NCBI GenBank assembly: GCA_965644495.1
Contig: CBFFSA010000007.1
Coordinates: 310,001-374,000 of the forward strand
Length of the DNA: 64,000 nt
Direction of reading: 5' to 3'
Source: Perkinsela sp. CCAP 1560/9
Taxonomy: Eukaryota; Protista; Euglenozoa: Kinetoplastea
Position numbers and translations under genes: made by a program. How positions within the stretch are numbered: the first letter of the stretch is position 1; the number at the start of each line of letters is the position of its first letter. This document shows, piece after piece, positions 1-64,000 of this stretch. The notes beneath the pieces were generated by a model. The model ran no database searches, was not told the origin of the DNA, and was given only the letters and a program-made list of their open reading frames with translations.

Positions 1-234
1 AACCCTTTTAATAGAGACCCCCTTTTAATAGAAACAAAATTTTGGGGGAAGTTGTTGGGAATTGCTTTGGCGAAAGTAGAGAAGAAAAAGTGGAATGTTG
101 CTTAAAATGTGAGGAAAAATACTTAGAATTCACCTAACGTTCAATAGTCTCCACCATTCACCGCATCCGTGGAATCTCTTGTGAAATTAAAAGGAATTCA
201 ATATTGTACAAAATAAGAACCGGGGAGCGAAACA

Positions 235-915
235 TTATGAAAACCTGATCAATCGTTCTATGGGCGGCAGTTGCAGATATCGCGGTTTTAACGCAAGAGG
301 GGGGGATAATAATGACGCGGAGGCCATAACACATAGTAAAGCAGAAGCTATGGAACGCGTTTCCTTTCGTCTCCTCTTACAAAAACTATCGTTATGGATA
401 TGATTCGAGAGCACACTTGTCTCGCATCTTCGAACGCCCTCGAAGAGATACATTCGCGTTTTCGAAAAATGTATTACGGGTGTGGCGGCGTTGGGGAAGA
501 ACTCAGTTGCCCCTGTAGACGTTGATATCGCATTACACGCTGGGCAGAAAAACTGTATCGTCAAAATACAGTTCGACGCTACAGATTTGCAATATTCGGT
601 GATGAGACTGCTGTTTTCGTCAATGGAGAAGTACAGGGCCATACGCTTGCACCGATCCCATGCGCCCAACCCAAAAGTAAGGATACCAACCCTAAGGAAA
701 TTGTAACAGCTTTCTTGGCTGGTATTTATGATTTTGGGATGGACGAGGTGTACCCCTGCCTCCAACAGTAACTTTTGAGCATGGTGCCAAGTCTCGTGAA
801 ACATCAACGATTTACACAGATACAGTATGTTGCGTCTCGCCCCTACCATGAAAGGGATTTATATCGACGTTAGCCGATCTGGTTGGGTCAAAGACGACGT
901 GTACCCTCGCATTTT
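235..915 (+). pseudogene. Degenerate pogo-type (DDE_1) transposase fragment, paralog of 4516-5727
   Basis: The + strand reads, with frameshifts, YENLINRSMG...FAIFGDETAVFVNGEVQGHTLAPIPCAQPK..DTNPKEIVTAFLAG...GIYIDVSRSGWVKDDVYPR, collinear with the 4516-5727 product. Confidence 0.75.
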
Positions 916-1190
916 AAAAAACCATCTTCCTCTTAAAGGGGGTTAAGTTTGTCAATTTTCCTTTTCTATTCACTTTGTTCAACACGGCGGTTGTTTTCAG
1001 CGCGAAGCTATGCTATTAAAAAAAAGCTTTAAATTGAATACTACCACCGCTTTTAACGAAGAGATTAAAAAGAATTTGATAAAATGCCATCTTTTAAGTA
1101 AGAGGAATATAATGGGTAATAATATTAGCGGATATATTGGATCTTTCAGAAAACAATAACTTTATCCTTTTCCATAATTCGTTCTTCTTA

Positions 1191-2870
1191 ATGCATGAAT
1201 TTGAGATAACAGAGGGTGAGGCTACAATACGAATCCAACCGACTACCGAAGGAAACGAAAGCCAGGAGCATACCCAGCGCTTGGGAACCTTTTACAACAA
1301 AGTTCAATCTGTCAATCGCGACCTTTCAATTTTAGTAGTACAAAACTATATTGCTTCTCTTTTGCCGAAAACGAAATCCCGTCGAAAAGGATTAAAAGAC
1401 GGTGCTCGAATACTTGAGGCTTTAAGTGCCACTGGCATCCGTGCGATTCGTTACGCCAAAGAAATAGAAGGAATAGAGTATGTAATAGCAAACGACATGG
1501 ATAAAAACGCAGTAGACGAAATCCGACGAAATGTCTCTCGTAACGGATTATCTGAGCGTCTAGTTCAGCCGTTGCACGAAGAAGCTAATGCGCTTATGAG
1601 GAGACTTGGTACTGATACGCAAAATCGCGAAGATTCTACAAAGATAGACATCGTTGACCTTGATCCCTATGGTTCTGCGAGCCCATTTATTGATGCCGCT
1701 TTAGGATGTGCTGAAGACGGGGGACTTCTCTGCATCACCTGCACGGATGCAGCAGTGTTATGCGGTAAACATATTGGGACATGTTATGCTAAATATGGAG
1801 CAACGCCTTCGCAGGGTCCATTTTGTCATGAAATGGCGCTTCGAATACTGTTGCACGCTATTGAACAAAGCGCGAATCGTCAAGGAAGGTACATACACCC
1901 ATTATTGTCGGTTAAAGTTGATTTTTATTTTAGAGTCTACGTACAGGTGTTCAGTGGTTTAGCAGAAGTTAAGCTTTCGGTTTGCAAACGATCGTACAAC
2001 ATGCTTTGCACCCGTTGTGGTTTCTTCATGTCGCATCCTTGTGCAAGAACTCGAGCGCGGACTCGACCAACAAAACGAAATACTGTGTCAGATGCACAAA
2101 AAGCAGATACGCTCGAGGACACAGATTCAGCGGTAGAAAATTCGAACAGCGCCCAAGACTTTGGCATATGCTCGCCACATATTCATCCGAAAGAGCAAAA
2201 TCCATCTCTCCACGTATTTAATTCGACGTACAATTTTTCTTCAACCTCTTCAGCGCATGGATGCCCTTGTTGTAGTGGTTCCATGTGGTGCGCAGGTCCG
2301 TTTTATAACCAGGCGATGCACGACATTAATTTTGTCAACGAACTTGTTCAACAAGCTGCACTGCGCTCTCAACGTTCCTCACAGACTTTGCCTTCGCTAT
2401 CACGGGTATGCGCTCTGCTGAACGGCGTGCGGGATGAACTACATGACGTGCCGCTCTATTATTCTATCCCTCGCATGTGCTCCGTAATTAAAATTCCTGT
2501 GCCTCGCCTGTGTGAACTCACCTCGGCGTTGGGACGGGACGGCTATCGATGTTCTCAGACTCACTGCAACCCTGATGGGCTAAAAACGGATTGTCCAGGC
2601 ACAACATTGTACCGCATTTTGCTTGCGTACATGACCCAACGTACTTCCCAGGGTGCAGAAAGAAGAACCATTCTCCATCTAGAGGCTCTCACAAACATTA
2701 GTTTTAAGACAGATGATCAATACGATATCAGAACACGCAGGAAAAATTGTTTACCAGAGTTGGGGTTCGACATAAATCTTCCCCTGCGTAAATTCTTGCC
2801 TAATCCAGAGCCTAAGTGGGGGCCGAAACCTCGCCATAAAGCTGTGAAAACTAAAGAGAGCGCCCAATAG
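1191..2870 (+). CDS. TRM1: tRNA (guanine-N2,N2)-dimethyltransferase
   Basis: TFYNKVQSVNRDLS, ILEALSATGIRAIRYAKE, DLDPYGS and FLPNPEPKWGP motifs; first ATG at 1191. Confidence 0.95.
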   Translation: MHEFEITEGEATIRIQPTTEGNESQEHTQRLGTFYNKVQSVNRDLSILVVQNYIASLLPKTKSRRKGLKDGARILEALSATGIRAIRYAKEIEGIEYVIANDMDKNAVDEIRRNVSRNGLSERLVQPLHEEANALMRRLGTDTQNREDSTKIDIVDLDPYGSASPFIDAALGCAEDGGLLCITCTDAAVLCGKHIGTCYAKYGATPSQGPFCHEMALRILLHAIEQSANRQGRYIHPLLSVKVDFYFRVYVQVFSGLAEVKLSVCKRSYNMLCTRCGFFMSHPCARTRARTRPTKRNTVSDAQKADTLEDTDSAVENSNSAQDFGICSPHIHPKEQNPSLHVFNSTYNFSSTSSAHGCPCCSGSMWCAGPFYNQAMHDINFVNELVQQAALRSQRSSQTLPSLSRVCALLNGVRDELHDVPLYYSIPRMCSVIKIPVPRLCELTSALGRDGYRCSQTHCNPDGLKTDCPGTTLYRILLAYMTQRTSQGAERRTILHLEALTNISFKTDDQYDIRTRRKNCLPELGFDINLPLRKFLPNPEPKWGPKPRHKAVKTKESAQ

Positions 2871-3246
2871 ACAGGTTGGGAGGCGTGGTTTATAAGGATT
2901 ATTATTTCTATACCTAACTCGCGATTTCGAAAAAAATGTGTAATTTTCTACAATTTAGCAATTTTCTCCTCAATTGACCTACAAGGTTCGTCTACAAGAA
3001 CAATCTGCGCGAATGGAACAAAAAGAGTAAAAAAATGAAGAGCAATACAGTAATACAGTAATGTACGATAGAGTGAGAAAGTTCAGGACACCTCGATACT
3101 GATGAATGCGTACACTATTGTCAAGCAGTTACGCGACAGCCTTCCGAAGGCCTCACGGTTTAGGATCGATGAATGTAAAATTTATAATACTCCTTATACG
3201 CCTTACCCACATTTTCTTATCATTTGTATCAAACGTAAAACGTAAT

Positions 3247-3354
3247 ATCACATGACAAGTAACTCTGTGAGAGCTCTCGAATGCGCTATTATTTTCCAAA
3301 ATTGGCCTAGTCATAGGAATTTTGACTCCCCCCATATTTTCGTGCACCCCCCTG
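3247..3354. mobile_element. Solo right TIR of a Tc1-like MITE family (related to 51364-52077)
   Basis: tatcacatgac..gagagctctcgaatgcg..aaaattggcc..ccccctg|TA matches the TIR at about 51967-52077; no left partner seen. Confidence 0.75.
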
Positions 3355-4515
3355 TATGTTTTCGTCCGTAAAGATAACACGGGCAGTATCCATATTTTAG
3401 TTCGACGCAAACTGAACCCTTTTTATTTTTTGTCGTTCGGTAAGCCCTTGACATAGCGGCCGAGCGGTATAAGTGTAATCCAGGGATGATAAGTCTCTCT
3501 GCACTGCTCTTTTTGAAACTTGAGTATTCTTTTTCCGCAATTGGGCTGTTTTTCCGCAATTATGCGCCTTGATGGCTTAAATCTCGGTACTCCAACGGGT
3601 TCGAGAGGGGTTATTATCGTCATAATTTTCTTTTTATTATTTTTTTTGCGCTCAGGACTCAAAGTGTGTACTGGGGTAGTTTTCTTCTCTTACAAATATT
3701 TTTTAACGATCCTTCTAGAAACGCGAAGGTCTAGATGAGTGTACTGCCCAAGGTACCATTGAGTGTGGTGGCCTGATAGTGCTGCATATCACTCAATGGT
3801 ACGAGTAAGATTGTCCTGCTTCAAGGGACCACGAATACTGAACTGTTCGTTGATTTTTCATACGCTAATAATGAAGAATAATGCCACACAATGCCCTTAG
3901 CCGCTCAAAATGAGTGGATTACATGGGGATCTGAATTCGCCGGAGATGAACGGGGGATGAGAGCTCGCGTCGCAAGTTGACGAAGATCTTCTCTGTTAAT
4001 GAGATTTACACGATTTTAGAATGTACAGCCCATTAGGCGCACCTCGGAGCCCCAGAACACATACAGAGAACATCCAAAAAGAACGATTGCAAGTCGCGCA
4101 ACTCGATTCACAGGTGTCCTGGAGCTCTAAAGTCAGGTCAAATAGGAATGAGCAAGCATACCACAAGGTTAAGCCATTCCTTGGTCGCCAGCATGCGTAG
4201 GCGCATATAGACATCAATCAAGGCACAAGAAAGAGTTCCGCTAGTATTCATTTGAAGGTACATACTTCGTTTTTATGCATCAGTAAATTGTGTTTTTCGC
4301 CTAAAAAATCTTACCTCGAAATTGCAAAAAACCTGTTCACATGTTTTTCTTTACTTGCATACGATCACTCTTTTGTTACAAAGCCGATTGAGTCGGAATC
4401 TCTATGGCAACATACATGTATACCTAGTACCCACGCGTACACTACTCTGATATACTACTTCAATGCACACGACACCTGGCCACAGGGAAACACCAACAAC
4501 AAAAAAGTGTCAAAC

Positions 4516-5727
4516 ATGTGAACAGTTTTTTTGCATACTGTATACGAGAAGCGCGAAATCTGCCGATCGACTCTCTCGGTAAAGAGAATCCGAGAAAAAT
4601 ACGGAATTTCGCGAAGCGGAGTATATGAAATCCGTAGCCACGGTGTGAGCTACTTTCAAAAACTCATTGATCGTTCCATGGGGAACAACCACAGGAATCG
4701 TGCCTTTAACGTTCGAGGAGACGACTACAATGATCCCGAAGCAGTCTGCTACAATAAGTCTGAGGCAATGGAATGGGTACACCGCTCCTGCGTTCAAGCC
4801 TCCTCGTTATGGTGTCCCCTCACCAGAAATATTGTCATCGACATGATCCGACAAAATACGGGATTGACTTCAATTAGTGCTTTGGAAGACACTTATGCGA
4901 AGTTCAGACGGTACTACGGTTGGGTGTAGCGGCGGTGGGGCAGAATACAGTGCTTAGCCCCCGCTGATGTGAGCCTCAGAATTTCTCGTTGGGCTGAAAA
5001 GCTCTACGTTCAAAACACAGTCCGTTGCTACCGTTTCGCGCTTTTCGGGGATGAAACCGCCATGTTTGTCAATGGAGAGGTGCAAGGGTACACACTTGCT
5101 CCGGTAGGGTGCCCGCAACCTAAGGTAGTGGACACAAATCCAAAGGAAACAGTAACCGCATTTCTTGCGGGCGTTTATGATTTAGGGGCCGACGAAGTTT
5201 ACCCGCTCCACCCGACTGTAATTTTTGAGCACGGAGCGAAGCGCAGAGAAAGCTTAACAATTTATTCGGAAACGACGAGTTACGCGAATAAATTCAAAGG
5301 GATATTTATTGATGCGAGCTCTTCTGGTTGGGTGCGAGATGATATATCCCCGCATACTTATACGATATTTATATACGATATTTATACACGATATTTATAT
5401 CCCCGCATGATGTACCGATACTTGCCACTTACCCTGGAACAATCTTCAACGGCCATCGTTACTGACGACTTCACGGGGCATCGCACTGATGATATTCCCG
5501 TCAACTGTGACCCGCACACAATTCCTGGCGGGTGCACGAAAGCGATCCAAATCTACGACCGTGTATTCAATCGCCTATTTAAGAGGGCGTACAATGAGTT
5601 GCTCAGTGCATGGCGAATACAGAACTCTTCGTGTAAGGTAACTCGTTATTTGGTGCTGGAGTGGATAAAAGAGGCCTATTCGAGAGTGTGGGTAAAGCAT
5701 CACAACACTATTCTTAACGCTAACTAA
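4516..5727 (+). pseudogene. pogo-superfamily transposase (HTH_psq + CENP-B-type HTH + DDE_1, about DD30D) with two in-frame stops
   Basis: ORFs 4531-4929 and 4969-5727 share a frame (TGA 4519, TAG 4927). Motifs: KRIREKYGISRSGVYEI (HTH), FGDETAMF, IVTDDFTGH, IPGGCTKAIQIYDRVFNRLFKRAY. Confidence 0.75.
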
Positions 5728-6284
5728 TGCTTCATCCAGACAATGACCGCGGGGACATGGACGCAGAGGGGTGGGATCAGTCAGTAGCGCATGATGATAC
5801 TTTTGAATTGTAAAAGGGCTGTTAATTTGTTAGGTTATGATAAGTTTACGTAGGTTTGTTTCCGTGAGCTCTTAACGTTAGTCTTGTTTTTTCCCGTCGT
5901 GAACGTAAGTTCTTTCTTTCCACCTTTAGTTCATTTGTGTGAAACTTTGTATGAGTAGGAAGTTTGGGCTCGATTTTTACGTTAGAACATCTACAATTTA
6001 ACTGAATGGAACCTTTATAGCTACACAGAATATAGAACTGAATGTGAGCATGCATGATTTTTTGCTTGTTGTTAATTTTTTATTCCCAATTATAGTGTAC
6101 ATCAATAATGTATATCCTCCATGTACCCTTCACCCTTATGAAGAAGTGCCGCTTCACCCCTCATTGACGCCCTCCTTCCCGCCCTCTTCCTCTGCTCTCC
6201 TCGCCCTCCCTCCCTTTACAATTTTGATTTTTTGCCGTATTATGAGTAAAAAAGGCGCCGCGAAGCGGCGCCAAATTTTTTTTC

Positions 6285-6363
6285 ACACCCCCTTCATCGC
6301 CCCCCACCCCCTTTATTATGGACAAAAGCCGAAAAAGTGTCCATATTAAAGGGGGGGTCACAG
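6285..6363. mobile_element. Probable pogo-like right terminus
   Basis: gtgtccatattaaagggggggtcacag|TA with internal inverted motif ccccctttattatggaca; no matching left TIR found. Confidence 0.4.
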
Positions 6364-6576
6364 TACTATAGCTACTCAAGAAAAAGAGACGAGTAAATAA
6401 ATTATCTCTGTTAAAAAATGGAGTCGACGACTCAGACCAGAGTGTTAACAATATAGCCATCAAATTAAATAGTCAAGAACATTGATCTTCAGAATTGCAT
6501 CAAAAGTGAATTCATTAATCGAAAAAACAACGCGAAGAACAACGTACGCGATATTCAGGACGTAAAAAGCTGGACC

Positions 6577-6690
6577 AACTCCCTGGTGAGAGCTGGAACT
6601 GTTGAGCCAGGGGTTTCCCGGCCGAAAGGCCGCAGTCCTAACTCCCTGATGGGAGTCGGAACTGTTGAGCCAGAACTCCCCGGCCAAAAT
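6577..6690. repeat. Two ~63-bp imperfect direct repeats
   Basis: aactccctg(g/a)tg(a/g)gag..ggaactgttgagccag...cccggcc at 6577 and 6640. Confidence 0.85.
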
Positions 6691-6754
6691 ATATGGAGAT
6701 GTAAAAACGAAATTTTGACGAAGTTTAAAAATCAAAGATTACTCACGCTGCATT

Positions 6755-9700
6755 GAGAGGCTTGGCGTCCGACCGTCTCTCCCACAGGAAGTGCGCGTGA
6801 CTTTCCGAGCCGGGGCTAGCCAAGCTCTACTTCCTCTAGTGAGATGCAGTCTCCTATAACCCTGCTGGGGCAAAGCCGTAAGACGGTCGGACACCCCCCT
6901 TTTTATTTATTTCGCTTCGCGCTGCATTGACACAGAATACTCCTCCTCGAACGCACTTGGCAAAGCCGTCACAAAGAAACCGCGCGGCGGTGACGTGCCA
7001 GGCTTACGACGATTCCGCATATCACACGTGACCCGTAAGACTCAACCCATTGAACAACTCCAACGTTGCCCGGAGGTCACATACGACGCGCCATATAGAA
7101 TCCGTGATGCTCCCGTCAAGGTGTCAAAACTACCGCCCACTAAACCAAGTGTCCCTTGTGCCCATAAATGCCAGGACAAATCAGCATGCCTTCACGTATG
7201 TTGCAAAGTGAAACCCGAAAGGTCTGTTCATCCTAGAGTCCCTCTTCCCTCTTCGGAAGCCGTGGCTATAGACAGTTCACTAGCTCCCGGTAGAAGGCCC
7301 TGTAAGCATACGTGCCGCGACAAGACAAATTGTTTGCACCAGTGCTGCAAAATAGGAGTCCTCATCACGGGTGCTACAGATAATCCTCGACCAGAACGGC
7401 ACCTCGGGGAGTCACCACTAACACGGCCACATAGCCCACCGACAGTAGCCACATCGATAGAAACCGATCCGCAAGTCTCAACAGATGCCATACCGAGCGA
7501 AGAGGCCCAGTATGAGGAACTGTCAACCGGTAATCCGCCGTCGTCCGCCGTAATATCAGCAAACACGGCCAACTATCGCCCGTGTCGGCACATATGCAGC
7601 AATAAAACTCAGTGCAAACACCAATGTTGCAAGACAGGGGTCATGATCGTCGAAGAAAACAGTCAGAATCGAGTATGGTCACTTAGGAATTTGTTTACGA
7701 GGACATTTCCTGCCGATGCTAGCATAATATCACCACAGAATCACCCTAGCTGGCCATCCGAGACAGGAAACTTGAGCGGTACTCAGGCTGTAAACCACGA
7801 ACTCTCTCATACACGCACTCCCCCGGAACCTCATGTTAGTAGAGATAGCAATATAGAACGGATTATCAATTCGGAAGGTATCGTCAGATCTACAATTGAG
7901 CGTAGGAAATGTAAGTAACATTAAGAAAAAGTACCTACCCAACTTAGTTAACAAACCGAAAACAGGTCGCCCTCGCAAGCTTACAGAGACATGCTCCAAT
8001 CGCGTCCGCCGCCTCATCACCAGCGGTGCAACTAAGGATGCAGTCGCGACCAGTAAAAGGTTGAGAGATGAGGGGGTTGCAGATGTTTCGCCCCAAACCA
8101 TTCGGGTTTCCCTTCGGAAGCGTGGTTTGAAGGGGAAGAAGAAATTACGGAAACCCCACCTTACGAAGCGTCACAAAGCTCTACGTCTTGCCTTTGCGAA
8201 GAAGTATGAGCATTGGACGAACGCCGACTGGAGCCGTGTGCTTTTCACTGATGAAAGTAAGATCTGCCGTTTCGAGTCGAATGGCAGCCGGTGGGCGTGG
8301 GTGAGCTTTGGGGAAGCACTTTCAGAGCGAAATACACACAGCACCGTGAAGTACGGTGGGGGATCCATCATGGTATGGGGGTGTATGATGGCTCACGGCG
8401 TGGGCTCCATTGCTCTGGTTCATGGCAACATGAATGCTGAACAGTACGTTCAAATACTTCAACAGAATTTGTCTCCTTCCCTCCACAAGTTGGAAGTCAT
8501 GAAGGACCGGATCATCTTCCAACAAGATAATGATCCAAAGCACACGAGTAAGAAGGCCCGGGAATTCCTTCGTTTACAAGAATTGTGTGTCCTAGACTGG
8601 CCCCCGCAGTCTCCCGATTTAAATCCCATAGAGCACCTATGGGGCGAGCTCAAAAAGTCGACTGCGGATCATCCAGATCCTCCCGTAGGAATGTTGGAAC
8701 TTTGGGAACGCGCCCAAAAAGCATGGGCAGACCTTCCTCCGAGTGCATGTCTTCCTCTTGTCCGTAGCATACCCCCTCGTTTGAGGGCAGTAATTAGGGC
8801 GAAGGGGGGACTTACGAAGTATTAAGTTTTGGTCATTTTGGTTTGGTAAGGGTGAAGTAAGGCAAAGTTTTGGTCAAAAAAAAATAATCTCAAAAAAGTG
8901 AAAAAAGTGTTCAAGTGTTGGGATCGCATTATATCTTTCATAGTTTTTTATTGTAAGATCGTTGATGAAGTCTAAGTACGTGGGAATGTAAGCACTACTC
9001 CAGCCTACACTACTGTAATATACTACTGCATTATCCTCTGCATCTCTTTTGTAAAATATAAAAACATTAAAATTTGTGAAAACATTTGAACACTTTTGTT
9101 AGTTACTGTACCCCCTGAATCAGTCTCTCGCCGTAATTGCGCACATAAATGTAAAGACAAAACCAAATGTAAGCATTCATGTTGTCAAAAAGGAGTTCTC
9201 CTCAAAGCTGGCGAAATCGCATACTCTGCCATAAGCTGGACAGCGAAAAATATTCTATTCCTTGCGCTTGGTGATGCCGAACGCGCTGCAGCTTCTTCAC
9301 AAGCTTCGGAACCGCCCGCCCCAGTCGTGGCACCCCGCCTACCAGTTCGCACCAACTCCCTGCCCCGCACGAGTCCACTGTCCAGCCCTCTACGACATTT
9401 CCCACCAGCCCACGAGACGCAACCGGATTCCTCACCTTCTGTACCACGTATAGAATCCGTAGCAGAACCCGCGCTTTTGCCTTTACCTTTACCTTTACCT
9501 TCCCCACCAGAAGTAAATCGCAGACGCACGATACTGCAGAGAATCCCTCGAGCCCAGCACGCCCCAGCCCCAACCATTCAGCCTATTCGTGACCTGCAGA
9601 ATCTTCTCGAAACATTTGACACAATAACGGGAGGACGAGTTCTGGTACGTTTTACAGAGGAACAGTGGGGCAATATTATTACGAAAATTGAGGAACGTTG

Positions 9701-12560
9701 CAATTTCTACGTGCACCCAGCGCGAAACGATGAGGATGCCCTGTCTCAAGCTAAAACATTATCCGCGATCCTCGCCGTAACCGTCTTTGAAGCCGCACGG
9801 GAGAGCGACCCGACACACGGCTTTCTCCTGCGAACCAGAGCTGGCAGAGCCAGAAGGAACTCACGGCCCTTGGCCATCGAACGTACCACGAAGAGGCTAC
9901 GCACACATGTTCGTCAACTCAAACGTGCACTTACCTTCATGAAGGGGGCCGCGAGAAACAAGCAGCGGGGAGAAATTAAGGAAGTAGGGAAAGCGTTGAA
10001 GTTGTACGTGGAGGAAGCCAATCTACAGAAGAGGGAAATCGATCGACGATGGGCATTAACTCGGTTCCAGAGAAAACCGTGGACAGCTGCGGGCGAATGC
10101 CTAGATCGCACTGACCCAATCCAGGAACCCGAGACGTCTTACCCTACAGTACCTCTTCAAGAGGTTGAGAACTTCTTCGCGGCATCATTGTCAAAACCTG
10201 AAGAGAATCACAGCATACCCCCCGTCGAGTTCTTGGGACCACGGCCTGACATCGACATGCCATGGTCGGATATTGACACCGAAATGATAGCATCTGCTGT
10301 ATCTTCCAAGCGCTCGGGCGCTGCTCCTGGATCAGACACCGTATCCAACGCTCTGCTCAAGCGTTGTAGCCCTATCTTTGTCCACATCGCTCAAGTATTC
10401 AATGATATCCTTAAATTCGGGGTTTGCCCCCCCACCTGGAAATCTGCCGTAACTCGCCTCATACACAAAGGAGGTCCTACATCAACTATGGAGAATTGGC
10501 GACCGATAAGCTTAACTAGTTGCATAGGGAAACTTTTCAATCCTGAGCCACCGAATCCTTCAACATTCCTTGGATTCTCATGCGCTCGATACATCAGTAC
10601 AAAAAGGATTTCTACCACACATGAATGGGACCGTCGAGCATACACAAGTCTTATGCGAACTCCTTGAACACCAACGACGTCACAAACGGCAATACTTACT
10701 GGCACAGTTCGATATCAAGAACGCTTTCGGATCTATCCCCCACGCAGTACTGTTACAATCCCTAAAATGGGCCCGTATCTCCCCAATTCTAATTAACTAT
10801 ATCAGCGCGCTGTACAAAGGAGCACCTATTCAAATCAAATGTGCTGAAGGCCTTACGAAGTCGATCGAGATCGGCCGTGGAGTATTACAAGGAGATACAC
10901 TGTCGCCGATCTTATTCAACTTGGCAATGGAATTGGTTCTTCGCTTCATCCGTTCAAGTTGCCCACAGTACGGAATCACTTGGGATGGAAAGGAAACCTT
11001 TCTGAAGGCCTTTGCTGACGACCTCAGTATATTCACGAACACACCAAAGGAAATGCAAATTGCCACGAACGTATTGGTCAAAGTTCTAGGCGACATCGGA
11101 ATGAAATTGAACCCAAAACAATGTCCGATTCAACACATGGCAATGACTCAAGACTCAGGCTACATGACAAGACGACCGCAGATAATGATTGAGGCAACAC
11201 CTATTCCTCAAATATGCGATAATGGTCGCACATTCCTGGGTGTGACTCTCGGACCTGGTGCCCAGCATGGTAAAATTCTGTTCCTAAAGCTACGCAATCG
11301 ACTCCGTACCTGGTTACGCAACATAGCTTCCAGCGCCCACGACCTACCCGCCCGACTCTGGATATACAACAATACTCTTTTGTTGTCAATTTATGTCTGA
11401 CTTTTAACCACGTTCTGCGCCTCCAGCGATGCGCTACAAATGAAATCAGAAAATGGTTAAATGTAGCAAAATCCGCGACAAGCGAACTGTTATACTCCGA
11501 GCATGGTTGGAACCTCGTGAGCTTATCCAAACTGGCTTCTTTCAACCGCGAGCGCCGTGGAACAAATGGAGAAATCACGTGATCCCGATGTCCAGCACGC
11601 CCTGCGAGAACGCATCCGGAGAGAAGAAAACAAGAGAAAAGCGGGGTACTTTGGTCCGCCGACTGACTTACTCGGTTCAACTCACAATAACGTACGACGA
11701 CTTCTCGACAGTGAATATGAGAGGCATCTTTCGGAAGCCGTGCAAAGGCGCACTTCAGTTGCGGGAAGATGGTTCCGCGTAGCGACGGAAGCAGACCTCG
11801 CGAGGGACTTCGCTGCCGCCCTATGAAATCTCAAAAGCGAATCGCTATCACGATTTACGGCTACCGTACTCACAGAAACGCCACTCCCCACTAGAGTGTC
11901 TCTCCGCAAATGGGGCGTATCGACACACACAAACGACAAGTGTCCCATCTGCGATACTGAAACGCAAACCGCGCGACATATTCTCTCCGGGTGTAGAAAA
12001 GCACTCGAGCAAGGACGATATACTCTGCGACATAACATGGTGCTACAAGCCCTCGCAAACTCTGTGCAGAAATTCCAAGGGACCAGTCTATATCACTTTG
12101 ACCTCCCTCACTTTCGTTCTACCCCTCCGTGGCTCACGGAACTTGACACCGAGCTGCGACCGGATGGGTGGGTGAAACTGTCCAACGGGGAGGAGTATAT
12201 TATAGAATTGACGTGCCCCTGGGAGGAAAATTTTGTCTAGGCACACGAACGAAAAACTGCCAAGTACACAAATTTCTACCATTCCCGCAAGCTCACAAAC
12301 CCGAGCACTTTCCTACTCGTTTTCGAAGTCGGAGCGAGAGGAAAAATAAGCAGTGCTGGTCGAACTCTGAACACTCTATTTATGGGTAATGATGAGCTGG
12401 TGGCTGATTGCCGGCGCAATATGACCGTGAAGGCTCTGAGAGGGAGCTTCATAGTGTATCAAAACCGCAATGACAAAAATTGGATGGAGGAGAACGTTCT
12501 TGGCGACGCTGAATAGAAACGGGTGACCAAAACGCGTTTTGTGCGCGTTTTCACCATATA
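6755..12560 (+). mobile_element. Degenerate RLE non-LTR retrotransposon (NeSL/HERO/R4-like), interrupted by a Tc1 element
   Basis: RT motifs APGSDTV, NWRPISL, FDIKNAFGSIPH, GVLQGDTLSPILF, AFADDL. CCHC knuckle CPIC..TARHILSGC, RHNMVL, endonuclease RPDGWV..IIELTCPWE..KTAKY..FEVGARG. Several frameshifts and stops. 3' hairpin at 12522-12555. The 5' boundary is uncertain. Confidence 0.9.
7856..9108 (+). mobile_element. Tc1 (DD34E) transposon lacking its left end
   Basis: ORF 7896-8825 has GRPRKL, VLFTDESK, FQQDNDPKH and WPPQSPDLNPIEHLW (34 residues between D and E). Right end ...ttgaacacttttgttagttactg|TA; TA also at 7854-7855. Confidence 0.92.
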
Positions 12561-13160
12561 AATCTCTGCAGGATTACCTGTATGATACAATATACCTTTC
12601 CTACCATCACCTTTCCATATACATTGAATATTTTGGAGCCACATGTATGTGGCTCCGGGATTTGGACCGGTAAAAGCAGGGTTATAGGAGACCGCACCTC
12701 ACTAGAGGATTTTTTTTCTAAATATTTTGGACTCAGAGGGGTGATAGGCAAGGAAACGCTCTAGTTTTTGGAGATCTGTTGAATGCCGAAGGAATTGGGT
12801 CAAAAGCTCTTACGGTGTGCTCTATGGTTTGGGAGGCAACCAGTACCTGGACTGTATATCCTTCCTTAGCCACCCAAAATGAGCCTTCCGAAGAAGAGGG
12901 TCCATTAGGATGTTCTCATGGGGTTCTGAGCAATCAGGAGGGCACCGGGTTAACGCAAAGTAGCTGGGGAAGGTTTTCAACGTCATTTTGTGGCGATTCG
13001 CCTGTGAAATGCGAAGTTGTCTTGGAGAGTCACCATGTGACTGTTAAGGAGCATAAATCGGGCGTGGTCTCTGGCCAGGTAGAAGACTTTCGGTTTCCGG
13101 TCATAGGAGTTGAAGTGATTCTTCATAGCAAAAGGGAAAGGTTCACAAGCGAATACTGAA
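12560..13160 (-). mobile_element. Possible decayed 3' end of another retroelement
   Basis: The minus frame gives a broken CPPDCSEPHENILMD...QKLERFL tract, then a hairpin (ggagccacat/atgtggctcc) and a 35-nt motif shared with 6832-6866. Confidence 0.3.
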
Positions 13161-13425
13161 CAGCAATAAGTTCCTTATACGCGGTGATTGTTTTCCACGT
13201 AGAAGTGCCCTGCTGTAAGTGTGGCTTTTTTTCTGTGAATAACACCTAAAATTAAGGAGGACGAAAATTAAGGAAACTATTTCGTGTCACAAAGGAATCG
13301 CCCTTATTTAAAATCTTTCTTAATTTCAGTTTCTGCTTTCCATACACTCGTTGAATTAGCTTAGTAAGCGAGTTAAATACTCACCGTGTCTCTTTCAATA
13401 ACTTATTTTTCGATTAACACTTAAA

Positions 13426-14169
13426 ATGAATTACATGCGCTTGCACGGAGCGATTGCAAAAAAATGGACTTGCACGCATTTTCAACGCGAACTGCGTAAG
13501 ACGGTGTCTTCATCCGCATTCTCTGCCCACATGGTTGATAAAATAAGCAAAAGTCTGTCATGTACTGATCCAAACATTTGTCCTGTCTTGTCTCGCAGGC
13601 ATTCAACAGAGTTATTGCTGTATCAATGTGTTTGCGGAGTTCGATGTAAAACAGCTAGCCTTCTGAAGCACCATCTTCTTTTACGCCATGCTGTGACCCC
13701 TGCACGCCGTGCTGGGCTGGAAAACACAAAAGAAAAAGGAGAAACGAAATATGTAAACGATGAGAAATTCAATTTAAGTGAAGTGCAAGACATGGAGAAT
13801 ATTCCGCGGGTAGGTAATATACGTCCCAGGGGGGCACAATTTTTGACGGGTATGCGTCTTGAACACATTGTTCTCATAGCTTGTCCGTACTGTAAAATGA
13901 AGTTCTCACATCGGAGTGTCTTGCAGCAGCATGTTATGGGGGTACACGTTCAAGAACTAGAGCTAAAACACCGACAATTGTTGATCTACTCTAGCTCAAA
14001 ATTTACTTTTCCAAAAACCGTTCATATCACCTATAACGAATCTGCTATAAATCATAGGGAAGGATGTCTGGCGTCTGATGCGCTATGTACTTATTCAAGA
14101 CAAACCGCTGTCCGCCGAGTGCAGCCGTCGAATTCAAATGCAGATCAATTCGTTTTTACGGAAGTGTAG
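13426..14169 (+). CDS. C2H2 zinc-finger protein
   Basis: YQCVCG..LLKHHLLLRH and CPYCKMKFSHRSVLQQHVMGVH; start codon uncertain. Confidence 0.65.
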   Translation: MNYMRLHGAIAKKWTCTHFQRELRKTVSSSAFSAHMVDKISKSLSCTDPNICPVLSRRHSTELLLYQCVCGVRCKTASLLKHHLLLRHAVTPARRAGLENTKEKGETKYVNDEKFNLSEVQDMENIPRVGNIRPRGAQFLTGMRLEHIVLIACPYCKMKFSHRSVLQQHVMGVHVQELELKHRQLLIYSSSKFTFPKTVHITYNESAINHREGCLASDALCTYSRQTAVRRVQPSNSNADQFVFTEV

Positions 14170-14366
14170 TTCCCGCGAATATTGAAAGAACTGTATCATC
14201 GTAGTCAGGCTTCATGAGATATGTTGCGTTGCGCTAAGTTTGTTTCCATTTAACGAAGGTCTCTTTATTTCTACTACATTTTGTACTTTTGTACTGTGCT
14301 TTTCTACTATACTACTCGAGTGCGGTAAAAAAAGTAGCATTTTGTTTTCCATTCGATTCTACTGTT

Positions 14367-14690
14367 ATGAACCTAGAGTTTGGCAGTCGAGAATGGCGGC
14401 GTTCAGTTTTGGCCGTCTATAAAGCCATATTAGCCACTCATCATTGCGTATTAACCAGTGAACAGAAGGCCTTGGGCGACAGAATGGTTCGTCGGGAATT
14501 CCGCTCTCATCGTGGAATTAATGACGAAACGCAATCTCGAGTTTTTCTGAAAAGCTGGATAGAGTATTTGAAACATCTTCAGAGTGCGAAGTCGCTTCCT
14601 CGAATCGACACCTCTCAATTCTCTGACACGCAATTGAGGCAAGTCCAAAAGTTGCGCAGACGAATAATAAAACCCATGGAGGAAAGCTGA
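14367..14690 (+). CDS. SDHAF3: LYR-motif succinate dehydrogenase assembly factor 3 (ACN9-like)
   Basis: VYKAILATH..LTSEQKALGDRMVRREFRSHR..FLKSWIEYL. Confidence 0.8.
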   Translation: MNLEFGSREWRRSVLAVYKAILATHHCVLTSEQKALGDRMVRREFRSHRGINDETQSRVFLKSWIEYLKHLQSAKSLPRIDTSQFSDTQLRQVQKLRRRIIKPMEES

Positions 14691-15057
14691 CAATGTTTTA
14701 CGGTACGCATAGAAGACACGTGAGAACAAAGAAATCTTAGTAAAGCGTGATCCTACAGAGTGGGAGTAGGACACTACACAGAGTGACACTACGCAGAGAG
14801 TGGAAGTATGGCACTACACAGTGAGAGTACACTATCCCCATTCTTAAATCTGGGGTAAACAGTAAAACACTGCTTTTTGAAGATGTGTTCACTATGAAGA
14901 TGTGTATAATTACTGTAATGTAATGCCGAAGTGCATCGAAGAGTAAGTCGCCTTCCGGGGATCCTCTGGCAATGAAATTACTCCAGCGACAGATTACGCG
15001 TCTACTCATCATTTGACTTTGTGCCGCATGATGAGAACTCATTTTACATATGAGAAC

Positions 15058-15686
15058 CATAGCTGTAAAATTGTTAATAATTTTTTCGTTTAATAATTAT
15101 TATTATTAAAAATTATTAATAATTATTAATAAGGTCTTAGTAGGCAGATAGGACATAAAAATACCAACGTCAGAATATTTTATTCCCTCACATTTTTCTT
15201 TCTAATTCCGCTTCTTGCCAAGGAAGAATCCTGGGGGGGATCAACTCAGAAAACTTTGGTTCTTAAGAGAGCTTAGAAATCACGTTTTTTGACTATGTAT
15301 GATGATGCTTTTTGGCTAATGTATCCTAAAAAAATAGATAATAAACGTCTAGTTTTAAAAATGAGAATGCGGCTCTGAATGATCATATCAACATGCAACT
15401 CCATTTAAGCTTGGCAGTATATACATGAAGACTTCATGGATGTCCATGAAGACCTACATACAGTAGTATGTAGGTCTAACCAAACTTCCAGAATCTTTTA
15501 ATGTCTCTTACATGACGTACGTGCAACGTGCTTCCACTTTATTTGATCTTGTCTGATCTCACCGATGGTATTAACGCGGACCAAAAACCTAAAATGCAAA
15601 ATTATTAATATTTATTAATAATTGACTCTTTCTTTTAGTAATAATTATTAATAATTATTATTAAAAAAATTATTAATACAGCAATG
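15058..15686. mobile_element. 629-bp MITE with CAT...ATG termini and 8-bp TSD (hAT- or P-like)
   Basis: TIR catagctgta / tacagcaatg; TSD ATGAGAAC at 15050-15057 and 15687-15694; AT-rich taataattatta subterminal arrays. Confidence 0.88.
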
Positions 15687-15887
15687 ATGAGAACTCATTT
15701 TACCAGAAATCTAATTTTCGCTTCACCTGAAGATACAAGATGTAACTTACCAAAAGGTCAAGAAGCTTTTCCATCGCTACTTTTCCATCGTCATTTCCAT
15801 CGCTACTTTTCCATCGTACACCGTATTCTTTGTGATATCATAAGGCTTTCTTTTTGCATTTTTTTGATTAGCTTTGCTAATTTCGGT

Positions 15888-16832
15888 ATGGTTGGACGAG
15901 TTTTGCATTTGAGGCACCCTTTGTTGGACAAAGGAATACGCAGAATGAATCCTACGTACGGTTCACATGCACCTTGCTTTTTCAAATTTTCAGTGAGGCA
16001 AAAAGCGACGTCCACGCGAGATTATTACTCAACTTTAGGCATTCGAAGGGAAGCGAATCTTGAGGAGATCAAAAAAGCCTATCGAAAACTGGCTTTGAAG
16101 CACCACCCTGATGCGAACCCAGAAAACAGAAAACAGTCTGAAGAAATTTTTAAGAGCGTGAGTCAAGCTTATCACGTACTTTCAGATCCTACGCAGAGAA
16201 AGCAATACGACCTGTCGCTTAACATAAATACAAGTAAGAGCACTGCCCGAAGCGCAAGTACACCACCTCGCGAACACTCGTCTTATTCATATGAAGCGGC
16301 CTCTCCAGAAGATGTTTTTCGCTCAGTTTTCGGAACTAGCGATTTCGCCCATGTGTTCGACGAAATGAATAAAACCATCTATGGACAAGAGCCATTTCTT
16401 TCGACAAAGCACCCTTTTCGACAACAGTCGCCGTTTCATGACATACCCCAAGAGGAAATAGATGAATTACGGGGTATGTGGCGCACGAAAACTGGGCACT
16501 ACGTTGCCCCTGATGGAACAAATGTGTATTATCGGAGAAGTGTTTTTCATGGCTACGATAATTATCCTTCTGCCCATCGCACCTCAACAAGTGATGCCAC
16601 AAGAAAGAAAACCTCAAATCGTTCATCATCGAACGATAGCGCCGCCTATGCCAACCAAAAGCCGGAACTGGATACATTTCCCTATAAACTCGATTACGCC
16701 AGATATTTTTTGCGTGCCCGACAATTCATAGGAATTACACTTGGAACAGTAATTTTACTAAAGCTTTTGGGGCCACTTTCTAAGGTTCTTCTGTTACTTG
16801 GCTTGCTGTTTATAGTTTCAAATTTATGGTAG
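15888..16832 (+). CDS. DnaJ/J-domain protein, probably mitochondrial with a C-terminal membrane anchor
   Basis: [22 protein letters not shown]; hydrophobic C-terminus; start codon uncertain. Confidence 0.88.
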
Positions 16833-17021
16833 GTATTTACATGTGTTGCAATAACGCACACTGCTTCGTGGGGATGGTAGTTATGCAACTGTTCCAGTAA
16901 CACTACTTCTTACTCCTTGCAAGAAATACATCTTTAATTATTTTAGCTATTCGAATAGCATGGTGTTCTACACCGTTTTTACTTCGTCTTCTAGAATCCT
17001 TTTGTAAATTAATTTATTTAA

Positions 17022-18944
17022 ATGTCCCTTTGTAGCTCTGCGTCGTCATTGTTCGAATATTACACCAAGGAGCAGCCCATATTTGCTGACGACGTGGATT
17101 CTAATAATTTCTTGCGATGCGTTCAACTGCCACTTCCCACTACCTTTTGGATTAACGAGATGGACGCGAAAGCCTCCCTTGTTAATGACTTAATAAAAGA
17201 ATTTCACTCTTTCATCAAGCCATTGGAGTGGTACCCCAACCCGAAAAAAGCGTGGAGAGTAGCTGCTTCGCGCTCAGAGTTGAAGGAAGATCCTCTTCTT
17301 CGGGAATTACACAAAAGACTCGTCTTATTTAGTACGTTAGGAGTGATATATCGGCAAGAGGAAGTCAGTATGATACCCGTAGTTCTGTTAAATGTAGAGG
17401 GAGGTGAGAAGTGTTTAGACATGTGTGCTTCTCCGGGGTCGAAAACAGCTCAAATACTGCACATGATGTGGGAGAGGACACAAAATGCGCAGCAATCCAA
17501 CTTATCAATGAATTACCATTCTTCGGGACTCGTCATCGCTAATGATAATGATCCGCGCAGGGCGAACATGCTCATACACAGGTTGAAGAGACTCCATTGT
17601 ATGTATCCCTATACTGTGTTTACGACCCATGACGCAAGACGTTTTCCTCATTTTGACTCTGAACTGAGATTCGATAAAGTTTTATGCGATGTCCCTTGTT
17701 CAGGTGATGGTACACTTCGAAAGAACACGATTATATTCAAGCAATGGTCCCAATCTCGAGCATACATATTGAATCCGACTCAATTTAAAATTGCTGTTCG
17801 CGGCGCACAGCTGATGAAAGTGGGGGGACGTCTCGTGTACAGTACTTGTTCCTTGAATCCAATAGAAAATGAGGCAGTAGTTTATCATTTGCTTCTACAC
17901 GCCAAAGGAGCGTTGGAGCTTGTAGAAATGAGGCATCTGCTCTCCAATTTTCGTACAAGAACTGGATTAACCAGGTGGAGCCTACACGCTGAACAGCAGG
18001 AAGTAACAGCAGTACGTTTAAGTGATCTTCCGAACAAGGAAACTGGGACGGGTCAAGGTGGGAAAACAAGTCGTAAGCCGGTACAATATTCTGTTCCAAA
18101 AACTGCTTATCCTCCTACCGATGATAATGATACCGCTCGCCAGCTACATAAGTGTATACGTGTAGCTCCACACGATCAAGACACTGGTGGCTTCTTTATT
18201 GCTGTGCTACACAAACTCTGTGAACTTCCGGAAACCCCTACTGGGGGTGCAAATGGCGATGTTGAAACCCCACTGCGATCTTATGAGTCGCCTTATTACA
18301 CCGCGCCACCGTCAACAACGACGGCTTTGAGAGAATTTTATGGGCTCAACCTCAATAAAGAGAACAACTGGACTTTCGAAAACTTGTTTTTCCGACATCG
18401 TGATGCAGAAAGCGCCTCGGATCGCAACTCTCAAGAAGGAAATACCATTTATCTTGCTAGCAAGCAAGTGAGTAAATTATTAGCGTGTTCCAACATCCCG
18501 TATAATATAGTTAACGCTGGCTTACGATTGTTTGTGAGGGACAGACAACAAGGTGTAGTTTGTGTGTGGCGACCTTGTAATGAAGGCGCAACGATCATCT
18601 ATTCCGCGCTTTCGGAGATAACGAACAATCGTGTGCTTTCACTGTCTTATCTAGAAGGGGACGAAATTCTGAAATTGACGAATAAAACGATTGCAACGAA
18701 GGATATTCGTAACCAAGATCTGAGGCAGAAGGTATGGTCCCTTTCTCCAGGGGGGTTGATCCTGTTAATAGAATCAAAGTTCCGGAATAGGCATCCTATT
18801 ATTGTTGCAGGGTTGCGTTTGGCAGGAAGTCTACAAATCTGTGCTGAAAGCGCTGAGATTCCGCTCTTGTTGCTTCAATTGGGCGAAACAACACAGAATG
18901 AGAAGATAATTCTTAGTGATGGATTGAAACAGTTAAGTTTATGA
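17022..18944 (+). CDS. TRM4: tRNA m5C methyltransferase (NSUN2/Trm4 family)
   Basis: RQEEVSMIP, LDMCASPGSKT, DVPCSGDG, YSTCSLNPIENEAVV, PHDQDTGGFF. Confidence 0.92.
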   Translation: MSLCSSASSLFEYYTKEQPIFADDVDSNNFLRCVQLPLPTTFWINEMDAKASLVNDLIKEFHSFIKPLEWYPNPKKAWRVAASRSELKEDPLLRELHKRLVLFSTLGVIYRQEEVSMIPVVLLNVEGGEKCLDMCASPGSKTAQILHMMWERTQNAQQSNLSMNYHSSGLVIANDNDPRRANMLIHRLKRLHCMYPYTVFTTHDARRFPHFDSELRFDKVLCDVPCSGDGTLRKNTIIFKQWSQSRAYILNPTQFKIAVRGAQLMKVGGRLVYSTCSLNPIENEAVVYHLLLHAKGALELVEMRHLLSNFRTRTGLTRWSLHAEQQEVTAVRLSDLPNKETGTGQGGKTSRKPVQYSVPKTAYPPTDDNDTARQLHKCIRVAPHDQDTGGFFIAVLHKLCELPETPTGGANGDVETPLRSYESPYYTAPPSTTTALREFYGLNLNKENNWTFENLFFRHRDAESASDRNSQEGNTIYLASKQVSKLLACSNIPYNIVNAGLRLFVRDRQQGVVCVWRPCNEGATIIYSALSEITNNRVLSLSYLEGDEILKLTNKTIATKDIRNQDLRQKVWSLSPGGLILLIESKFRNRHPIIVAGLRLAGSLQICAESAEIPLLLLQLGETTQNEKIILSDGLKQLSL

Positions 18945-19161
18945 TTATTAGACTGCGAAAAAATGAGCCGCATCGCATTCACTCTATAGAAAATACAAAG
19001 CACGATATACATGTATGATGTCTTTGACATTCGAGGAACTACTGTGCATCAAGATGGCGGAAAGAGTAAAAACTTAAGATATTTGTATATTGCAGAACTT
19101 ATATATACTTATATATACTGCTTTTTATTCTTTTGTTGTCTTTACCTTCTTTTCGGTTTCA

Positions 19162-19647
19162 ATGGTCAAGTGCACTAAAGTTCGCAAGTCGTTGCAACCA
19201 GGGACGGTATGTATTGTTCTCGCCGGTCCATACAGGGGGAGGCGCGTCGTAAATTTGGGTCCTGTGGGTACTCAAGGCCTGATTGCTGTTACCGGACCCT
19301 TTAAGCTTAACGGTGTACCCTTGCGGCGTGTTGATCCGGCTTACGTAATTGCTACATCCACAAAAGTCGATATCTCAAACGTGGACTGTACCGAAGTGGA
19401 AAATAAACTTTTTGGGAAGGCGAAAAAGGCTATGCGAAAGCGGTCCGAGAAGCAGTTTCTGAAGATGAAGGAGTCAACAAAAGTGGCGGATGAAATGAAA
19501 GCCATGTTTGATGTGCGCAAGAAGCTTCAAATAAAGATTGATGAAAGTATTCTTAAGAATTTGTCGAAGACTCCGAGTATGGCCAAATATATTGCATCAC
19601 GTTTCACTCTTCGGCGAAATGAAGCTCCGCACAAGATGAAGTTTTAA
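19162..19647 (+). CDS. RPL6: 60S ribosomal protein L6 (eL6)
   Basis: RKSLQPGTVCIVLAG, VTGPFKLNGVPLRRV, PHKMKF. Confidence 0.96.
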   Translation: MVKCTKVRKSLQPGTVCIVLAGPYRGRRVVNLGPVGTQGLIAVTGPFKLNGVPLRRVDPAYVIATSTKVDISNVDCTEVENKLFGKAKKAMRKRSEKQFLKMKESTKVADEMKAMFDVRKKLQIKIDESILKNLSKTPSMAKYIASRFTLRRNEAPHKMKF

Positions 19648-19870
19648 GAGAAAGTTGTAGGTTGGGCATGACAGTAAGCAATAAAGCCATTAATCAGTAT
19701 AATTAGATTCCTTAAGATTAGCTAAAAAATACATGCTTCTGACATAATTCTGAATTAACCGAAAACAAGCACAACTTTAATTCGCGAGAAAATCAACTCA
19801 TGAGCGAAAATAATTTTGTTTCTACTACTGATAATCATATGTATATTCAATACTAATAATTTTACTCAGC

Positions 19871-21970
19871 ATGGGTACTCTTGTTTCGAACGTCGACCTC
19901 GGGAGAACAGATGCAGCTGGGCCGATGTGTTGCACTGCAAGTTGTGCTCCAGGGCGAATGCATTCCCTGAAAACTACGGATCGACACCATGTTGGTATGT
20001 CACACTCCTCACGTTCCCAGGGTCGTCTCACGGCTCACATAAGCTCCACAGGTTTTACCAGTGTTGAGACGTACTCTTCCAGCGCACAGGCCGAGAGACC
20101 CCTTATCGAAACAGAAGGCCTATCTTCACGAAGTTCTGTAGATCACACCTCCACGAGTGAGACAGAGGAAATCTCGAGTAGTTCTAAATCGCGAATTCGA
20201 GTGGTGATTCGTAAACGCCCAATCAACGCCATGGACCGGCGCTCTGCGGAGAACGTAGAGGACGTCGTGCGGTGCGACAACCAAAGAACAGTTCAGGTCG
20301 CGGAGCCCCGCCAGAAGGTGGATTTAACAAAGTACACGAGCCTGCACACCTTTCGGTTTGATGAAGCTTTGTCTGAGGAAACGTCCAACGCAGAGGTGTA
20401 CCATCGTTGCGTGCGACACCTCGTGGAGACGGTATTTGAGGGCGGAACGGCCACCTGTTTTGCTTATGGACAAACAGGTAGTGGAAAAACGCACACAATG
20501 ATTGGGGCAGCCAACAGTCCAGGAATGTACTACTTAGCGTGTAGAGACCTCTTTGGCCGTCTTGTTGATAACATGTTTATTACGGCTTCCTTTTATGAAA
20601 TCTACTCTGGAAAACTGTTTGATCTGTTGGGCGATCGAAAACCTCTTCGTTGCTTGGAGGATTCGAAGCAGAATGTGAATATTTGTGGACTTACGGAACA
20701 TCGCATCCCTGATGCCGAAGAACTGATGCGTGTTATGGTGGTAGGAGAGGGAAACCGTTCGCAAGGTTCGACGGGAGCGAACGACACCAGTAGTCGCTCG
20801 CACGCTATCTTGGTCGTAAAGGTGCGCAGAGATGACCACTCTGTGTTAGGAAAGTTTTCCTTCATTGATCTCGCCGGCTCCGAGAGAGGAGCTGATACAA
20901 TGCATTCAGAAAGAACCACTCGATTGGAAGGAGCACAAATCAACAAATCGCTACTTGCATTAAAGGAATGCATAAGGTCGCTCGACCTGGGGCACCGTCA
21001 TGTACCATTTCGCGGATCTAAGCTTACTGAGGTGCTTCGGGACAGTTTTATAGGAAATGCCCGCACGGTGATGATAGGCAACGTTTCTCCTGCCTCAACG
21101 AGTTGCGAACACACACTGAATACACTACGCTACGCGGACCGTGTGAAAGAACTTAGGCACGGGACGCGGGGATCTCCTGCTTGTGAAGCCATGCTGGGAC
21201 CTACTCCGACAGAGAGTGTGGCAGTTCTGGAGCCGAAGCGTCCGCCACGAGCATTCTCCGCCTTTTCAGCTGTTAGTCAGAGTCGAACAGTGCAGCAAAC
21301 CTCAACGAGCACCGTGACGCAAGGAAGAAAGTCATATTTTGCTGGAAGAACGAAAGTCACACGTCCTGTGGGACTAACAGAACCGTATGTAGCACAAGAC
21401 AAGGGGCGTCGGTCTAAAAGTGCCACCCTGTTAGGCCGGCTGACTAGTAGCGAGCGAAATAGGGATGCATCAATGCCAAGGGACCCACACAGCCATGAAA
21501 CTAAATCGGACATGGGCTATTTATCGGAGCACTCAAGTTACGCTTCGAGTGCGACTCCTTTGGAAGAGGCGCTGGATACTGAGGGTTTGTGTGATATGGA
21601 TGTCGAGTCCTATTTAGAAAGTTCCGAGTCTCACAGAAGCGGAACCTTTGCGGGAGACTCTAAGGATTATACTGATGAACATGATAACATAGTGTCAAAA
21701 ATTCTTACTTTAGAAGAAGATCTCACATTGTGTCATCGTATGGAAATGGAACAGACACTTGAATCAATGCGTAAGGAAGGTACCCAGCTACAAAACTTTG
21801 ACAATGGATTGGATACCGATGTATGCGGTTTGCTGGCACAGTTGGAAGAATCCGTTCTAGCAAGGCGAAAATTGTGTGACAGGCAGTTAGAAAGGTTATC
21901 AACATTGCGCGATCTAGTTCAGCAAGAGGAAAGAATTGCCCGCCATATGGCGCAACACTCAATAAAATAG
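19871..21970 (+). CDS. Kinesin-13 (MCAK-like)
   Basis: KVDLTKY loop, [34 protein letters not shown]. Confidence 0.95.
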
Positions 21971-22379
21971 AAGTCATTAATGTACGAGGAAATGTTGCAT
22001 CAAAGTCAAGGTGGTAAATAGAATGACGTATAAGACAATATCGCACACAAGATGTAGCTTCACCGACACAACGATTTGCAAACAATCTAAGAAAATTCAC
22101 GCACAAAGTTTGTAGCAGTTCATCACGCCGAGGATTAGTAAAGTGCCAGAATTTTTATCCAGAGTGTATTCAAAGTGAGTGTTGCATTCCAAGTCAGCAA
22201 AAGAGTTGTGTTTTTCGGTGTTATGCTTTCATGTAATTACTAATTCTGAATATAAGGAATCGGAGAAAGGTACTAGTTGTACTATTTGGTACTTAATCTA
22301 AGAACCGATTGACTATTTCTGTACTTATGGAGTGGAACAGTTAAATGCACTTCTCTTCCTCACTTACCGACTCGACATA

Positions 22380-24161
22380 ATGAAACAATCTGAGCGTCTT
22401 GAACAGTTCCTTCAAAAGCGACGAGCATCGAAAACGCCCCGAAAACGGGATTTTTCTACGAGCAATACAGAAAGAAATTCAAGTACTCCGCACGGGAAGA
22501 AAGGATTTTCTCTCACCGCCTCACCAGTGGCGTCGGCTCGACCACAAAAACTTCATCTTGCATCACCAATCTCCCCTTCATGCGTCAAAGTCATTATTGA
22601 ACGCGAAAATCAAAACCGTGATGCTTCTCCGGAGTATCGAAGAGTATTGTTCTCAGAGGCTCCACGGGAACTTCATAAAAGCATTGAACGAAGCACCAGA
22701 AGCGAATCTAAGGTACCAACTACAGTAACTTCAGAGAACTCTATTTTACCTACGACCACTTTGTTCAACGACGAAGCTGAGAGTGCAAGAACGGATTCTA
22801 TTTCTAGAAATTTGCTTTCTGATCTCGATAGCGTTTCTGCGGAAAAATCATTCGTCCCGATGGAAACTCACACACATACGCCATCTCATGTTTCATGGAA
22901 TAGAGCGAGAAACCCGCCTCATACCTCTCCGGCAATCCGCACATTCCTACCGGACTCAAGACCACTGAGCTTAAATTTGTCTAATGAGAGCGTTGCACGG
23001 GTCGACACGCCTACAACTCAGAAAATCGAGACACCGGAGATCGTCAAAGCCGAGGTTGCTAGCGACAAACACGCTTCGCCCATTCGAGGAATGGAAAATC
23101 AGGGAAATCGATGTTACCTCAATTCGCTGTTGGTCGCTATACGTAGCGATCCTGCACTGTATGCATGGGTAATGGGAGAGCCAAACGATTCCACATTAAG
23201 TCCCACGATACGGGGAGAAATAAAGAAAATTTTCCAGGAGACGTTCGTACCCACCGGCGATCCAGTCAGTCTGCGTGCACTCATCATGTTGCTGGGTAAA
23301 CAAATGCCCATTTTTCGCTCCCGGCGTCAGCAGGATGTGCACGAAGCCTTTACTGTACTCCTATCTCTACTCATTGAAGAAGAGGACAAGCTCATGAAAG
23401 AGTCCTCTTTACTCGATAAGGCAGACGTAGACGGCAGCCATGGTTCGCAGCCCGAAAAAGAGACACCCACGCTGTCACACCTTTTGCAAATGGAGATAGA
23501 AAACTCGATTAAATGTGACGAATGCCACCATCAAGTTAGTGTCGTAGAAAAGTCGACCATGCTGTCTCTCCCTGTGGAACCCGGATATCAGTCGAATGGT
23601 AACACTACGGACACCTCCCTCCCTCCCTTGTGTCTTGTTTTAGAGCAGCTCGTCCGCAAGGTCTTGTGTGAGAAAGAATACATCCAGCACGCCTGCGAGT
23701 CATGCGGCGCAACCCGCGCCCTCTCCACCCTTTCCCCATTGACGCTGCCGCAAGTTCTGGTTCTTCATCTTAAGCGCTTCGACGCGAGTGGTCGAAAAAT
23801 CGTTCGTGAAGTTTTCACGACCCCTCGAATTCTGCTCTACACAAAAGCGGATGGCGCCATGTATGAATTTCGTTCCATGATTAGCCACGTGGGAGATCAC
23901 GTCACCAGTGGGCATTACATTTGTGATTTCCAAGCGCATCACAGTGACACGGAGGTCTTTCCCACACGCGTGGGCCACGGAGACGACACCATCCTGCTGG
24001 ACACAATGACACAAGACGATGGAGAAATCACCTCGGGGTCCGAACGTGGGGTGCCGATGATGGAAACGTTGGGACTTCGTGAACGGAAATCCTATTTAAT
24101 CTTTTACACAAAAATAGGAAATCTTCCTCCCCAGGAAGTGATTAGAGAAGTTACGGTTTGA
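22380..24161 (+). CDS. Ubiquitin-specific protease (USP/C19)
   Basis: GMENQGNRCYLNS Cys box, QQDVHE, LHLKRF, HVG..TSGHY His box. Confidence 0.9.
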   Translation: MKQSERLEQFLQKRRASKTPRKRDFSTSNTERNSSTPHGKKGFSLTASPVASARPQKLHLASPISPSCVKVIIERENQNRDASPEYRRVLFSEAPRELHKSIERSTRSESKVPTTVTSENSILPTTTLFNDEAESARTDSISRNLLSDLDSVSAEKSFVPMETHTHTPSHVSWNRARNPPHTSPAIRTFLPDSRPLSLNLSNESVARVDTPTTQKIETPEIVKAEVASDKHASPIRGMENQGNRCYLNSLLVAIRSDPALYAWVMGEPNDSTLSPTIRGEIKKIFQETFVPTGDPVSLRALIMLLGKQMPIFRSRRQQDVHEAFTVLLSLLIEEEDKLMKESSLLDKADVDGSHGSQPEKETPTLSHLLQMEIENSIKCDECHHQVSVVEKSTMLSLPVEPGYQSNGNTTDTSLPPLCLVLEQLVRKVLCEKEYIQHACESCGATRALSTLSPLTLPQVLVLHLKRFDASGRKIVREVFTTPRILLYTKADGAMYEFRSMISHVGDHVTSGHYICDFQAHHSDTEVFPTRVGHGDDTILLDTMTQDDGEITSGSERGVPMMETLGLRERKSYLIFYTKIGNLPPQEVIREVTV

Positions 24162-24305
24162 TCATCTTCATATTGGTTCCGTGAAGTTCAAACTATACAG
24201 TGCTCTGAAATGCATTTCACAATTCTGTAGACGGATGAATGGAACCTTATTTATTATTTAATACATTACTAGATTCCTTTTATTTTTTAGCCTAATTCTG
24301 ACGAT

Positions 24306-24983
24306 ATGGTGAGCTTGAAATTACAAGCACGACTCGCCGCGGATATTCTAGGCTGTGGACGACGACGTGTATGGCTGGACCCGAACGAGGCGAGCAACAT
24401 TGCGAGCGCAAACTCGCGTGCCACAGTTCGTCGGCTCATCAAGGACTTCTTCGTTATCCGTAAACCGAAGGAAATTCGTTCTCGCGCGCGCTGGGCCCGT
24501 CGAAAGGCAGCCAAGCGCTTGGGGCGACACATGGGCATCGGACTCCGCCACGGTACGAAGGAGGCCCGGACTCCCTCGAAGAAGCTTTGGATACAGCGCG
24601 TGCGTGTGTTGCGTCGTCTCTTGGCGAAATATCGTGAGATGAGGAAGATTGACAAACACCTGTACCGCAAGCTGTATATTTCCATCAAAGGGAACGTGTT
24701 TCGTAACAAGCGTAATTTGATGGAACATATCCACCGTGCCAAGAGTGAGCTTGTACGCGAGAAACAATTGGCCGATCAGTTGGAAGCGAAGAAACTGAAG
24801 AACATGCAGAAGCGAGAGAAGCTGCGGAAGCGAGAGCAACAGCGCCGGGAGAAGGAACGCGAAAAGGCACACGCTGCGAAACTTGAAGTAATTGCTCGAC
24901 AAAAGGCCGCAAGCAAGCCCCAGACGGGGAAGTCAGGGAAGAAAGCAGTCGCGCCTGCCACTAAGAAGACGAAAACAAAGTAA
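24306..24983 (+). CDS. RPL19: 60S ribosomal protein L19 (eL19) with C-terminal extension
   Basis: [38 protein letters not shown]; basic extension as in kinetoplastids. Confidence 0.97.
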
Positions 24984-25169
24984 GGAAAGTTGTTTGTGAT
25001 AAAGGATCGTAAAAGTACGTAAAGTTCTTGTGTAACAAAGCGGATATTCGAAACAAATTATCATATCTTTTTATATTCATGCTGGGGTTGGATTGTTCTA
25101 GTTAAGGCAAGTTTTCTCTTATTTACCTAATCCTAGATTGGTATGCATTTATAGAAGTAACAATGTAAA

Positions 25170-26885
25170 ATGTTTTTCGAGAAGAAGAGCCCGGGGACAT
25201 GGACCTACCTCTGGTTTCTTTTCACAGCTGCTGCGCGTTGTATGCTGAGCTGGAACCTTCCCATAGTAGATTGCGATGAGACGTATAACTATTGGGAACC
25301 GCTGCACTTTGTGTTGTATGGCTCTGGGATGCAGACATGGGAGTACTCGCCTCGTTACGCGCTCCGCAGTTGGCTGTATATTTTACTTCATGCCGGGCTC
25401 GCTTATCCAACCTATGCATTAGGGCTTCCGAAGCCCCTGGTGTTTAGAAGCGTCAGATGCCTGCTTGGAATTTTCGTTACCCTCTCCGAATACTATTTTT
25501 ACAAGGGAGTGAGACATCGTTTTGGGTTCTCGATAGCAGCCCTTTCACTTTTGTTTATGTCTCTAAGCCCTGGAATAAATGCAGCTTCAGTTTCCTTCCT
25601 TCCCTCATCATTTGTAATGCTGAGCAACTTGCTAGTCTTTGGGGCCTGGATGAGGTATGGCACATCAAACCCAAAAAATTGGCAAATTGCATGCGCCTTC
25701 TCGATTGTTGGTTGCTTTGTGGGATGGCCCTTTGGAGGACTTTGCTTGGTACCAATTGCCCTGCATACCCTGCACGTATACGGATGGAAACAACCTTTCG
25801 TATTCTGTTCAGTGTTATCTTTGTTCACATTTACAATGCTTTTTGTTACTGACTGGATGTGGTACTGTGTACCAGTTAGTTCATTTCTACGAATTTTGAG
25901 TTATAACGTGTTCTCACAGGATGGAGGTGGGGCCACTCTGTATGGGACGGAACCTTGGACGTTCTTCGTGAAGAATTTCGCGATGAACTTTTCCGTTGTT
26001 TTTCCGTTGTCTCTTATTTTACCCCTACGCTGGCTGCTGCAAATGATGAGTTTCCTTTATAATAAGGCGCGGAACAAAAAAGTCAAGAAGCACGTTCCAT
26101 CACTTTCAACACCACTGCTATTCTGCCTGCCATACTACATATTCTTCGGTTTCTGGTTATTTGTCCCACATAAAGAGGAACGGTTTATGTTTCCTGTGTA
26201 CCCATTGATATGTCTTTCGGCAGCAATAGCGTTTCAAAATATTTATTCGGTCTGGCAGCGACGCGGTTTCCACTACCATGTTGCAGCGCACAGAATCCTT
26301 ATTGTCTTTTATGCCGTACTCTCTGTCGCTAGAATAGTTTTACTCTGCGTCGAGCACAGAGGTGCTGTGCAGCTGCATGAAAATCTTTTCCGCTCGATTC
26401 CTTCGGTCGAAAAGCATTACAAGCGTTGCGGAACCTCATGTAGCGGACGTTCAGTGACAGTATGTTATGGTAAAGAGTGGTATCGTTACCCCAGCTCTTT
26501 TTTTCTTCCAAAGCCTGACGTGAATCATACTTACTCAATAGCGTATGTTCCGTCTGAGTTCCACGGACAATTGCCTGCGCCGTTCATGAACAGTTGCACA
26601 GACGGTACAAAGTTCAATCACTTGAATCAACGTATTGGGAACCTATACACATCTCCTGCGTCATGCGATTTTGTAATTGATTCATTAGAAACAGGCAGAG
26701 AATCTGATTTTTCGTCTGACCAATGGGTGAAACTATATACGGCTTCAATTCTCGATCCTCCTCGCTCACCATTTTGGTCACGCTCCTTCTATATACCGTA
26801 CTTGAGCCCTCAAGTAAATAATTACATCAGTTTGGATCTACTAATACACAAAAAATATTGCTCTACCCATACCTTCCCCGTGTAA
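25170..26885 (+). CDS. ALG9: Alpha-1,2-mannosyltransferase
   Basis: DCDETYNYWEPLH, QTWEYSP.YALRS, PHKEERF, CYGKEWYRYPSSFFLP. Confidence 0.95.
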   Translation: MFFEKKSPGTWTYLWFLFTAAARCMLSWNLPIVDCDETYNYWEPLHFVLYGSGMQTWEYSPRYALRSWLYILLHAGLAYPTYALGLPKPLVFRSVRCLLGIFVTLSEYYFYKGVRHRFGFSIAALSLLFMSLSPGINAASVSFLPSSFVMLSNLLVFGAWMRYGTSNPKNWQIACAFSIVGCFVGWPFGGLCLVPIALHTLHVYGWKQPFVFCSVLSLFTFTMLFVTDWMWYCVPVSSFLRILSYNVFSQDGGGATLYGTEPWTFFVKNFAMNFSVVFPLSLILPLRWLLQMMSFLYNKARNKKVKKHVPSLSTPLLFCLPYYIFFGFWLFVPHKEERFMFPVYPLICLSAAIAFQNIYSVWQRRGFHYHVAAHRILIVFYAVLSVARIVLLCVEHRGAVQLHENLFRSIPSVEKHYKRCGTSCSGRSVTVCYGKEWYRYPSSFFLPKPDVNHTYSIAYVPSEFHGQLPAPFMNSCTDGTKFNHLNQRIGNLYTSPASCDFVIDSLETGRESDFSSDQWVKLYTASILDPPRSPFWSRSFYIPYLSPQVNNYISLDLLIHKKYCSTHTFPV

Positions 26886-27081
26886 GTGTGTACGTACACG
26901 TGTAAGTTAGCCACTTACACTTAGTGTACACACTTTTTTTGTAACACGTTTTGTAAAGGTTGCACAGCGAAAAAATGATAATGTTTACTTACTGAACGAA
27001 ACTAGTCAAGTTTAGTGTAGTGTTTCATCTGATTACATCCTTTCGTGACTTTTTTAAACGGTTTTATCTACTTTCTCTTAC

Positions 27082-29268
27082 CATACGTAGTGGTTCACTG
27101 AACCACCTTTTGGTTCAATGGTTCATCGGGTTCATTGAACCCATTTTTGAACCCACTGAACCCATTTCTAAAGTAAACAAGATTTCGAAAGACTTGGTAT
27201 TTTAGGCTGCTTTCTCAGCTAAAAACTCAGTATTTGCACATGAAGTGTTACAGAAACGGTATCTTTATCTTTAAAAGGATAATTATGCATGCCTTAGAGG
27301 GGTGACTCTGGGTGGGAGTGACTGGGAGCGCCTAGGATATCTTTCGTCAAAAATTTATTCCTTAGTTTCTTAATATTTTTTTCTTCAATCGGAAAATACA
27401 GAAATCATTTTACTGGAATTCTGCAGGACTTAAACGAGGGTTTGGGCATGTAATACACGTTAATAATACATTTTGCTAGGATTTTTTCCGACTTTTTTCG
27501 TGAAAAAAATCCGAACTTGGCGGGCCCATCCTGCGGATACCAGGGGGGGTCACCCCCACGTGGGGTTGTAAAATTTGTTCACTTTTTTTAGTAATCGAGG
27601 GTACAGCGGTAGTTAAACAACCACAGCAATACGCCTAACGTTAGACGCCTAACGTAAGACCGTCGAAGCGGTGGGCTTTTCTTGGTCGAATGAGCAGAGC
27701 GTTGTAGGATCGGACTGCGTCAGAGACTCTGCTAGCTCACCCGCTAAAACTCCACCATCCCAGATTGTTGGTACGGGACGGTCCTGGCTGGAGAAACGAA
27801 TTTTTTTACGCTTTTGACCACAGCTTGCGCGAGTGTAGTTCCACCTCCACCGAGGTTACAAGGTTGACACGCGGGAAAAGGTTGTTCTGATAACGTATTC
27901 CCGGCGATAGACTTGCCACGCCGTCTTACAACCCAGGAACGCGGTTAACGACCCCACGAATAGGGGTTAAACAGGAATAGGAATGGACAAATCCCTGCAG
28001 CTAACAGGAAGTCCTTACTTCGGAAAGCTGGGGCCACGCCCCATCAACGACGACAGCCCAACACCAGTCTCCCTTTCTAACTCTTTGTCATGTTAGCCCA
28101 GCACGTTCCATCCAAGGGACATTGAGGATTCTGCACCTCTTTGCGAAAATCATTTCACCAAGTCGGATCTCCGTAGAAGTTTACTGGGAGCGCCTGGGAG
28201 CGCCCGGGCAGGAGTCACCCCTAAGTTTTCATCGCCCAAAATATTTTTTTTTATTTTTTTTTGGCCAGCCGAGTGCATCCTCGAGTCTTGGCAAACAAAG
28301 AAAAGAGTGAAGATAAATCATAATAAAAAAATGTAAATGTATATCGATCACTACATATTACAGTACATAACATTGAGGCGACGCCTAGTTACGCCTCAAG
28401 ATCAGAAAATTCAGAATTCAAATACCGAATGTTACAGTGCACAAAGGCTAACAATGCGATCTTATCTGGCGCCATGCTAGCTTGTCGGCAGTTAAATTTG
28501 TGTCCCATAGCAGAAAGGACAGAATCGTCCCATTACAGCTTTGGGAGTCTGATCGTCACGACTGATTCCTGAACAATGGTGGTTAAGGTGTATGTTGTAT
28601 GTAGATTCGCAATGTGAATGAAACACCTCTTTGCAGTATCGACACCGAAGATGAAGAGAGTGTCCCGAGGCGTCCTTCAGTGCCTGTTCTTCATATTGGT
28701 TACGTACCTCGGCAGCTCTACATACTGAATCATTGCTACACATCTCGTCAAGAAAATGAGCCTGAATGCTGGCTTTCTTGAGAAGATTTATACCTCCCCG
28801 TATTCGTGTCCTTTTCTTGGCCCGGTTCGGAGTCGCTTCAGCATCAAGGGAAGACTGGGAGGGAGCTTCCGAAATTCTTTGTGACATTGTAGCAGCTGCT
28901 TCTCGGCAGTCTCTATCCGAAGCAAGTGTTCTAGGAGGTGTTGCATCATCCTCTCCAGGCAAAATGTTCCCCGCGTTTCTTACTAAATTTGTTGGAGCGG
29001 TATTCGATGGAGATGGCGCTGGGGAATCTGAATCCGGTACAGAGCGGCGTGCTCGTGGCTTCTCTTTGGGCATATACTTTGAGCATATTTCCGATGATGT
29101 GGAAGAAACTATAAAAGCGTAGTGATACAGGAATCAGAAGAAATACTATATTGGATTCAAACGTTTATAGGAGTAATAGACATATTACATGGAGAAGCAG
29201 TAGATAAATATTTGGGTTCAGTGGGTTCAATGAACCAAGAAATAGGGTTCACTGAACAACTAGGTATG
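27082..29268 (-). mobile_element. Non-autonomous hAT-like element with 6-bp TSD and a BED-finger-like remnant
   Basis: TIR catac(g/c)tagt(g/t)gttca(c/g)tgaacc; tgaaccc subterminal repeats; TSD TCTTAC at 27076-27081 and 29269-29274; ORF 29073-28492 contains CRYCKEVF..STYNIHLNHHC. Confidence 0.75.
27298..28222. mobile_element. Nested unclassified MITE
   Basis: TIR aggggtgactc / gagtcacccct; ctgggagcgc repeats near both ends; no clear TSD. Confidence 0.55.
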
Positions 29269-29274
29269 TCTTAC

Positions 29275-30194
29275 CTATTTCCCGCTTCCCGCTTACTCCT
29301 TTTCCCCTTACGTGCTTTCGCCTTTCCTATTGACCCCCTTGAACCACGTACCCCTTACCCATTTTCCCCTGGCCCATTTCCACCTTTCTCACTTTCACCT
29401 TACCTCTTACCCTCTTCCCTTCTGATCAGCGACCTGCCTCGCCGGACCGCTGCTCACAATTTACAGCGCGTTACGGACCGGGTCTATCGACCCCTCCACG
29501 GCCTGACTTGAGAAACCTTCCTTTGTTATGCGGGAGGGCGCAGGAGCGGGCCTGTGTCGACAGCGACACGGTCTCGAAACCAGGTGTTGATCGGTTGGGT
29601 CGGTAGGCTCCGGATCCCTACCTACCTCACATTGGGTTACCCCACTCGTGAAAGTGAGGCGTGAGAATAGGCACTGTCGGCCCGACCAGCACCCGTAACG
29701 GCCACTTTTCATAGGAAGACATCCTCGGCCGCGTTCCGCGTGTTGAATGAACAGCTTAGGTCGCTCTTCGGTGGATGCAAGAGAGGATAGAGCTACTTCC
29801 ATGTCTACTTCCGTGTTCCATGTACACCACTTCCATGTCGCCATATCCTATCAGGGCTGGATCAGGTGTCGGTGGGGATCGTAACACCATCATACGTGCT
29901 TGCGACCGCATTAGAGTGACGTTCAGGCCAGCTAGAAGTTGATGTAAGGCTTCTTTTTTCGATAGATTGCCGGAGTGCATCAAGTGTTCAATTGCTACGT
30001 CACGGATCACTGCCATGAGCCGTATGATTCTACGGCCATAGCCGCAAATCTTAGTTTGGCTGCGGCGGCTTCTCGTTGTTTCGGCTTGTGTTCCGTTGCG
30101 CATGTTTCCGCAAACGATCCAGCTGAAACCACGCTAGCATCACGGACGAGATCCACATATTTTGTTCGCTGGACGTGGGTTACAGCGAAATCCA
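29275..30194 (-). mobile_element. 3' fragment of a CRE-like RLE retrotransposon (copy B)
   Basis: DFAVTHVQRTKY..FAAMAVESYGSW..LNVTLMRSQARM endonuclease tail, then a structured UTR and purine-rich tail. Confidence 0.8.
29467..29695 (-). ncRNA. Conserved structured 3' UTR RNA (copy B)
   Basis: Collinear with 30330-30540, with compensatory changes in the hairpins. Confidence 0.6.
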
Positions 30195-30329
30195 TTTTTT
30201 TTCTCACCCTCTGACTTACTTTTTTCCAACTTTCTCCCTACTTCCGTACTTTCTCCTACTCAACTTTTCATGTTTTCAGTAAGGTCCCCTCAGCTTCTCC
30301 TCCCCGTGCAGGTGACTCCCTAACCATTC

Positions 30330-30540
30330 CCGCGTTCCGGACAGGGTCTTTCCACCTCTCTTCGGCCTGACTTGTGAACCCTTCCCTTGTTATACGTGGG
30401 GACCTGTGTCGACAGCGACACGGTCGCGAAACAGCATGCTGGCCGACGGGGAGGAACAAAGTTCCTGACCTCACTTGGAGTACCTAGCCCGTGAGGGCTA
30501 GGCGTGATCATAGACCCTGTCGGCATCGACCAGCATACGG
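30330..30540 (-). ncRNA. Conserved structured 3' UTR RNA (copy A)
   Basis: 13-bp and 10-bp crossing helices plus three hairpins; G-U pairs fit only on the minus strand. Confidence 0.6.
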
Positions 30541-31927
30541 ACCTGCAGTTTGTGTCCCCGTGACCATCCACACGTTCAGCGTCTTTTTGGATACCATAGC
30601 GTATTCGCCATGCAGGACCGGGTACGTAGGTAGGGGCCTATGTCGCTACTTTTGGATCCGTTGGGTCTGGCACGCAGATATACGAAACCATCATTCTGGC
30701 TTGGAGTCACACTAACGCAACGTTCAGCTCCGTCCGGAGTTCATTTCGCGCTTGGCTGCGAGACATAAATTCTTATGACGCGTTCGCTCGTTGCGTTCCG
30801 ATGTCCCATAGGAGCACTAAAACACTCTCGCTCCAGGAGCCAGATAATTCCACAACCACTGCTGTGAAAAGGAACCCGGCTTCGGTTGCTTCCTGTCGCT
30901 ATCTCGCTTTGGTCTGTGTGTAGTGCTCGGCAAAAGACCCTGAGGCCACCCAGCTAGCATTACGGACTGAGTCCAAATACTTTATTTGCTGTGCGTGGGT
31001 GACCGCAAAATCTAGAACTATGCCTTGCACAGTGCCCTTGGCTAAGAATGCAGTTGGTAGGAAGAGGTCCGCTGGCCTTGTGAGAGCTCCTCCTGGCCCT
31101 CGACTTCCCAAACTCTTCTCTCTCTCTGTGGTTGATGGAAGGCTTTGCTGCAAAAGGACGTTAATTGTTGCACTACAGCATAATGTCGTGAGAGTATACC
31201 GTGTCCATTCCTACAGAACAAAGCGTGCTCTCCGTTTTTGAGTAAGGGAAGGGTGCAGCAATCAGTTGCGCATGGTTGATCCTCCGGCAAGATATTCATC
31301 CTGAGCAACCAGCGCGTCAGGCTCCGAAACTTTTTGTGGGTGAAGCCTCTGCTCTTGTTACAAAAGCCCAGTTTCCGGGCCCCTCCCTGATTGAGAAATC
31401 CATCGTGCCCTCGTCCTTGCATCTCCTTTCATGTACGCAGCCTGAAATTCACTTTCCAATATTGCTCGGCTGAGGTGCCTCTGTCGTGGTATAATGGTTT
31501 CCTGTTCGGTGGAGTCGGAGGGGAGAGTGTTGTTGAGAGATGGGGTGTATTTTCGTTTAGCAGGGCGGACCAGGCGCCTCGTCCCTCATTCTGTTCAGCT
31601 GGGGAACTGGGTCCAGTGATCGTACCAACTGGATCTGCTCCGACTTCGTTATTTATACATGTATACCGGACGGAATCTGAAAATCCTTCTGCTTCGGTTG
31701 GTTCCCGGCTATCCATGTTAGCAGCAAAAGTGACAGAGGAAGCAAATGCAGCTGACTGGTGGAGCAATGATGAACGAAGTCCGAACCCCCCCGTGGCGTT
31801 TCGGTCGTTGGATTTGGTCGCGAGCGGAGAGGTCTAGGTGGGAAATTGTGTGTTCCACGGCGTTGAGCAAAAGTGAATCACGCTGTTGGCATAATGAGGG
31901 CTTGTGGGGTTGTGCGTAGCGCACATA

Positions 31928-32667
31928 AAGGGGTGTAAATTTGGATGTGGGGGGGGTCTAAAATTTGTAAAACTTGGCCAATTTTGGAAAATAATAGCGC
32001 ATTCGAGAGCCCTCGAACAGGGCTCATGAACGTGCATGTACGGCATCTGCGTTAATTAGATTTTCAAGTGCACATAAAAAAACTCATTTTTTTGGGAAAC
32101 AAAATCTTGCATTTTTCACAGGTTTTCTGATTTCTCCCCTGATTCGTGCAACAAAGACGGGGTTGTGGGCGATCGCCCGAATACAAAGACTACGAAAGGG
32201 CTTATTCTTCGCCTGGGCACGTAAAAGCAAGCTGGTGCATGGTTTTTGTTGCCGATTACGAAACAACACAATCTTTTTCGCTCTAAAAATTTATTTTCCA
32301 TAGTGGGCGACTTCAAAAATGGTTGAGCCCCTCGGAATCGCGCAGATTTGATCATTGCGATCGAAGCAGCTTTTCAAGGCCCCTGAAAATGCCATGCAGA
32401 GCTTTCGAAAGCGATGCCGTATTGTAATTGAGATAAAACGACGATAATGGCAATTAATAATTTTTTTTTTGATATTTGCTATTGCTTTAGAAAGTTGCAA
32501 ATAGCATTTGGGGGTTCTTTGTCTAGGGGGTAATACCCCCTTGTGCCTAGTTCGGTCATGTTACGTTCATGAGCCCTGTTCGAGAGCTCTCGAATGCGCT
32601 ATTATTTTCCGAAATTGGCCAATTTTTATAAATTTTAGACCCCCCCACATCCAAATTTACACCCCTG
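31928..32667. mobile_element. Tc1/IS630-like deletion derivative with ~110-bp TIRs
   Basis: TA|aaggggtgtaaatttggatgtggg ... ccaaatttacacccctg|TA; internal transposase C-terminal remnant shared with 44880-45030. Confidence 0.92.
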
Positions 32668-33276
32668 TATCATTTGACAAAATCTTGCGCTTTGCCGTAC
32701 TAGCGTGAGGCCACTTGCGGGTCTTCTAACACGACGGTAGCTTCCAATGTGTCCCGGGCTGGCCCAATCGCGTGCATCTCTAGGAATCCACAGTGCTCCG
32801 CAGAGCCAACGGGGCTTACAAGGATATCAAAGTTCCCATCGTTACGGATTTTCTAGCTCGAGATATCGGGGAAGAAAACGGAGGTGTGGGCTGATGCTGG
32901 GGGGGGGGGTAATAACCTCACACTGGGTGAGGTTTAGAAAAAGTTCCCACTTCGCTTCTATCTCAGCGATGATGTCTAGGGCCTTCCGGACTTCGTTCAG
33001 TTCGCCTACAAGTACGCCGTCGTCAAGATACCAAAACTGTGTTCGTAATATTTCCTTCGTTACCTCTTCTAGAACCAAAGAGAAGAGAAGAGGGCCTAAG
33101 GAATCCCCTTGTTCTTAATTACCTCTTGTTTTTAATTTCGAAGACATGTACGGAGTTTTTTTATTTTCGTTTCGCATGTGCATCCGAAATGTGCTGATAC
33201 TCGCAGTACCTTGCAAAGAATATACACCACTGTTTTTATCGTTTTCTCAATCAATTTTAACGTTCTTAACAGGTTC

Positions 33277-34617
33277 ATGACACACTCTCTGCAAACGTCT
33301 GAGGTTTCTTCATGCAAAGATTTACACGAATTTATTCGAAAATGGAAAGAGGCGAAGAAGGAGCAAGGTGAACGCAAATATGAGCTAAATAAGCGGCGAA
33401 AGACACTTCGGAATGAACACAACCTTGTGGTCGGTTGGAGTAATGTGATCACTCTTAACGTCGGGGGTGTAACCCACACAACTCTACTCAGTACTCTACG
33501 AAACGGTAAATCCGCTTTTCTTACTCATTTGTTCTATCATGTCGCACCCGCTCATGTTTTCAGAGATGTAAAAGGAAACGTCTATTTTGACCGTGATGGT
33601 GAGCTCTTTGCTTTTATTCTTGACTACCTACGCGGATACGACCTACAGAAACTACGTCTGTCGCAACAACTCAATATACGCAGACTCGAAGAAGACATTG
33701 AATTTTACCAGGTACATGGCATGCGGGAAATGCTAGGACTGCAGAAAACTCCACCTACTTTCTTTTTACCTGGCCCAGGAGTCAGTGCCGATGGCGCACA
33801 GTACTGTTCCTCAGTCTCAGTAGTTCGACCAGACAGGGAATGGATGGATCTTTCCCATTGCGCTTGGCAGGAAACGGAGCAGAAGCCACATTCAACACTC
33901 CTGGAAATGTCGCAGTCCTTATTACACGGCGAGGCCGGTTCTTCAACAAAAGAAATAGAAACACGGGATCGAATCGTATCACACCACCCTCAATCCTGCA
34001 CAAACGACCGTAGTGTTCATATAAAACCAAAAGACGTGTTTCAGTTCCACGTTCGAGTTCTCCATTCCGAGGGCATTGGGGTCGGTGTGATTAGCCCCGA
34101 GCACAGCGGTGGAGGTAAAGATTTTTCCTCCACCCGTAACTGTGCGCTCTACTCCCACACGGGTTGTATCCACACCAACTTCCCCGAGCACAAACGAGAG
34201 CCCACGTTAGCCCCCCGCATCCAGAATGGGGATGTCATCGGGGTCACGCTGCGGCGCCGAACACGTTGTATTGAGTGGACTCGAAATGGTGAGATTGTGA
34301 GGTGTCTGCCTTTAGGGTCGGATACGAATAAACTGCGATTTGCAATTCGAGCCACAGCTCGTACCTCCGTGGCGCTTTGTGACGAGCGTCAATCTCACGA
34401 CGCAGCGGGGGACCATACAACTCGCCCACGTAATAGCTTTCGGAGAGAAACGACCAGAGGGAATCGAAGGTTAAGTCACACCGGGGGCTCGTTTCTGGAT
34501 GCTACCGTGCTTTCCATGATGCCGAATGCGAGTGCAATCGGAGATGTATTTAGTCCGAACTTTGAGGATGAAGTGGAAAGGACACGAGCGCAGGATATTT
34601 TTATAGTGAACCAGTAG
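33277..34617 (+). CDS. BTB/POZ (KCTD-like) plus SPRY-like domain protein
   Basis: VITLNVGG..TLLSTL..YFDRDGELFAFILDYLR; GDVIGVTL..IEWTRNG. Confidence 0.85.
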   Translation: MTHSLQTSEVSSCKDLHEFIRKWKEAKKEQGERKYELNKRRKTLRNEHNLVVGWSNVITLNVGGVTHTTLLSTLRNGKSAFLTHLFYHVAPAHVFRDVKGNVYFDRDGELFAFILDYLRGYDLQKLRLSQQLNIRRLEEDIEFYQVHGMREMLGLQKTPPTFFLPGPGVSADGAQYCSSVSVVRPDREWMDLSHCAWQETEQKPHSTLLEMSQSLLHGEAGSSTKEIETRDRIVSHHPQSCTNDRSVHIKPKDVFQFHVRVLHSEGIGVGVISPEHSGGGKDFSSTRNCALYSHTGCIHTNFPEHKREPTLAPRIQNGDVIGVTLRRRTRCIEWTRNGEIVRCLPLGSDTNKLRFAIRATARTSVALCDERQSHDAAGDHTTRPRNSFRRETTRGNRRLSHTGGSFLDATVLSMMPNASAIGDVFSPNFEDEVERTRAQDIFIVNQ

Positions 34618-35281
34618 TGCATATAAAAGAAAAGGCAAAGAAAAAAATCAAATACAAAAAAATGATGGAGATTGATATACATGGTGGAGATTGATGTACG
34701 TAAGGATCCAACGCTTAGTGGCGCATGGCTCTAGAGTCTTTCTTCTACTCCCATCCTTTTGACGGTATTGTCACTATGGGGGGTATTCCCTAGACTGCAC
34801 ATTTTGCTATCTTTACATGAATCTATCCGTGTATACCTGGACAAACCACCGTGATCTCACTATACTTCTTAACGAATTTCAATAGAGTCCGGGTTTTGTG
34901 TATGAAGTCTCCAACGCGTACTTAAGAACCCTTCCTTCACAAAATCATAATGAAAGACTGGGTGTCATAATACGCGAAGATTATGAGTGCCGTGCGTGTG
35001 CGTGGTAATGCATTATTTTCCCTCGTTACTGAAATGTAACCTCCATTGTCTGAAAACATTTCTATTGAATGATACTTTTCAATTCAGTTTGTTTCCAGCC
35101 ATTTCGTATCAAAGCGCTCCATAGTGAATGTAGAAAGTGTTCTAATAGAAAAATTTTAATGTGATTTTCCACAATAATCCTACGGCAAACAGTATAGTCG
35201 TATAGTTAATTTTTCTGAAGTGAATGTTCAATGATTTCTCCCGGAACCAGATGTCTTCTGGATAGCCCCTAGATAGAGCGA

Positions 35282-36298
35282 ATGAGTGCGACATCTTCCA
35301 TTGGAGCCAGTGTCTGTCATTTTGAGAACCTGGTAGCAAAAGAGTGCCTTGAAAGCAAAGAAAACGGGAGAGAGGTATCTCCCGTTGTCAAGAACACCTC
35401 GAATCCTGTCCCCTGGAGACGAGCCCTGTACTATCAGCAGCCCTTTTCAGATAACTACGTACCCCCTATCTTTTTACGCGACATGAAAATGAACGAGAAT
35501 GTGCGGTACTATCATTACTGGCAAATTGTTCGGAATACAGGTGTTATCGTGCAGCAACTTTCCCTTCTAGTGGTTTTTGCCACTGTTTTTCAGCACCTTA
35601 TTGTTGGAACGATTTCCGCCGATCTATTAGTTATTATTAATGTGATCTTTATCTCATTGTGGATGCTATGGCTCCTTTTAACGTACGGAAAGGCTGCTGT
35701 TCACCTGTATGAGCAACTTCGCGTTCTCACTGTGTTCACTGTGGTTTTGCTGTATCTCAGTCCTGTGATACATACCCTTACGTTAACTTACAGTGGTGAT
35801 ACAATTTGGGCACTTTCTTTATTGTTTCTTGTGGTCCATATGATATGCTTTGATTACTCAGCAGTGGGTGTGGATACGGAGAATCGTCACCCCCGCACAA
35901 CGATGATGGCAGTTTCCACTAATTCTGCTGTATTCGCTGCGGTGGTAATGGCATCTCGCCTTCCTACTTTCGCCCACACCTTTTCATTTTTAGGTTTTTC
36001 AATGATTCTTTTTGCTATGACGCCAACAATGCGACGTGTCCTTCACCAAACGAGTCGGGAGGGCTTTATTGGCGTTAGCTACTTACTGTGTGGCCTTTCC
36101 TTAGGATTCTTATTAGATATCAGACCAGCGCTAGCGGCCATTTATTTTGCAGTGGTGATGGGGATAACGTTTCTTTTGCCCCAATGTCTAATGCTAATGC
36201 AGGGTTTAAAGGCTCAAATCAATGGGCCGTGGGATGAAGCAGTGCCGCGAAATAGCGCATCAGCCGAAGAATTTAGGAACGTCGGATTCTTCGATTAA
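35282..36298 (+). CDS. GPI2: GPI-GlcNAc transferase subunit PIG-C/GPI2
   Basis: WRRALYYQQPFSDNYV, LSPVIHTLT...DTIWA, STNSAVFAAVVMASRL, INGPWDEA. Confidence 0.93.
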   Translation: MSATSSIGASVCHFENLVAKECLESKENGREVSPVVKNTSNPVPWRRALYYQQPFSDNYVPPIFLRDMKMNENVRYYHYWQIVRNTGVIVQQLSLLVVFATVFQHLIVGTISADLLVIINVIFISLWMLWLLLTYGKAAVHLYEQLRVLTVFTVVLLYLSPVIHTLTLTYSGDTIWALSLLFLVVHMICFDYSAVGVDTENRHPRTTMMAVSTNSAVFAAVVMASRLPTFAHTFSFLGFSMILFAMTPTMRRVLHQTSREGFIGVSYLLCGLSLGFLLDIRPALAAIYFAVVMGITFLLPQCLMLMQGLKAQINGPWDEAVPRNSASAEEFRNVGFFD

Positions 36299-36530
36299 TA
36301 ATTATAAAGTTCGAAACTATTGCATAAAGTATTTCATGTCTGTCAAAGTATTTTATACAGTTGTATAAAGTATTAGGTGTCATATTACAAGCATGTATTT
36401 TCTTCAAGCAGAGTAACCTGCTGAAAAAAATCGAAATTATTGCTGTACAGATTTTCCCGTACAACTAGAATTCACTCAGAATTCCTCTGTACTTAGAATT
36501 CACATAGAACCTTTAAGGTAGAGTAAATAG

Positions 36531-37646
36531 ATGACTAAGATGAAGCGAAAGGTGAGCAGCACAAATTCTCGAAGCAAAAAAAGAAACAGCGATGCAGTTA
36601 CAAAAAGCACAGAGCCCGAATCTACCAACCTTCTTGCCGAGTATCTTACACCCTCTTTTTCTTCTGAAGTGCACATAAAAAGGAGCGAATTTGTTTTACG
36701 TGTTACGTTACACCGTATTCCACATCAGTACATTGAAGTAGAAGTAGACGCTAATCAAGGTATTCACGTTTCCACGGCGAAGTACACCAAGAAGTACGAT
36801 CTAAAGGTTCCCTTTCCGAGTGACGTTAAAGTTGGAAGCGTAGATCAAAGCACCTCTGAACATGACCGATGCGGAGTCCTGACGATTCGTGTTCCTTTGT
36901 CTAACATAGGAGAATCGCATTTGAAAAAGCATCAGGATATAAGAGATAAAATGCGACAAGCGCGTTTCCTCAGATTTCAAGAAACCGATGAAGGGGGGAT
37001 GCATATGCGCACTAGACTTGTAAATCTGAAGAAACAGATGCGTAGTCGGAAACCGCTTCAGAACGATCTTGAAGGAAAGGATGTCGATTCATCTTCTGTC
37101 CATAATGATAAAAAGCACATTTTGAGTCATACTGTGCAGCTCTCGAATGATTTACCCCTTGCGGGGCCTGCCGAACAGGGTACGTGGGAATTTTCTACCG
37201 CGACTCCTTTCAATGCTGAATCATCCAATGCTGAAGTGAAGACAAACCATGCTGATAAAACTTCTGCACCTCTGGGCTCTCGTCGCAAGGAATTCGTCGT
37301 TGACAAAGAACAAACAATTGCGTTAATGAACGAAGTAAATCAGAATACTGAACTGACCCGTGAAAAAAAGGTGCAAAAAATGGAAGAAATGAGACGTAAA
37401 CGAAGAGAACTATTGGAATTACGCTCCGATCGCAAACAGAAACAGTCAAACGCAGCACGTGATGCCTACCAAAAAGTTATTGAAGAAAAGAAGGCACACT
37501 TACAAAAAATGATGAACTATGTAAAACCGAAGGCAAAAGTTCAGGAGAACAACCCTCCTCCTACCGCATCTCTGTCGACGGACACGAGCACTACGAAAAA
37601 GAAAAAACGAGTTTCCTTTCGCATTGACAACGAAGATACTCAATAA
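36531..37646 (+). CDS. Hypothetical basic protein (possible HSP20/CS-like fold plus coiled coil)
   Basis: 371-aa ORF on the coding strand; GVLTIRVP; C-terminal KKKKRVSF (NLS / PP1-docking-like). Confidence 0.65.
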   Translation: MTKMKRKVSSTNSRSKKRNSDAVTKSTEPESTNLLAEYLTPSFSSEVHIKRSEFVLRVTLHRIPHQYIEVEVDANQGIHVSTAKYTKKYDLKVPFPSDVKVGSVDQSTSEHDRCGVLTIRVPLSNIGESHLKKHQDIRDKMRQARFLRFQETDEGGMHMRTRLVNLKKQMRSRKPLQNDLEGKDVDSSSVHNDKKHILSHTVQLSNDLPLAGPAEQGTWEFSTATPFNAESSNAEVKTNHADKTSAPLGSRRKEFVVDKEQTIALMNEVNQNTELTREKKVQKMEEMRRKRRELLELRSDRKQKQSNAARDAYQKVIEEKKAHLQKMMNYVKPKAKVQENNPPPTASLSTDTSTTKKKKRVSFRIDNEDTQ

Positions 37647-37989
37647 CGGGCATCACTTATCGGTACTACCTTCATAGTACGGTTCACTAAAATTTAAAAG
37701 AATAAATTCGAACAAAACAATTTCACCACAGGAACTAACGCCTTAGAAACTCCTAAAATCTTTGATTTCTATTCAATTTTCCAGTTATCAACTCATACCC
37801 CTCTAGGTATCACTCTAATTACCACTCTCCTCTCTCCTTCAATCGATAGTTCTCAAAATGAATTCAACCCCTTTTTTTTTCCCTTTTGTCAAAAATCCCT
37901 TGTTGTTTTCTGTAGATTCATCTCTTTATCTTGTTCATCTTATTTGACTATTTTCTACTCCTCCACATACAAATCGATCATCTTCTTTT

Positions 37990-38883
37990 ATGCGCGGCGG
38001 ATTCCAAAGTCGAGGCGGTCCTCCACGGGGGGGAGGCCGTGGGGGTCGAGGCGGTGGAGGTCGAGGCGGGGGTCGGGGCTCGGGCTTCGGAGGTCGTGGA
38101 GGCCGTGGGGGTGGACGCGGGGGTGTAGGCTTCAAAGGGGGTGCCCAGACAGTCGTCGTCCCCCACCTTCGACACCCTGGCATCTTTATTGTCAAAGGCA
38201 AACAGGACGTGCTGGCGACGCTGAACTACGTCCCCGGGGTGGCGGTGTATGGGGAGAAACGGGTTGATGTGTCCACCCAAGACCCGGATGGGGAGACAGT
38301 GAAGAAGGAGTACCGTATGTGGAATCCGTACCGTAGTAAACTCGCCGCAGCGATTTACAATGGCGTGGAGCGGGCGTATATCGCGCCAGGCTCGTCGGTG
38401 CTATACTTGGGTGCCGCCAGCGGGACCACAGTCTCGCATGTAAGTGATATTGTAGGGACGGAGGGAATGGTCTACGCGGTGGAGTTCTCCCAACGGGTGG
38501 GGCGTGATCTAGTGGAGATGTGTAAGAAGCGGCCGAATGTGGTACCTATTATTGAGGACGCGCGACACCCGTGGAAGTATCGTATGTTGGTGAATATGGT
38601 GGATTGTATCTTCATGGATGTAGCTCAACCGGATCAGGCGCGGATTCTAGCGCTCAATGCGCAGTATTTTCTAAAGAACGAAGGTCATTACGTTATCTCT
38701 ATTAAGGCGAATTGCATCGACTCAACACTCGCGGCACCGGTAGTATTTGCTAAGGAAGTTGAGTCTTTGAAGAAGGATGGACTGAAACCAAAGGAGCAAG
38801 TCACCCTAGAGCCCTTCGAGAGGGATCACGCTGTAGTTTGTGGTAAGTACCGGGTTCTTAAAAAGGATAAAAAGGCTGTGTAA
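37990..38883 (+). CDS. NOP1: Fibrillarin
   Basis: GAR domain, [47 protein letters not shown]. Confidence 0.98.
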
Positions 38884-39215
38884 TGAATGTTTCGATTTTG
38901 CATAAACTTGTTTCTTCACACTAAATGTTACAGGAGCGAGATGTGTTGAAATTATATTACATACAAGTGGTATATACAAGCGTTGTAACAACGCTTGGTG
39001 GTGTCACGTGCCACAACTTCTGGTTTCATTAAAAATGTAGAATAAATGCCACAGATGCTGTTAGTTTCTTTTTATACTTTTCGTGTACAGTAGATGTTGG
39101 AACCGTTATTTGGTGTCAACAGCCACTCCTGAACCTACTCGTATGGTCATCAATGCGGCTAATTTATGGGGTTTCACATCTGGTATATCATTTTGTTAAA
39201 GAAATTTCTTCTTGA

Positions 39216-40613
39216 ATGTCTAGCAATACAATTGTACTTCCTTCAGCCAGCGATTGGAATCTCTACGCGGCGAAAGTGACGGGAGAGGTAGCCACAGATG
39301 CGGTTCCTGTAGATACTCAAACACTTCCCACTGACTCACATCAACCATTTCCTTCTCCTTCCTGGAATCCACACTATACACGCGATTCTTCCGATGATAC
39401 AAAGTTTAACCTTTCAAGTGGATTTGCAACGGGGTTAGAGAACGCCATTCGTAGAAGTAATAACATCCATGATGTGTCCCCGTTCCTTTCTACGGTACCA
39501 ACTGCTTCATTGCCTTCTTCGTTGTGCAAAGTGACTTACGATATACTTTGTGATGTTTGGGCATGCGATAAAGCGCGTTATTTTCATTCTGCTTTTCGTA
39601 CCATACGTGCAACTCTCATATTGGGAGTAAATTTTGGTGTAAGCTGTGGATCAAACCACATGGAAAAAAGTGATGAAAAGAACTCGCAAGCCATGGAGTT
39701 GAATCTTGCGTGGCTTGAAAATGCAATTATTTACGTCCTAGAGCAAGCACTGCTGACCAATTACTTATCTACAGACATCGCAACTAGCGCGCGTCAAATT
39801 TGGCAGAGCATGCCGGAGATTTGGCACAAGCATGGCATAACTCCACAGCGTCCGTACTTAAGATACGGCAACTCTATCAGAGAGCTGGAAAAATTTCACA
39901 AGACTCTTAGCCCCCCCGTCGAGGAGGATAAATATTCACCTAAACACCTCTATCATGCTGTTAAAAGTTTCGATGTCGATCATGGCAATACCTTCGGCTC
40001 AGGAGTTGATGCCATTCCAGGGTATAGCAAAGTTGTTCCTTTTCCAATGGACCTGATTAGGATCGACGCTTCGGTTAAGGCGGGCACAGAATACGCTACA
40101 GTATACGACCTGTTCCATGACGTACAACTGATGCTCACTAACGGCAAAATTTACAATGCACCAGATACCCCATACTACTCTCGATCTGCAAAACTGGAGA
40201 CGTTTCTGAAGAGATACATGGATGATCTCTTTGACGGCCATGTAACTGATGAATCGCTTTCTCTTTCTGAGGGGAGCTCGTTCCGTGCCCATTATCAAAC
40301 CTACTTAAAACAGAGAGTACTATGCGCCCGACTGCGGCTTGGAAATAAAGAGCCGCTCTCCGCACTACCAAAGAAAATCACAAAATACGTCGAGAAGGTA
40401 AAAAATATTCTAGAGCGTGAGTGGTATCATTCGGACTCGGATGCAGATAGCATCCACCTTGATTTCTCATGTATTGAATGCGTCATCCTTGATGAATTGT
40501 GTGACATAGAACTCGAAAGCGTTGAACACATGGTGCGTCAAGTACTACGTATTACACCACAGGGTCGCATGTACCTCAATACTCATCCCTTTTTCACGCA
40601 GTCTCAAAAATAG
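39216..40613 (+). CDS. Bromodomain-containing protein
   Basis: IPGYSKVVPFPMDL..DVQLMLTNGKIYN..TPYY. Confidence 0.8.
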   Translation: MSSNTIVLPSASDWNLYAAKVTGEVATDAVPVDTQTLPTDSHQPFPSPSWNPHYTRDSSDDTKFNLSSGFATGLENAIRRSNNIHDVSPFLSTVPTASLPSSLCKVTYDILCDVWACDKARYFHSAFRTIRATLILGVNFGVSCGSNHMEKSDEKNSQAMELNLAWLENAIIYVLEQALLTNYLSTDIATSARQIWQSMPEIWHKHGITPQRPYLRYGNSIRELEKFHKTLSPPVEEDKYSPKHLYHAVKSFDVDHGNTFGSGVDAIPGYSKVVPFPMDLIRIDASVKAGTEYATVYDLFHDVQLMLTNGKIYNAPDTPYYSRSAKLETFLKRYMDDLFDGHVTDESLSLSEGSSFRAHYQTYLKQRVLCARLRLGNKEPLSALPKKITKYVEKVKNILEREWYHSDSDADSIHLDFSCIECVILDELCDIELESVEHMVRQVLRITPQGRMYLNTHPFFTQSQK

Positions 40614-40894
40614 AAGGTAATCTGGGTGATGTAAAGGTTCTGTGATTCATCTTGGTGACAAAAACCTTAATCTTTGTCTTATTGCGCTTTGAAGCGCTAC
40701 CATTGTAGTTCGTATTTTTGGTAGTTATCTAACAATGACATCACATTTTGATAGTGCCAAAAACAATATCGGATGTCTATTCTAACTCGAATTATTTTAA
40801 CGGAACGTATTACCGTTAACAAAATAGTGATGAGCATTAAGCTTTGTTGTTATACATGAAATAGTTAGTTTTAGTAGAAGCTGGAACACTTTTA

Positions 40895-41380
40895 ATGACT
40901 GTGCAATCCGCCGATCAAGAGCTAATTCAGGTGCAGGTTATCTTAGCTGCACAGCGGTTTGTCGAAAAGTACTACAAGACCATCGATACGGAAGATGCCG
41001 AAAAACGACTTCGTGATATGATCGCGATGTATGCCAATCCAGGAAGTGTGATAATCTGGAATGGACACACAAGTTTGTCTGCCCCATCGCCCCATGACTT
41101 TGTAAAAATGATGTTAGAGGTAATGCCACCAACTAAGCACACAATTCAAAACGTGGATGCACTTCCCTTGCCAGGATGCGTTGGTGGAGATGTCTTTATT
41201 GCCCACGTGGTTGGGTCCGTTGTCTACGACAAGGATCATTTTCGCACCTTTTATCACAGTTTTATTATACGAACGTTTGAGGGTAGGACCTATGTCATGG
41301 AGGACGATTTCAGGTGGACAGGTGAAAAAGCTGAAAAGAAGAAAGCCCATATGCATTATGGCTACCCTCCACGACGGTGA
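40895..41380 (+). CDS. NTF2-like export factor (NXT1/Mtr2-like)
   Basis: AQRFVEKYYKTID, IIWNG, MPPTKHTI..VDALP, VVGSVVY, YVMEDDFRW. Confidence 0.8.
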   Translation: MTVQSADQELIQVQVILAAQRFVEKYYKTIDTEDAEKRLRDMIAMYANPGSVIIWNGHTSLSAPSPHDFVKMMLEVMPPTKHTIQNVDALPLPGCVGGDVFIAHVVGSVVYDKDHFRTFYHSFIIRTFEGRTYVMEDDFRWTGEKAEKKKAHMHYGYPPRR

Positions 41381-41666
41381 TGTACCAAATACGACTAGGA
41401 GAACACTATGAGAGTTTGAGGTTTACCGGGGGCAGTGTACTATCGTATGCTTACCAACTTCATGTCCTAATACTATCATACACACAAGAGTAATTGCACG
41501 ATTTGGGTGTGCAAAAGTCAAAGCTATATTCACTATTTCTCGGTCGCCGCGTTACAATCAATGGGTAATAAAACAATGTACACAATGTTTCAAGTCCATG
41601 AATAACACTACCTTTCACTCCAACACTTAAGGTCTTCTTTTCTACACCAAAACCATCCTTTTCTAC

Positions 41667-42968
41667 ATGTCACGAATCTCTGGCTTACACGCCCGCGAGG
41701 TGCTTGACTCCCGCGGAAACCCCACCATCGAGGTAGAGCTCACCACCTCCATGGGCATCTTCCGCTCCAGCGTCCCCTCCGGGGCCTCCACCGGAATCTA
41801 CGAAGCCTGTGAGCTCCGCGACCAGGACCCCACCCGGTTCGCCGGCAAAGGTGTCCGCCACGCCGTACAAAACGTCACCGAGCTCCTCGCCCCCGCCCTC
41901 ATCGGCAAGGAGGTCACCCAACAGTCGCAGCTCGACGCCCTCATGCGCACCCTCGACGGCACCGCGAACAAATCCAAAATCGGCGCCAACGCGATCCTGG
42001 GGGTTTCCATGTCGATCTCCCGCGCCGCCGCGGCCCACCAAGGCCTCCCGCTCTACGAGTACCTCGCGAGACTCGCGGGGAACACCGACCTGCGTCTCCC
42101 GGTGCCGTGTTTCAACGTAATCAACGGCGGCCGCCACGCCGGCAACCCGCTCCCCTTCCAGGAGTTCATGGTGGCCCCCGCGAGGGCACTCTCCTACCGC
42201 GAGGGGCTCCGCATGGGCGCCGAGATCTACCAAACCCTGAAACGCCTTCTCCACGGCAGGTACGGCCCCGAGGCCGTGAATGTGGGCGACGAAGGGGGGT
42301 TCGCGCCCCCGCTCAACGACACCGAGGCGCTGAAGGTGTTGGTGGAGGCCATCGAGGCCGCGGGGTACGCCGGGAAGTGCGTGATCTGTGTGGACTGCGC
42401 GGCCTCGGAGATGTACGACCCCGCGACGGGGCGGTACGATTTGAACTTTAAAGGGTCCCCCGCGGAGGCGGTGGGGGCGGGGGTGCTGCAGGAGAAGTAC
42501 CTGCGGTGGACGCGGGAGTACCCCGTGGGGTCGATTGAGGATCCGTTCGATCAGGATGACTGGGCGGGGTGGAGTGGGCTGACGAGGGCGATGAGTGGAC
42601 GCGCGCAGGTGGTGACGGATGACCTGACGGTGACGAATGTGGAGCGGATTGAGAGGGCGATTGAGGAGAAGGCGGGGAGTGCGCTGCTGCTGAAGATTAA
42701 CCAAATCGGTTCCATCACGGAGAGCATTCAGGCGTGGCGGCTATGTGTGTCAAAAGGGTGGAATGTGATGGTGTCCCATCGGAGTGGGGAGACGGAGGAC
42801 ACATTTATCGCTGACCTCGCCGTGGGACTTGGTACGGGGCAGATTAAAACGGGCGCTCCTTGCCGAGGTGAACGGACCGCGAAGCTCAACCAGTTGTTGC
42901 GCATTGAAGAGGAGTTGGGCGGCTCCGCGAAGTACGGGTGTCCTTCTTGGAAGGTGGCCAATAATTAA
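41667..42968 (+). CDS. ENO: Enolase
   Basis: [55 protein letters not shown]. Confidence 0.98.
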
Positions 42969-43416
42969 GCGCCTCTCTCAATGTGAGATTATAGATTTGG
43001 CGTAGAAAATATGTGGTGCTCGACCTCCATGAATGTTTTATAGATATTGGAGCAATCCGCGTAATGGTGTTTCGTTTTGACAGGACTAGAACTTCATGCT
43101 GGGCTTTTTTAAACGCTATGCGCGTTCTTAACTAGAGATAATTCTTACGTCTGAAGATCTTTTTAAGTTCTCTTGACACTGGGCATCGCGTGTGGGCATA
43201 TTTTGCTATTTTTTGGGACTTCTGAGTTCGGAAGACTGAAACCTATGTGAATAAAAGAAAGTACACTAACCTTTGCTCTATTGATAACCCGAGAACGTTA
43301 GTGAATAGTAGGGGTATGTATTCCCGCTTTAGAAATGTACGTATCATGTTTTGCTACCTCATTCTAAAATTTTACAGCCTATTTTTCTCATAAATTTCCC
43401 ACATTTCCCCATCCCC

Positions 43417-44400
43417 ATGACTACCTTATTCTCCCCCGGGGAGATCGCCTACGTACAGCAAAGCGTGGAACAAAACATGCGCAGCGACGGCCGAAGTCGT
43501 ACCCAAATCCGCCACGCGGATATCTCCGTCGGGGTCATCTCCCGCGCCTACGGCAGTTCCCACGTCACCCTGGGCGAGGGCACGGAAGTCCTCGTCGGGG
43601 TCTACGGTGAGATTATCCCCAACCCCGAGGGCTCGCTCAGTATCCACGTCGATTGCACCCCCGCGGTCACCACCTGCTACGCCGCCGGCTCCTCCACCTC
43701 CTCCCTCTACCTCGCAAAAGAGGTTTTCACCCACCAACTCAGTTCCCATCTTAACGCGCTCTACGCCAGTGCCCCGCGAGAGCGCTCGGAGCTGATTCTC
43801 ATCCCCGGGGGGATCTCTCCGGGTTCCCCAGCCGTCTCTCGGCCCTCTCCCTGGCCGATTCAGCCCGACCCCTCGAGACTTTCGCTCTTCCAAAGCTTAA
43901 GGCTCTCGGCGGACACCGCGTGGGGGCTAAAAATCGATCTCTCCGTCATGGCAAGCCTTGGGGGGAATGTCCCGCTCGGGGCGACGCTGGCCCTTAAGGC
44001 CGCGCTGTGTGACACGAGACTGCCGAGGGTGGAGGGGGCGTTGGTGGGGGGAGAGGCCCGGTTGGTCCAGGAGGATCGACGGGCGCTGGGCGGGGCGTGG
44101 GAGGTCCCGCTGAGTACGCTGGTGCTGTGTACCCCGGCGCACTATGTCGTGGACCCGACGTTGCAGGAGGAGTCGGTGCCGGCGACGGGGGTTTTGGTGA
44201 GTACGGACCCCGGGGGGGAGATTTGGGGGGTGCAGACGACAGCGCTGGGGACACGGACGCAGAGTCCCGGGCCGTTGCCGGCGCAGGATTTGTTGTGCGT
44301 GGTGAGGGAGGCACCGGGGATGCTGCAAGCGGCACATGAGGAGCTGGAAGCGAGGCTGGGTCGTGGGAAAGGAGGGTCGGAGGGGAGTAGTGAGGCGTAG
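43417..44400 (+). CDS. Exosome RNase PH-like subunit (RRP42-like)
   Basis: RSDGRSRTQIR, AYGSSHVTLG.GTEVLVGV, AALCDTRLP, VVDPTLQEE. Confidence 0.8.
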   Translation: MTTLFSPGEIAYVQQSVEQNMRSDGRSRTQIRHADISVGVISRAYGSSHVTLGEGTEVLVGVYGEIIPNPEGSLSIHVDCTPAVTTCYAAGSSTSSLYLAKEVFTHQLSSHLNALYASAPRERSELILIPGGISPGSPAVSRPSPWPIQPDPSRLSLFQSLRLSADTAWGLKIDLSVMASLGGNVPLGATLALKAALCDTRLPRVEGALVGGEARLVQEDRRALGGAWEVPLSTLVLCTPAHYVVDPTLQEESVPATGVLVSTDPGGEIWGVQTTALGTRTQSPGPLPAQDLLCVVREAPGMLQAAHEELEARLGRGKGGSEGSSEA

Positions 44401-44433
44401 AGCTGTAGTGTGAGGTTTTGCGCAGGATAAATA

Positions 44434-45237
44434 CAGGGGTGTAAATTTGGATGTGGGGAGGGTCTAAAATGGGGGGCACATCACGTACCTCTGCCGCAAA
44501 ACTGACGCTCCCAAGGAGCAGCAAGGTGAATTGGATGCATGGCATGGGGGGAATGGTGTTATGGTTTGGATAGCAGCGAGTCTTAAGCATGGGTTTCACC
44601 TTCACGTTTCTCCTTCTGTTCGTTCTCAAGGAAACCGAGGTACAGTGACGGGGGCTATTTGATGAAGCCATGAAGAAGCGTGGAGGGTTAATTTCTTACC
44701 TTAAGCGGCACCGTTCTAGCGTTATTGCAATGGATAACTGTACGGTGCACAATCTGGCCAGGACAAGCTTTCAAGAAACAGGAATTACTGTTCTTCCTTT
44801 GCCGGCAAAATCACCTGATCTCATGCCCGTTGAAAATTTATGGTCCATAATGGACAATTTCAAAAATGGTTTGGCCCCTAGAAATCGTACAGATTTGATC
44901 ATTGCGATCGAAGCAGCGTTTTAAGATCTTCAAACGACACATTCTATAGCCTCTGAAAACGCTATGAAGAGCTTTCGTAAGCGATGCCGTATTGTGATTG
45001 AAAAGAACGGCGGAAACTGCAATTATTAATTTTTTTTTCTATTTTTTCCCGTGCTTTAGAAAGTTGCAAATCGCATTTGGGGGCCCTTTGTCGAGGGGGC
45101 AATACCCCCTTGTGCCTATCGCGGCCATGTTGCGTTCATGAGCCCTGTTCGAGAGTTCTCGAATGCGCTATTATTTTCCACAATTGGCCAAGTTTTACGA
45201 ATTTTAGACCCCCCCCACATCCAAATTTACACCCCTG
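44434..45237 (+). mobile_element. Tc1/IS630-like deletion derivative with a transposase catalytic remnant
   Basis: TA|caggggtgtaaatttgg ... acacccctg|TA; MDNCTVH..LPAKSPDLMPVENLW; same family as 31928-32667. Confidence 0.92.
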
Positions 45238-45399
45238 TATATACAATAGTAGTGAAATTTGCTAAAGATTTCCTAGAGATTAAATAAACTTCATATCGTG
45301 TACTTCAAATGTTTTAAATTTGCGTTAGTTGCTATTTTATAATTTGGTTTTTTGCTCCTCTTTTGACATGAGACGGATGACAAACCTTTTTCTCTTTGC

Positions 45400-46572
45400 A
45401 TGTGTTTAGCAGGCATATTATTGAACATCAGCGAGGAGATACCATTACTGATTTTTCAGAACCGCGACGAATTTGTTGAACGGGCGCGGACTGAAACTGG
45501 ATCTTATGAACTTGAGTTGGAAAGCGGTATAGTATGTGCACGTGACGTTAGCAGGAACGTACGCCAGCTTTGCTTGGAACCGTTTCACGACTCGCAAAAT
45601 TCGAAGCTAGATGAACCCCTCATCCACATTTCCGAGTTATGCTCCAAGAAAAGGAACACTCAATTAGGGAAAAAACTTTCTTCGGATATCTCGCTTCATA
45701 GCAGGGTCGATTTAGTAAACGCGAATCGCACTTGGTTTGGTATTAATCCAAGTCGCTCTGCTTTTGCCTTTCTTACTAATATTAGAGGGACTGCTAATGG
45801 GAACACCACACGAGGGGTCTTAGTCCCGGCGGTTCTTACCGGGAATTTGCCACTCTTGAATACCGAAGCTGCACGCTTAGTCACATTTTCTGGGTACAAC
45901 CTGTTTTACGGAGGGCTCACACATCATTCCTTACACGGGTGTAAAGCTTGTTTGTATTACAAAACTCACGGTGCAATCACCAATTCTTCCAATACGAACA
46001 CAAAAGCAAACGATGAACTGGTGGACCCGTTAGATCCGGGTATACATGTCATTGGTAACTCAACTCTTAATGACATGAGTTGGCCACGTGTTGGTTTGTT
46101 GCGAAAGAGGATCGAAGAGAGATTAGTTCCTTGTCTACAAAGTCTCAGTAAAACAACTTTTGAGGAAGAGTGCTTAGTCTCAGCAGATGCAACATGCCGA
46201 GATTCTTCCCCGATGGAAATCAAGCACATCATGAATATGGCTGCAGATCTGTTATGTGAATCATCTGACATAGATTCGAAAGCGTACCTCCAGTATACAC
46301 GGGATACGGATTCTCTAGAGCAATATCTAAGAAAGGAAATATTCCTTAAAGGAGTTTTTATCGAAGGAAAGAAATACCAAACTTGTGCTCAAAACGTACT
46401 TTGCATTCACCGAAGAAAACTTACTTGTAGTAATGGAGTCACGTCGACAAACCCTTTGTATCAGTATGAATATTTTTTTGAATCTTGGTACCGAACTACA
46501 CAAACTAATAGTAATCACGGAACCTGGGTAAAGACTAGATATAAAATAAATGTGGATGAACATGTAGAATAG
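45400..46572 (+). CDS. TANGO2/NRDE (DUF833) family protein
   Basis: N-terminal MCL, QNRDEF, TWFGIN..FAFLTN, TRGVLV, WPRV. Confidence 0.85.
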   Translation: MCLAGILLNISEEIPLLIFQNRDEFVERARTETGSYELELESGIVCARDVSRNVRQLCLEPFHDSQNSKLDEPLIHISELCSKKRNTQLGKKLSSDISLHSRVDLVNANRTWFGINPSRSAFAFLTNIRGTANGNTTRGVLVPAVLTGNLPLLNTEAARLVTFSGYNLFYGGLTHHSLHGCKACLYYKTHGAITNSSNTNTKANDELVDPLDPGIHVIGNSTLNDMSWPRVGLLRKRIEERLVPCLQSLSKTTFEEECLVSADATCRDSSPMEIKHIMNMAADLLCESSDIDSKAYLQYTRDTDSLEQYLRKEIFLKGVFIEGKKYQTCAQNVLCIHRRKLTCSNGVTSTNPLYQYEYFFESWYRTTQTNSNHGTWVKTRYKINVDEHVE

Positions 46573-46849
46573 GAGTCTCTGAAAGGAATCTAATTTTGTA
46601 AGCGTAGAGTCCACTCCGTAGGCCATTAAATTGGCCTTCATGTTGCTGTGTTAGAGACATCAATGGCGTTCCTTTATGAAATAATGTTATGGTTCACTAT
46701 ACTGCATAAAGGTGAGATTCCTTTCTTTTTAACGTATCCCGTTTATCCTTTTATAGATACGTGTGGTCAAAAGGCGACGCAAGACAAGGTCACACCTGTT
46801 ACCTCCTTCATACAGTGTAGCTCTCCACTGAGCAAGTGTCCATTGAGCA

Positions 46850-47665
46850 ATGTCAGCGGGAACGACTTTATCGTTCATCGTGGTATTCGGTCCTTCCATT
46901 CTGACTATTCCCTATTTTTATTGCAACCCGCCTTTGTTCATTCTTGCTTTACTTGGGGCTTTTGCGGAATTATGGAATTTACACGTTCTTGCTCTCCTGC
47001 AACTCATTTTCGCAAAGTTGTCGTACTGCAAATATATCGTTCTAGTGCTGTCTAACGCGTTCTGGCTTCTTCTTCATTGGACCCTTTACAGGGCTCTACA
47101 GCACGTTGAAGCCGAGTCAAATAAGCATGATCGAACCCTTATAAGTTCTCAGGATTATCCTCTTCCCCTTGGAGTAGCTTTCGGACTGGGCATTGGGTTA
47201 ATGAAGGCGTTACTCTTGTATTGTGTTTCACCAGCGTCACTGTTCACGAAAGAGTTGTCTTGCCTTTACCGGGACTACCTCAGTGATCTTTACTCAGCCT
47301 CTCTACTCTGTAGCATCAAAATATTTTTGGAAGCGTGTTGGACATGTGCCCTCTTGGGATGCCTGTTTTTGATTGCCTCGGGAGAGAACACTACGCCCTC
47401 CATCGAACGAACAGAAATAAGAAGACCGTTGAATTTCTCTCTCGAGTATTGGTACTCGTCGAACATATTTTTTGGGTTTATCCTTATCATGTTGATCGTT
47501 ACTTTTCGCATTATTTTCGTCATCATGCAATCAAGTAAGGGGGTTCTGGGGAGTACATTTTTGGTGATTATAATGGGAGCAACCGTCTGTATTACTTTTA
47601 GTGTTTATTGGCGTTTAAGAAAAGTACGCCACGTTGCTCCATTAGGACAGGTAGCAAGTCCTTAA
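46850..47665 (+). CDS. Gamma-secretase subunit APH-1-like membrane protein
   Basis: FIVVFGPS, ILALLGAF, GVAFGLGIGLM (GxxxG); about seven hydrophobic segments. Confidence 0.65.
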   Translation: MSAGTTLSFIVVFGPSILTIPYFYCNPPLFILALLGAFAELWNLHVLALLQLIFAKLSYCKYIVLVLSNAFWLLLHWTLYRALQHVEAESNKHDRTLISSQDYPLPLGVAFGLGIGLMKALLLYCVSPASLFTKELSCLYRDYLSDLYSASLLCSIKIFLEACWTCALLGCLFLIASGENTTPSIERTEIRRPLNFSLEYWYSSNIFFGFILIMLIVTFRIIFVIMQSSKGVLGSTFLVIIMGATVCITFSVYWRLRKVRHVAPLGQVASP

Positions 47666-47842
47666 GAAATAGTGTTAAGAAATAGTGCGGTGTATTTTAG
47701 GTCCCGAACTAGCTTTTCTTTAGGCCAATTATTATTGGTACGCGCTGAAAAAACTTCTAAACTTGATTATAACAACATCGAAAGGAATACCCTGCAGCGT
47801 CTATACACTGTACACATAGTACATCGTCACAATTAGAAACTC

Positions 47843-48622
47843 ATGGATTCGACTTATGATTTTCTTCTGCCAGCGGACCCCGACGCCCCTGAAGTGCCAT
47901 GGGCGTGGTCAGAATGGACTACATGCCGTGCGAATCTATACTCTACGCAAGTTGAGCGTCAGCTCGAGGGTATAGAAATGGTTACCCGTTGGGAGCTACG
48001 AGCAGGCGACGCCACTCGCCTGATTGATCTTACCGCAGCGTTAGTTCGCGTTGGAGTGTTGCATGAGGAGTTAGCGGAGTCTCTTCGAATGCGCGTAAGG
48101 TACAAAGATTCCTCGGTTCCAGATTCGCTTTCTCATGTTATTTGCGATGCACGTGGTCACGTCCATGTGCTCTGTTTGGCCTACTCAATGGCATTGGTTC
48201 GTCTCGTAAATGCAATTACGGATCATTTTCCTGTAACGCTGAACAAGGAGGGACGTAGTAGTGTGCGACAAAGGGCACAAGCGCGTGGGTTGCCACCGGA
48301 GCTAGTTACTCTTCGTCACTGTGCGACACATACCGAACTACCAGCTCTCCAAGAACTATTGTGCTGCAAAAAGGTGGCAATGGATTATTTGTGGAAGATA
48401 TATTGGAAGCCGCAATATGATTTGTTACAAAAAGCCCGCAGGAAATATGAGTCTAGCAAAAGTTCGAAAAAGCGAAATTTGCAAAAGGACGCAAAGGAAT
48501 ATACTGGCGAAGATAAAAGTGGACTGACGCACAGCAACGCGACAAAAGATCGGGAAAAAACTATAAGCAGGGTAAGAGAAGAGGAGTGCAGTGATCCGCC
48601 TTCCCCTCCTGATTTTGAATAA
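47843..48622 (+). CDS. LAS1: Las1 HEPN pre-rRNA nuclease
   Basis: VPW..EW, AYSMALVRLVN, GLP.ELVTLRHCATHTELP (RxxxxH), YLWKIYW. Confidence 0.88.
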   Translation: MDSTYDFLLPADPDAPEVPWAWSEWTTCRANLYSTQVERQLEGIEMVTRWELRAGDATRLIDLTAALVRVGVLHEELAESLRMRVRYKDSSVPDSLSHVICDARGHVHVLCLAYSMALVRLVNAITDHFPVTLNKEGRSSVRQRAQARGLPPELVTLRHCATHTELPALQELLCCKKVAMDYLWKIYWKPQYDLLQKARRKYESSKSSKKRNLQKDAKEYTGEDKSGLTHSNATKDREKTISRVREEECSDPPSPPDFE

Positions 48623-49041
48623 GTTGCGCTTCTCAGACTACTGGCTCGCGGTACCTTGTTTTCTTGCAAGAATGATTTTTTCGGTCCCTCCATCTTACCT
48701 CAAGTGTAGGTTTGTTTCGAGAGACTTTTCCCGCATCCTACCGGGGATGTCCCCGACAATTTGCCGGGGAACTCCCATCTAATTAGCTTTGTTTTTTGGG
48801 GATGTTTTTAGCGATGTTTTTTGACTGGGTCACCAAGCGCTGATTTTACCAGAGCCGGACGACGCTGTGTTAGGAGAGTCAACGAAAATTAATTTCTACC
48901 GTTAAAAGAAACAAAAATAGCTTTCCTTTCCTTATGCTAAGGTTCCTTAGAGTTTTTGCTCTTATTAGAATTATTCGTACTCAGAAAAATACATGATTTT
49001 CTTATACTGATTACCAACGAGGTCATCGTTGCAAAAGCTCC

Positions 49042-49989
49042 ATGACCAGTACTTACTCTCTGGCCAAATTTCTTACATCTGCTAGAAAACATAAAACAGA
49101 GGTTGGCTGGCATAAAATCATTGAATCACTCCGTGAGCTTGAAAGGACGGCTCATATGCGGGGCTGTTTTGATCTTGCATTACGCACCAAAGGGACAAGC
49201 TCCGATTCTCCAGTAGGTAAGGTACAACAATTAAAAGTATGGCTTAGTACCCTGCCGTGGGAGATTGAAAATGGACTGAATCGATATCCCGAAACCGGTA
49301 TGGGTGGAAATAAGCTTCAGGAATCTACTCTATTTCTACCACATGCAGACTCTACCACTTCTTTTTGCGCACAACTTGATTATTGTTCCAATCAGCCTCA
49401 CGGCATGCTTTTTTACCACGACAAGCCGTCAACCTATCGAGCCCCACATATTTATTGGATATCCAAAGTTGAGTTTGATCTCGACCTAGCTATGTACAGC
49501 GCATCAGGAGAAATTCTAGGGTCTTTTCCTCAAGGATTGAGGCGTGGTGACACAGAACGAATACTTCAATGTCCACAGGGAACTCAGTACGTCCTGGAAA
49601 CGCAGAAAGGGGTGCTCCCCGCTCAGCATAGTGCAATTCTTTGTTCCGCGGGGGATAAAAGTTTCAGCGGTCACAGGAGAGTTCGATACACCCCCCCTTT
49701 GTTAATCGAAAATGAAGTGGTTAAAAAAAGTAGTTCATTAATTGAGTACGATTTTGACAACCTAAGTTCGAACATGGCGTGCGAAATAGCTCTACGACGA
49801 TCAATTGACGCAGAAGTCATACGCCCTCTGAACGGTTTTCTTACAAATCGGGATGCTCTTGTCTCCTTTTCGCCACGATTAAGACCTCGATGGTTAATTT
49901 ATCGAACAAACGACCCTTCGCGCACGCAATTTACAGTTTCTATTCAGCTTCTCCGAAAGTTAAATCTTACATGCCCTACATTCCTTTAG
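49042..49989 (+). CDS. Hypothetical protein with a DUF192-like segment
   Basis: GMLFY..YWISKVEFDLDLAMYSASGEI..YVLETQKG. Confidence 0.55.
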   Translation: MTSTYSLAKFLTSARKHKTEVGWHKIIESLRELERTAHMRGCFDLALRTKGTSSDSPVGKVQQLKVWLSTLPWEIENGLNRYPETGMGGNKLQESTLFLPHADSTTSFCAQLDYCSNQPHGMLFYHDKPSTYRAPHIYWISKVEFDLDLAMYSASGEILGSFPQGLRRGDTERILQCPQGTQYVLETQKGVLPAQHSAILCSAGDKSFSGHRRVRYTPPLLIENEVVKKSSSLIEYDFDNLSSNMACEIALRRSIDAEVIRPLNGFLTNRDALVSFSPRLRPRWLIYRTNDPSRTQFTVSIQLLRKLNLTCPTFL

Positions 49990-50247
49990 CGCAACATTCT
50001 TTCAAAAAAGCAATGGAGAGTGCTTCTTTATCACTGCGCAGTTCATAGAAATAGTTGCTTCGTTAAACGCGGTAGTTGTTTTCAACATACAGGTTGCTTT
50101 CAACGTGTACAAGGCACTGCCGCTGCGCGCCTCATGTTGAAAACTAAGCGCATGTTTAACGAAGTGACTGATGATTTCATATTTTTAAAGCTGGAAGATA
50201 GAGCTGTATTACCGACTTGCGCATATGACGCAGTCATATAAACTTTA

Positions 50248-51353
50248 TGAGGGGCAGCGGGTCGCGAGGTTTCACGAGGTTTCGCGAGGTTTCACCGAGG
50301 TTTCGCATCCACAATAATTTTGTAGGGGTGATCACCGGAAAATATTGATTATTTGTTATTTTAGCAAAGTGCTCTTTTAATTTATGTACACACATACTTT
50401 ACCCCCCTAGTTATCAGTAACTTTCTGGCACTTCGATTTTTTCGTCGACCCCCCCTAGTTATCTGTCACCTTTTAAAAATAGTAATTTTTAAACCCAGAT
50501 TGAAAGGGGCGAGGGAGATACAAGCGATCTTGAGCAAATAATTTTTTTTTCGATTTTTTTAGTAAAATGTCGATGTCGGGAATCGAACCGCGGACGTTCA
50601 GCGTCAAAATGGAACCACTCTACCAACTGGACTACTCAAAGGACGCTCCTTAGTCAACCAGTTTGTCGTATCGCAGACCTTTGCACACGCACTTTTTTAT
50701 ACGAAAAGTGTTCTAAAATTTGGGAAATACGGTTGTTTTAGATGATTTTTGGAGTATTGAAGAGTTCATCCAATGACCTATTGCTATGTTTTGGAATTTT
50801 GAAAAAAACTCGATCTTATGCTTCTTTGACGATCTTTTTCAGTTTTTGGAATTAACCTTAGTAAGCGAGTTAGATACTCCGTATCTCCCTCAATTAATGT
50901 TAAATAGTATAGAGCAAAGCAATTGTAAGACAAACAACTCTTTTTTCACGTCTTCTGACCCTTTTGAAAAATAAAAGATGCGGTGCAGATTGAATTGGTT
51001 CTGATGTATGGATCATTGTGCGTGAATCCTCAGTATGAGTTTGCCACATACATTAACAGATCTCTTAAAATTTTCAATGAAGAGAACCAATGCCTGTGTA
51101 GTCGTGGTTGTGGCGTTGCTGAACCGATTTTTGAAAGACGTTAAAATGAATTTATCTAGCACTGAGTATTGCTGTATTTCTATTTTATTTTATTTGCTGA
51201 GTTGTTGGACGACAAACACTTGAGCATGGCTTTGAGGGATTTTAGCTGAGTTTCGCGAGGTTTCACCGAGGTTTTAACCTCGTAAAACCTCATTTTCAGG
51301 AGGTTTCACTGAGGTTTTACGAGGTTTCGCGAGGTTTCACCCGCAGCCCCTCA
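50248..51353. mobile_element. Unclassified MITE with gaggtttc subterminal arrays
   Basis: TIR tgaggggc(a/t)gcgggt flanked by TA on both sides; exact termini and TSD ambiguous. Confidence 0.8.
50568..50644 (-). pseudogene. Degenerate tRNA-like sequence (A box, B box, T4)
   Basis: Minus strand tagtccagttggtagagtgg...ggttcgattccc...catttt; stems are poorly paired. Confidence 0.55.
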
Positions 51354-51363
51354 TATTTATATA

Positions 51364-52077
51364 CAGGTGTGGGCACGAAAATGTGGGGGAGGTCAAAATT
51401 TATATAACTTGGCAAATTTTTGGAAAGTAGCACCGCATTCGAGAGCTCTCGCAGAGTTACGTGTCATGTGATAATGCGTTTCCCGCATTTTTAAATTTTT
51501 TAAAATAATACAAAAAATCTTATACAAAAAAGTGCAAAATTCTGCAGTTAGGTCACTTTTTCGCTTTTTCCGTCCTCCTTTTTATTGGATAGGTCAGAAA
51601 AGAGCATTTTCAAATGATAGAAAGGTACAGAAACGTGACATGGGCTGTTACAGTTATTGTGGACAAATAAAAGCCTCCCATAATATCTTCCAGGTAAAGA
51701 AATATGGTTCAAGCAGGTTGTCATGAGAAAATCGGAGGGAATTACATGTTGCACTAAATTCAGACATTGAATTATTAAAGGGAGAACAACATGGCGTGTT
51801 CTTAAGTGCTTTACAGAGCATGTCTAGGTGAATTATGATTGTACTTGAAAAAAAATGAGGATCCTTGCGGAGATTATTCACTTTTTTTTGAGTTTTTTGA
51901 AGTTGCAGTCGTCACTTTTACCCCCTTTGGCATAGAGACCTACCCCCCTGGATACGGGAAACGCATTATCACATGACACGGAACTCTGCAAGAGCTCTCG
52001 AATGCGGTGCTATTTTCCAAAATTGGCCAAGTCACACGAATTTTGACCCCCCCCCCACATTTTCGTGCCCACCCCTG
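51364..52077. mobile_element. Tc1-like MITE with ~125-bp TIRs
   Basis: TA|caggtgtgggcacgaaaatgtggg ... cacattttcgtgcccacccctg|TA. Confidence 0.92.
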
Positions 52078-52427
52078 TATGCGTATGACGCAGTCAGTAA
52101 TACAGATTATTCAAAACCAGTCTCGGAGTCTTCACTCCATTGTTTGCTGTCACACCTTTGCCATATATTACTATAAGTATATATTACTACTAAGTATAGT
52201 AGTCGATTGGTTAGCGGTATTTGAGCGACATACTACGATTTTTTTTTACACCATTTGTTCATCATGGACCTCTCCAGATGTACTACATTTTTTTCTTTAA
52301 ACTGCTAAACATTTAGCAGTTACTGTGTTTCGAAGTAGGTGAATTCAATAATTTCGCCAGAGATTTATATGCTACGACATAACAGTCAGAAGGAAGAACT
52401 CTCTCTTATAAAACTTGGGAATTTTCT

Positions 52428-52997
52428 ATGCTTTTCCCTACCACTGTGCTTCAGCGGAAAGCCATTGTCCGTAGCAAGACGCGACTCAATGGGGCACCGG
52501 GTCCTCTTCGCATAAAGTTATTTTCCGATCGTCGGGTACCAGCGGTGCAACGTTTTTCTGACATTATTGTGGCAAGGCGGCATACGCCATACAATCCTGG
52601 TCGACGCGTCATTCACTACATGGGAAAACATGTTCCTCATCCTCAAAAATCTCTTTGGTCTCCCGATAGTCCGATTCCACAGGATCGTCATTTATTTAAA
52701 ATGACAACTTTGGACATTGATGCCTTCAAGTATTACTATGGCGTAGCACGAGCTGATCTAGATCCCAAGGTTTGGGAGATTTTATCTCATGCTGGTCTGT
52801 TACCTCCTCCATATGAAAAAATTAATTACATGCTTCCTATGCCCATTTTTGATAAGTCATCACTGTATCGCTACTATTTAAGAAAAAGACCCAGCGTAGA
52901 AGAGCTTGAGAGGCGAGACTATTTGGATTATAGCAACGGAATGGTTCGAACACCAGAGGAGCGAGCTGCTCGAATGCCGCAGGAGCCTTGGCTATAA
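52428..52997 (+). CDS. Mitochondrial ribosomal protein bS16m-like
   Basis: LRIKL..IIVA..GRRVIHYMG..P.P..LDIDAFKYYYGV..VWEILSHAGLLPP. Confidence 0.65.
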   Translation: MLFPTTVLQRKAIVRSKTRLNGAPGPLRIKLFSDRRVPAVQRFSDIIVARRHTPYNPGRRVIHYMGKHVPHPQKSLWSPDSPIPQDRHLFKMTTLDIDAFKYYYGVARADLDPKVWEILSHAGLLPPPYEKINYMLPMPIFDKSSLYRYYLRKRPSVEELERRDYLDYSNGMVRTPEERAARMPQEPWL

Positions 52998-53342
52998 GAC
53001 AAGACGAAACACGTACCTTAAAATGGGGCATAGTGAATAATGGCCCGAACGATATTTTATTCACGTTTCCGTCATTAAGTTTTGGCACATTGTTCTTTAC
53101 TTGGTGCGTAGAGAATGTAATGCAGAGCAGTCTGCATCCGGGACGTACTGTGCACTCTAAAGTTTCCAAACATATATTTATGTTGAGTATATTTTTTTAT
53201 GGATTTCTTTTACGGATTTTACGTTCTTTTACTATGATGTTCACTTTTTTATAAATTGTGTATGCAATTTAAGTAGTGTGCGTCCATTTTTTTTAAATTT
53301 TGATCCTATCGATCGTATTCCAGGGGGCGATCTTGATTTCTC

Positions 53343-54464
53343 ATGCATAGCACGAAAAAACGAAGTAGTGCAAAGAAAGATACAAATGAGTCCTCGAAAT
53401 TAGCGAAAAAAGTTCGTGGCAAGGGCATCAAAGGTTCCGTAACGCAGAAAGTTGTTACGGACGAAGACACCCAGGTGAACCCACTTTGTGTCGGATGCGA
53501 AGCCGTAATAGGAGAGTCAGTGTCGTGTCGTTGTACATGTTGCGAACGGGTTTTTCATAGAGAGTGTGTTCTCTATTTGGGAAACAACAAGATGAAACCA
53601 CGGATTCGAATAAAATGTCCTTATTGTCTTTTTCAAGAACGAGTCATTAGCAACCATGATTTGGATTCAACACTCTTGGAAGAAGCTAAAACATTCAACA
53701 AACAGGGGTATGTCGTTCCTACTTGCTTGGGCTTCTTATCCAGAGAGGCGAAGGATTTACAAGTTCTCATTATGAACGAGTTTGATCGTCTCTCTGAGGC
53801 ATTTGCCTACCAAACTCGAGTACTTGATCCAACCGAAGGATTTTCGAACTTTAGGCAAAGGGGCTCGGGGCGCTTTGAGATTATTCCGCATTGGCTTCAG
53901 AATTATGTTGATGAAAAACTTTCGCCACTTCCGTGGCTACCGCTTGTAAGAGCTATATTAGGTCCCGATTTCGTGTCACATGGGATGGGTGTTTTTATCA
54001 GTACGCCCGGTGCAGAAGCACAAAAGTATCACACGGACGGACCTTGCTTGGACTACACGCGGGATCTACCGTGCCATGCACTGAACGTGTTCGTAGCTTT
54101 GGACGACGTAGGCCCGAAAAACGGTACTGAAATTATTCCAGAATCTCACCGAAAGTATATGACGGAAAGCAGTGATCGACCTCTTTTTTCTAAGAAGCCT
54201 TTGAAAAAAAAGAAATCGTCTTCGACCCCAATACAGAATAGGGAAACCTTTCCTAGGAGACCAACTAAAGATTCAGTGGTACCTGTCGTCACCAGTGGTG
54301 ACATTTACCTGTTTGATTATCGAGTGCGACATCGCGGAGTCAGAAATGCGACAGGAATGTCACGACCATGTGTGTATTTCACGTACACCGTGCCTTGGTA
54401 TCACGACGTATATAACTTTAGCAAGAGGAGGTACAGAAGTGCTTTAATTCCAGTAGCGGAATAG
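53343..54464 (+). CDS. PHD-finger plus PhyH-like 2OG-Fe(II) dioxygenase
   Basis: CVGC..CTCCERVFHREC..CPYC; QKYHTDG, NGTEIIPESH, GDIYLFDYRVRHRG..N..R. Confidence 0.85.
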   Translation: MHSTKKRSSAKKDTNESSKLAKKVRGKGIKGSVTQKVVTDEDTQVNPLCVGCEAVIGESVSCRCTCCERVFHRECVLYLGNNKMKPRIRIKCPYCLFQERVISNHDLDSTLLEEAKTFNKQGYVVPTCLGFLSREAKDLQVLIMNEFDRLSEAFAYQTRVLDPTEGFSNFRQRGSGRFEIIPHWLQNYVDEKLSPLPWLPLVRAILGPDFVSHGMGVFISTPGAEAQKYHTDGPCLDYTRDLPCHALNVFVALDDVGPKNGTEIIPESHRKYMTESSDRPLFSKKPLKKKKSSSTPIQNRETFPRRPTKDSVVPVVTSGDIYLFDYRVRHRGVRNATGMSRPCVYFTYTVPWYHDVYNFSKRRYRSALIPVAE

Positions 54465-54996
54465 CAATCGTTCAACCTGTATAAAATAAATCCTTATACA
54501 GTCTTCATGAAACATACCTGTGACTTACTGCTCGAATGTGTTTATGATCGTTGGCCTAACGGGGTTTGATCGGTTTTAGGGGTTGCATTGGGTTTGATTT
54601 TATGAATAAATTCATACACGAAAGTTGCGTACCTTCCTACCAAATTTTTAAACTGAACCAGATGTACAGTTCGCCGAGTATAGAAAGATACGTACGGCAT
54701 GATATTTTTAGTTGTGTTCTAAATTGAACTTTGAAGTGGTTAAAAGTTAGAGTACAAGTGATGGGTATATTCTTTAAATGACATAGTTTTAGTACTTCCA
54801 TTCTATTTGATAGTTGCATTTGATTTTGGCGATGTGATTTTTGGTCTACGAAGCCAATTTTCATACGAATTTATTTCACGGAAATATCTGACGTACAGAA
54901 CTGAAACACCTGGTGTACTGTCATGCTATGTAAATTTGAAGCGGTTGCATTAATTTCCAATTGTCTAGTATCACTTTACTATAGTCTACCTGTATC

Positions 54997-57396
54997 ATGC
55001 AAGTTATTAAGCACGATGGGACGTCTGCCCCACTTGATGCGACGAAGCTTAAGACACGGGTTACTCACGTTCTGGGTTCAGACATCGATAGGAATTATGT
55101 GGATCCCGATGTTGTCGTCGATGCTACAGTAAAAGGGGCGCACAACAATATGACTACCGCGAAGCTCGACGAATTACTTTGCCAAACGGCGGCGTACCTG
55201 TCCACAAAACATCCAGATTACGGATTGCTTGCCGGTCGGCTGGCTGTCACAAGCTTAAGGAAGCGTACCCCATCTTCTTTTTCTCAGGCAGTTGAGTTGC
55301 TCAAAAATTATATCAATCCTAAAAACAACGCGGCAAATCCGTTAGTTTCTAATGAATTGTACGAAATTGTTAAGTCTAATGCTCAACGCCTGAATGACGC
55401 AATCAGGCAGGAAAGAGACCTCACCTACGAATACTTCGGCTTCAAAACACTCGAACGGTCTTACCTAATACGGACAGAAAACAAGGATGGATCATCTCAG
55501 GTGGTGGAAAGGCCGCAATACATGTTGATGAGAGTTGCAATCGGTATCCACGGACCCGATTTAAAGCGCGCACTACAAACCTATGAGTACCTCTCGCTCG
55601 GACTCTTCACGCATGCTACCCCAACTCTGTACAACGCTGGAACGCCCCGTCCTCAAATGAGCTCCTGTTTCCTCATTGCTCTCAAAGAGGATTCCATCGA
55701 AGGAATTTATGACACGCTGAAGACTTGTGCCCTTATTAGCAAGAATTCCGGAGGCATCGGACTGCACGTTCATGCGTGTCGTAGCGCAGGGTCCTATATT
55801 CGTGGTACAAATGGAGAATCGAATGGGCTTGTGCCAATGCTGCGCGTGTTCAACGATACAGCACGTTACGTTGACCAAGGTGGGGGAAAGCGCAAAGGAT
55901 CATTTGCGATCTACTTGGAGCCGTGGCATGCAGATATAATTGAATTCCTTCAGCTTAAGAAAAACACTGGAAAAGAAGAAATTCGAGCCCGCGACCTATT
56001 TTATGGTCTGTGGATGCCAGACCTTTTTATGAAGCGCGTGCAGACAAAAGGCAAGTGGTCGTTGTTTGATCCGAAACGTGCTCCAGGCCTAAGTGATACT
56101 TGGGGAAAAGATTTTGAGAAGCTCTACGAGCGCTATGAATCCGAAGGGAAGGCACAGAAAGTGATCGAGGCGCAGGAACTATGGTTCGCAATTATTGAAT
56201 CTCAGATAGAAACCGGAACACCGTATATTATGTACAAGGATAGTTGCAATGCGAAAACGAACCAACAAAACTTGGGAACCATCAAATGCAGTAATTTATG
56301 TACCGAGATCGTTGAGTACACAGCTCCCGATGAAGTAGCTGTTTGTAATCTGGCTTCCCTTGCTTTGCCAAAGTTTGTGAATCCTGATCGAAAAAGTTTT
56401 GACTTCGACAAGCTTCGACAAATCGTGCGCACGGCAACAAGAAATCTAAATCTTGTAATTGACAAAAACTTTTATCCTGTTCCAGAAGCCGAGCGCAGCA
56501 ACATGAGGCACCGACCCATCGGACTCGGCGTGCAGGGACTTGCCGACGTATTCCTTATGATGCACCTTCCCTTCACATGTCCTGAAGCGCAAACCTTGAA
56601 TGAGGACATATTCGAAACTATATATTTCGCTGCTTTGGAGGAAAGCTGTACCGTCGCCGAGGAGTCTGGGCCTTATCAGACATATGAAGGATCGCCGGTT
56701 AGCAAAGGCATCCTGCAATTTGATATGTGGGGAAGAAAACCCAAAAGTGGGCGATGGGATTGGGAAGGCTTGCGCAAGAGCATTGCGATCACAGGAATCC
56801 GGAACTCTCTACTTGTGGCTCCGATGCCAACGGCTTCTACTTCTCAAATTCTTGGCAACAATGAATGCTTTGAGCCATATACCAGTAACATGTACCTTCG
56901 CAGAGTGCTCAGCGGAGAGTTTCCTGTGATCAACAAACATCTTGTCCGAGACCTTGTTTCTGAAGGGCTTTGGAATGAGGAAACTCGGAATCAGCTTATG
57001 GCGGACAATGGTAGTGTACAAAAGATCTCTGGACTCACCTCTGCCCTCAAAGACATTCATCGTACAGTGTGGGAAATAAAGCAAAAAGATATTATAGACA
57101 TGGCTGCTGCACGAGCTGCATATATTGATCAGTCTCAAAGCCTCAATCTGTTTCTTGAGTCTCCAACAAGTGGAATGCTTACTTCAATGCACTTTTATGC
57201 CTGGAAAATGGGTCTGAAAACTGGAATATATTACCTGCGCTCTCGTCCTGCAGTCGACGCAATTAAATTTACAGTGGACTCCACGTCACTGAAGACCTCT
57301 GGGACGAAACGACCGATGCAAGATAATGCTGCAGATTCAACTAAGGCAGCGAAAAGCTCCCCAGTTGAGGAAGAATGCATCGCCTGCGGTTCATAG
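54997..57396 (+). CDS. RNR1: Ribonucleotide reductase large subunit (class I)
   Basis: ATP cone, [37 protein letters not shown], terminal CIACGS. Confidence 0.98.
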
Positions 57397-57875
57397 CATC
57401 AAAAAATCAAGCTACGCTATCGCAATTCGTTGTTTCATATTTTGCGCTACTATAGTACAATAGAGAAAATATATGCAAATGATAAGACTAGTATTTCTTC
57501 TCCTCGTATCCCTCCACGTATACGTAGAATGATAGGTAAAGTTATATTTTTTTTTGCAGACAGGCAGACCGGCAATAATAGAGTTTAACGATATAAATAC
57601 TAAAGAGGCGTTCTGATAGGTTTTATACTAGTCAATTTAAAGTGTAGAATAATGCACCTTACACAATGATTTCGTCGCAGATATGTTTTTAAACGATGTT
57701 TCTTCAATGCTTAAACATTCCAAATAGTTTGTGCGAACAATTATGAAGTGAATGCTGTTCAGAACGGTGCCTATTTTTCAGAAAATTTCTTCAAAAATTC
57801 TGCATGTGAGCATGACAACCGCTAAATGTTTGGAATTTGTAAAGTTCATTAAATTCTATTTGTTATTATTTCTGC

Positions 57876-58508
57876 ATGTCTTGCCACTTCTTTGCGTCTG
57901 ATATTCAACGATTTTTCATTCTCCCTAGGAGAAAAATCAAATGTACGTTTTTAACACATACGACTAGGGATACTTCATCCTCTGGTTTGCAGGAAGGGCC
58001 ACCTGATGATTCTGAATCATATTCTACAACGGACGAACGTGTCTCCCTCAAGCATGCGACTGATCACGACAACAACGATACGAAGGGATCGAGAATGAAC
58101 AATTACGCGAATAGAATACGATTTGCAAAGAATTATGAGAAATACAAACGTTTAGATGCGGAAACTCCTTTTGGGAAGTTGCGTCGTTCACTCCCAGCTG
58201 TGAGCAGAACTCTGCAGTTTTCTGGAAGTCCATTTTCTGACGAAGAATATGCGACACGTTGCTGGGGATGGTACAGAAACGATGTCGTCAGCCTACTGGG
58301 GCCTCAAGATAAGAGGGATATTTGGACATGTGTAAGATATCTTCAAGAGAATCCGATTTGCACTACCTCTTGTGACTACTGTCATCTGGAGCGATCGATG
58401 AGATCGTTGTACACACATTATTGGGAGTGTAAAATATGTGGAGCTTGTTTTAAGCATCTACTAACCCGGTGTTCCCGTTGCAATTCTTATGTTATATCGA
58501 AGTGTTAA
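57876..58508 (+). CDS. Hypothetical protein with C-terminal CxxC pairs
   Basis: CDYC, WECKICG, CSRCN; on the coding strand. Confidence 0.55.
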   Translation: MSCHFFASDIQRFFILPRRKIKCTFLTHTTRDTSSSGLQEGPPDDSESYSTTDERVSLKHATDHDNNDTKGSRMNNYANRIRFAKNYEKYKRLDAETPFGKLRRSLPAVSRTLQFSGSPFSDEEYATRCWGWYRNDVVSLLGPQDKRDIWTCVRYLQENPICTTSCDYCHLERSMRSLYTHYWECKICGACFKHLLTRCSRCNSYVISKC

Positions 58509-59075
58509 ACTTGCTTAGAAAACGGTACGGCTATAAAGTTTTTATTTAGCCGGATTCTCGATATTAATACAGCGCATGTAGTACTGTTGCAAATTGTACA
58601 TCAAGTTGTTGATAAATTCAATATGCATATTTATCATTTCATCTTTATTTCATTTTATAGTATTTTTGCCCTATGTTATTTTGCTTTATTTGTTTGCTTG
58701 CGCTTTATCTTTCTTTATCTCGTTTGTATTTTTCTCAAAGTGCTATCGTGATGAGCTATCATGTACCTTGTTACTTGCTCTGTAAATGTCAACAATTCTG
58801 ACCGTCATAATCGTCTAATGACTCATTCGACTACTTCATAATTTCTAGAATGTGCTATTTGTGACTCTTTTATTTATGACTCGTTCAATGTAGACGTGTC
58901 TATGATACTTTAAAATTGGTGAAGAAAGAAAACATTTTATACGAAAAGTTCTGTGTTTAATAAATCTCCCCTATAGCTTAAACGGAGGACTACGTTGCAT
59001 GAACTAATTTTTTAAGGAAACTACTTTCCATGAATGTATAGTTCTTGAGCGAATGTGACACACAGTTGTACATCA

Positions 59076-59780
59076 ATGCGCTCTATATTTTGGAGACGCC
59101 AGAAAAAAAGGAAAAGTTTCTTTCGTTCCAAAGCATTCCGAAAATCCTTTAAAAAGAATATAGTGGTGTTCCGCTGCTATCATTCACAATCTTTAAAAAA
59201 CGTGATTCAGCATAAGATTCGCCCTATTCGTAAAGCTAATGAACACGTTTCCATGCGGAAAAGCAGTCAAGTAACTAATGAAACAAGATTATCTGCGAAT
59301 AGTATATCTTTAAAGGAAACTCCTTTTCGACTTCTTGTTACTGATAGGCAAGTAGGCGCATCGAGGAAAAGTACCTCGTACAACGAAAAGGAGTCTGCTG
59401 GTACACATTTCTTCATTAAAGTCAAAAGTAAAGGACGTGTTGAAAATTACTCCCGCGTAGCGATGAGTTATTTAGAACTAGAAGCGCAGCAAGTCGTGTG
59501 TTGGATAGAGTCTTCGTATTACCAGAAAACTAAGAATTCTCACGTAGTTCGCATAGAAGGTGAGTCACCTTCGGACGCTTGTATGACAATAGCAACAGCG
59601 CAGCGCATTAAACGCTTTCTAAATATATTATCCCCTGAGCAGCTGAAGAACGATATTGAGGAATCACCTAGGATATTGGCCGCAACAGCGCATCCATCGA
59701 TTGTCACTGTTGGTCAACATAATGTATTCGATATATCGCTCCCTGGTCTTCTTAGAATAGAGCTGTACCGAATACCATGA
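59076..59780 (+). CDS. Hypothetical protein, possibly a divergent Alba domain
   Basis: IKVKSKGRVENYSRVAMSYL..VVRIEG..TIATAQRIKR; start may be the later ATG at 59253. Confidence 0.45.
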   Translation: MRSIFWRRQKKRKSFFRSKAFRKSFKKNIVVFRCYHSQSLKNVIQHKIRPIRKANEHVSMRKSSQVTNETRLSANSISLKETPFRLLVTDRQVGASRKSTSYNEKESAGTHFFIKVKSKGRVENYSRVAMSYLELEAQQVVCWIESSYYQKTKNSHVVRIEGESPSDACMTIATAQRIKRFLNILSPEQLKNDIEESPRILAATAHPSIVTVGQHNVFDISLPGLLRIELYRIP

Positions 59781-60391
59781 GGAATTTCAGATGAAAGTCG
59801 AACGAGTCCTTTCCAAACACTAAATTATGACGTACTTTATTTCCCTTTACTGGTGAAGCTAAATGACTTTACGTATTAAAGGTCTCTTTGTCGGAGAAAG
59901 GCCTTCTTTGGTTATGTGTGGCACTACTTCAGGAACGGCCTTTTCGTGTAGAGAATCTGTCATACATACACAGCTCAGAGTGCGAACGAGAAGCTGGAGG
60001 CCTCATCGCTAAATCTACTGACTGTAGAAGTGTCCGTTTGTCTTTTGTATTCTTTCAACTATACTTGAAACGCACATTGAGCAAACAAGAAATACGCACT
60101 GTTGAGATGCGCCCCTTATTGTTCTTATGTACACGTTAATCTTCCGGGGAAGCCAACACTCGAAGATTTTATGTCGTGTTTTCAGACCACCTGCTTGACC
60201 GCGCCTTAACCAAAAAATGAGAAAGGGATAGTGCTCACTATTATTTTTTATATTCACAATGTTCGACCCTAGCTGTAATATTCTGCGGTGGAGGTATTTA
60301 ATTTTTCCCTATTTCAACTACTTCTACCGGCTTAATTTTTCAACCCAATCACCATTGACACCCTCCTTTTTCTACGTCCATTTTCGACAAC

Positions 60392-61099
60392 ATGAATACC
60401 CCTCAACCTGGAATAAAGTCCGAGGGCGTTCACGTGCTGATGTCGCGCAAGGACGCCACCACCCCCTGGGGTCTTACCCTCTTCGAGGACTCCTGGACGG
60501 TCAACGCCATGCGGCCAGCGGGCATCGCCGAGCGCAGCGGCCTGCGGGAGGGGGACCAAATCCTGCAGGTCAACGGCATCTCCGTGTACTCCCCGGTCGC
60601 GCGCAGCATTATGGGTGCGCAGGCTGTGGTGCACCTGGACGTACAACGACCGGTCGTCACCCAGAGTGCGGTCGCACAACGCGAAGCCCCGAGTGCGGGG
60701 GACCGGGAAAAGGAGAAGGAAGAGACATGTCGGGGGGAAGGTGAAACCCACGCGAGCAAGCTACCCCCCGCCGGGGTCATGGTTCGCGAGCGTCAGCTTT
60801 TTCAGGAGAAGATTCTAGCGGAACGTACCGGGATATTGCGTGAGGAGATGGGGCGGAGAGGCAAAATTAACCACGAGTTTGCTGTGTGTCCTGAAGTGCA
60901 CCATGAGATTCTTCTCCATAGAGCAAGGAAACAGCATGAGCATTGCAAGGCACGAGAACTACAACAACAAGAGTGTGAACGTGAGAAGATGCGAAAAATT
61001 GTGCGTATTGCATTTGGTTCACTATCTCCTTATCCAACGTTTGCCCATTTTCTTGCCCAACAGAAATGTCCTGGTGTAGCTGGAACGTCAACCAAATAA
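60392..61099 (+). CDS. PDZ-domain protein
   Basis: PWGLTL..GIAERSGLREGDQILQVNGISV. Confidence 0.8.
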   Translation: MNTPQPGIKSEGVHVLMSRKDATTPWGLTLFEDSWTVNAMRPAGIAERSGLREGDQILQVNGISVYSPVARSIMGAQAVVHLDVQRPVVTQSAVAQREAPSAGDREKEKEETCRGEGETHASKLPPAGVMVRERQLFQEKILAERTGILREEMGRRGKINHEFAVCPEVHHEILLHRARKQHEHCKARELQQQECEREKMRKIVRIAFGSLSPYPTFAHFLAQQKCPGVAGTSTK

Positions 61100-61145
61100 T
61101 AACTTTAAGAAATGCTTGTCTCGGTGTCCCTTTGTTCATAGAGAC

Positions 61146-61213
61146 GTTCGTGGTACAAGTAGTATAAGGCTCCTGCTACAAGTAGTACAAGGTTCGTAGT
61201 ACAAGTTCGTAGT
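61146..61213. repeat. Short degenerate tandem repeat (gtagtacaag)
   Basis: tacaagtagta / gttcgtagtacaag units. Confidence 0.65.
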
Positions 61214-61377
61214 GCTGATATGAATGTATTACGTGGATGTGGCGGTACAGTATTTCTGTGACGTAGAGTATTGCCTAAGTAGTGGAGTTTTCAAGAGCCT
61301 TTTTTGTTTGGGGTAGAGAAAGAGAATACATAGAAAAATAGGCAAATAAACAATTAGACTCTTTTATTCATGCGTAG

Positions 61378-63549
61378 ATGAAGGTCATTTATCCAGGTGC
61401 GCATCATTCGGATTCAAATTTGTCCTTGTGGACTGAATCTCAAGTTCTTCTGTCGCAAAGCGTGCTGAATTGGTTGACGCCGACGTTGGGCATCACTGCT
61501 TTAGATTGTTGTAAGCCAGAATTTTCTGAGTTTAGTAGAGATACGAATGATGATACACGTATTGATGTGTCGCAAGCAGAGACATCATCTTCCTCTTTTT
61601 TGGGTAGTAGTAGGTCAACAAGCTTCTTGCTGTCACGCAAAAAATATCACCTGGACGCAGTATTATCCAAAAGTTGTGGAATAATTCACTCACGAACTCC
61701 TTTTTGTCTTGTGAACTGGTGTGTTAGTCCGTGCTGTCTTTTCGATAAAGGCTTTCCGATAGTTCTCATTAATATGCTAAAACCAAATGGTATGGCATTG
61801 TGTGCACTTGAATTCGATAAGGAATTTCAATTAACCACTCTTTGGAACCTTAACTCGAACGATGACGTCAATTTCGGAGCAACGCGTCATTCATTCCGTA
61901 CAACTTTTGCTCGCCAGACCTGTTTCACGGGGTCCTGGGAAATGCAACATGGAAGTTCACAAAGGAAATGTTGGAGTATTTATTTGCTTACAACAACTTG
62001 GAATCAAATACAGACTTACTTAGTTAATCAACATCCTGAAGTTGGTGTATTGTCTTTTACCTTGCAGTATCATCGATGCTTTGAACTCTGGTTAACGTCT
62101 CCGCCCACGACTCTTTTCGAAACCATAGAAAATACAACCGAGCTTTCAAAAATCTGTCTGATAGGATGCACTGATGGTTCGTTATGGCAATATGTTCTTC
62201 CTATTAAGCGTAAAGATAGGCCTCGAATTAAAAGAATTTTGTTACCCGATCCATCATTTCACCTCCCATTAAACAAAGATGAAATTTGTTATTCAAAATA
62301 TGTTACTGCTGAGCTTGATATACAGGAAATATGGATGAGTGATTTCAATCCTCCTCGAAGCCTTCCGTTGTTTACTTATTGTGTCCGTCACTATGACCAG
62401 CAACGCCTGAAAGTTGTGAGTTGGACAGTAGTTGTATATTCCAGTGTTCTCGTCTGGACAAAAGATACAAAGAAACGTTTAACGCCCCGACGAAGTGTAT
62501 CGAATGACTACAAACAAGCAAGAAAGTGTGTGGCACAACCACTTTGCAAAACTTTCGCTGCCGAATGCGTCCGTGCAGCTGGTCTCACAGACTTCGGCCA
62601 TTCTGTGACTATTATGACGGCCACCCGTATATTACGGTTTGAGCCGCCTCGCAAGCAGTGTTGTGCAACTCAAAGTACGTTGCGATCTACAGAATACGTT
62701 CTAGTGAATCCAACTCTTCTCCACGAAGGAAATATGTATCCTAAGAAAGGACTTCCAACACTGTCGGGTCTGGAGGAAAACAAAAATATTTATGAATTCT
62801 ACGAAAATTCTCATTCACTATCCGGAGAATTGGGTACGGCAAATATCACAGAGCCCCCTGCTACGAATGATCATGATGGGTCAATTAATTTGAAATCGAC
62901 GTGGATTTCATCCTCATTTCCGCATTCCATTTCGGTTTCCCCGACATTCAGCCGCGTCGCGCTTTACTTTTATGCATCAAAAACAAATGCAGACAAGGTA
63001 TTTAGTTCTGATCATTTATGGACGGCAGAAGCCAATGCCGCAACTTCTAGTTCCTTCACTTCATCCCTATCGCAGCAGTGGAGGCACTGTGAAGCTGCTG
63101 ACATGAAACTTGCATCAACAGTAATATATTATTTGCATTCAGATTTGCATTTACGCGTAGATAGGAAGTATATGTGCGACCTAGTTCAGTCATTTTCATC
63201 TACGCCGTGGCTCAGGGAAGATCTTGTAAGATGGGCCTACGGCGTTGGTATAACTCTAGAAAGTCTAGGATTGCGCACAGCACATGAGCAGCCGTGCATT
63301 TCACAAGCGCAGTGCTGCATATTTTGCGGTTCTATCGCGAAACCAATATTCGAAGATGCCTCCTTGCGTTACCTATTCAGGTGCGAAAGGTTTCATGATT
63401 TTGCGGTGTGTGCTTTTACAGGGAAATTGCTTAGCCCCAGTCATGAAACCATCTATTGTGAGTTTTGCAGGACAAGTGTACAGATAAGCCAATGTGTTGG
63501 ATTCTTGGCAAGTATTTGCATTCGGTGCCAACGTCCTCGACTATGTTAG
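61378..63549 (+). CDS. Hypothetical protein with a C-terminal Cys-rich zinc domain (zf-TFIIIC-like)
   Basis: 723-aa ORF; CIFC..CERFH..CAFTG..CEFC..CIRC. Confidence 0.65.
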   Translation: MKVIYPGAHHSDSNLSLWTESQVLLSQSVLNWLTPTLGITALDCCKPEFSEFSRDTNDDTRIDVSQAETSSSSFLGSSRSTSFLLSRKKYHLDAVLSKSCGIIHSRTPFCLVNWCVSPCCLFDKGFPIVLINMLKPNGMALCALEFDKEFQLTTLWNLNSNDDVNFGATRHSFRTTFARQTCFTGSWEMQHGSSQRKCWSIYLLTTTWNQIQTYLVNQHPEVGVLSFTLQYHRCFELWLTSPPTTLFETIENTTELSKICLIGCTDGSLWQYVLPIKRKDRPRIKRILLPDPSFHLPLNKDEICYSKYVTAELDIQEIWMSDFNPPRSLPLFTYCVRHYDQQRLKVVSWTVVVYSSVLVWTKDTKKRLTPRRSVSNDYKQARKCVAQPLCKTFAAECVRAAGLTDFGHSVTIMTATRILRFEPPRKQCCATQSTLRSTEYVLVNPTLLHEGNMYPKKGLPTLSGLEENKNIYEFYENSHSLSGELGTANITEPPATNDHDGSINLKSTWISSSFPHSISVSPTFSRVALYFYASKTNADKVFSSDHLWTAEANAATSSSFTSSLSQQWRHCEAADMKLASTVIYYLHSDLHLRVDRKYMCDLVQSFSSTPWLREDLVRWAYGVGITLESLGLRTAHEQPCISQAQCCIFCGSIAKPIFEDASLRYLFRCERFHDFAVCAFTGKLLSPSHETIYCEFCRTSVQISQCVGFLASICIRCQRPRLC

Positions 63550-64000
63550 TTCGATTACCTATTTTACATTTCTAATGCTCCCAGAATGCTTTCATTGCTC
63601 GTCTTAACCTCGAATATGCTAAAAAAGCGCTTTTTCTCCGTTTTTGTTTCCATCGCTGTCCTTTCCACAGCAGTGATCCCCAGTCACAGCGATCCCCAAA
63701 TGATGCCCCTGTGTTCCTTAACAACCTATGTTCCTTTAAGGCGCTTAGGCGTTGATTTGGTGCAATTTAACACACTACGCTTATGACTTCCTCTTTTTTG
63801 CGGCCCAAAAGAAGAGGCAAGCCTATGAATGGAGACTTTTCTTTTCTGACCTCTCGGAGGGGGTGGTGAGGGAATCTTTACGTGAAATGGGTGGATTCTT
63901 GTTCGCTTTTTACCCGTAAAAGTTGATGGAAGGGGAAGAGGGGAAGATTAAATCAGTAGAAGGTCGCATTTTTATATTATTTTTATAACATGCTTCTTTT

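What the first reader, a model, noticed from the sequence alone, without database searches (positions are those of the whole stretch)
6860..9190. RLE retrotransposon with four Mer3/HFM1-type zinc fingers as its N-terminal module
Seen: four CxHxCxxKxxCxHxCC motifs start at 7157, 7301, 7583 and 9138 (e.g. CAHKCKDKTKCKHSCCQKG), separated by Pro/Ser-rich linkers. Removing the Tc1 insertion (7856-9110) fuses them in frame (..RDSNI|PPESV..) ahead of the RT and RLE. Known: RLE elements usually carry C2H2, Myb or CCHC N-terminal modules, and this Cys/His spacing is that of the C-terminal finger of the meiotic helicase Mer3/HFM1. Inference: a retroposon lineage using a different targeting module, which may recognise a new target site or branched DNA. 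I cannot confirm that it is undescribed.
Basis: partly seen in the sequence, partly recalled or inferred. Interest (0 to 1): 0.8.

Follow-up and report, generated by a model that had tools for sequence, protein, structure and literature searches.

The report
Retrotransposon carrying Mer3/HFM1-type zinc fingers
A dead copy of an R2-like jumping gene in a kinetoplastid-like protist carries four copies of the small Cys/His finger otherwise known from the tail of the meiotic helicase Mer3/HFM1, in the place where such elements normally have C2H2/Myb DNA-binding motifs. This gives an uncharacterised finger a second, testable context.

Summary
Window 6927-12594 is a 5'-truncated, decayed copy of a non-LTR retrotransposon with a reverse transcriptase, a CCHC knuckle and a restriction-like endonuclease. 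Four CxHxCx2Kx2CxHxCC fingers start at 7157, 7301, 7583 and 9138. A Tc1-like unit (7856-9110, TA/TA) splits the array.

Natural uninterrupted copies show that the fingers and the RT lie in one ORF. L023 has 1561 aa, and L018 and L019 lack the Tc1-like unit.

The Mer3/HFM1 comparison holds both ways. A profile of the element's fingers retrieves single-Sec63 Ski2-like helicases that carry one finger just after Sec63. A profile built from those helicase fingers alone finds all four window fingers (hhalign probability 99.2%).

The fingers are under purifying selection (dN/dS 0.11, against 0.57 in the linkers). On the RT tree they are confined to one clade, apart from the R2-like and Utopia-like sequences available.

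Their function is not shown. Insertion sites look dispersed. Full-length copies carry a further conserved N-terminal domain, resembling homing-endonuclease DNA-binding modules, that the window copy has lost.

I found no paper describing this finger in a retrotransposon. Repbase could not be searched. The scan had already met this lineage elsewhere in the same genome (s1-682865).

Verdict: a real new variant of a known kind, of moderate to high interest.

The parts
6927..12594 (+). Decayed, 5'-truncated copy of the RLE non-LTR retrotransposon (subfamily A), interrupted by the Tc1-like unit.
   Evidence: blastn against six other genomic copies. tblastn of the intact L023 ORF maps residues 129-1556 onto it. 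One frameshift and six in-frame stops.
7157..7204 (+). Finger 1, CAHKCQDKSACLHVCC.
   Evidence: The helicase-only profile A5 hits 7139-7210 at E 1.1e-8.
7301..7348 (+). Finger 2, CKHTCRDKTNCLHQCC.
   Evidence: The A5 profile hits 7280-7375 at E 1.7e-14.
7583..7630 (+). Finger 3, CRHICSNKTQCKHQCC.
   Evidence: The A5 profile hits 7568-7648 at E 1.6e-10.
7856..9110 (+). Tc1/mariner-like insertion. Its transposase ORF is at 7896-8825, and TA flanks it at 7854-55 and 9109-10.
   Evidence: Pfam DDE_3 1.9e-15 and HTH_Tnp_Tc3_2 1.2e-9. Empty sites in L018 and L019. The same 1255-bp unit occurs elsewhere in the genome. No terminal inverted repeat was found.
9138..9185 (+). Finger 4, CAHKCKDKTKCKHSCC.
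   Evidence: The A5 profile hits 9126-9206 at E 4.3e-9.
10570..11400 (+). Reverse transcriptase core (FADD at 11011-11022).
   Evidence: Pfam RVT_1 5.9e-24. Motif coordinates. Best match among solved structures is R2Bm 8gh6, E 2.7e-34 (run with the L023 orthologue).
11941..12213 (+). CCHC knuckle (11941-11994) and restriction-like endonuclease motifs: RHN 12028-36, RPD 12157-65, IIELT 12199-12213.
   Evidence: Motifs read in frame. They fit the RLE pattern C..C-H-C / RHD/N / E / R/KPD / D/E quoted in PMC12857005. Weak Pfam zf-RVT match.
12560..12594 (+). Conserved 3' end: a short hairpin-forming stretch (CTGCAGG..CCTGTA) followed by TGATACAATATA. There is no poly-A tail.
   Evidence: The same 3' terminus is seen in all subfamily A copies, with an analogous one in subfamily B.

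Best explanation
Window 6927-12594 is a dead copy of a single-ORF, R2-like (restriction-like-endonuclease) non-LTR retrotransposon of a kinetoplastid-like protist.

The full-length protein, from the natural copy L023 (1561 aa), reads in this order:
1. A conserved ~200-aa N-terminal domain.
2. Four Mer3/HFM1-type Cys/His fingers, with consensus (R)P-C-x-H-x-C-x-[DN]-K-x-x-C-x-H-x-C-C-K-x-G-[VIL], separated by Pro/Ser-rich linkers.
3. A Pro-rich spacer.
4. RT, a CCHC knuckle and the RLE.

I propose that the finger array is a modular, zinc-dependent nucleic-acid-binding unit. It would occupy the role that C2H2/Myb motifs play in R2: holding target DNA, possibly together with the N-terminal domain, while the RLE nicks and the RT primes on the nick.

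Shown: the anatomy, the homology of the finger to the Mer3/HFM1 finger, one ORF in natural copies, purifying selection on the fingers, and restriction of the finger to one RT clade.

Inferred: zinc binding, DNA as the ligand, and any role in site choice.
For: Anatomy and copies.

Homology of the finger:
- Profile A1 of 12 element fingers, searched against 1.84 billion representatives, gave 131 hits.
- I ran 32 of these hits, all of 500 aa or more, through Pfam. 19 are single-Sec63 Ski2-like helicases or fragments of such helicases. In the 17 with a Sec63 match the one finger lies C-terminal of that domain.
- Named examples are 'DNA 3'-5' helicase' of Synchytrium and Spizellomyces, and Pichia 'Sec63'.
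- The reverse test also passes. Helicase-only profile A5 against A1 by hhalign gives probability 99.2%, E 3.6e-19. A5 finds all four window fingers at E 1e-8 to 1.7e-14.

Selection, subfamily A against B: dN/dS is 0.11 in the finger cores, 0.14 in the N-terminal domain and 0.57 in the linkers.

Modularity: there are at least 150 finger matches in many open frames of about 1400-1860 aa across the genome, with several fingers per frame. Relatives carry 1-5 fingers.

Single origin: the finger-bearing elements form one clade with SH-aLRT 100.

Position: the fingers sit where RLE LINEs carry ZF/Myb motifs (PMC5678591, PMC4640811).

Charge: each unit of about 23 residues has a net charge of +3 to +7, read directly from the sequence.
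Against: - No binding data exist for this finger in any protein. The Mer3 biochemistry paper treats the C-terminal tail as unstructured and links it to self-association, not to DNA (PMC10201424).
- The 3' junctions of about 12 copies show no common target sequence, so the array does not confer strict site specificity.
- The conserved N-terminal domain resembles NUMOD-type DNA-binding modules and could be the real DNA binder.
- There are seven Cys/His ligands per unit, and the zinc stoichiometry is unknown.
- The AF2 model of one finger is only moderate (pLDDT 74 overall, 85 in the core) and matches no solved fold.
- L017 keeps an open frame without finger 4. L023 keeps one with ligand substitutions in fingers 2 and 3.
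Confidence: 0.6

Rival explanations
1. The fingers bind the element's own RNA, acting as a chaperone or RNP-forming module like gag CCHC knuckles or the ORF1 proteins of other LINEs. Target DNA would be engaged by the N-terminal NUMOD-like domain and by the RLE with its CCHC knuckle.
For: - The units are basic and Cys/His-rich.
- P0091 combines one such finger with three CCHC zinc knuckles.
- A separate DNA-binding candidate lies upstream.
- The conserved 3' hairpin could be a protein-binding site.
Against: - In the helicases the finger follows a DNA helicase core.
- R2-type elements are held to bind their RNA through the region just ahead of the RT and through the RT itself, not through the N-terminal fingers. 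This rests on my own knowledge of published R2 work and was not tested here.
Confidence: 0.2
2. The fingers are a protein-protein interface. They could mediate self-association of the retrotransposon protein, or recruit a host recombination or repair factor that also recognises the Mer3/HFM1 tail.
For: The Mer3 C-terminal region contributes to Mer3 self-association (PMC10201424). RLE LINE integration is thought to need two protein subunits; that rests on my own knowledge and was not tested here.
Against: - Tandem arrays with variable copy number and relaxed linkers are more typical of nucleic-acid binders.
- The host's own single-Sec63 helicase has no such finger, so no shared host partner is evident in this organism.
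Confidence: 0.15
3. The motifs are a chance or decaying feature without function.
For: The window copy is dead. Some copies have lost or mutated individual fingers.
Against: - 0 motifs were found in 100 shuffles.
- dN/dS in the fingers is 0.11.
- The ligands, the Lys and the CCKxG tail are conserved across families that are otherwise unalignable in this region.
Confidence: 0.02

Closest known systems
R2 elements (for example R2Bm, PDB 8gh6)
   Same: - Single ORF with the order N-terminal finger region, RT, CCHC knuckle, PD-(D/E)xK endonuclease.
- R2Bm is the best solved-structure match (E 2.7e-34, covering the RT through the linker).
   Different: - The fingers are the Mer3/HFM1 type, not C2H2.
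- Pfam detects no Myb motif.
- The element is not rDNA-specific.
- On the RT tree it falls outside the group holding the named R2 and C2H2-bearing sequences.
- The 5' end is a spliced-leader relic, and the 3' end is a hairpin plus an AT-rich tail.
CRE clade of kinetoplastids (CRE1/2, SLACS, CZAR)
   Same: The host group is the same, judging from a kinetoplastid-type spliced leader. Both have an RT with an RLE, and CRE elements carry 1-2 zinc-finger-like motifs (PMC12278014).
   Different: - CRE elements insert at one position of spliced-leader RNA genes and end in poly-A.
- These copies are dispersed; only 1 of about 12 3' junctions abuts a leader-derived repeat. They have no poly-A tail.
- No CRE reference sequence was reachable, so the RT relationship is untested.
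C-terminal zinc finger of Mer3/HFM1
   Same: The consensus is the same, PCxHxCx[DN]KxxCxHxCCKxG[VI]. The HFM1 'zinc finger motif' holds the infertility variant p.C1157Y (PMC8383409).
   Different: - The helicases carry one copy (two in Pichia) after the Sec63 domain. Here 1-6 tandem copies lie ahead of an RT.
- Human HFM1 itself was not aligned here. The helicases tested were the ones the search returned; those named are fungal and chytrid.
HERO and NeSL/Utopia RLE clades
   Same: RLE LINEs with variable N-terminal fingers. HERO holds many families that are not site-specific (PMC4640811).
   Different: - Utopia-like oomycete sequences (RNase H plus RT) group with the R2-like sequences, away from this clade.
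- No HERO reference was available. The nearest finger-less relatives are unnamed metagenomic and octocoral proteins that carry C2HC-like N-terminal motifs or none.

Membership tests
RLE-type (R2-group) non-LTR retrotransposon | Reverse transcriptase domain of the non-LTR type. | tested here: met
   Pfam RVT_1 5.9e-24 on window 10570-11400. R2Bm 8gh6 at E 2.7e-34.
RLE-type (R2-group) non-LTR retrotransposon | CCHC knuckle followed by a PD-(D/E)xK restriction-like endonuclease, C-terminal of the RT. | tested here: met
   CPICx8Hx4C, RHN, RPD and IIELT motifs at window 11941-12213. The columns are invariant across relatives.
RLE-type (R2-group) non-LTR retrotransposon | A single ORF encoding all the domains. 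| tested here: met
   L023 has a 1561-aa ORF from Met to stop.
RLE-type (R2-group) non-LTR retrotransposon | N-terminal C2H2 zinc finger and/or Myb motifs. | tested here: not met
   No Pfam C2H2 or Myb hit at E<=1. A different finger type occupies the position.
RLE-type (R2-group) non-LTR retrotransposon | Target-site-specific insertion (typical of the group but not universal). | tested here: inconclusive
   The 3' flanks of about 12 copies differ. Two pairs share homologous flanks. Too few copies to decide.
CRE clade (SLACS/CZAR/CRE1/2) | Insertion at a fixed position of spliced-leader RNA genes. | tested here: not met
   Only L021 abuts a leader-derived repeat.
CRE clade (SLACS/CZAR/CRE1/2) | Poly-A 3' tail. 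| tested here: not met
   Copies end in ...TGATACAATATA or ...ACATATATA.
CRE clade (SLACS/CZAR/CRE1/2) | RT groups with CRE reference sequences. | not testable with these tools
   No named CRE protein came back from either RT search. Repbase is not available.
Mer3/HFM1-type zinc finger | Motif CxHxCx2Kx2CxHxCC with the flanking P and the KxG[VIL] tail. | tested here: met
   Alignments A1 and A5. hhalign probability 99.2%.
Mer3/HFM1-type zinc finger | Reciprocal retrieval between the element fingers and the helicase fingers. | tested here: met
   in the forward direction. in the reverse direction.
Mer3/HFM1-type zinc finger | Location in the tail of a single-cassette Ski2-like helicase, after Sec63. 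| tested here: not met
   Here the fingers lie upstream of an RT. The host's single-Sec63 helicase has no finger in its tail.
Mer3/HFM1-type zinc finger | Zinc coordination. | not testable with these tools
   There is no solved structure by sequence search or by fold search.
Tc1/mariner (the insertion) | DDE transposase with an HTH, and a TA target duplication. | tested here: met
   TA at 7854-55 and 9109-10.
Tc1/mariner (the insertion) | Terminal inverted repeats. | tested here: not met
   No arm pair lies at the two ends. The same two ends recur in other copies.

The most novel reading that the evidence does not exclude
The Mer3/HFM1 finger is an autonomous nucleic-acid-binding, possibly structure-sensing, zinc module. 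It was taken up once by a euglenozoan LINE lineage and multiplied into arrays that, together with a homing-endonuclease-like N-terminal domain, guide integration. The retrotransposon would then be the first tractable system for finding out what the HFM1 finger, which is mutated in human infertility, recognises.
Probability: 0.25. Interest if true: 0.8.

Novelty: new variant of a known kind. Interest (0 to 1): 0.6.

Why it matters
RLE LINEs are studied both as the oldest LINE design and as programmable gene-insertion tools, and their N-terminal DNA-binding modules decide where they land. A lineage that swapped C2H2/Myb for arrays of a different, structurally unsolved finger widens the known repertoire of such modules.

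The same finger sits in the tail of Mer3/HFM1. There it is annotated but uncharacterised, and it holds a variant associated with human infertility (PMC8383409). Many tandem, selected copies in a mobile element give a natural alignment and a simple protein fragment with which to test what the finger binds.

Tried and rejected
- **Pfam on the finger ORFs:** no family.
- **Solved structures by sequence:** nothing with the finger region or with profile A1.
- **ESM-Atlas feature search of the array:** no usable hit.
- **Word-indexed protein search with the finger region alone:** nothing at E<=1. A 256-aa query made mostly of linkers is a poor probe, so this says little.
- **Foldseek and VIA-align on the single-finger AF2 model:** no match. 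The domain is too small for this to mean that the fold is new.
- **Naming the RT clade:** two RT searches returned no named CRE, HERO, R4 or NeSL protein, so the tree places the lineage only relative to R2-like, Utopia-like and unnamed groups.
- **Organism name from sequencing runs:** the names are coded.
- **Tc1 presence/absence polymorphism:** the 7854->9111 joints in the run contigs carry the paralogues' C and other paralogue differences, so they come from other copies, not from an empty allele.
- **L017 deletion as a Tc1 excision scar:** rejected. L017 reads on past the Tc1 site and then has an unrelated in-frame deletion of about 745 nt.
- **Shared 3' flanks of L017 and L018:** they look like leucine-rich-repeat remnants, but only about 17 codons long. 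That is too thin to claim a target.
- **Rfam at gathering threshold:** no RNA family in the window.

Full report
**What is in the window**

ORF listing and direct reading show four matches to CxHxCx5CxHxCC on the + strand, at 7157, 7301, 7583 and 9138. The window holds exactly these four in six frames. One hundred shuffles gave none.

Between fingers 3 and 4 lies a 1255-bp unit (7856-9110). It encodes a DDE_3/HTH_Tnp_Tc3_2 transposase and is flanked by TA on both sides.

Downstream are an RVT_1 reverse transcriptase (E 5.9e-24; FADD at 11011) and a CCHC knuckle (11941-11994). The RHN, RPD and IIELT motifs of a restriction-like endonuclease follow.

**Copies elsewhere in the genome**

The assembly (21 Mb, 110 contigs) holds two subfamilies.
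- Subfamily A comprises the window, L017, L018 and L019, at 94-97% identity.
- Subfamily B comprises L020-L023. It is about 72% identical to A, and its members are 96-98% identical to each other.

L018 and L019 run from window position 7854 straight to 9111.

L023 has an uninterrupted 1561-aa ORF from Met to stop. It holds the fingers, the RT and the RLE.

The full element is 4858 bp. The window copy starts about 484 nt into it, at 6927. It also has one frameshift near 10541 and six in-frame stops. I built no repaired or consensus sequence; every statement rests on natural copies.

**Is the finger the Mer3/HFM1 finger?**

Pfam, the sequence search of solved structures and the ESM-Atlas feature search gave nothing. 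I then built a 34-column profile of 12 fingers from three element families (A1). I searched it against 1.84 billion representative proteins and got 131 hits at E<=1e-3.

I ran 32 of these hits, all of 500 aa or more, through Pfam.
- 19 are single-cassette Ski2-like helicases (DEAD, Helicase_C, wHTH, one Sec63) or fragments of such helicases.
- In the 17 that have a Sec63 match, the single finger lies C-terminal of that domain.
- Named members are annotated 'DNA 3'-5' helicase' in Synchytrium and Spizellomyces, and 'Sec63' in Pichia.

This is the Mer3/HFM1 architecture. The clinical literature places a 'zinc finger motif' in the corresponding part of HFM1 (p.C1157Y, PMC8383409).

The reverse test also passes. 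A profile made only from the helicase fingers (A5) aligns to A1 with hhalign probability 99.2% and E 3.6e-19. Run on this genome, it finds all four window fingers at E 1.7e-14 to 1.1e-8.

The shared consensus goes beyond the Cys/His spacing: P-C-x-H-x-C-x-[DN]-K-x-x-C-x-H-x-C-C-K-x-G-[VIL]. Human HFM1 itself was not aligned, because I had no tool-supplied sequence for it.

**Distribution**

In this genome the finger occurs at least 150 times, in many open frames of about 1400-1860 aa, with several fingers per frame.

Outside it, RT searches found the finger only in the closest relatives. These are P0001-P0005, P0216, P0223 and P0273. They are at least 40% identical to the query in the RT-RLE region, come from ENA assemblies and carry 1-5 fingers.

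The next relatives, at 24-31% identity, carry C2HC-like or C2H2 N-terminal motifs, or none.

On a maximum-likelihood tree of 45 RT-RLE sequences, the finger-bearing elements form one clade (SH-aLRT 100). That clade lies inside a supported group (99) together with those unnamed and octocoral elements. The group holding the named R2, C2H2-bearing and Utopia-like sequences is separate.

I could not obtain CRE, HERO, R4 or NeSL references, so the clade name stays open.

The host's own single-Sec63 helicase (C1:948194) has no such finger in its 653-aa tail. No recent capture from the resident gene is therefore visible.

One unrelated RT protein (P0108) has two such fingers C-terminal of the RT. One protein (P0091) pairs a finger with CCHC knuckles.

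**Are the fingers functional?**

Between subfamilies A and B, dN/dS is 0.11 in the finger cores, 0.14 in the N-terminal domain and 0.57 in the linkers. All four finger positions are kept across the two subfamilies.

Individual copies have private lesions. L023 has ligand substitutions in fingers 2 and 3. L017 lost finger 4 through an in-frame deletion of about 745 nt.

Each unit is strongly basic, with a net charge of +3 to +7 read from the sequence. An AlphaFold2 model of one unit, built with 136 aligned fingers, is compact, with pLDDT about 85 in the core. It has no match among solved structures.

**What else is in the protein?**

Full-length copies have a conserved ~200-aa domain ahead of the fingers. 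The truncated window copy lacks most of it.

Its AlphaFold2 model is confident for residues 30-185. Residues ~30-100 resemble the modular DNA-binding domains of homing endonucleases:
- I-HmuI, Z 6.0.
- A Paulinella DNA-binding protein, Z 5.5.
- I-TevI, Z 4.9.
- The next row for this part of the model scores Z 3.4.
- The ESM-Atlas rows are dominated by NUMOD1, NUMOD4 and I-HmuI_NUMOD-like families.

These scores are modest, so this is a lead and not a finding. It does mean that the finger array is not the only candidate for target binding.

**Target sites**

The 3' junctions of about 12 copies abut unrelated sequences.
- The window copy sits inside a short repeat with a 35-nt inverted motif.
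- L021 abuts a spliced-leader-derived repeat.
- L022 abuts a TA microsatellite.
- L017 and L018 share homologous flanks, as do L020 and L067. In both pairs the flanks are more diverged than the elements, which hints at preferred sites. The sample is too small to conclude.

There is no poly-A tail. Copies end in a conserved hairpin plus an AT-rich tail.

**Host**

All six full-length copies begin with ATAAAGATACAGTTTCTGTACCTTGTTG. This is nt 11-38 of a 38-nt leader that also stands before GTATGAGAAGC next to a 5S rRNA gene in L026.

The ACAGTTTCTGTAC core is the kinetoplastid/diplonemid spliced-leader signature, which I know from outside these tools. The leader-like sequence occurs 605 times in the genome.

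Earlier notes of this scan describe the same leader-headed elements and the same finger arrays on other DNA of this genome. I treated them as leads and repeated the key tests.

**Literature**

[quoted passage not shown] Trypanosomatid CRE elements are described with 1-2 ZF-like motifs, poly-A tails and insertion into spliced-leader genes (PMC12278014).

No paper in the library combines 'non-LTR retrotransposon' with HFM1. The Mer3 structure-function paper does not mention zinc at all.

**Verdict**

The element is a new variant of the RLE LINE design.

I take the fingers to be a zinc-dependent nucleic-acid-binding module. My odds are about 0.6 for DNA or target engagement, 0.2 for RNA binding and 0.15 for protein interaction. 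None of these functions is shown.

Noticed in passing
L017, L018, L020-L023 5' ends; L026 (G000:C1:659819-662838): All six full-length copies of both subfamilies begin at nt 11 of the host's 38-nt spliced leader (ATAAAGATACAGTTTCTGTACCTTGTTG). Other element families in the genome carry almost the whole leader. The leader-like 20-mer occurs 605 times. The likely true leader gene lies beside a 5S rRNA gene.
   Followed up: partly
L023:7143-7787:- (ORF residues 1-215); absent from the window copy: A conserved ~200-aa domain lies upstream of the fingers. Residues ~30-100 of the AlphaFold2 model resemble the NUMOD-type DNA-binding modules of the homing endonucleases I-HmuI and I-TevI (Z 6.0 and 4.9, with matching ESM-Atlas rows).
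   Followed up: partly
window 7856-9110; G000:C1:1791097-1793763 and C1:2924665-2927265: The Tc1-like unit has no left inverted repeat, yet at least eight copies share exactly the same two ends. Some copies sit as head-to-head inverted pairs separated by 157 bp, so the 1255-bp unit may be half of a larger palindromic element.
   Followed up: partly
G000:C1:948194-949258 and L073: The host's only single-Sec63 (Mer3-like) helicase has a 653-aa tail without the finger that its fungal and chytrid counterparts carry.
   Followed up: partly
P0108 (L074) and P0091: The same finger turns up in two other mobile-element-like proteins from metagenomes. One has two fingers C-terminal of an unrelated RT. 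The other has one finger N-terminal of three CCHC knuckles.
   Followed up: partly
window 6832-6866 and 12675-12709: The retrotransposon copy lies inside a short dispersed repeat that has a 35-nt motif in inverted orientation on both sides. Paralogous repeats (L013, L015) fit a simple insertion without a large deletion.
   Followed up: partly
L017:5591-5650 (minus strand): Copy L017 keeps a 1349-aa open frame although an in-frame internal deletion of about 745 nt removed finger 4 and the Pro-rich spacer.
   Followed up: yes
window 6577-6690: These are tandem ~63-nt units that another note calls hammerhead-like. Rfam at gathering threshold finds no RNA family anywhere in the window.
   Followed up: partly
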